Shown here: positions 1-38,176 of the stretch, piece after piece
Numbering within the stretch: position 1 is the first letter of the stretch
Layout of the letters: each line of letters opens with the position of its first letter
Made by a program: the position numbers and the translations under genes
NCBI GenBank assembly: GCA_003695565.1
Contig: RFIQ01000144.1
Coordinates: 1 to 38,176 of the forward strand
Reading direction: 5' to 3'
Length of the DNA: 38,176 bases
DNA from: Planctomycetota bacterium
GTDB taxonomy: Bacteria; Planctomycetota; Planctomycetia; Pirellulales; Pirellulaceae
The notes under the pieces: generated by a model
The model's database searches: none
Seen by the model: the letters and a program-made list of their open reading frames with translations, nothing else
What the model was told of the DNA's origin: nothing

Positions 1-20
1 CCCCCAATGCCTTTGCCAAA

Positions 21-51
21 TTGCGTCTTCGCGTCTCCGCGCCTTGGCGTT
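21..51. repeat. Short degenerate octamer tandem repeat (cttcgcgt/ctccgcgc/cttggcgt)
   Basis: ttgcgtcttcgcgtctccgcgccttggcgtt has about 3 imperfect 8-nt units, in intergenic DNA next to other palindromic elements. Confidence 0.4.
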
Positions 52-113
52 GGGCTCTGCGACCGCTTCGACCAGCCCGCTCGCTTGGAGTCGTCGCGGT
101 CGACTGCAACCCC

Positions 114-176
114 ACCTCCCCCGTGATCGATCCGAGATGACGCTGCGACGATTGCAATTCTCTTCACGGGGGAGGT
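114..176. repeat. REP-like inverted repeat with 13-bp perfect arms
   Basis: acctcccccgtga (114-126) is the exact reverse complement of tcacgggggaggt (164-176); 37-nt spacer. Confidence 0.8.
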
Positions 177-179
177 CGG

Positions 180-355
180 CGCGGGGGATCGCGCGTGCAA
201 TCACCGATTCCCCTTCGCGCCACCTTCGCCCACAGCCGGGAGGGGGCCATGAGAATCGCGACTGGGGCAGCGCAACTCAGATACGCGATTTCCCCATCTC
301 ATGCACCGGTCCGACTTGCATCCGGCGGATGCAAGCCACGTGGGACACCCCCGCC
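180..355 (+). repeat. Structured dispersed repeat, copy 1 (inverted homologue at about 38003-38176)
   Basis: Shares blocks with the reverse complement of the window end: gatcgcgcgtgcaatc, gattccccttcgcgcc, gccgggagggggc, tgagaatcgcg, atctcatgca, tgcatccggcggatgca, cacgtggg. Confidence 0.9.
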
Positions 356-634
356 GTAGCAATGGGCAACACCCTAAGGAACGGGCTGGCAATCGGGATT
401 GTCGAATTTCTGGGGAGGTCAAACAATCCCCCACTCGATACGTTAGGATGCGTTAGAATGGGAATCGGTGCCCTTTCCCGCAGGGCGTCTCGTGACGCTC
501 GGCCGCCGCGGTCCGGCTGCTGCCCCACGACACCATCGGGGCTTGGGTTACAACGGGATTGGTGCCGTTCCGGTCGATCAATGCCGCGCCGCCAACACAT
601 TCATCTCGTACGAAATCCAGGATGCAAATCGCCC

Positions 635-1396
635 ATGAGCACGCAAAACCCCTTCAGCGAAACGCCACAGGCGCCACAAGTCCCGCGAGCCAGTTCCGGC
701 AACTCGACCGGCGTAGTGATCGGGTTGGTTCTTGCCGGCGGGTTCTTCGGTCTGCTGGTGTGCGGCGGGATTCTGCTGGCACTCCTGTTGCCGGCGGTCC
801 AGGCCGCTCGGGAGGCCGCCCGGCGGATGCAGTGCTCGAACAACTTGAAGCAAATCGCGCTGGCTATGCACAACTACCACGAGGTTTACGGCTCGTTTCC
901 GCCAGCCTTTACGGTCGATGAGAATGGCAACCGCTTGCATAGCTGGCGGACTCTGATCCTGCCTTTCTTGGAGCAGCAGGCGCTTTACAACCAGATCGAT
1001 CTCTCCAAGCCCTGGGATGATCCGGGCAACGCAGCGATCGCCGAAACCCAAATCGCAGTGTACGCATGCCCTTCGACTCCCCTGGGAAACCAAACGACTT
1101 ACCAGGTGGTGGTGGATTCGTCGAGTATCTTCCCCGGGGCGACTCCCGTTTCTATCCAGGAGATCACCGATGGAACGAGTAATACCTTGTTGGTGATCGA
1201 GGCCCCTCCCGAATTGGCCGTGCCGTGGATGTCTCCCAACGACGTCGACATGGACACGTTCCTAACCGAAGTAGGGCGCACCCACCACACTGGCGGCGGG
1301 AACGCCGCATTGGCAGATGGTTCCATCCAGTTCCTCAGCCAGGATGTCGACGTGGCACTCAAGACTTCGATGGTAACCAAGGCGGGACAGGATTGA
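635..1396 (+). CDS. DUF1559 (SBP_bac_10) / H-X9-DG domain protein
   Basis: [52 protein letters not shown] and C-terminal [12 protein letters not shown]. Start moved to ATG 635 because the upstream part of the ORF runs through the repeat element. Confidence 0.93.
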
Positions 1397-1447
1397 TCGA
1401 GCTCCCGGTGCTTGCCCTGCGATGAATTGGGCCCATCCGCTTCCGAA

Positions 1448-2440
1448 TCAACGGCGGATGGCAGGGCTGCCCGCAGCAGCCGTCGTCATGGTCGGTTGTT
1501 CCACAATGGCGAACTCGGCCCAAACCGGCAAGTGATCGCTGATCATGAGGGCTTCTTCCTGCGAGATCTTGAACCAACTGGCCAGATCAATCACGCCGCT
1601 TCGGCCCGTGAATTCGGTTGTCGTCGTGCGGTCGATCAGGACATTATCCAGCGTCTTGCTTCCCCGCGTGTTGGTGGGCACTGCTTGAATCAGTGCTACC
1701 ACGTTGGGGAGGCGATCGAGTTGCCCGAGCCGACCGGGAGCCGAGTTCAGATCACCCAACAGCAGGACATCATCTTCGGGGTATTCGAATTGGCGAACGC
1801 TCGCCACGACTTGCGCAAGAACATCCAGCTCGGTGTCGATCTCATCTGGATCGGTATGGATGTTGATCAGGCTGAATGAGAAGGCCTGCCCCAGGTCGGT
1901 ACGCGCCTGGAAGCGGCCCACGAATGGTTCGCGATGCAGCAGGTCGGCCTGGTCCTGGACCACGTAGGCGAACTGGGGGCCGCTGACGACGCGCTGCGAG
2001 TCGTATACGAATGCATACTGTTCGTAATATCCGGTGGCCGCTCGGCCGATGCGGGGGCTGATCGTGTACGCGTACTGGCTGCCGTCCGAATTGACGATGC
2101 GCAGCAATTGATCCAACGTCGTCTGGTCCTGGCTGGTGATTTCCTGCAATGCAAGTACGTCAAAGCTGCGAATGATGTGCGCAAACTTTTCCAAGACCCA
2201 GGGCTTGGACAGCTTCGAGGGCCCCAGACGCTGCATGTTGAAGCTGCCGATCAACAAGGTCTGAGGCGTGCGGTCCGGTATCGTTGACGGACCTGCCGGC
2301 GCTTCCCCCGGAGAGGCCGCGGCTCGTGGCCCGTCGTCGGTCGGTACCGATCGTGGGATGCTGGCCAGATCGCAACCAAAATAGGATGCGACGCTCAAGA
2401 CCAGGAATGCCGCCGCTGGATACAACAGTTTCCGCTTCAT
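1448..2440 (-). CDS. DNase I-like endonuclease/exonuclease/phosphatase family protein, exported
   Basis: EEP motifs SFN, LQEI, YYEQYAFVY, REPF, IHT, GDLN, LDN and ISDHLPV; N-terminal signal peptide with a possible lipobox Cys (SYFGC). Confidence 0.88.
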   Translation of the reverse strand: MKRKLLYPAAAFLVLSVASYFGCDLASIPRSVPTDDGPRAAASPGEAPAGPSTIPDRTPQTLLIGSFNMQRLGPSKLSKPWVLEKFAHIIRSFDVLALQEITSQDQTTLDQLLRIVNSDGSQYAYTISPRIGRAATGYYEQYAFVYDSQRVVSGPQFAYVVQDQADLLHREPFVGRFQARTDLGQAFSFSLINIHTDPDEIDTELDVLAQVVASVRQFEYPEDDVLLLGDLNSAPGRLGQLDRLPNVVALIQAVPTNTRGSKTLDNVLIDRTTTTEFTGRSGVIDLASWFKISQEEALMISDHLPVWAEFAIVEQPTMTTAAAGSPAIRR

Positions 2441-2554
2441 CCCTCCGCCTCCATGCTCGGGAAAAGTCTTGTTATGTATGTTGGCCCTGCCTCATGCGGA
2501 TGGCCCGATCGGGCGGCCGGCCCTGCCCAGACCAACCGCGTGGCGACGATCGCA

Positions 2555-3037
2555 TCATGGAGCACACGGCCCCGGTGGCGTCGTCGGTTGGGGCTGCAAT
2601 GCACGTCGGATGCAACGGGCCAAACGTGCGTCGGTCTGATCGATCCCTCGTTCGAGCAAGGTCTGCATGGCGGCTAGGGTCGACGGATGCAATGCTCCCA
2701 TGTGGCCCAACCCCTTGGCGGCTTGTTGGCGCACTTCCACGTGGGGGTGGAGCGTCAACGTCCGGAGCAAGGTCTCCTCCGCGCCGCTCCGCGCGCCGGC
2801 TATTCGGCTGGTCATCTTGCAAGCCCAATTGGCAACCACGGGGTATGAATCCATACACAGGGGCCCAATCGCTCCCAGGTTGGCTGCAGGCAAACACTCG
2901 ATCTGTTGCAACGCATCAGCAGCCCAAGCGCGCATCTCCTCCGACTCGCTGCGCAACGTTTGCAACAACTCGACGACACGCGCCACAGCCAGCTTGGGGT
3001 CAGCCACGCATGCTTGCAGCTCTTCCATGGACAGCAT
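2555..3037 (-). CDS. HEAT repeat protein
   Basis: Repeated helical motifs EEMRAWAADALQQI, PVVANWACKMTSRI and VEVRQQAAKGLGHMG; start chosen at MLSMEE after GGGAGAAG. Confidence 0.7.
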   Translation of the reverse strand: MLSMEELQACVADPKLAVARVVELLQTLRSESEEMRAWAADALQQIECLPAANLGAIGPLCMDSYPVVANWACKMTSRIAGARSGAEETLLRTLTLHPHVEVRQQAAKGLGHMGALHPSTLAAMQTLLERGIDQTDARLARCIRRALQPQPTTPPGPCAP

Positions 3038-3401
3038 TCGCACTTCTCCCAACAAATCCCAGTGACCCAGCAGAAGCCAGGCCGCTCGCCCGCTTCCGAC
3101 GCTCACGAGCCTCTTGCCGCGCCTGCGCAGTTGGAAAACTAGCAAAACTGCCGTTGCCGCCGCAACAGATCAAAACGGCACCCACAGGGGAAAAGCATGG
3201 GGTGGCTGGTAACACGTCCCGATCAGCAGCCGAGCCTGGGCTGGAGATCCGGACTCACTACCAACAAAGGCGGTGAGAAGAAGGTCCGTCGCCGGTCCGC
3301 CGGCCGGTGGAAACCAGTCTGGAATAGCCCCGGCAACAATGCATTGCCCGGTAATCAGCGATGGACGCCATTTCGGCTCCACACGCCGTGCATGCCCGCC
3401 A

Positions 3402-3800
3402 TCAATGTGGTTCAGCAGGAGCCGCGGCAATTGGAGCCGCGGGAGGCACTTCCTTGAATTCCATGATTTCCTTGTTCGACAGCGCGTCCATCAAGGTGAA
3501 GCCGATGAACAGAGCCACGAACACGAATGAGCTGATGAAGACGATGGCATTCAGCGGCTTGTCGTGAATCATGTGCATGAAGAACAGAATCACTAACGTG
3601 GCCTTGATCGTGGCGATCAACAGGGACAACACCAGCTCCATGCTGCCCAGTTCGAACGTTGCCTGGTACACCGTCAATCCGGTCAAGGCCACCAGGGCGA
3701 AAAAGACGGCTAGCAATTGCCACACCGGCATGGGGTGGGCGAAGCCGTGGTGTTCGTCGTGGCCGTGTGCCGCATCCGCGGTGGTTGCATGATCAGACAT
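3402..3800 (-). CDS. ctaF: Cytochrome c oxidase subunit IV (caa3-type)
   Basis: Three TM helices, IATIKATLVILFFMHM motif, last gene of the cox cluster. Confidence 0.88.
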   Translation of the reverse strand: MSDHATTADAAHGHDEHHGFAHPMPVWQLLAVFFALVALTGLTVYQATFELGSMELVLSLLIATIKATLVILFFMHMIHDKPLNAIVFISSFVFVALFIGFTLMDALSNKEIMEFKEVPPAAPIAAAPAEPH

Positions 3801-3896
3801 GTTGCACGCTTATCCGTTAAATGCCTTCGAACGATTTCAAGTATCCGCTACTGGTCGCGCCAGTCGAGGTCATCCCCCCTGGACCCTCGTTTGGCG

Positions 3897-5030
3897 TCAC
3901 GTGATCAAGTACAGCAAGGGGAACAGGTAGATCCAAATCAAGTCGACAAGGTGCCAGTACAAACCGACGTAATCGACGGGGCCGAAGTACTGTTCGTTGA
4001 AATGCCCCTTGACGGCTCGCACCAGCAGCCACGTCAACACCACCATCCCGCCCAAAATGTGCAGGGCGTGGACACCGGTCATGCAATAGTAAATGCTGAA
4101 GAACAACCCGGCTCCCCCCGGTTGGTCGATCTTCGTCAGCGGTGTCGCACCGGGTTTGAGAGGTGGCGAAGAGACGAGTTGCACCGTCTCCACCTCGCCA
4201 TGCCCGACTGTCTCTCCCTCGGCGAGCTCGCCACTGGTTTCACCGTGTCCGGTTTCCCCGGGAGAACCGGAATCCTGTTCGGCGTGCTCCGCGTGCTCGG
4301 AGCCTTCCTCGGTTGCCTCGTGGGAAACGTGCTCAGTACCATGTTTTTCTTTGGCGTGAGCGGCTTGTTCGGCATTCTGGAAAAGGATTCCGACCCCCAC
4401 GCCCAGGAAGTAGGCCAGCGCCGTGATCAACAGGGGGCCCGCGATCTCAGCGGCTTGTTTGCGTTTCTGTGCCACAGCCCATCCATACCAACCGGCGAAG
4501 CCGACGACGCAAAGCGCCGGTACGATGCTCAATTTGATCAGCCAGGGCGAGATGCCCTCGTGATGCTGGTTGGCCATGATGAATTGGGGCACGTAGCTGC
4601 CGGCAGGAAGCAGACCGATATCCCATTTGTGGGTGTACTCGACCGCCTTGACTCCCAAGAAGATCGACGCGCAGGCCAGCGTCAGCGTTAGGCACAGGAC
4701 CAGACCGTTGCGTTGATTCAACTGGGCGCAGCGCACGCCCCATGCCATGGTCAAGCTGCTGAACAGCAGCACCACCGTGTTGAAGGCTCCCAGGTTCTCG
4801 TTCAAGAACTGGCTGGCGAACGTCCACACCTCGGGGTGCAAACTGCGGTAGAGCGCATAAGCGCAAAACATACCGCTGAAGAACAGCACCTCGGTAACCA
4901 GGAACATCCACATGCCGAATTTTCCGGCATCATATTGCTGTTCCGGGTCGTCAAAATGGTGCGCCAGAAACGGAGGGTGGTCGTGCTCACCATGTCCGTG
5001 AGCGTCATCGTGTGCCGAGTCGTGTGACAT
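3897..5030 (-). CDS. ctaE: Cytochrome c oxidase subunit III with a large internal insertion
   Basis: GMWMFLVTEVLFF, NTVVLLFSSLTM, TGVHALH and GLYWHLVDLIWIYLFPLLY motifs. Confidence 0.92.
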   Translation of the reverse strand: MSHDSAHDDAHGHGEHDHPPFLAHHFDDPEQQYDAGKFGMWMFLVTEVLFFSGMFCAYALYRSLHPEVWTFASQFLNENLGAFNTVVLLFSSLTMAWGVRCAQLNQRNGLVLCLTLTLACASIFLGVKAVEYTHKWDIGLLPAGSYVPQFIMANQHHEGISPWLIKLSIVPALCVVGFAGWYGWAVAQKRKQAAEIAGPLLITALAYFLGVGVGILFQNAEQAAHAKEKHGTEHVSHEATEEGSEHAEHAEQDSGSPGETGHGETSGELAEGETVGHGEVETVQLVSSPPLKPGATPLTKIDQPGGAGLFFSIYYCMTGVHALHILGGMVVLTWLLVRAVKGHFNEQYFGPVDYVGLYWHLVDLIWIYLFPLLYLIT

Positions 5031-5044
5031 GAATCGCGCTCTAT

Positions 5045-6754
5045 TTAGTTGGTAGCAGGTTTGGATTCGACTTCATCCACGCGGGGTGCATCCGATTCGG
5101 TAGGATGCACATACTCCCATCCCTTGTCGTCGCCGCGGAAGTGCAGCGGCGTATAGTCGTAGGGCTCATTCACTCGCGGAGGCGTCTTGAAGTTGTAATA
5201 CGGAGGCGGCGATGCACACTGCCATTCCAATGTCGCTCCGCCCCAGGGGTTCGGCGGCGCCTTGCGACCACGAAACAGAGAGTGCAGCAAAACGCCCAAG
5301 GCGATAAACAATCCAATGCCCAAGACAAACGCCCCCACGGACGACATCTGGTGAAGTTCCTGGAAATCTTCCACGTAGCGAGCATACCGACGAGGCATCC
5401 CACGGCTGCCCATCACGAACTGGGGCAGGAACGTCAGATTAAACCCAACAAAGACGATCAAACAGGAGATCTTGCCCCACGTCTCGTTGAACATCTTGCC
5501 GGTCATCTTCGGCCACCAGTGGAAGATCCCACCCAGGAAGCCGACCAGCGTCCCACCGACCATCACGTAGTGGAAGTGAGCCACGACGAAATAGGTGTCG
5601 TGCAACATGCGATCGGTGGACAATGCTCCCAGCCACAGACCGGTCAGTCCGCCGATGGTGAACAGGAAGATGAACGACAGGGCATACAGCATCACCGTGT
5701 TCAGCTTGACCGTCCCCTGGTACATCGTGGCCAACCAGTTGAACACCTTGATGGCCGAGGGGATCGAGACGGAGAACGTCAAGGCGCTGAAGATGATCGT
5801 CGTAACGTTGGCCATGCCCGCAGTAAACATGTGGTGTCCCCACACCAGGAAACCGAATAGGGCGATGGCAATCGAGCTGTACGCAATGAAACGATAACCG
5901 AAAATCGATTTGTGGGAGTGGACGCTCATCAACTCCGAGATAATGCCCATCCCCGGCAGAATCATGATGTACACGGCCGGGTGGGAATAGAACCAGAAAA
6001 AGTGCTGGTAGGTCACCGGATCGCCATTGTAGGCCGGATCGAAGATCCCGATATGCAGTACCCGTTCAGCAGCCAGCAACAGAACGGTGATCCCCAGCAC
6101 GGGCGTGGCCAGCACCTGAATGATCGACGTGGCATAAGTCGCCCACAGGAACAAGGGCATCTTGAACCAGGACATGCCCGGCGGGCGCATCGTGTTGATC
6201 GTCACGATGAAGTTCAACCCGGTAAAGATGGAGCTGAATCCCAAAACAAAAACACCCAACGTGGCCGCCACCACGGGTCCCTGCGTGGTGGTGCTGTAGG
6301 GCGTGTAGAACGTCCATCCCGTGTCCAAACCGGTCGCCAGCATGGCCGTCAGGAAGAAAATAGCGCCGACCACCCACAAGTAAAAGCTGCACAGGTTCAA
6401 TCGCGGGAAGGCGACGTCCTTGGCACCCAACATGATAGGCACCAAAAAGTTACCGAGTGCGGCTGGAACGCTGGGAATGATAAACAGAAACACCATGATG
6501 GCCCCGTGCAGGGTGAACACCTGGTTGTACTGCTGATTGGAGAGGAACATCTTGGTAGGGGTCATCAATTCGGCACGCAGCACCAACGCCAAAATGCCTG
6601 CCAAACCGAATGCCGACATGACGCCTACCAAGTACATCAACCCGATGCGCTTGTGGTCCAGCGTCAGTGCCCAGCTCAGGAATCCGCGGCTGTTGACCAG
6701 GAAATTGTCTGAGTCCGGTTGCGAATAGGACGGGCTAGTAGCTACCGCGCTCAT
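5045..6754 (-). CDS. ctaD: Cytochrome c oxidase subunit I, type A2 heme-copper oxidase
   Basis: [26 protein letters not shown] (A2 YS motif), VWGHHMF, AHFHY, GMPRRY. Confidence 0.97.
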
Positions 6755-6908
6755 CGCTCATTACCTCGTATTGAATCCAAATAACTTGGTGAAATTCGTC
6801 TTCCATGCGGGCACTACAAAAGCGAGTGCCGCAGGGTTCGGTTGCGGACAGCCACACCGGTTATCCACCTTGGCCGCTGCCCCGTTCTCGCCTGGAAACC
6901 GGCGGCAG

Positions 6909-8117
6909 CTAATTTGCCGTCGCGGTTTCCGTTGGGCCGTTCTCGGAGCCGTCGGGCGGGGTCGACTCCGTTGCGGAGGCCGCATCGGATGGTTCATCCG
7001 GGGCCGCCGCTCCGTCTTCAGCAGGCGCCGCACCTCCGTCCGACTCCCCTGCATCCGATTCTTCCGTCCAATATCCCAAGGCCTTTGCTTCGTCCTCGGT
7101 CAGATCGCCATCTTTCACCGCATCGATCAAGGCCGGATTGTCCTTCAAGGCCTTAAGAAAAGCGATGATCGCATCCAGCTCCTCATTCTTCAGCTTGCCC
7201 TGGAAGGATGGCATTTGCGATGCGTTTTGGTACCCTTCACGCGCTTTTCTTTGCGGCTCCAACACCGATTCACGGACGTAATTCTCATCAAACACAACCG
7301 ACTCACCGTCGGCCGTTTTCAAAGTTTCCCCAAACGTGCCGGCTAGGCTTGGCCCCACAACCCGCTTGCCCGGTTCCACCGCATGACACGACTTGCAACC
7401 CAACCGCGAGTACAGCCAGTAACCATGCGCCACCGGGTTGCGTGGAGGTTGAGCCGCTTTGGCCAGCCAGGCTTCGTATCCAGCCTGATCATGAACCACT
7501 ACTCCCTTGCGCTTGATCATCTCACTGTGTTGATCCCCGCAATACTCAGCACAGAACAGATCGTACTCGCCCCGCAGGATCGGGCGGACCCAATAGGTGG
7601 TAACCCGACCAGGAACGACGTCCTGTTTGGCCCGAAAAGCGGGAACGTAAAAGGAGTGCAACACGTCCTCCGATCGCATTAACAACCGGATGTTCTTATC
7701 GACCGGTACGTGCAGTGTGTCGGCGATCGCCCCGTTGGGATACTGGAAGGACCAATCCCATTTGCGAGCGGTTACGTTGATGTCGATGGTGTCGGTGGGT
7801 GGGGTGACCATATCGATGTACCCATACACGCCACGGGCGAAGATCCAGATTACGATCAACGTCGGAATGACCGTCCAGGTAATCTCCAAGGCATTGTTGT
7901 GCAAAGGGCGCGAGTCACCTTGGTAACCCGGTCGGGCGCGGAACTTGATCGCGAAATACACCATGGCAATCACGATCAACGCGAAGAAAAACAACGAAAT
8001 CCACAAGATATACAAGAAGAACGCATCGGTCTCCTCCGCGAACGTGGACGCCCGCGGCGGGAAGAAAAAGGTCGTGTTCTTGTCAGCCAACAGGGCTGGG
8101 AAGTTACTTGCCAACAT
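6909..8117 (-). CDS. ctaC: Cytochrome c oxidase subunit II with fused C-terminal cytochrome c (caa3)
   Basis: LEITWTVIP, DVLHSF, CuA motif CAEYCGDQHSEM, heme motif CKSCH...MP; start at ATG 8117 overlaps the sco stop codon. Confidence 0.93.
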   Translation of the reverse strand: MLASNFPALLADKNTTFFFPPRASTFAEETDAFFLYILWISLFFFALIVIAMVYFAIKFRARPGYQGDSRPLHNNALEITWTVIPTLIVIWIFARGVYGYIDMVTPPTDTIDINVTARKWDWSFQYPNGAIADTLHVPVDKNIRLLMRSEDVLHSFYVPAFRAKQDVVPGRVTTYWVRPILRGEYDLFCAEYCGDQHSEMIKRKGVVVHDQAGYEAWLAKAAQPPRNPVAHGYWLYSRLGCKSCHAVEPGKRVVGPSLAGTFGETLKTADGESVVFDENYVRESVLEPQRKAREGYQNASQMPSFQGKLKNEELDAIIAFLKALKDNPALIDAVKDGDLTEDEAKALGYWTEESDAGESDGGAAPAEDGAAAPDEPSDAASATESTPPDGSENGPTETATAN

Positions 8118-9114
8118 CGCTCTCACCCGGGACACCTGGTCCTGAAATAGATACGGAATCCGCTTGAGTTGAATTGTATGCACCATCGGCCGGTCCGCCA
8201 TGGCCATCATCATCGACGTGCCCGTTTGCCGCAGCATCCCTCTCCGCCGCAAGCCCCTGACCATCGACATCCGGACGTCGACGACCGGCAAACCAGAAAG
8301 GCGCGGTGGCCCCCAATAGCAACAAGCAAAACGCAAATCCCCCGAAGGCCATGATCCGACGGGCACTGGCCGTGTATCGATTGGCATCGGGATCGTAGTA
8401 GTAGCACAGTTGTATAAAGGCATCGGCCAATCCGCCGATCGTCAGCTTGCCCTCGGACGCTTCCGATACCGCCATGCGAAACTGATCGGGCTCCACGCCC
8501 AGCGACACCAGACAGCGGCAAATCCGCCCATCCTGGCTCAGAAAATAGGTGGCTGCAGGATGGTTGTACCGCCGATTGGCCTGGTCGTAACGAAACCGGA
8601 ACCCTACGGCATCGGCCAGGCGCTGGATATTCTGGTACCGCCCGGTCAGGAAATGCCAGCTTTCTCCCGCATCCCGTCCCAACAGGCCCATGTATTTGGC
8701 TTTGGTCCGCAAGGCCTTATCGGTCGTCTCCGTCGGATCGATGCTGACGGTCACGATTTCGAATCTGGCACCCAACCAATCGTCCGGCAGCTCGCGTAGC
8801 GTGCCGACCAGATTGTCCAATTGGGCGATGCACAGCCCCGGACAATCCGAATAGTTCAAAGTCAAGATGACCGGCTTGCCCCGTTTGAAAAACGTTCCCA
8901 ATGAAACTTGATTGCCGCGCTCATCGGTGAAAACCAGATCCAAGGGCACGAACTCGCCCACCCGATCGACGACGGTGACTCCTTGCGCATTGGCTGGCAA
9001 TTCGTCCTTCAGCAACTGCGCACGGGCTACGGAGCACCAGGCGGTACCGCCCAGCAACGCCAGCCCCATGGCGCAAATCCGAAGTTGATGAAGAATTCCA
9101 ATCACTATTCTCAA
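8104..9114 (-). CDS. sco: SCO/SenC family copper chaperone
   Basis: YSDCPGLC (CxxxC), VSIDP, WHFLTG, YNHPA and a C-terminal TM helix; lies between the act and cox genes. Confidence 0.9.
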   Translation of the reverse strand: MRIVIGILHQLRICAMGLALLGGTAWCSVARAQLLKDELPANAQGVTVVDRVGEFVPLDLVFTDERGNQVSLGTFFKRGKPVILTLNYSDCPGLCIAQLDNLVGTLRELPDDWLGARFEIVTVSIDPTETTDKALRTKAKYMGLLGRDAGESWHFLTGRYQNIQRLADAVGFRFRYDQANRRYNHPAATYFLSQDGRICRCLVSLGVEPDQFRMAVSEASEGKLTIGGLADAFIQLCYYYDPDANRYTASARRIMAFGGFAFCLLLLGATAPFWFAGRRRPDVDGQGLAAERDAAANGHVDDDGHGGPADGAYNSTQADSVSISGPGVPGESDVGK

Positions 9115-9340
9115 TTCGCAAAAAGCTCTCTTAATCCGTCGCTAGCTATCGACTGCACGCACCACCGTCAACGCGAAGCGAGAGAAGATCGCCGCACCAC
9201 ACCGCAGGTTGCACTACCTCGTCTCGCCCTCCACGATTCGGAACCGCCGCCACCGACGGTGGATGTTCAACGTAGGCACAATCTCTGGGTCTCCCCAAGA
9301 AAACTGCCTCTGCTGTTTGCCATACCCTCTCTAATTCACG

Positions 9341-9724
9341 TTATGCACTTGGATCAGCCTTGCCAACCGCTTGCGCCTGCCGTTGCTGTTGTTGCTCTTG
9401 GTTCAATTCCTGCAAGAACAGTTGGGCGGCGCGATCGACCGGGATCCGCAGGCGCTCCACCTTCTGCGGCTCGGCATCTGGCTTGTCCGGCGGCGGAGGC
9501 AGCTCGACGATATTCTTGCCATAGGTCTCGAGCAATTCGCGCTGTTCCTCCAACACCGCATCGGCTTCCGGATAGTGGGCATTGGCCAGTTTGCGTTGGA
9601 CTTCGCCCTCGATCCAGCCGTAGCACAATGCCCGAAGCGCTAAAATGATCAGCAACAGGATGATGGTGCTGACCAGCGCGGCATAGCCGATAGACCGCGT
9701 GTTTAAGTCATCATATCGCGCCAT
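9341..9724 (-). CDS. actG: Single-TM membrane protein, probable ACIII subunit ActG
   Basis: Directly after actF; one N-terminal TM helix; RLRIPVDRAAQL resembles the RIPIxxAM motif I recall from ActG-like subunits. Confidence 0.55.
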   Translation of the reverse strand: MARYDDLNTRSIGYAALVSTIILLLIILALRALCYGWIEGEVQRKLANAHYPEADAVLEEQRELLETYGKNIVELPPPPDKPDAEPQKVERLRIPVDRAAQLFLQELNQEQQQQRQAQAVGKADPSA

Positions 9725-9793
9725 TATCGTTTTACCCTCACTATTGAGCCAGCATCGTTCATTTCCGATGCCCGCGACATTCCGCCTCAGGAA

Positions 9794-11032
9794 TTAGGGA
9801 CCAACTTGATAGGCCAAGGCATCCGGAATCCAGGGATCCCGTTGAGCCACCAATGGAGTGTCCCCCGTGCGGTAAATCAGCAGCCCCAAAAACACCGATA
9901 CCATTCCGATCCAACCGACCAGATGGCCGATCAGCAAGAGTCCGCTGAAGTGGATTTCATCGGTGGGCAGCAACACGAACATCATGTCGACCCAGTGCAT
10001 CACCAAAATGAAAACTCCCCAAAATGCCATCAGCGGGCGGCTGCGACGGACTTTGCGAGCCATGGTTCCCAGGAACGGAATCGCGAAATGACCGGCGATC
10101 AATACCAACCCCACGTATTGCCAACCGTGGTTCATGCGATCCTGGTACCACTGAGTCTCTTCGGGGATATTGCCGTACCAATACAGCAAGAACTGGGAAA
10201 ACGCGATGTAAGCCCAGAACACGATGAACCCGAACTGGAATTTCGCCAGGTCGTGAAAATGCTCGGTGTTGACCTGTCGCTGCAACCGGCCAGCCCGCTG
10301 CAACGCATAGCAAGATACGATCATCATTGCGAAGAAGCTGAGCATGCTGGCAGCGAATAGGTAGACGCCGTAAATCGTGCTGAACCACTCAGGATCGGTC
10401 GACATCATAATGTCAAAGGCGCCGAAATTCGTCGCCAAGGCAGTGAAGATGATCCCGGGTCCAGCCCATTTCTGGCACTTGAGCGTGATCGATGCATCGC
10501 CCGTTTCGTCCTGCTTGCGGCTCATGCCAAAGAAGTACCGGGCGCACAGAACCCACACGGCGAAGTAAACGAAGACACGAATCGTAAACCAGAACGGGTT
10601 CAAGTAATCCAGTTTCTTTTCGACGATGGCCGAGACGTTGCCGGACCCGGCATTCCACGGGTACAAGGCGGGGCTGTCCGTCCACCAAACCATCGCCAGG
10701 ATCGGCAGAAACAACAGCAGCCACCAAGGGATCATGTAGGCCAGCAATTCGGCGACGCGGCGAATCGTGGCACTCCATGCCGCCCGGGCCACGTGCTGGA
10801 TCATGACGAAGAACAGTCCGCCCAGGCAGATGCTCAGGCAGAAAATGAAGTTCGCCAAATAGGAATGCAGGAAGGCCGAAAACCCAACCGATCGATTTTC
10901 TTCACCTCCGACGAAATAGCACATGCCGGCGCTGAGCAGGACGCAAATCAATCCTACCGCCAGCAGCATGGGAGCCTTGCCGCGCCACCCACCGGGAAGA
11001 GTCAGGTCTTCGCTTGAACTGTTCGTTGCCAT
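9794..11032 (-). CDS. actF: Alternative complex III subunit ActF (membrane subunit 2)
   Basis: About 10 TM helices; WFSTIYG, EHFHDLAK and FWAYIAFSQFLLYWYGNIPEETQWY. Confidence 0.93.
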   Translation of the reverse strand: MATNSSSEDLTLPGGWRGKAPMLLAVGLICVLLSAGMCYFVGGEENRSVGFSAFLHSYLANFIFCLSICLGGLFFVMIQHVARAAWSATIRRVAELLAYMIPWWLLLFLPILAMVWWTDSPALYPWNAGSGNVSAIVEKKLDYLNPFWFTIRVFVYFAVWVLCARYFFGMSRKQDETGDASITLKCQKWAGPGIIFTALATNFGAFDIMMSTDPEWFSTIYGVYLFAASMLSFFAMMIVSCYALQRAGRLQRQVNTEHFHDLAKFQFGFIVFWAYIAFSQFLLYWYGNIPEETQWYQDRMNHGWQYVGLVLIAGHFAIPFLGTMARKVRRSRPLMAFWGVFILVMHWVDMMFVLLPTDEIHFSGLLLIGHLVGWIGMVSVFLGLLIYRTGDTPLVAQRDPWIPDALAYQVGP

Positions 11033-11159
11033 ATCTGCTACCTGAATCCAAGGATTCGTTCGTTGTTCCCACTGCTCTCATGCCGTCACCGGCGGGTCGC
11101 TGCCGGATGACGGGTGTTGTACCCACCGGCACCTGGTCGGCCGGTTGTCGGTAACCGAT

Positions 11160-12689
11160 CTATCGATTCGTCGTGTCGTCGCCGCGGGCCGACGCCAGGT
11201 CTGCGTCGGCGGGCACATCCTCTGGCCGCGCATTCTGGCTCCGCTGCAGCACGCGGACGTAGGCCACAACGGCCCACCGCTCGCGCGGCGTCAAGGCATC
11301 CGCATAAGGGGCCATTTTGCCTTTTCCGTGCGTGATGGTGTAATAAATTCTGCCCACTGGTTGATCGATAATCCGCTGCTCATGCAGGCTGGTTGGTTGC
11401 AACCAATACCCCTGTGCCAATTCCGTCGCACGTCGCGACACCAGCCCATCGCCGTAACCGGCCAAGCCGTGGCACGCTGCACAATTCTGTTCAAACTCGC
11501 GCCGCCCCACCTCGATCAACTCGGCATCAACCGGCAAGGGAAACCGCTCGAGCCAGGCATAATTGGGCTCGCCCTCGGCAGCCGGCCCAGCCCCCGCGTC
11601 GCCTTCGTCCTCCGCCGTCGTGGGTGCCTGGTCCCCGGCGGGCTTACTAGGCGCTTCCCCTGCTTGCTCACTGCTGGCATCTGCCGTCGCGGAAGCTTGT
11701 GGATCATCGGCGGCCGACGTATCGGGTTGAGGCGGCGGAGGCGCGGGCGGCTCTTCGATCGGCTCTTGGCTCGCCGAATTCTCCTGCTGGTAGCTGACCA
11801 TTTGCACGTTCACAGCAGCCCCTTTACCCATGGCAACTCCCTCGGGGTCGTAGCCCAGCAGGAAGGGGTCGTTCGGACCGAGTTCCCCGCGTGCGACCGT
11901 ACCAGGTACCGGAGGACGCTGGACGCGGCCGTCGGCGAAAATCGTCGTTGGCTGCTGAGCCTTGCGGGATGGCTGGAAATCCATGTCGAAGAAGATGTGC
12001 CACCGCGGATAGGGACTGCGCGAATTGCGCATATTCAGCACAATCGCTCCGGGTATCAGGGTGATCAGAATCAGCACAGCGATCCCCGCATAAATCGACT
12101 TGGGGACCTCGGTGGGACTATCGTCCTCCCAAACCTCCTCGACGGCCTTGGCGCCAGTCGCTTCCAGCAACTCCCTGACCTTCTCTGCGTTGAAATACTG
12201 GTCGCGCGAATCGACCCACAGGAAGAAGCGGTCATCGGTGGCCCGATCGAATTTCGGGTCGGTGAACACCGGGTTGTTGAACTTGGGCAAGCCATTCAGC
12301 CCCAGCATGGCGAACACGGTCATGAAAGCAGCGAACAGGACCGTCAGCTCGAAAGTCACCGGAATGAACGCCGGCCAACTGGCGTAGGGCTTGCCGGATA
12401 TGATGTAAGGGTAATCGAAGGCATTGGTCCACCATTGCAGCAACAGCGCCACGGTGGTTCCGGTCATCCCCGCCACCAACGAGAACCAGGGCAACCGCGT
12501 GCGGCGGATATTCAGCGCCTCGTCGATTCCATGCACGGGAAAGGGCGTGAAAGCATCGATGCGAGAGTACCCCGCGTCGCGTACCTTGCGCGCTGCATCG
12601 AGCAACTGGTTCTCGTCCTCGTACTCCGCCATCCAACCGAACGACCGAGGCGGACGAATTTTTTTCTGCTTAGGCTGATGTTCGCTCAT
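11160..12689 (-). CDS. actDE: Fused ACIII ActD (DUF3341) and ActE (monoheme cytochrome c)
   Basis: N-terminal half has DAFTPFPVHGI and GKP...PAFIPVTFELTVLF (ActD); C-terminal half has DMDFQP, PVPGTVARG, CAACHG and GKGKM (ActE). Confidence 0.9.
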   Translation of the reverse strand: MSEHQPKQKKIRPPRSFGWMAEYEDENQLLDAARKVRDAGYSRIDAFTPFPVHGIDEALNIRRTRLPWFSLVAGMTGTTVALLLQWWTNAFDYPYIISGKPYASWPAFIPVTFELTVLFAAFMTVFAMLGLNGLPKFNNPVFTDPKFDRATDDRFFLWVDSRDQYFNAEKVRELLEATGAKAVEEVWEDDSPTEVPKSIYAGIAVLILITLIPGAIVLNMRNSRSPYPRWHIFFDMDFQPSRKAQQPTTIFADGRVQRPPVPGTVARGELGPNDPFLLGYDPEGVAMGKGAAVNVQMVSYQQENSASQEPIEEPPAPPPPQPDTSAADDPQASATADASSEQAGEAPSKPAGDQAPTTAEDEGDAGAGPAAEGEPNYAWLERFPLPVDAELIEVGRREFEQNCAACHGLAGYGDGLVSRRATELAQGYWLQPTSLHEQRIIDQPVGRIYYTITHGKGKMAPYADALTPRERWAVVAYVRVLQRSQNARPEDVPADADLASARGDDTTNR

Positions 12690-12755
12690 GATTTGCTCTG
12701 AACCAGCTATGAACCGCGTTCCAATGCACTGCCTCTACATCTGTCGACAAACCGC

Positions 12756-14174
<1,419 letters not shown>

Positions 14175-14268
14175 GAGATTACCAGAACACAATAAGGATT
14201 AAGGTTCAACTCGTTCGTCGCTATCTCTCCGGAACCACTCGGGGCTCCTGCTCCCTCCGCTGCCGCGC

Positions 14269-17200
14269 TCAGTGCTCGGCGGCCGTTCCCTCCGCACCAG
14301 CATGATCACTGTCGCCGTGGGGGGCGGCCGACGCGCCGGGCTGATGGCCGTCGCCGTTGGCATGGTGATCGCCGTGACCGCCATGCCCGTGCATGAATTC
14401 CTGGGCTTCCTTACGCTGCTCCACGGTACGCAATCGCGGATGTGGATTCCGCACACGAGCCAAGTACAGCGTCCGGGGTTTGATGTTCAACTCGGCCAAC
14501 ATCGCGTACGCGCGGGGATCCTCTTGCAACCGGGCCACACGCGTCGATCGGTCCTTAATGTCCCCGAACACGATGGCCTGGGTCGGGCAGGCTGTCTGGC
14601 AGGCCGATTGGACTTCGCCGTCCTCGATCCGCCGCCCTTCCCGCCGCGCGTCGATCTTGCCATTCTGAACGCGCTGGATGCAGTACGTGCACTTCTCCAT
14701 CACACCACGGCCCCGCACGGTGACCTCCGGGTTGAGCACCAATTGCTGCAGCTTGCGGTTGGCGGTTTCCATCTCATCCCGCCGCTCCCAGCCATAAAAA
14801 TACCCGTACTCGGTGTTGTAATTGAAGTAATTGAACCGACGGACTTTGTACGGACAGTTGTTGGCACAATACCGAGTCCCAATGCATCGGTTGTAGGCCA
14901 TGGCATTGATGCCTTCCTCGGTGTGCACCGTCGCCGCCACCGGGCAAACCTGCTCACAGGGAGCAGTCTCGCAATGAGCACACGCCACCGGCTGGTTAAC
15001 CATTTGCGGTGCATCCACACTTCCCCGGAAGTAACGGTCGACTCGAATCCAATGCATCTCACGACCGCGGCTGACCTGTTCCTTGCCCACCACCGGGATG
15101 TTGTTCTCGGCCTGACAAGCGACGACACAAGCATTGCAGCCAGTGCACTTATTCAAGTCGATGGTCATGCCCCACTGGTACGGAACCGTCTCGTCCCGCT
15201 CGAACTTCTCGATCGGCTCCTCCCACAACGACTCCAACCGAGGGTGATGCGTCCCGAGCGCTTCGACGAAGTCCTTACCTCCCTCTGCAATCTGCTCGGC
15301 GGTTCCCTCGCGAACCAGGATGCCAGCCCGCTCCTTGGTCACCTCCAAACCGCGTTTGTCGATGCTGAAGTGATCCTGCGTGGTCGCCAGCTTGTAGGGA
15401 ATCGATGTCGCCCGCGCCTCGACATCGGTCAGTACGTACTTGTTGGCCAGCGTGCGGAGTGGCGACACGTCTGTGCCGACCACCACCTCGGCGTCACTCT
15501 TGACCGCTTCGTCGCGGCACACGCGTCCATACCCCAGATGCACGGCGATCGACCCGAAGGCCTGCCCAGGCATCACGAACACCGGCAACTCCAACCGCTG
15601 TCCGCCATGAGACAAGGCTACGATTTCGTTTTGCGCCAACCCCAATCGACTGGCCGTTTGCGGCCCGACGATGGCCGCATTATCCCAAGTCAGCTTGGTC
15701 ATCGCCTGGGGCAATTCCTGCAGCCATACATTCTTGGCGAAGCGTCCGTCGTAAACCGCGTCGCTGGGGACGAACACCAACTCCAATTGCCCATTCTCCA
15801 GCGACTCGACATCGAGTGTACCGACTGGCTTCTCATCGCCGATCTGCAACTCTCCACTGATGGGCGATCTACTGGCACCAGCCAGGAAACCGTTGTGCAA
15901 CGTTTCGCGCCAGACCCGGGAGGGCAGGGCCCCTTGAATCCCATTGGCTGTGGCCCGCACCACCTCCTCACCCGAAACCGGATTCGCCATCAAGGCGGTC
16001 AGAACCTCGGGAACGGTCTTGCCGCCCAACAACGGCAGGATTTGCGGCTGGCAGACCCCGTACGACCCGTCGACACCCAACACATCCCCCCAACTTTCCA
16101 GAGGATGAGCCAGCGGAATCGACCAGGCGCAGTGAGCGGCCGTTTCGTCATCGAATTCGGCACAATAGACGACATGCTCCAGCCGTTGCAGCGCCTCCCC
16201 CAGCTTGACATCGCCGGGAGCGGCGTAGACGGGGTTGTCCCCCAGAATCCACACCGTATCGACCTGGCCGCCATCGATCGCTTCGACGAGCTGCCCCAGG
16301 CCGATAGGATCCACGCCTGGAATGGCCGAACGACTGGGCATCAACTGAACCGTGTGGCCGATATTGCCCAATTTCTGATTCAACCGCAGAGCCGTCGTTT
16401 GCACATCGACCGGCAGATGACTGCCGACCGACACCAGGCTCGCCCCCTGGTTGGCAACCAGGTCCTCGGCCACCGCCTCGATGAAGCGCTCGACCTGTTG
16501 GGCCGGACTGATCTGGTCGAAGGCGGGTTCGTCGCCGGCCCCCGCCGGAGCCGCACCACCGGCCAACAACTCGTCGACACGCTGCTCGATCCGCACCAAC
16601 AAAGCCCCCATGTGGCTGGATCGCACCGGCACGCGGGTATCCGCCGTCGCTCCGGTGACCGAGTACCGCGACTCGGCCGCATACAGTCGATTCATGCCGG
16701 GACCGGCCGCAGCGCGGCCCTTGGAGAACTGCCGCGAGTACAGCACCATATTGGGATCATTGCCCAACAAATCACAATCCAGACAACAAATAACTTTGGC
16801 CGCCGACAAATCGTACAGCAACTCGGCAGGCTGCCCCGCGGCCTTCGCACAGGCCTCCCGCTGCGACTCGTCGTCGACCGACGCGTACTGAGCAACCCGA
16901 GCCTGGGGCAACTGGCGAACCACCTCGGCCACCAATCGGTTGACCGACGGCGACAGAGACGGAGCCATCAAGATCGCCAACGACTTACCGCCACCCTCCA
17001 TCAACTCCTTCCAATGCTGGCTCGCATAGGCAACAAAATCGTCCCATGCCCCCGTCGTAGCCTCCCCATCCCGCCGGCGAACGATGCGATCCAACCGATC
17101 CGGGTCGTACAGCCCCAACACACAAGCCTGCGAAAACACATCCGTTCCAGCACTGGCAAACCGCTGATTTCCATCGGACAGATCATTGGGCTCGGAAGCC

Positions 17201-17607
17201 TTCATCACCGGATGATCGGGATTGCCCTCGACTTTGATCGGCCGACCATCGCGGTTGGTCACCAACAAGTGCACGGCACGACCAGCCAATTCAAAATTGG
17301 TCGCGTAGCGCTTGGGCACCCCAGCCACGGTATTCTCAGGCCGAATGACGAACGGAGCCAGCTCGACCGGCCCGTAGCGACACCCCGCTGCGCCACTCAG
17401 TGCGATCGAGGCGCTCATCAACTGCAACCAGCGACGCCGCGACACGCCCTCGGGAAACTCCGACGCAGCCACCGGGAATTCTCGATCCAGGAACTGCTGG
17501 AACTCAGCCGATCCCTCCAACTCGCCCATACTCCGCCAGTAACCATCACTGGCAGCAGGAGATTCGACTTGAGCCTCAGCGCCCGACTTGCTTGGATTCG
17601 ATTGCAT
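14269..17607 (-). CDS. actB: ACIII ActB: Tat-exported molybdopterin-oxidoreductase-like fold fused to an Fe-S domain
   Basis: YWRSMGEL leader, Tat motif SRRRWLQL, AAGC lipobox, GRPIKVEGNPDHP; Fe-S motifs CTGCNACVVAC, CAHCETAPCEQVCP, CIGTRYCANNCP and CTYC...CQTACP. Confidence 0.95.
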   Translation of the reverse strand: MQSNPSKSGAEAQVESPAASDGYWRSMGELEGSAEFQQFLDREFPVAASEFPEGVSRRRWLQLMSASIALSGAAGCRYGPVELAPFVIRPENTVAGVPKRYATNFELAGRAVHLLVTNRDGRPIKVEGNPDHPVMKASEPNDLSDGNQRFASAGTDVFSQACVLGLYDPDRLDRIVRRRDGEATTGAWDDFVAYASQHWKELMEGGGKSLAILMAPSLSPSVNRLVAEVVRQLPQARVAQYASVDDESQREACAKAAGQPAELLYDLSAAKVICCLDCDLLGNDPNMVLYSRQFSKGRAAAGPGMNRLYAAESRYSVTGATADTRVPVRSSHMGALLVRIEQRVDELLAGGAAPAGAGDEPAFDQISPAQQVERFIEAVAEDLVANQGASLVSVGSHLPVDVQTTALRLNQKLGNIGHTVQLMPSRSAIPGVDPIGLGQLVEAIDGGQVDTVWILGDNPVYAAPGDVKLGEALQRLEHVVYCAEFDDETAAHCAWSIPLAHPLESWGDVLGVDGSYGVCQPQILPLLGGKTVPEVLTALMANPVSGEEVVRATANGIQGALPSRVWRETLHNGFLAGASRSPISGELQIGDEKPVGTLDVESLENGQLELVFVPSDAVYDGRFAKNVWLQELPQAMTKLTWDNAAIVGPQTASRLGLAQNEIVALSHGGQRLELPVFVMPGQAFGSIAVHLGYGRVCRDEAVKSDAEVVVGTDVSPLRTLANKYVLTDVEARATSIPYKLATTQDHFSIDKRGLEVTKERAGILVREGTAEQIAEGGKDFVEALGTHHPRLESLWEEPIEKFERDETVPYQWGMTIDLNKCTGCNACVVACQAENNIPVVGKEQVSRGREMHWIRVDRYFRGSVDAPQMVNQPVACAHCETAPCEQVCPVAATVHTEEGINAMAYNRCIGTRYCANNCPYKVRRFNYFNYNTEYGYFYGWERRDEMETANRKLQQLVLNPEVTVRGRGVMEKCTYCIQRVQNGKIDARREGRRIEDGEVQSACQTACPTQAIVFGDIKDRSTRVARLQEDPRAYAMLAELNIKPRTLYLARVRNPHPRLRTVEQRKEAQEFMHGHGGHGDHHANGDGHQPGASAAPHGDSDHAGAEGTAAEH

Positions 17608-17716
17608 GTTATCGCTTCGCTACTTATCTGAAACAGCCAAAGGCTACGTACCTGAGCACCATCAGCGGGACCGATCGGCGCCGACCACGGCACTCGCAGT
17701 GCCAGCCGGCATTGCA

Positions 17717-18409
17717 TCAGCGGTGACAGACCGCACAGTTATCGCGGGGATGAATCCCCTTTTCTTCCATCAACCGCCGGCCAATCTCGGCCCGCGTCCC
17801 CTCCTCCGGATCCGGCTCCCAATCCAACTTGGTCACCAGCTCAACCGGCCGAATATGCCCCTCGGGGTGCCGATGACAATCGATGCACCACGCCATCGAC
17901 AACTCCTTGGCCTGATACACCTTGTCCATCGTGTCGATCCGACCATGACAGGTAACGCAACTGACGCCGCGATTGACATGGGCGGAGTGATTGAAAAACA
18001 CAAAGTCTGGCAAACGATGAATCCGGACCCAAGGCACCGACGCGCCCGTTTCCCAGCTCTCGTGCACCGCCCGCAGTTTCTCACTGGCTGGATGCACCGA
18101 GGCGAATTTAGTGGCACCGTCCGGACCAAACGGACTGTGGCAATTAATGCACTTAGATGTCGGCGGAATCGTGGCGGCAGCCCCCTTGTCCACATTCACG
18201 TGGCAGTACCGACAGTCCATCTTCAACTCGCCCGCATGAATCTTGTGACTGAAGGGCACCGGCTGAGTCGGTTGGTACCCTGGATTCAGGGTCAAATCAT
18301 CCGTAGCGCCGAGGAACAAGATCACCGCATAGGTCGCGCCGCACAGTGCAAACACTCCCAACATCGGCACAAACTTGTTCGTCCAACGCGGAAATAAGAA
18401 TCGATTCAT
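17717..18409 (-). CDS. actA: ACIII ActA pentaheme cytochrome c
   Basis: Five CxxCH motifs (CRYCH, CINCH, CVTCH, CIDCH, CAVCH), QPVPFSHKIHAG and LPDFVFFNHSAH; start set at MNRFLFP. Confidence 0.94.
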   Translation of the reverse strand: MNRFLFPRWTNKFVPMLGVFALCGATYAVILFLGATDDLTLNPGYQPTQPVPFSHKIHAGELKMDCRYCHVNVDKGAAATIPPTSKCINCHSPFGPDGATKFASVHPASEKLRAVHESWETGASVPWVRIHRLPDFVFFNHSAHVNRGVSCVTCHGRIDTMDKVYQAKELSMAWCIDCHRHPEGHIRPVELVTKLDWEPDPEEGTRAEIGRRLMEEKGIHPRDNCAVCHR

Positions 18410-18685
18410 GACTCGTATATTCGCAAAGTGGATGCGCAAAAAGAACCAGTCAGCCCACCGCCGCTGGCGGGCGTTTTCACCCAAAGCCGGTCACCCCGGT
18501 CCGATATGCAGGCCGCGTCGGAAAAGATCCATGGGCCGAAAAGGGCGTTGGCCATGACCCACAGCGGTCCGGCGGCGCAAGACGCGCGGGAGAGGGGGAA
18601 TGAGGTATCTCACCACCGCACCATCCCCTACGTTCCGCTCGTCGGGCAAGCCCGCCTATCGCGACAATACCCGCTGCGACCGCGT

Positions 18686-18714
18686 AGTATCCGTATCTAC
18701 CGGCCGCCTGTTAA
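18686..18714 (-). promoter_or_regulatory. Putative sigma70 promoter of the act-cox operon (TTAACA-N17-GATACT)
   Basis: On the minus strand, -35 TTAACA (18714-18709), a 17-nt spacer and -10 GATACT (18691-18686), pointing toward actA. Confidence 0.45.
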
Positions 18715-18747
18715 CCCCAATCTCGGCATCCACAGACGCTCTGCCCC

Positions 18748-18764
18748 TGTGACAAATGGTCGCA
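18748..18764. promoter_or_regulatory. Palindromic operator TGTGAC-N5-GTCGCA (RegA/RegR-box-like)
   Basis: Near-perfect inverted repeat with a 5-nt AT-rich spacer, about 35 bp upstream of the putative -35. Confidence 0.4.
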
Positions 18765-18984
18765 TATTGCCCTTGCATTGGTTTTGCTTGGCGCCCGCTG
18801 TCACCTTTTCCGCTTCCCGAACACTCTCATGGTGTAGGCGATGCGTTCAGTGCCTGGCCCGGGGCCATTGCCCGAAACCGCCCAGTCCCGCGGTCACGGG
18901 GCGTGCCCGCGTCGTATCCCCCTCAAATTAGGAGGCCGCTTCTCGAGCATCCTCTAGGTTTGCTGGTTCTCGACGAGAGCATTT

Positions 18985-19180
18985 ATGGGAAACAACGCCG
19001 CTCATCTCGTCCGGCGGTTCCAGACCGGTGATCGCGAGGCCTTCGCCGAGCTCGTCCGCCGCTATCAGAACTACGTTGCCTCGATCGCCTACAGTCCCAC
19101 CGGTGATTTTGCCCGGAGTGAGGATATCGCGCAACCAACGTTCTTGACCGCTTGGCAGCGCTCCCCGCAACCGGCAATCA
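18985..19180 (+). pseudogene. Truncated ECF sigma-70 factor (region 2 fragment only)
   Basis: LVRRFQTGDREAFAELVRRYQNYVASIAYSPTGDFARSEDIAQPTFLTAWQR fits ECF regions 1.2-2.2; similarity then stops and no region 4 HTH appears before the stop at 19293. Confidence 0.75.
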
Positions 19181-19558
19181 GGCCGCTGTATCATCGAGCC
19201 CAAACAATCCACACCCTGGTGGCAACACCGAATCCGGTCAAAGCGCCGCGTCGTAGCGTGGGCCCGCGAGGAAAATTCCTAAGCTCACCATAATTGAAAA
19301 TCCAAATCGTTTCGCGACTGATGGCCAGACGGGACGGCGGTTGGATCGACGTGGCCGATCTTCAGCGCGTACAATCATGGCCATCACCAGTCGCCAGCGC
19401 ACGAAACGCCGGCCTGACTTACACCTTCCTACCCCCAGACCTGAAAATCCGGCCTGTCGGATTAACATCGAAAGGCCTTTGTCTGCTGGAAGCGCTCAGG
19501 TGCCCCGCTCCCCCAGGTTCAGGTCATTACTAAGAAACGCCAACAAGTTGCGACTAAA

Positions 19559-21532
19559 ATGCACAACTACTTTCATCTACTTGTTGCTGCGATCGCCGTG
19601 GTGACCATTCCGCCGTCGGCCTTGGCGGAGGTCCCAGCTAATGAACGGCCGAACTTCGTCGTCATTTTCATCGATGACATGGGATTCTCGGATCCCAGTT
19701 GTTTTGGCAATCCGTTGCTCCAAACTCCCAACATCGACAAACTGGCGTCCCAGGGGATCAAACTGACGAATTTCTATGTCAATTCTCCAATCTGTTCCGC
19801 CTCGCGAGTGGCCCTGACCACCGGTCAATACCAGGGGCGTTGGCGGATCCATTCGTTCCTCAATACGCGAGCCGGAAATTCCAATCGCGGCATGGCAAAT
19901 TTCCTCGATCCGGCTGCGCCCACGACCGCCAAGAAGTTGCAGGCGGCGGGCTATGCCACGGCCCATTTCGGCAAGTGGCACATGGGGGGCGGGCGCGATG
20001 TCGACGACGCACCGCTGCCTCGCGCGTATGGTTTTGATGAATCTCTGGTTTCCTTCGAGGGACTCGGTGACCGGCTTATCGAGAACAAACCGAATGCGCT
20101 CGCGCGCGCCCAGGCTCTAGGACAGGGCAGGATCATTCCTTGTGAACGTTGGGAAAGGATTCGGATCCAGACGGATCGGGCAATCGATTTTATACGCCGC
20201 CATCGAGACGAACCATTTTACGTGCGGTTGTTTCCCAACGACGTTCACGATCCCCATGTACCTCTGCCCGGTAGTGCTGACAAATTCCAAGGCGTCACCG
20301 ACGATCCCTACGTGCGCAACTTTCTGGCTGTGCTCGAAGAACTGGACCGGCACATGGGCCGAGTTGTGGCGGCCATCGATCAGTGGGGATTGGGAGAGAG
20401 GACATTGGTCCTCTTCACGAGCGACAATGGACCAACGGACTGGCCCAAAAAGTATGAAACAGGCCCGCCGGCCGGTTTCACCGGTCCGTATCGCGGGCGC
20501 AAATGGTCCCTGTTCGACGGTGGCATTCGCATGCCGTTCATCGCGCGGTGGACCGGGACGATCCCAGCCGGAATTGAAGACACGACCAGCCTGATGGCTG
20601 CTATTGATGTTTCTCCGACTATTTGCGGGTTCGCCGGGGTTTCAGTTGAAGACGATCTCGACGGTGTGGATCGTGGCGATGTGCTGTTGGGGCACCCATC
20701 CTCCCGGGGCAAGCCTGTGTTTTGGCAATATGGCCACCCTCACGCGATCCTCCAAGGCGGCAAACCGGAACACCAAAGTCCAACCTTTGCCATGCGCGAC
20801 GGTCGCTGGAAATTCCTGGTCAATCCGGATGGGAGCGAAGCCCAGCTTTTCGATCTCGTCTCCGACCAGAGCGAAACGAACAATCTTCTCCGGGCACACC
20901 GCGACCGCGCCACGGCGATGGCCCGCCAGATTTCTGGTTGGGCCGACCAGCTAGGATATGCGTTCGATAACGAGGCACCCCTTACCGCCCCAGGACCAAC
21001 TTTGGCGATCCTGGCCAGCAATCAACTCCTGCGGTTTGAAAATCATGGTGTTCAAGGAGACGCCGGATCCCTTGAGTTCGACGGTAATGCTTGGCTGGCG
21101 CTTCCCTCTTTTCGAACGCCCAAAGTGGCGGGGGGACGTTCGCTTCAGATCAAAGGTACGATTCGACCAACGTCACCCTCCGGAGTCATCCTGGCGCACG
21201 GCAACAGTCGAGCCGGCTACAGCATCTACCTCGACGAGGGCCGCCTGTGTTTTGCCGCTTGTGTTCAGAACAAACGCACTGAGATATGCTCTCCTGCTGT
21301 GATTGGAAAGGCGAGCACCTTCGAAGCAAGATGGACTCCGGAAGGCACTATGATGCTCAAGGTGAACGGCAAGCTCGTGGGCAATGCGCAGCCCGGTGTC
21401 CTAGATCAGGAACCATCCGACACGATTCACATTGGTGCAGATCTGCATCAAGCGGTAGGCCGCTATACCGCCCCCAACTTCTTTGCTGGAAGCATCGAGA
21501 ACTTGACCTTCCGGTATCCAAATGGAACGTGA
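19559..21532 (+). CDS. Formylglycine-dependent sulfatase with a C-terminal LamG/ConA-like domain
   Basis: Signal peptide, RPNFVVIFIDDMG, SPICSASRVALTTG, GYATAHFGKWHMG, FTSDNG, GGIRMPFI; C-terminal GVILAHG...GYSIYL...IGAD...FAGSIE. Confidence 0.93.
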   Translation: MHNYFHLLVAAIAVVTIPPSALAEVPANERPNFVVIFIDDMGFSDPSCFGNPLLQTPNIDKLASQGIKLTNFYVNSPICSASRVALTTGQYQGRWRIHSFLNTRAGNSNRGMANFLDPAAPTTAKKLQAAGYATAHFGKWHMGGGRDVDDAPLPRAYGFDESLVSFEGLGDRLIENKPNALARAQALGQGRIIPCERWERIRIQTDRAIDFIRRHRDEPFYVRLFPNDVHDPHVPLPGSADKFQGVTDDPYVRNFLAVLEELDRHMGRVVAAIDQWGLGERTLVLFTSDNGPTDWPKKYETGPPAGFTGPYRGRKWSLFDGGIRMPFIARWTGTIPAGIEDTTSLMAAIDVSPTICGFAGVSVEDDLDGVDRGDVLLGHPSSRGKPVFWQYGHPHAILQGGKPEHQSPTFAMRDGRWKFLVNPDGSEAQLFDLVSDQSETNNLLRAHRDRATAMARQISGWADQLGYAFDNEAPLTAPGPTLAILASNQLLRFENHGVQGDAGSLEFDGNAWLALPSFRTPKVAGGRSLQIKGTIRPTSPSGVILAHGNSRAGYSIYLDEGRLCFAACVQNKRTEICSPAVIGKASTFEARWTPEGTMMLKVNGKLVGNAQPGVLDQEPSDTIHIGADLHQAVGRYTAPNFFAGSIENLTFRYPNGT

Positions 21533-21917
21533 ACGCTCGGTCATTCTTCGATCCGCAGCAGCACAATGGATCACCCGCGCGCTCCATGTGTGCGCAGGTG
21601 AGCATCGCGGCGAATTTCGACCTGGCGGTGGCCCCGTCGACGGAACCCTCCCAGCGCCGGCAGATCGCGCTACGCACCCAAGCGTCTCAAGGACGGTCGG
21701 CAGGGTTGCTGACGGCACGCTCGCTTGGGCCGGCCGCTAGTTTTTTCCGTGCCATCGGCAAGGTACCATGGAGACGGCGGCAGTGGGTGAGCGAGAGAGT
21801 GAGCGGAAGAGCTGTTTTGGCTGCACCGCCGGGCGATGCAGCGCACCCGTGTTCGTCCTCGCCAACTTGCCGCAACTCGAGCACGCTACCTGGACACCCA
21901 AACTCTGGGACGCGTCT

Positions 21918-23684
21918 ATGTGCAGTAAACTATCCCGGCGCAGTGCGCTGTTTTGCTGGTTGACATTCGCTGGCGTCGGTTGGGCCATCGCTCAACACCC
22001 GAGCGGCTGCGCTGCGCCGGCAGGGTCTGAGGACGGCCAGCCGACCGAAGGCCCCGCCGTTCGAGTAGCGGTCGTGCAAATGGCAGTGCGTCCGGGGTTG
22101 AGCAAAAACCTGGCGTCGATTCTCGAATGGACTCGGCGTGCGGCGGGCGCCGGTGCCGAACTGGTCGTCTTTCCCGAGGCCGCGTTGAGTGGTTCGAACG
22201 CGCCCATGCCTAGCCTGGAAGCCGCTTTGACACAGGTGCGCGCGGCGGCAGGCGAGAACGGGATCAGCGTCATCTTGGGGGCGGCTGCTCTGCCGGAAGG
22301 ATCGCCGCGTCCGAAAAACCTGCTGATCGCCATCGATCCAACTGGTAGCGAAGTTTACCGATACATCAAGTTGACATCCTCGCCACGATCGCCCCCGCCT
22401 GGCCCGTTGTTGCTGGCCGGGATGCGCATCGGGCCCATCATCTGTGCCGACCGCTGGATTCGGGCCGTCGAAGAGTTACCGATTCATGCCGGTGCGAACG
22501 TGAGCATCGAGATCGCGGGCAATTTTGCTCAGGAATGGGTGCCGGACCTCCAGTGGTATTGGTACGTTTCCCGCGCGGTACGCAACAGCGTTTGGGTCGT
22601 GTTCGCTAACACCGCCGCGAATGCAGATTCGCCCGGTCACGGCCACAGCGCAGTGATCGCGCCGGATGGACGCGTGATTGCCTCGGTCCCCGACGCGCGC
22701 GAAACCATGCTGCTGGCCACCTTGGATCTGGCTGCCGCGGATCGGCAGAACATGCTCCGCAGGTCGTCCCACCCGGCGCTTGCGCCTTTCTGGCAACGCG
22801 GTGCTCGATTGGTTTCCAGTCCGCCAAAAACCAGCGACTCAGATTGGAAGGGCCGGGCCTGTCCGCAGCGTCGCATTAAGGTCTTCGTGGGTACCGCGGT
22901 GGGGGACGTGCATCAGGTGCTGCAGCAAATCGAACAGGGGGCTGCGGCGCAAGCGGACCTGATCGCGCTGCCCGCCCGGGCAATCGCGGATCAGGAAGTG
23001 GAATCGATCCGCGCGTCGGCGGCCACCCACGAAGTTACCGTGGTGATCGGGACCGAGCACCGCCAGGGAGATCGCCGGTACAACTCCGCGCTGGTCATCG
23101 GACCGACGGGCCAGTTGATCACCCGCTACGATCAACTATCCGCCATGCCACCATTTGCACCGGGAGCCGACGCCAGGCGCGCCTGGTTTGATGTTCAAGG
23201 AATTCCGGCGGTGGTGACGCTGGAGGGCGATCGTCACTGGACCGAAATCGCCGAACTGAGCGCCGTGGCTGGTGCTCGGCTGCTGGTGCACCTGGAGCAC
23301 AGCAAACCGACCGAAGACGAGATGGCGTTCCAGCGGTTTCAGTCCTTGGCCGTCATGGCGTCTTACCGTACCGCCACCGTGGTGGCGGATACGGCTGGCG
23401 CCTTCGTTTGGGAAGATCTCCACTCTCGTGCCGAACGCAGATCGGTGGTCCGGCGTACGCCGGGATTTGTCCGGCCGGACGTAGAGGTTTTCTCGCCGTT
23501 CTCGGCCAACCTACTGGCACGCGGCGCACCGGACCGACCGATCGTCGTCGACGTCGCCGTCCCCGGGCCCAACGATTACTATATGGATTCGATCCAGCGG
23601 TTTCCGGGGATGGCTGCCTGGGCACGGTATGGAGCTTCGCTCCTGCAACCTTTGCAAACGCGCGCAACGAGGTCCAAGCCATGA
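21918..23684 (+). CDS. Carbon-nitrogen hydrolase (nitrilase superfamily) with two tandem domains and a putative Tat signal
   Basis: RVAVVQM, LVVFPEAA, YIKL, GPIICAD, GHSAVIAPDG; second domain has YNSALVIGPTG; N-terminal LSRRSALF. Start ATG 21918 is inferred. Confidence 0.82.
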   Translation: MCSKLSRRSALFCWLTFAGVGWAIAQHPSGCAAPAGSEDGQPTEGPAVRVAVVQMAVRPGLSKNLASILEWTRRAAGAGAELVVFPEAALSGSNAPMPSLEAALTQVRAAAGENGISVILGAAALPEGSPRPKNLLIAIDPTGSEVYRYIKLTSSPRSPPPGPLLLAGMRIGPIICADRWIRAVEELPIHAGANVSIEIAGNFAQEWVPDLQWYWYVSRAVRNSVWVVFANTAANADSPGHGHSAVIAPDGRVIASVPDARETMLLATLDLAAADRQNMLRRSSHPALAPFWQRGARLVSSPPKTSDSDWKGRACPQRRIKVFVGTAVGDVHQVLQQIEQGAAAQADLIALPARAIADQEVESIRASAATHEVTVVIGTEHRQGDRRYNSALVIGPTGQLITRYDQLSAMPPFAPGADARRAWFDVQGIPAVVTLEGDRHWTEIAELSAVAGARLLVHLEHSKPTEDEMAFQRFQSLAVMASYRTATVVADTAGAFVWEDLHSRAERRSVVRRTPGFVRPDVEVFSPFSANLLARGAPDRPIVVDVAVPGPNDYYMDSIQRFPGMAAWARYGASLLQPLQTRATRSKP

Positions 23685-26326
23685 AATGTTTCCCGCTAAG
23701 CTCACTTATCATCGCCTGGGGGTGTGGCTTGCTGCTGCTGGGCCAGGCCTGCCCATCCTTGGCAGCAGGTCCGTTCGACGGCAAGTCGTTCCATGGCCGC
23801 ATCGCATACAGTTGCGACGGCAACCACAACGACCCGGACGACTGGGCTTCCTCGCCGATGGCTTTGGCGATCCTTGCCCAATTCGGATGCCAGCAGAACC
23901 TGGTGCACTTCGACTACAACTCGATACTGAACAACAACTTTCCCGTGTGGGAGCACCAGCATCGACAGACGGTGATGGAAGCAGCCCGACGATTCGGGTA
24001 CGACGCGCGCCTCTTTTTTGATTGTCAGCAAGATGTCGATGCAGCCGTTGCCGACCTCGTGCGGCACATCAATGCGTCCTCGGCCGACAACCCGTTGTAC
24101 TTCGTCATCGCCGGCCCGATGGAAGTGCCCGCCAGGGCGATTCACATGTCCAACCCGATCAAGCGGAGGTTCGTTTATTGCATTTCGCACAGCAGTTGGA
24201 ACGACGGCTTCTCGGCTCGGTACGACTTCCCCGTCAGCAAGCGCTCCATCATCGAAAGCGGCGTGCAGTGGGTCCAGATTCGCGATCAGAGTCTGTTGAG
24301 CACCAGCCCCTATCCGAAGTCCCGAGAAGCTCGCGATGCCGACCGGCTTCCCGGCCTGATGGCTCCGATGGAAGCATTTGCACCCTACCGATGGCTCGAG
24401 CGCCCCGACCGTGACGACTGGCTGTTTCTGTGGCAGCAATTCATTGTTTCCGGGCGTCCCGACGCGTCGGACGCCGGGATGATATACTTCTTGCTCACCG
24501 GTGACGAGCAGGCCACGCCGGAAAAGCTGCGACAACTGTTTGAAGGGAACTTGCCGCCACCGATCAGCGAGCGTCAGGTCATCCGCCTGGAGGCCGAGAA
24601 CTTCGTCGAACTCGTGGGCTACCAGCCGCAGTACCGCAAGGACCGCTCGATTTCCCATCGTCTGTTCGTTCGCCCCGTCGGGGACGCCCACTCCGCGCGG
24701 CTGGCCACGCGGGTGGACCAGCCCTACATGGCCTTCCGCACCCTGTACGATGTGGCCATCCGTTACATGGCTGGCCAGCAGCCGACGGTCTTCGAATTGC
24801 AAATCGGTGGTCAGGAATCGGAACAGGTGACGGCACCGACCGGCAGCGGATGGCAAACCGTGCGGATCCCTGCTGTCCAAATCGGGCGACGACAACGAAT
24901 GGTGCTAGCCGTCCACGGAGCGCCCGTCGCCATCGATTACGTCGAGCTGCGGCGGTCCGATTCCTCCACGTTGGCCGCGGATCCGCCCACTGCATCGCCC
25001 GCCGCCGGTCCCGCCACTGGGCATGCGCGATTTGCCGTCACCGAACCGCTGGATGATCCCGCGGCACTCCCCGGCCAAGTCATTGTCGGCGGCAAGAATC
25101 CAGGCTATCTGAAGATCAACGGCGGGCGGCCTCTCTTCCTGACTGGCCCCGACAACCCGGAAGATTTTCTGTACATGGGAGAGCTGCAGCCGGATGGAAC
25201 GCGGGCCGGTGGCGGCCAGATGGAAATCATCGAGTTCCTGGGGCAGGCTGGTGTCAATGCCTGCCACATGCTGATGTTCCGCATGCAGCGATGCAACATC
25301 AAAGACGAAGGAGACGACACGCATTGCCCGTTCATCAATCACGACCCCAGCCAGCCCCTGAACGAGAAGGTGCTGGATCAGTGGGATGGCTGGCTCCGCG
25401 AACTGGAGAAACGCGGCATCATCGTGCACCTGGAATTCTACAACGATGCCACCGACGTGGAACGGATGGGTTGGGTACTCGATTCAAATGGACGGTTGCA
25501 TCCCGACGAAGAGCGATTTGTGCGCGGCATCGTCCAGCGTTTCCGCCACCACAAGAATATCATGTGGGGCATCGAGGAAAGTGCCAATAAGCTGCCGCGC
25601 ACTTGGCTCAAACACTATCGAGCACTCAGCCGATTGATCGCTGAAGTCGACGGCCATCACCATCCAATCGTCCATAGCCTGGTCACGCCCGAAACGAAGG
25701 AACGCGACATTCACCCGGACCGCGTCATGAGCAGCGACTTGCGAGACGCCCCCCATGTCCGGGTCATCACCTGGTTGCACATACCGCCGTACGGCGAAGA
25801 TTTCGAAGCCCAACATCGAGCTTACTTGAAGTATGCCGGGATGGACGCCGATCGGTTCGTTCGCATGAAGAATGAAACGGAGTATCACCGGATAGACCGC
25901 CGCACGGCGCGCGTGCAGAACTGGGCCTGCATTTTCGCTGGCATGCACTCCTTGGAAGCCAACTGGAACGTGTCTCGCCAGGATCGCCGCCCGCGAGCCA
26001 TCGATGGCGGCATCGCACTGCGATTCATCGAGCGAACGAATTGGCACCGCTGCCAACCGCATGACGAGCTGGCCACCGGCTCCACCCGTTGGGTGCTGGC
26101 CGATCCTGGACGCGAATACCTGGCCTATTCCTATGATGCAGACGGGCCCATGGGCTTGCGGCAGTTGCCCGCCGGAACCTACGACGTGCTGTGGTTCGAT
26201 ACAGTAACCGGGCGGGCGGTGGAACAGCAAGTGAAGGTCGACACTACCGGCGACGTCCTATGGCCCGTACCCGCGGAGCTGGGCCCCGAAGTCGCCTTGC
26301 GCGCCCGAGCCGTCCCGAAAGACTAA
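23681..26326 (+). CDS. Exported multidomain protein: nucleoside-hydrolase-like, CBM-like, GH clan A-like and collagen-binding-like C-terminus
   Basis: Signal peptide; SCDGNHNDPDD and IAGPME; IRLEAENF; NIMWGIEES and KNETEY; LADPGREYLAY...LPAGTYDVLWFDTVTG. Start overlaps the nitrilase stop (ATGA). Confidence 0.7.
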   Translation: MKCFPLSSLIIAWGCGLLLLGQACPSLAAGPFDGKSFHGRIAYSCDGNHNDPDDWASSPMALAILAQFGCQQNLVHFDYNSILNNNFPVWEHQHRQTVMEAARRFGYDARLFFDCQQDVDAAVADLVRHINASSADNPLYFVIAGPMEVPARAIHMSNPIKRRFVYCISHSSWNDGFSARYDFPVSKRSIIESGVQWVQIRDQSLLSTSPYPKSREARDADRLPGLMAPMEAFAPYRWLERPDRDDWLFLWQQFIVSGRPDASDAGMIYFLLTGDEQATPEKLRQLFEGNLPPPISERQVIRLEAENFVELVGYQPQYRKDRSISHRLFVRPVGDAHSARLATRVDQPYMAFRTLYDVAIRYMAGQQPTVFELQIGGQESEQVTAPTGSGWQTVRIPAVQIGRRQRMVLAVHGAPVAIDYVELRRSDSSTLAADPPTASPAAGPATGHARFAVTEPLDDPAALPGQVIVGGKNPGYLKINGGRPLFLTGPDNPEDFLYMGELQPDGTRAGGGQMEIIEFLGQAGVNACHMLMFRMQRCNIKDEGDDTHCPFINHDPSQPLNEKVLDQWDGWLRELEKRGIIVHLEFYNDATDVERMGWVLDSNGRLHPDEERFVRGIVQRFRHHKNIMWGIEESANKLPRTWLKHYRALSRLIAEVDGHHHPIVHSLVTPETKERDIHPDRVMSSDLRDAPHVRVITWLHIPPYGEDFEAQHRAYLKYAGMDADRFVRMKNETEYHRIDRRTARVQNWACIFAGMHSLEANWNVSRQDRRPRAIDGGIALRFIERTNWHRCQPHDELATGSTRWVLADPGREYLAYSYDADGPMGLRQLPAGTYDVLWFDTVTGRAVEQQVKVDTTGDVLWPVPAELGPEVALRARAVPKD

Positions 26327-26507
26327 CCGCCGCGCGCGGGGCCGTGGGGCAACTCGCTGCCGTACCGTCTTGCACCCGCTCGACCATCCGGATCACCCGT
26401 CGTTCGCGTTCGCGGCGCATGCCCGCGCGAGGGGTTGGCAGATGACAATAATGTGACGCGTAGAGGAGCGGTCGTCGACCAAAGTTGTGGTTAACCGGGT
26501 GAGACGC

Positions 26508-26915
26508 ATGATGGAAATGCTGAAGGTCTATTTCGCGTCGTTGGCGACATTCTTGGCGATCGATGCAATCTGGTTGGGGATGTTAGCCCGCACGTTCTAC
26601 CGCCAGCGACTGGGGTTTCTCCTGGCAGAGCGGCCGAATTGGTGGGCCGCCGCTGCGTTCTACCTGCTGTTCGTTGGCGGCATGCAGATATTTGTCATCG
26701 CCCCGGCGGTCGACGGCGGTTCGTTAGGCCGGGTCGCCTTGCGCGGTGCGCTGTTCGGTTTGGTAACCTACGCCACCTACGACCTTACCAACCAGGCAAC
26801 CCTCAAGGGTTGGCCTTGGATCGTCACTGCCGTCGATCTGGCTTGGGGCATGCTCCTGTGTACAATCGTTTGTTCCGTTGGTTTCCTCGTCGCCTCCTCC
26901 GTTCGCGGAACCTAA
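26508..26915 (+). CDS. DUF2177 family membrane protein
   Basis: IDAIWLG, GALFGLVTYATYDLTNQATLKGWP and VDLAWG motifs; four TM helices; exact start uncertain (26487-26517). Confidence 0.88.
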   Translation: MMEMLKVYFASLATFLAIDAIWLGMLARTFYRQRLGFLLAERPNWWAAAAFYLLFVGGMQIFVIAPAVDGGSLGRVALRGALFGLVTYATYDLTNQATLKGWPWIVTAVDLAWGMLLCTIVCSVGFLVASSVRGT

Positions 26916-27114
26916 CCATGTCCGGCGAACGAGCGTTTGCCCCACCCACCCTCCACTTGCTCCTTTCTACGCCATTGCGTCAATGCATTTCCCTCCTCCG
27001 TTACTCACCCCGCACCATCCTTTCTCTCACCTCACCGTGAACTGCATATGGTAGGGCCGTTGCAAAACTGCTTGAAACTCGATGCGCCACCGAGGGACGT
27101 CGCAGAACTAACCC

Positions 27115-27188
27115 GAAGCCCGACTCTCTCGTAGCCTGACGCTCCAAGTCGGGTAATTCTCCAGCCCGGATTCGGAGAGTCGGGCTAC
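27115..27188. repeat. GTAG-type REP doublet (REPIN-like) between convergent genes
   Basis: gtagcctgacgctccaagtcggg (27131-27153) versus the reverse complement of 27165-27188 (gtagcccgactctccgaatccggg); a third partial copy gaagcccgactctc at 27116. Confidence 0.75.
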
Positions 27189-27193
27189 GGCGC

Positions 27194-27811
27194 TTACTGC
27201 GGCGGCCGCGCGAAGCCAGGCAGCGGCAGGTTTCCGTGAGCTACTTGATCGTAGAGAAATCGCAGCGCTTCGCGGAGATTGCCTCGGTAATGGCGAAAGA
27301 CCGCTTGGATCGCATCCTGGGGCAGTTCGTCGGAGGTGTATCCAAGTTCGCGAATCAGGGAGGTGAGCAGTTGGGGGTTGGTCGTCGTGCGCAGCCAGAC
27401 GGGCAACCCACAGCGACGGTGGACGGCTACCACCAGGCCTCCCGCTCGGGATTTCCGCAAGATGGCGTTCCAGCCGCGCCAGGGGGTCTTTTCGGCGCTG
27501 TCGAGCAACACGATGGCTCGGCCGGCACGGGCCAGCACGGCGTCGACGACCGCGGCCCGCTGCGACGGCTGGTGGGGCATGCGAACGTACCAGGCAGCGC
27601 GGCCCAGGTGGATGGGGATTTCCCGCTCCAATTGTTCCAGCAGAGTCGTTTTGCCGGATCCCTGCGGACCGACGACCGCGCCGCGGTAATTCAGATCCTG
27701 CAGCCGCGTCATCAGAGCCGGCCAATCGCCAGCGGTCAGGCGAAATGGCAGCGCGGTGACGCGATCGACGGCGAACGGATTCAGGCGTGCAGGGACGGGA
27801 TGGGACGCCAT
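27194..27811 (-). CDS. Small AAA+/P-loop ATPase
   Basis: Walker A GPQGSGKTT, Walker B IVLLDSAE, C-terminal GNLREALR sensor-II-like motif, N-terminal NPF. Confidence 0.82.
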   Translation of the reverse strand: MASHPVPARLNPFAVDRVTALPFRLTAGDWPALMTRLQDLNYRGAVVGPQGSGKTTLLEQLEREIPIHLGRAAWYVRMPHQPSQRAAVVDAVLARAGRAIVLLDSAEKTPWRGWNAILRKSRAGGLVVAVHRRCGLPVWLRTTTNPQLLTSLIRELGYTSDELPQDAIQAVFRHYRGNLREALRFLYDQVAHGNLPLPGFARPPQ

Positions 27812-27827
27812 CGAATTACGGAACCGA

Positions 27828-28226
27828 TTAGAACGAGGACGACGGTGCGGTGCTCAGCGCATCGCCACGGTGCAATAGAATCTCTTTGCCCTCTGGGGCA
27901 ACGACTATTTCCACTTGCGCGGCTTCCTGCGACGGAAATGCAATGGCCTCGATCGCCCATACCAGGGAAATCAGTTTGCCGGAAAAGCTGTAGGGTTCAT
28001 CCGGAGCAACGAACCGGAACGGCTCTCGCCCACTCTCCGCCGGGTGCGCAAGAGTGCGGGTCTCATGGATTCCCACGTCCAGGTCCCCCTTACCGCGCGT
28101 AAACCAGATCAATCGTACTTCCACACGCTCGGGTGGCTTAGACAGGTCTTGCCAACTCGCGGTACCGGCGATCGTGTCGCCGGGCTGGAATGCCTGCTGG
28201 TCGTTCTCCAGTTGGATCGAGATCAT
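27828..28226 (-). CDS. Hypothetical protein, arrestin-N/SpoOM-like beta-sandwich
   Basis: FQPGDTIAG, VEVRLIWFTRGKG and FRFVAPDEPYSFSGKLISLVWAIEA resemble the arrestin N-domain pattern; ATGA overlap with the upstream gene. Confidence 0.65.
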   Translation of the reverse strand: MISIQLENDQQAFQPGDTIAGTASWQDLSKPPERVEVRLIWFTRGKGDLDVGIHETRTLAHPAESGREPFRFVAPDEPYSFSGKLISLVWAIEAIAFPSQEAAQVEIVVAPEGKEILLHRGDALSTAPSSSF

Positions 28227-29413
28227 CGCTTCCTCGGTCGCACGCGAAACGGAAATTTCTCATCGATGTCCGGCCACTTGGGGATGTCACCTTTGACGCG
28301 GATGGTCCACAAGATCTCGTTGTGATTGGCCTGGAACGAATGCATCGTATCGGTCGGAATGGTCACCGTCCCCGTGCCGAACCGCATTTGTTCGGGGTCT
28401 TCCGTGTTCGCGACTTCGATGGTGAGAAAATCTTCCGTGTCGGTGTAGGTGCTCGTCCCGCGCGTGTAAGTCGCTTTCTCGGTTCCCACGATGGAGACAA
28501 CGAAGCGTCGAATCCGCGCGACGTTTCCTTCCGTTTGCCAGGCCACGTCGACCTGGCCGCCCAGGGGCACGGCCGCGTTGCTGACACCGATTTCCACCAC
28601 CGGATTCCACAAGTTGAGAAATTGGTGGAGGGCAGCGGCGATCAAACCGAGCCCGACCAAAATAAAAGGCGTCAGGAACAACCACAACCACCACTCGCCT
28701 TCCTGCACGGCGATCCAAACGAAGATCGATACGATTCCATTCCAAAAAAATGCCGCGACCAACATCAGCAGGAATCTACCCCGCCGCGAGACTGCTGGTC
28801 GCAGCTTGCGCGGACCGTCGCCCAGGTCGTCCTGCGCCACTGCGGCACTACGCCGGAGGCGCGCTGCGGCTAGGGAAGCGGACGCGCCGCTCGATATGGG
28901 GCGGGCGTTCTGTTGGCCATAGCGGAACAGACCGTACCAGATGATCGCGCCCCCCACGATGATGAACAACAGCGTGAACAGACCGAACAGATTGCTCCAC
29001 GAGAAATCTCGCTGCAGGACTGCATCGGAAGGTTCTTCCGGGTCGTAGTAGCACACGGTTTGGCTGCCCACTGGAAATTCATCCAGCACTCCCTGCGCCC
29101 AGGACCGAGAGGAAGAAACTTCCAGGAACCTGCGCCGGTCCGACCGATACGTTTCTCCCGCCACCGTGTACTCGTAGGTAATCTTAGGAGAATAGGTCGT
29201 GCCATCGTCCGATCTGTGCGATTCGATTTCGACGGCGACAACGGTGCAGGGCGTCTCGGCCCACGATCGAGCGGCCAATGTCTGGCGCAACGGCACGATG
29301 AACGTGAACCAGAACGCGACGGTCCCGGCCAGGAAGAATATGGAGCCGAATACGATCAGCAGCGGCCGCCCGCAACCCGATGCTTTCGACTCGGAGATAG
29401 GTTTCGCGTTCAT
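28223..29413 (-). CDS. DUF3592 membrane protein with a C-terminal arrestin-like domain
   Basis: SWAETPCTVV...YSPKITYEYTVAGETY...VGSQTVCYYDPEEPSDAVL (DUF3592); four TM helices; GAGGTGG RBS before ATG 29413. Confidence 0.85.
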   Translation of the reverse strand: MNAKPISESKASGCGRPLLIVFGSIFFLAGTVAFWFTFIVPLRQTLAARSWAETPCTVVAVEIESHRSDDGTTYSPKITYEYTVAGETYRSDRRRFLEVSSSRSWAQGVLDEFPVGSQTVCYYDPEEPSDAVLQRDFSWSNLFGLFTLLFIIVGGAIIWYGLFRYGQQNARPISSGASASLAAARLRRSAAVAQDDLGDGPRKLRPAVSRRGRFLLMLVAAFFWNGIVSIFVWIAVQEGEWWLWLFLTPFILVGLGLIAAALHQFLNLWNPVVEIGVSNAAVPLGGQVDVAWQTEGNVARIRRFVVSIVGTEKATYTRGTSTYTDTEDFLTIEVANTEDPEQMRFGTGTVTIPTDTMHSFQANHNEILWTIRVKGDIPKWPDIDEKFPFRVRPRKR

Positions 29414-29441
29414 GATTGCCACCTCGCCAGGCCGAGAATGG

Positions 29442-30839
29442 TCAAGAGACCGGTTCGCGGAGGAGTTCCGGAATATGTTTCGTAGCGATGCCAACAGGAC
29501 GATCCAGGGGGATGCCGGCGCCCAATAATAGCGTGGTGAGCAAATCGCCTTGATTGCCGCGAACGTCGGGCAGGAAGCGGCCCGTCTGCAAGCGGCCGCC
29601 ACCGCGGCCAGCCAGGATGAACGGCAGGTTCTGGCGCGTGTGTTTGTTTCCGTCCTCCAGCCCCGATCCCCACATCATGATGCAGTTATCGAGCAATGTG
29701 CCGCCCCCTTCCTGCAAATTGGACATCTTGTTGATCATGTAGGCGAACTGTTCAATGTTGAACGCGGTGATGGCGGCCACCTTGCGGACCTTTTCCGCCT
29801 GGTTGTTATGGTGCGTGACCGAATGATGTTGGTCGCTGAATCCCAGTTCCGGGTAGGAAGCGCCGTTGGGACGGGATCCAATGTAGGTGCAGACGCGCGT
29901 CGTGTCGGTTTGAAACGCGAGCACGATCAGGTCACACATGACTTGCATGTACTCGCTACGCTTGTCCCCTTCCGGGATCTTTATTTCGATGGGCGGGGTA
30001 TCGGTGCCCCGTCGGCCTCTGGATCGGATGCCGGCTTTTTCCAATGCCGCCTCCTGCTGCCGTCGCTCGATGGCGGCGATGCGACGCTCGACTGCCCGCA
30101 CGCTGTCGAGGTACTCGTCCAGTTTGCGCCGATCAGCCGCCGGCAGCTTGCGTCGCAATTCTCGCGCACCACCGAGAACCACATCCAACATGCTGCGATC
30201 CAGCGCGTCGATCTGCGCCGCTCTCGAACCTGGCGTGACGCCATCTTTCGTTTGGAACAGGCGATTCAGCACGTTCCGCGGATTGGTTTCGGCGGGAACC
30301 GGTTGCGTCGGCGAGCGATAACTGCAGTAGGAATAATAAGCTTCGTTGAGCCCTTCTTGGTTCTCTTTCCAGTCCTGCGGCATGGTCGCCAATTCCAGCG
30401 AAGGTAGCGGCGTGAAAGCTCCGATGTAATTGGCAGCGATCTGATCCGCCGAGATGGCGATGTCAATCTCATCACGCCGCGCAGGATTGGGCAAAGTGGC
30501 TGTCAACCAGGTCGAAAGCTCCAAAGCATGCGGTGCTCCATTGAAGGGAGCGATGGGGACGCCGGAGATCCCGCGCACCACCAGGCATTGATCGAGCACC
30601 GGCCGCAGCGACTCCAGAGCAGGGGGTGGCGACGATAAGAAACTTTCCGCATCGGCCGGCCAGAACTGATCCATGATCACGCCGTGCGGCATGTACATGA
30701 AACCGAGCCGGATCGGTGGTTGGAAATCCGACTCGGCCGCCGCATCCTCCCAATCCATCGCGTCGAGCAACGGCAGGGCGAGTGCCGCTCCCACCCCCTG
30801 CAAACACGTTCGGCGATCGATCCGCACGCTGGTACTCAT
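29442..30839 (-). CDS. DUF1552 (HXXSHH) protein with a Tat signal
   Basis: [72 protein letters not shown]. Confidence 0.92.
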
Positions 30840-32812
30840 GGGATGTCCCTTTCTTCTTTGACCCGACGATGGGTAAACGGATAACTGGTGACCACCGCGC
30901 GAATCACCGCCTGCGCGCGGTACTCCTGCTGCGCAATGTCTTGCATCATTGAATCGACTACGACTTCGTCATATCCTTCGAGCCGTCGACACAGGGCGTA
31001 GGCCAGCAGGCGACGAACGAAATTGCGAACGAATTGCTCCCGGTGACTGGCGATGGCAGCCTTCAGTTCCCGGGGGCTGGAAAAGCGGGTGCCATCGGGT
31101 AGTTCTCCAGCCGCATCGATAGAATGGCCGTTGGCATCCACGTCACGCCAACGTCCGATGGCGTCAAAGTTCTCCAGACCGAAGCCGATGGGGTCCAGGA
31201 TCCGGTGGCAATTGGCGCAGACGGCGTTGGTACGGTGCAACTCCGTCCGTTCACGCAGCGTCAAACCGGCCACGGCCTGCGGATCCTGATTCTCCAGGGC
31301 AGGAACATCCGGCGGTGGCGAGGGAACGACCTCTCCCAGGATCCGCTCGAGTACCCATACGCCGCGTTTCACCGGACTGGTTCGAGTGGGCAACGATGTA
31401 GCGGCCAGGATGCCCGGCATTCCCAGCAGACCGCCGCGGTTTGCATCCGACAAGCGGACCTTCCGCAGCTTCGGCCCGTCAACTGCCCCCTCCATCCCGT
31501 AGATCGCCGCCAGGTCTGCATTCAGGAACGTATAGTCGCCCTCGATCAATTCGATCAGGCTGCGGTTCTGGCGTACAACAACATCGAATACCAGACGAAT
31601 TTCTTCATACATGCTGCGACGCAGTCCAGCCGTCATCTGCGGAAATCTCTCTGCATCGAACGTCCTCGTCGGCAGATCGGTCACGCCAAGCCACTGCGCC
31701 CCGAAACCATCGAAGATCGCTCGGCTGCGGGGATCCGCCAGCATACGGTCGACTTGTGCCTCCAGGGTCGCGCGTGCGTGCAGGTCACCGCGATCGGCCA
31801 GCCCCATCAATTTCTCGTCCGGCATCGTCGCCCACAGGAAGTACGCCAGGCGGGACGCGAGGTGGTAGTCATCCAATGGTACAATTTGTTGCTCGGAGTC
31901 AACCTCTCTGGCCGGAGTAATGAACAGGAACTGGGGTGAAACGAGCATAGCCTTGATCATCAGACCGGTCGCGGCCACGTCGCCCAGCCCATTCTGTTTG
32001 CCAAGCTCGAACACGTTCAACAGCACATCGAGCTCCTGGTCGCTGGGTGGTCGCCGATAGGCCCGTTTGGCGAACCTCGCAGCAAAGGCTCGAATCTCCG
32101 CGGGACTGTCGAGGGCGGTAGCGGGTCGATCACCGAGCAGGCCTACTTGGAACCCGGTCGGTGGCCGGTCGTCGGCGGCCCAGACCTGATCCAGAACCCG
32201 ATTGGCAATCCCCAGATACTGCTCCATTTGCATGGGAGAAATGGAATTGAGAAAACCCTCTCCGCTGACCTCGTCCGGCAGATCCGCGGCGATCGATCGC
32301 GGGACACCAAACAGATCTCGCAATGTATTGCTATACTCCAACCTGGTTAATCGGCGAATCACGAACGGGCCGGGATCGGGCGGATTGAGGTACTTGACGT
32401 GCTCCAGCCATTGACGGAACGACTCTCTCTCCTGATCGGTCGGCTGTTCCATGTCCTCGGGCGGCATGTCGTGTGCCGTGACTCGGGCCACCGCTTTTTT
32501 CCAAAGCTCGGTAAACGCAGCGTGCCCGGGCGCCTTGAGGGCGGGGGAAAAATTGACTCCCGCCTCAGTCGGTCGGCTATTCTGATGACATTCCAGGCAA
32601 TAGGATTTAATGAATGGTGCGATCTGTTCGCGGAAGAATTTCTCGGCCTCCGCCTTGCGTGCGGGCAGCGGAGCGGGCGATTGCTGGTCGGCCAAACTCG
32701 CTCGACTCGAAAAGCAGGCTGAGATGAGCATCAGCATGACTGTCCCGGCCTGCAGCGCGTCCCTTCGCCAGGCACCTGCGGCCCTTTCGATGCTGAAGAC
32801 ACCATCGCTCAT
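30836..32812 (-). CDS. Planctomycete cytochrome c / DUF1587-DUF1592-DUF1588-DUF1585 (PSD) protein
   Basis: [77 protein letters not shown]; AAAGGAG RBS before ATG 32812. Confidence 0.92.
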
Positions 32813-33103
32813 CGTTTCTCCTTTATCGTCCACCGGTGCGCAGGAGGGGGGCCAGCACGAGTTCGGTCGGCAGAACTCCACGCAAGACTCTGCCGCCGAT
32901 CGGCACGCTGGACGGCACCAGCGAATCGAATTGGGTACGCCAAACAGCCACTCTAGCGATCGGGTGGGAATCCAATGCAGGCAGGTTCGTTCTTCATCCA
33001 GGTGGGCTGTGGGCATTCAGCATACCAATTGGCGGGCAGCATCTCAAATGTCGGTTTTGGATTTTCGCGCCTGCAACACGCACTTTGCAAAGTAGAGGTC
33101 TCG

Positions 33104-34729
33104 ATGCGTACAGCAAACCCGTCGCCCCTTGGTCACGTTCGAACCGGTGCTCGCAGGCCCAAGAAATGCCGGACGGCACGTGGCATTCAGGTGCATGCGT
33201 ACGCTCGCATACCCCCGGGAGCCAATGGGCCCGTCACTTTATCGGGGCCCTTGCCGGTTTGGGGCAGAGAGGGGCTTTTTTACCTCCTTTTCATTGGGCT
33301 GCTTTTGTTCCTTTCGCAGCCATGTCATCCGCAAAACCCATCCAGATGGAACGTATTGTTCATCGCCGTGGATGACATGCGAGTCGACTTGGGTTGCTAC
33401 GGAAATCCGCTCGTCCAGACCCCGAATCTGGACCGGCTGGCCCAGCGCTCGACGCTCTTCCAGAGAGCGTACTGTCAGCAGGCGGTGTGCAATCCATCGC
33501 GGGCCTCCCTGTTGACAGGTCGGCGCCCCGACACCATCGGCGTCATCGATCTGCCGACACACTTTCGGGAGAACAATCCCGACATCGTCACCCTGCCGCA
33601 GTGGTTCAAGATGCACGGGTATTTCACCCGGAACATTGGCAAGATCTTCCACAACTGGCGACAAGACGATTACCGGGGCGATCCCGAGTCCTGGAGCGTG
33701 CCTGCTGAGATGCACTACAACTCCCACGGCAATGACACGCCACAGACCGACACACCCCTGCCACCAGATTTGTCGGGCGTACCCCGCACGGAAATCCGAG
33801 ATGTTCCCGACGAGGCATATTTCGATGGACGAATCGCTAGCCGAGCCGTTGAGGCACTCGAAGAATTGCGGACCAGTCGGGATCCGTTTTTCCTGGCCGT
33901 GGGTTTTTGGAAGCCCCACGCTCCCTTCAATGCACCCAAACGTTATTGGGATCGGTATCCGCGCCAGACGATTCTCTTTCCGCACAATCCGGCACCGCCG
34001 ATTGGTGTTCCCTCTATCGCCTTGCACGACTCTCGCGAAATCCTGCGGGGGTTTCGCGATCGGCCGGGCGGTGTCCCAACTCCAGAGGAAGTCATCACGC
34101 TACGCCATGGCTACTATGCGGCCATCAGCTACGTGGACGCCCAGATCGGGCGCGTCCTCGACGCCTTGGATGCAAATGGTCTCACCAGTTCAACCATCGT
34201 CGTGTTTTGGTCCGATCACGGATACCACTTGGGAGAACACGGTCTATGGGCCAAGACTTCGAATTTCGAGCTGGACACGCATGTACCGCTGATGATCGCC
34301 GAAGCAGGCCAGGAGCAAAGCCAACGCATCGAATCGTTGGTCGAGTTGCTGGATGTGTTTCCGACCCTAACCGCCATGTGCGGGTTGCCGCAGCCCGTTG
34401 GATTGGAGGGAAAGGATCTGCAGCCCCTGATCCGCACCGACGTGGAGTCCCCGATCCATGGCGCGGTCTACAGCCAACATACTCGCCCGGCCTATCCTCC
34501 GGCCGGGGCCGGCCCCGAAGCGATGGGGTACTCGATGCGTACCGATCGCTTCCGCTACACCGAGTGGCGCGACTATCGCACCGGTGCCATCCTCGCCCAG
34601 GAACTCTACGACCACCTGCGCGATCCCGGTGAGTCGTACAATCTGGCCATCGATCCAACGCACGCGTCGCTGCTGACCTACTTTTCCCGTCGCATGGCTA
34701 GCGATTTGCGATTATCCGCCTTCGATTGA
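33104..34729 (+). CDS. Sulfatase, iduronate-2-sulfatase-like
   Basis: NVLFIAVDDMR, YCQQAVCNPSRASLLTG, GKIFH, FFLAVGFWKPHAPF, WSDHGYHLGEHGLWAK; start uncertain (33104 or further downstream). Confidence 0.92.
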   Translation: MRTANPSPLGHVRTGARRPKKCRTARGIQVHAYARIPPGANGPVTLSGPLPVWGREGLFYLLFIGLLLFLSQPCHPQNPSRWNVLFIAVDDMRVDLGCYGNPLVQTPNLDRLAQRSTLFQRAYCQQAVCNPSRASLLTGRRPDTIGVIDLPTHFRENNPDIVTLPQWFKMHGYFTRNIGKIFHNWRQDDYRGDPESWSVPAEMHYNSHGNDTPQTDTPLPPDLSGVPRTEIRDVPDEAYFDGRIASRAVEALEELRTSRDPFFLAVGFWKPHAPFNAPKRYWDRYPRQTILFPHNPAPPIGVPSIALHDSREILRGFRDRPGGVPTPEEVITLRHGYYAAISYVDAQIGRVLDALDANGLTSSTIVVFWSDHGYHLGEHGLWAKTSNFELDTHVPLMIAEAGQEQSQRIESLVELLDVFPTLTAMCGLPQPVGLEGKDLQPLIRTDVESPIHGAVYSQHTRPAYPPAGAGPEAMGYSMRTDRFRYTEWRDYRTGAILAQELYDHLRDPGESYNLAIDPTHASLLTYFSRRMASDLRLSAFD

Positions 34730-34812
34730 GCCAATCGCGCGGGGCGGTTGTTCGTGGCCATCGCTGTACGTTTGGTCCCTTGGGGCATGATACATCCGTG
34801 GAATGCGCCGCG

Positions 34813-35760
34813 CTACTCCAGCCGCCGGGCCAGCCGCAATCCCCACGGGCGATAACGTCGCCGCGGGTCGATCCACCGTGCGCGGAAGCGAATCCACTGC
34901 CGGCGCAGCCACGCATAGAACGCCTTCGGAAGCACTCGCCAGGCCAACCGGCTCAACCACCAACGCGGGGCTGTCTCGTCACTGGCCAGCGGCTGCTGCG
35001 CAAATTCCGCGTAAGTTGCATCGTAGGCCGATTGCGTCGGAATCGCGTCGGCCGTCGATTCGTGGGTCTTCGTGGCCACGCAGTAGACGACCATGCGACG
35101 GCGGCTGTGAGAGTACATCAGCAGCGGTTGGTGCGCTGGATCCAGCTCATACAAGTCGATGCGCCCGGCAACGTCTCCCCGGAGTCGTTCGTCTCCCACA
35201 TAAACATGGAGATCGTCGAAGCGATTGGCGCGATAATAATCGGCATACAGGGTAGGGCTGATTTGATAAAAGCCATGATTCACATAATTGTTCGCAGGAT
35301 TCATATGCACCACCCGACCGCCGGGACGGAGCATCCTGGCCAGATTGGACAGCGAACACGGTATATTGAAAACATGTTCCAACGTTCCCGCATCGATGAT
35401 CACGTCGAATCGTTCGTAGAGCTCTTCGGCCACCGGTTGGTTCAAATCTGCGAGAATGGTGGCTCCCTCATAGTCGCTGTAATCCATTGCTAAACACTCG
35501 TCGACCCCCAGCAGGCTGAAGAATGCCACGTCGCTGGTAAAACGCTCGCGCGGCGTACCGCGCCAGTGCGGTATGTTCGTCGCCCGCTCCAGAGGCGGAA
35601 TTCTCTCCTGCGGTGTGATTCCCTCTTGCCGCAGCATGGTTACACACTCGTCATACGTCGCGTAAACGCACTGGCGGCCGAGCGTAACCACCGACCCGGA
35701 AAAGGGGCGGCGTTTGTGTTCCTGAATGAGAAAACGCAATGCTGGTTTGGGAAGTCCCAT
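34813..35760 (-). CDS. Class I SAM-dependent methyltransferase
   Basis: TLGRQ, MDYSDYEGA, DLNQPV, FDVIIDAGTLEHVFN, LRPGGRVVH, NHGFYQISP. Confidence 0.85.
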   Translation of the reverse strand: MGLPKPALRFLIQEHKRRPFSGSVVTLGRQCVYATYDECVTMLRQEGITPQERIPPLERATNIPHWRGTPRERFTSDVAFFSLLGVDECLAMDYSDYEGATILADLNQPVAEELYERFDVIIDAGTLEHVFNIPCSLSNLARMLRPGGRVVHMNPANNYVNHGFYQISPTLYADYYRANRFDDLHVYVGDERLRGDVAGRIDLYELDPAHQPLLMYSHSRRRMVVYCVATKTHESTADAIPTQSAYDATYAEFAQQPLASDETAPRWWLSRLAWRVLPKAFYAWLRRQWIRFRARWIDPRRRYRPWGLRLARRLE

Positions 35761-35957
35761 GATGCGATCTTCACGTCGGGGGCTCTTGAGAAGCAACGTT
35801 CGACGGCACTGGATGCCACCAGGCCAGGGTGTCAAGTCTCCCGCCAGCAACCACACCGGTCAACAGCCTGCGCATGATCAAGCGCCAAGCGTGACAGACT
35901 GAGAGAAAACAGAGGCATTTGAAAGGGAAAATGCAGTCTTTCTTGCACCAAGCAGTT

Positions 35958-35963
35958 ATTATA
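35958..35963 (-). promoter_or_regulatory. Possible -10 element (TATAAT) for the methyltransferase gene
   Basis: Perfect TATAAT on the minus strand in an AT-rich divergent intergenic region; no convincing -35. Confidence 0.3.
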
Positions 35964-36016
35964 GACACCGAGAACCGTGGTCGGCCACTCTACCCGTCTC
36001 CCGCGAGCCGTCTTTG

Positions 36017-37858
36017 ATGCACCGATTTCGCCCCTCTTTGGAACCTCTGGAACAGCGCCGTGTCCTGGCATCGATTGCTGGGACGGTATCGATCGATCTG
36101 GATGGCAACCATCATCGGGATGACACCGATGCCCCGGTAGTCGGAGCGCTGGTGTGGGTAGATCAAAACCGCAATGGGCGATTCGACGTCGGCGAGCCGT
36201 CCGATTACAGCGATCGTAATGGCGACTACCTGCTGAACGACATCGCCCCTGGTGAAGCTTGGGTCCGAGCCGCCATGCCGGTGGGACTGATTCAAACGTT
36301 CCCTTACGAACATGTGGCCATGCAGTACGATTCTGCAACCGACAACTTCCGGCTGGCCAGGATCGATTCGGTGACGGGCGAAGTCACAGGGTTGGGAGAC
36401 GCCGGCGGAAGCAACCGATTCGGATTGATCAAGACCGTCGACGGCGAATACTACGCCACCGATTTTCGGGACGACACCCTGCACAAGATCGACCCCCTGA
36501 CCGGACAGCAGACGCTCATCGGTACATTCGATCAACAAGTCGTCGCCGGCCTGGCATACGATCCGTTGATGGATGAAATCTACACGCTGGCGCGGCCCAA
36601 CGACGATGGCGATCCAGTGGCGGCGTTGCGATTGTTCAAAGTCGACCGGACGTCGGCGGCCCTGACACCGGTTTCAGACATTCAACCGAGCATCGACGGG
36701 ATCGAGTTCACCACATCAATGGCGTTCGACTGGGTGAATCGGCAAGTCGTGTTGTTCGACAACGGCACCGATACGGCCTACGCGTACGACCTGCAAGGAG
36801 AAATACGGCAACTCGGCACCTTCGCGCCGCAGGACGGCTTTTTTAACCTCGTCTTCGACGGCTTTCGCTTCTTGGCACATCGTACGGTGCAGGGCAACAG
36901 CGTGCTGTTCGAAGTCGATCCTGTCGCCGGTACCTTGACGCAACTTGTTTCCTTGAATGCGCCGCTGAACGTGAATTCGGCCGACCGGCTGGCAACCAAC
37001 GAGCCGCAGCGGGTAGCGGTACCCGACCCGCAATCGGAAACTGCTGCAATCGACTTTCTCGCCACCAAACTGGTAATCGACAGCGCGCAGCTCAACGTGC
37101 AATCCGATCAGATGCACCTTGTTGTTCCATCCATGCAACTGGACACGAGCTCCAGTCTGGGAGACGCGTCGACCGAAGCGCGGTTTTGTGTGGCCGGGGC
37201 GAGCCATGTCGACCTGCAACTTTCCGACACCTCCACCCGGAGCATGCAAGTCGCGTTGGGCGACGACCCGGACCGCCTTTCACTCCGACAGACTGCCTTT
37301 GCCGATTGGCCTCAATTGAACATCGACCTGGGGCCTGGACATGACGGCCTGCTGATCGACGCTGCGGAAACTCTCTCTTTGCCGGGCATTGCCAATCGGC
37401 TCAGCGGCATCGATGAGATCCAGCTAGTCGGACCGCAAGTGACGACCATCGAGATCGATGAGTCCGCCGTGGCAGCCATTTCCGATGCCCAAGCCCTGAC
37501 CGTGCGATTGGGGGCTGAGGACCACTTGCAACTGGGCGACGGTCAGTGGGCGGCTCGGGGCATTGAGCTGCGAGACAACCAACGTCTGCACGCGATTGCT
37601 ACCGACCAGGTGATGCTCTCGGTGCGCAATGGCACGCCTTGGCACAATCCGCTGGAGCGATTTGACGTGAATTCGGATGGATCCATCACACCGTTGGACG
37701 CCCTGCTAATTATCAACATGATCAATCGCACCTCGCCATCGGCCCTGGACGAATCCGTTTCCGAATTCCTCACTGCGCCTTACATCGACACCAACGGCGA
37801 CAACGCTCTCTCCCCCATCGACGTACTCCTTGTCGTTAACCACCTCAATCGCACTTAA
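36017..37858 (+). CDS. Planctomycete extracellular protein with SdrD-B-like, beta-propeller-like and C-terminal dockerin type I domains
   Basis: N-terminal LEPLEQRRVLA; WVDQNRNGRFDVGEP...DRNGDYLL; LHKIDPLTG and LFEVDPVAG blade repeats; DVNSDGSITPLDALLIIN and DTNGDNALSPIDVLLVVN. Confidence 0.88.
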   Translation: MHRFRPSLEPLEQRRVLASIAGTVSIDLDGNHHRDDTDAPVVGALVWVDQNRNGRFDVGEPSDYSDRNGDYLLNDIAPGEAWVRAAMPVGLIQTFPYEHVAMQYDSATDNFRLARIDSVTGEVTGLGDAGGSNRFGLIKTVDGEYYATDFRDDTLHKIDPLTGQQTLIGTFDQQVVAGLAYDPLMDEIYTLARPNDDGDPVAALRLFKVDRTSAALTPVSDIQPSIDGIEFTTSMAFDWVNRQVVLFDNGTDTAYAYDLQGEIRQLGTFAPQDGFFNLVFDGFRFLAHRTVQGNSVLFEVDPVAGTLTQLVSLNAPLNVNSADRLATNEPQRVAVPDPQSETAAIDFLATKLVIDSAQLNVQSDQMHLVVPSMQLDTSSSLGDASTEARFCVAGASHVDLQLSDTSTRSMQVALGDDPDRLSLRQTAFADWPQLNIDLGPGHDGLLIDAAETLSLPGIANRLSGIDEIQLVGPQVTTIEIDESAVAAISDAQALTVRLGAEDHLQLGDGQWAARGIELRDNQRLHAIATDQVMLSVRNGTPWHNPLERFDVNSDGSITPLDALLIINMINRTSPSALDESVSEFLTAPYIDTNGDNALSPIDVLLVVNHLNRT

Positions 37859-37991
37859 CCGCCCCGAACATCGCTTGCCCAGCCGCCCCAGGGCGAGGTC
37901 TTGTCGATCCCGTTTGCCGCAGGTAAGGCTTGGTTGGAGTGATAGGCCACGTGCAATCGATCCACGGCGGGACGCTGGCTACGACGAGGGC

Positions 37992-38012
37992 GTCCCTTTC
38001 GGCGAAAGGGAC
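37992..38012. repeat. Perfect hairpin GTCCCTTTC-GGC-GAAAGGGAC (REP-like)
   Basis: 9-bp perfect stem with a 3-nt loop, adjoining repeat copy 2. Confidence 0.7.
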
Positions 38013-38176
38013 CCACGTGCCCTGCATCCGCCGGATGCAGGTCTGGCAATTGCATGAGATCGGGCAGTCCCATTTGCCATACGTATCCGAATCCGCGATT
38101 CTCAAGAGCCCCCTCCCGGCGGCGGCGTGAAGGAGGCGCGAAGGGGAATCAGCGATTGCACGCGCGATCTCCCGCG
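38003..38176 (-). repeat. Structured dispersed repeat, copy 2 (inverted relative to 180-355; runs to the window end)
   Basis: The reverse complement matches 180-227 at 44 of 48 nt, plus the further conserved blocks listed for copy 1. Confidence 0.9.

What the first reader, a model, noticed from the sequence alone, without database searches (positions are those of the whole stretch)
180..355. Structured non-coding element with conserved blocks around a variable 33-35 nt core, present as inverted copies at both window ends
Seen: 180-355 and the reverse complement of about 38003-38176 are homologous. Block A is 48 nt with 4 mismatches and block B is gccgggagggggc..tgagaatcgcg. Next comes an unrelated core of similar length (actggggcagcgcaactcagatacgcgatttcccc, 35 nt, versus gattcggatacgtatggcaaatgggactgcccg, 33 nt). 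Block C is atctcatgca-N11-tgcatccggcggatgca-N3-cacgtggg. The block C hairpin shows a compensatory change, t-TGCATCC/GGATGCA-a versus c-TGCATCC/GGATGCA-g. In copy 1 the core is closed by aatcgcg/cgcgatt and catgaga/tctcatg pairings. Inference: structure rather than coding is being conserved. It could be a non-autonomous mobile element (MITE/REPIN composite) or an undescribed ncRNA family. A constant scaffold around a variable core is reminiscent of guide or bridge RNAs, but no partner enzyme is in the window.
Basis: partly seen in the sequence, partly recalled or inferred. Interest (0 to 1): 0.8.

Follow-up and report, generated by a model that had tools for sequence, protein, structure and literature searches.

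The report
Genome-wide mosaic of two repeat types
The two copies belong to a decayed repeat family scattered through this one bacterial genome, made of a short palindromic hairpin joined to a long-looped likely relative of a known triple-helix-type DNA repeat, and its "variable core" is the fastest-diverging part of a shared sequence, so it is unlikely to be a guide RNA.

Summary
The two copies are real, but they are 2 of 46 genome-wide matches to a ~232-nt unit (window 111-345). The window is a whole contig, and its ends fall inside these repeats. The cores are homologous across 15 copies (mean 54% identity, one pair 97%), not unique spacers. Block C is a GTGG/GTGC-tagged REP-type hairpin (29 copies here, 0 in 40 relatives). 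Its compensatory pair is real but is a single sub-family split. The proposed core-closing helix is only 65% paired. Blocks A and B lie inside a pyrimidine–purine–mirror-purine scaffold with the order of BoxC/intrastrand-triplex repeats, but with 45- and 63-nt loops. A second family here shares the scaffold with unrelated loops. Short scaffolds of this kind bracket DUF559 nuclease genes in other genomes; this scan had noted that pairing before on other DNA. An independent profile did not separate the long form from noise. No Rfam hit was found, and no IS110, TnpB, reverse transcriptase or DUF559 in this 85%-complete assembly. One RAYT is present, with a different REP. Verdict: a decayed, BIME-like composite DNA repeat, a new variant of known kinds.

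The parts
4..105 (+).
115..122 (+). Pyrimidine tract of the triplex-type scaffold; 5' arm of the long hairpin
123..167 (+). 45-nt expanded first loop (3-6 nt in the published TM motif)
168..175 (+). First purine tract, the exact reverse complement of 115-122
176..238 (+).
239..246 (+).
248..314 (+). Spacer K between scaffold and REP.
315..339 (-).
38042..38176 (-). Copy 2: truncated scaffold (second loop and second purine tract at 38116-38109) and spacer K with the 33-nt core (38093-38061); cut by the contig end
38017..38041 (+). Copy 2 module C: GTGC tag and 9-bp hairpin (the C-G sub-family)
37992..38016 (-). REP-type module D (GTGG tag plus hairpin), abutting module C tag to tag; 33 copies within 2 mismatches genome-wide

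Best explanation
This is one of dozens of diverged copies of a genome-specific composite repeat, a REP-type hairpin plus a 67-nt spacer plus a long-looped scaffold with the tract order of BoxC/triplex repeats, likely spread and reshuffled as DNA by nicking at its hairpins and recombination between copies, and likely now mostly decaying. Shown: copy number, module order (commonly D-F-scaffold-K-C, then D and a second scaffold family in inverted orientation), graded divergence, the hairpins, the mirror-purine geometry, and short scaffolds of this kind bracketing DUF559 genes in other genomes. Inferred: the scaffold descends from a DUF559-flanking repeat whose loops gained sequence; a RAYT acting on the GTGG hairpins, a DUF559-type nuclease acting on the scaffold, or both seeded the copies; and the core varies most because it is the least constrained stretch.
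For: 46 matches to the unit and 48 module clusters with permuted, truncated and duplicated modules. The unit was found in 0 of 40 relatives and module C in 0 of 40 against 29 here; species-restricted families are described for REPs (PMC3733652, section 5 read). Module C fits the REP format of tag plus 6-9-bp stem, and GTGG tags and tag-inside dimers 1-2 bp apart are described. A bona fide RAYT is in the genome (NF047646, 179.7 bits against a cut-off of 80). Six perfect 8-triplet pyrimidine/purine/mirror-purine arrangements occur in the genome against 0, 0, 0, 0, 1 in five shuffles; 3 belong to this family and 3 to the second. 31 specified scaffold bases match exactly in an alphaproteobacterial MAG, where the same sub-type occurs 14 times in short form and brackets a DUF559 gene in inverted orientation. 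Scaffold-type repeats lie within 350 nt of 11 of 22 DUF559 genes of relatives, against 0 of 30 Y1_Tnp genes and 0 of 2000 random windows, and within 300 nt of 22 of 25 DUF559 genes in that MAG and its relatives. DUF559-flanking copies with loops of 36-62 nt exist there too. Mismatches that break the hairpins outnumber compensatory changes.
Against: A profile built only from 13 DUF559-flanking repeats of relatives scored this family at 21-30 bits, inside the range of the reversed-genome control (top 30.4), while three short-form copies scored 42-48. The detector was retuned after a first version missed copy 1, so its hit on copy 1 is not independent. The exact sub-type flanks only 1 of 25 DUF559 genes, and its short form was in 0 of 301 genomes of the order. 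No DUF559 gene or remnant is in the assembly. The RAYT is flanked by a different REP. 8 of 23 module-C copies carry GTGC, a tag not listed in the REP passages I read. No empty site was seen. Segment lengths stay nearly constant despite heavy substitution, which plain decay does not obviously explain.
Confidence: 0.72

Rival explanations
1. A non-autonomous cassette that moves as one unit: two inverted triplex-type scaffolds (this family on one side, the second family on the other) enclose spacer-REP-REP-spacer where a DUF559 gene would normally sit, and a DUF559 nuclease mobilises it in trans.
For: In C434 the order is scaffold-K-C-D-spacer-inverted second scaffold, the same inverted geometry seen around DUF559 genes. 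Both arms have similar segment lengths (70/67, 58/63 and 43/41 nt).
Against: Only C434 shows the whole arrangement; most clusters are partial or permuted and have no common ends. No target duplication was evident by eye at five interior clusters with approximate ends. No empty site and no DUF559 in the assembly.
Confidence: 0.13
2. A conserved structured ncRNA or cis-regulatory RNA present in many copies.
For: Copy 1 folds better than shuffles on the + strand (z -2.8). 85.7% of cells pair in the named structure, reached by 11 of 500 shuffles, and the covariation score by 25 of 500.
Against: The structure was derived from one member, which inflates these figures. Two-sided changes are no more than in shuffles (123 of 500). 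The terminal scaffold hairpin has 0 of 13 pairs with a two-sided change. No Rfam match at gathering score in the window or at E<=1 over the repeat in six loci. Not found in 40 relatives.
Confidence: 0.07
3. A guide or bridge RNA whose 33-35-nt core programmes an enzyme against a target.
For: The core is the most variable segment and keeps a length of 32-35 nt.
Against: Cores are homologous and shared between loci. They have no match outside the repeats beyond 14-mers at E>=0.3 and none in IMG/VR. The closing helix is not conserved. No IS110, TnpB or RT in the assembly.
Confidence: 0.03
4. Much of the mosaic pattern is assembly chimerism in a metagenome-assembled genome with many similar repeats.
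For: 625 contigs; 31 of 48 clusters at contig ends; no run contig spans a whole cluster; 62.5% of informative site pairs fail the four-gamete test.
Against: Independent contigs of two runs show the same variant letters and module-skipping joints, and much higher summed depth over the repeat than over its flanks. Chimerism cannot create 25-45% divergence between copies.
Confidence: 0.05

Closest known systems
BoxC / PIT / TMECO intrastrand triplex motif (Holder et al. 2015, PMC4666352; parts 1, 3, 4 and 5 of 10 plus passages read)
   Same: Same order on one strand: C-rich tract, loop, complementary G-rich tract, loop, mirror G-rich tract (class II layout). Dispersed, and can occur as inverted pairs.
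   Different: Loops are 45 and 63 nt instead of 3-6 and 3, and tracts are 8 nt with a different sequence. The strict TMECO consensus has 0 matches in this genome. It is fused to REP modules. Triplex formation is untested here.
GTAG-family REPs, REP dimers and BIME-like clusters with RAYT (PMC3733652, section 5 and passages; PMC8266576, passages)
   Same: Tetranucleotide tag plus a perfect 9-bp hairpin with a 3-nt loop, sub-families with alternative complementary stem bases, tag-inside dimers, clusters reiterated with flanking DNA, a genome-restricted family, and a RAYT in the genome.
   Different: Tag is GTGG or GTGC, not GTAG. No RAYT flanked by these REPs was found. Units carry a second, non-REP repeat class and reach about 365 nt.
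DUF559 (PF04480) genes bracketed by inverted triplex-type repeats
   Same: Same scaffold layout; the exact sub-type brackets one DUF559 gene; long loops also occur there.
   Different: No nuclease gene between or beside these copies, and profile similarity to the Pirellulales-type flanks is at noise level.
CIR elements of Caulobacter and alpha-proteobacteria (as reviewed in PMC2229807, passages read; the original paper was not held)
   Same: Dispersed 100-200-bp repeat with two independent stem-loop arms.
   Different: CIRs are defined by conserved GANTC sites and conservation between species; this family is genome-specific.
IS110 bridge RNA and other guide RNAs (features recalled, not from a call)
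   Same: Only a surface likeness: a constant frame with internal segments that vary.
   Different: Variable parts are homologous and graded, no recombinase was found, and the variable parts have no target matches.

Membership tests
TMECO / BoxC triplex motif | Consensus with 9-nt tracts, a first loop of 3-6 nt and a second loop of 3 nt | tested here: not met
   0 matches in G000; loops here are 45 and 63 nt
TMECO / BoxC triplex motif | C-rich tract, complementary G-rich tract and mirror G-rich tract on one strand (class II layout) | tested here: met
   8 of 8 triplets in copy 1; 4-8 in the 11 of 18 aligned copies that could be scored; 6 perfect cases in the genome against 0-1 in shuffles
TMECO / BoxC triplex motif | Folds into a triplex in vitro | not testable with these tools
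   needs CD, NMR or DMS on the oligonucleotide
GTAG-family REP | Tetranucleotide tag directly 5' of a short hairpin (stem 6-13 bp) | tested here: met
   9-bp stem, 3-nt loop; tag GTGG in 15 and GTGC in 8 of 23 copies. GTGG is a described variant; GTGC was not in the passages read
GTAG-family REP | Many dispersed extragenic copies, often in dimers and clusters | tested here: met
   29 copies of C, 33 of D, clusters. Extragenic position was checked only for the two window copies
GTAG-family REP | Cognate RAYT gene flanked by the same REP | tested here: inconclusive
   The one RAYT found is flanked by another REP; assembly is 85% complete and breaks at repeats
DUF559-flanking repeat | Scaffold matches repeats that bracket DUF559 genes | tested here: inconclusive
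   Exact sub-type at 1 of 25 genes; independent profile at noise level
DUF559-flanking repeat | DUF559 gene present in the genome between inverted copies | tested here: inconclusive
   None at E<=0.001 and no tblastn hit better than E 0.1; incomplete assembly
MITE | Fixed ends with terminal inverted repeats and a target-site duplication | tested here: not met
   Clusters begin and end at different modules; no duplication evident by eye at five interior clusters
IS110 bridge RNA | IS110 recombinase gene associated with the element | tested here: not met
   PF01548: 0 matches in G000, control rang in 6 of 14 genomes; assembly incomplete
IS110 bridge RNA / guide RNA | Variable segment unique per locus and matching a target | tested here: not met
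Rfam families | Score at or above gathering threshold | tested here: not met

The most novel reading that the evidence does not exclude
These are cargo-carrying, non-autonomous partners of DUF559 nucleases: an intrastrand-triplex scaffold that keeps its three tracts in register while carrying 40-65-nt loops of two unrelated sequence families at near-fixed lengths, fused to REP hairpins so that two selfish-repeat systems (RAYT and DUF559) act on one element. This would extend bacterial triplex repeats far beyond the 1-6-nt loops that published searches allow and would give a testable substrate for an uncharacterised nuclease family.
Probability: 0.15. Interest if true: 0.65.

Novelty: new variant of a known kind. 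Interest (0 to 1): 0.3.

Why it matters
As found, it is a modest result: a genome-specific repeat family that fragments this assembly and is not a guide RNA. Its value is as a data point. Published triplex-motif searches cap loops at 6-10 nt (PMC4666352), so long-looped versions like this one would be missed. Two families in one genome keep the same mirror-purine frame around unrelated loops, which suggests the frame is what is recognised. If DUF559 nucleases act on that frame, the origin of BoxC-type repeats, for which that paper found no associated mobility genes, becomes directly testable.

Tried and rejected
Rfam: nothing at gathering score in the window; only a tRNA at E<=1 in six loci. 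RNAalifold on the 18-copy alignment gave almost no structure because 9 or so copies are truncated, so I counted named helices instead. Decayed coding sequence: no period-3 signal in variability (p 0.27), and 1-nt indels are common. DGR-like adenine mutagenesis: substitution rates are similar for all four bases (0.12-0.15) and no RT was found. Deep homology between the two scaffold families: spacer and loop comparisons gave z -0.9 to 1.3, not significant (one search was spoiled by a loose seed and redone). Recombination: high four-gamete incompatibility but no clear decay with distance (p 0.07), so inconclusive. One search used a faulty pattern that failed on G000 itself and was repeated. One search allowed loops too short to match G000's own long copies, so it tests only shorter forms. 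A covariance model of DUF559 flanks was dropped because the alignment misplaced the 3' arm. Expression: no RNA holder listed, which says nothing either way. Empty sites: none seen in three runs at the C434 cluster, but cover was patchy. Papers: searches for DUF559 alone (25 papers), with 'palindromic' (3), with 'repeats, flanked, mobile' (3), 'BoxC repeat triplex' (10) and 'intrastrand triplex, bacteria, endonuclease, repeat' from 2016 (4) showed no title or abstract start describing a DUF559-repeat pairing or long-looped triplex repeats (listings only). Chen and Shapiro 2003 was not held. The REP consensus figure and supplements of PMC3733652 and PMC4666352 were not seen, so modules C and D could match a listed family.

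Full report
Observation. The two stretches are homologous as described: 78% over 167 nt, with block A, the core lengths and the hairpin swap as stated. The window is the whole of contig C334 in a 625-contig, 85%-complete genome. It looks like a planctomycete, inferred from the DUF1559 gene next to copy 1; the runs that hold it are labelled hot-spring metagenome. Copy 2 is cut by the contig end and continues on C324 through an exact 94-nt overlap.

Copy number and layout. An iterated profile finds 46 matches, 11 of them covering at least 190 of 232 positions. The unit is part of larger clusters built from recurring modules: F (15 matches), the scaffold (25), spacer K (13), hairpins C and D (35 each) and a second scaffold family (12). 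They form 48 clusters, 31 within 150 nt of a contig end, while only 13% of the genome lies within 500 nt of an end. The usual order is D-F-scaffold-K-C, often followed by D, with modules dropped or repeated. Summed contig depth in run X1 is about 6-7 on the unique flank and 240 over hairpin C (not a copy number, but consistent with many copies). The unit was not found in 40 relatives, nor hairpin C (29 copies here), nor family-specific patterns in GTDB or JGI metagenomes.

The core. In a 19-copy alignment, mean pairwise identity is 82-84% in the scaffold ends, the block after the core and hairpin C, 71-75% in the loops and the block before the core, 63% in the N11 stretch and 54% in the core. 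So the core is the most variable part, but it is homologous: 68 of 105 pairs score z>3 and one pair is 97% identical. Cores match only other copies and have no match in viral collections. This is graded divergence, not a set of independent spacers.

Structure. The outer helix around the core is 82% paired, the inner one 65%. The terminal scaffold hairpin is 89% paired with no two-sided change in 13 pairs. Overall, the number of pairs with two-sided changes does not exceed shuffles (123 of 500); percent paired (11 of 500) and covariation score (25 of 500) are borderline, and the structure was drawn from one member. Rfam has no match.

What the parts are. Read on the minus strand, block C is a tag followed by a perfect 9-bp hairpin, the format of GTAG-family REPs, for which GTGG variants, complementary stem sub-families and tag-inside dimers are described (PMC3733652). 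C and D often abut tag to tag, as in copy 2. The genome has a RAYT, but it is flanked by a different REP. Blocks A and B lie in a scaffold with a pyrimidine tract (115-122), its complement (168-175) and that tract's mirror image (239-246). This is the class II layout of the BoxC/TMECO triplex motif (PMC4666352), a paper I reached through earlier notes of this scan. The strict motif is absent from the genome and the loops are far too long for it, so this is not a member by definition. The layout is still non-random: 6 perfect cases against 0-1 in shuffles. Half belong to a second family that shares the frame but not the loops.

Link to DUF559. From recall that such repeats lie near DUF559 genes, I fetched DUF559 loci from relatives (27 of 41 genomes have a match). 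I used 22 of the 30 loci, leaving out 8 weak or long-frame hits. A detector found the scaffold near 11 of 22, against 0 of 30 Y1_Tnp loci, 1 of 38 and 0 of 52 distant windows and 0 of 2000 random windows; it had been retuned after missing copy 1. By eye, related repeats lie at most of the missed loci. A GTDB scan with this element's frame gave one hit, in a Pseudorhodoplanes MAG, where the same sub-type brackets a DUF559 gene and occurs 14 times in short form. In that MAG and its relatives a slightly looser detector found the scaffold near 22 of 25 stand-alone DUF559 genes and 0 of 4 long-frame ones (29 of 30 loci used), but the exact sub-type near only 1 of 25. Against the link: a profile trained only on 13 DUF559 flanks does not lift this family above noise, the short exact form was in 0 of 301 genomes of the order, and G000 has no DUF559. 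Descent from a DUF559-flanking repeat is therefore likely but not shown.

Mechanism. Most likely these are DNA repeats seeded by hairpin-recognising enzymes and reshuffled by recombination between copies. RAYT cleavage next to tagged hairpins is established for other REPs (PMC8266576, passages). A role for DUF559 is an inference from gene neighbourhood. Four-gamete incompatibility is high (62.5% of pairs among 26 sites in 8 copies) but does not fall off clearly with distance (p 0.07), and assembly could contribute. No empty site was seen. What remains unexplained is the near-constant length of spacer and loops within and between the two families.

Verdict. The element is a new variant of known repeat kinds, with modest interest (0.3). 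The DUF559-triplex pairing is the more interesting thread. It was not in the papers I searched, but this scan had noted it on other DNA (27 notes), and this locus has no such gene.

Noticed in passing
G000 contigs C204, C242, C248, C260, C335, C381, C434 (L005, about 1815-1957), C550, C558, C599: Second repeat family with the same triplex-type frame but unrelated loops (about 63 and 41 nt) and a 67-nt spacer after hairpin D; lies inverted to the first family in C434.
   Followed up: yes
L001:1465-2022 (G000:C446:2150-2707): Intact RAYT (NF047646) flanked by its own GTAG REPs, of which 6 exact 16-mers occur in the genome; it follows an unidentified reading frame that ends at the upstream REP.
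   Followed up: partly
L002 (G000:C150:1858-1971 and on): Weak Y1_Tnp match (below cut-off) in a frame of at least 335 codons with no obvious flanking REP.
   Followed up: no
G000 C292:10650-10697, C204:1-63, C566:81-126: Three short-form triplex-type repeats that closely match DUF559-flanking repeats of relatives (42-48 bits), although the assembly has no DUF559 gene.
   Followed up: partly
G000 genome-wide: At least eight further short hairpin repeat families, several with GTAG or GTGG tags; the commonest 16-mer occurs 36 times.
   Followed up: no
L038 (G022:C1:797420-800737): Two DUF559 genes in tandem about 640 nt apart, each preceded by the same repeat-rich stretch.
   Followed up: no
L027 (G025:C1:18378-18698) and L123 (G347): Strong DUF559 matches inside long open frames (439 and 305 codons); L027 is surrounded by at least six scaffold copies.
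   Followed up: no
L026, L032, L034, L103: DUF559-flanking repeats with loops expanded to 36-62 nt, showing that long loops occur beside intact genes.
   Followed up: partly
window 3897-8423 (-): Cytochrome c oxidase cluster (COX2 fused to a cytochrome c domain, COX1, COX3 with two matched stretches).
   Followed up: no
window 14269-17631: Long open frames on both strands over the same 3.3 kb (1112 and 1119 codons); probably a high-GC shadow frame.
   Followed up: no
window 36014-37858 (+): 614-codon protein ending in a dockerin type I domain, directly upstream of the copy 2 cluster.
   Followed up: no
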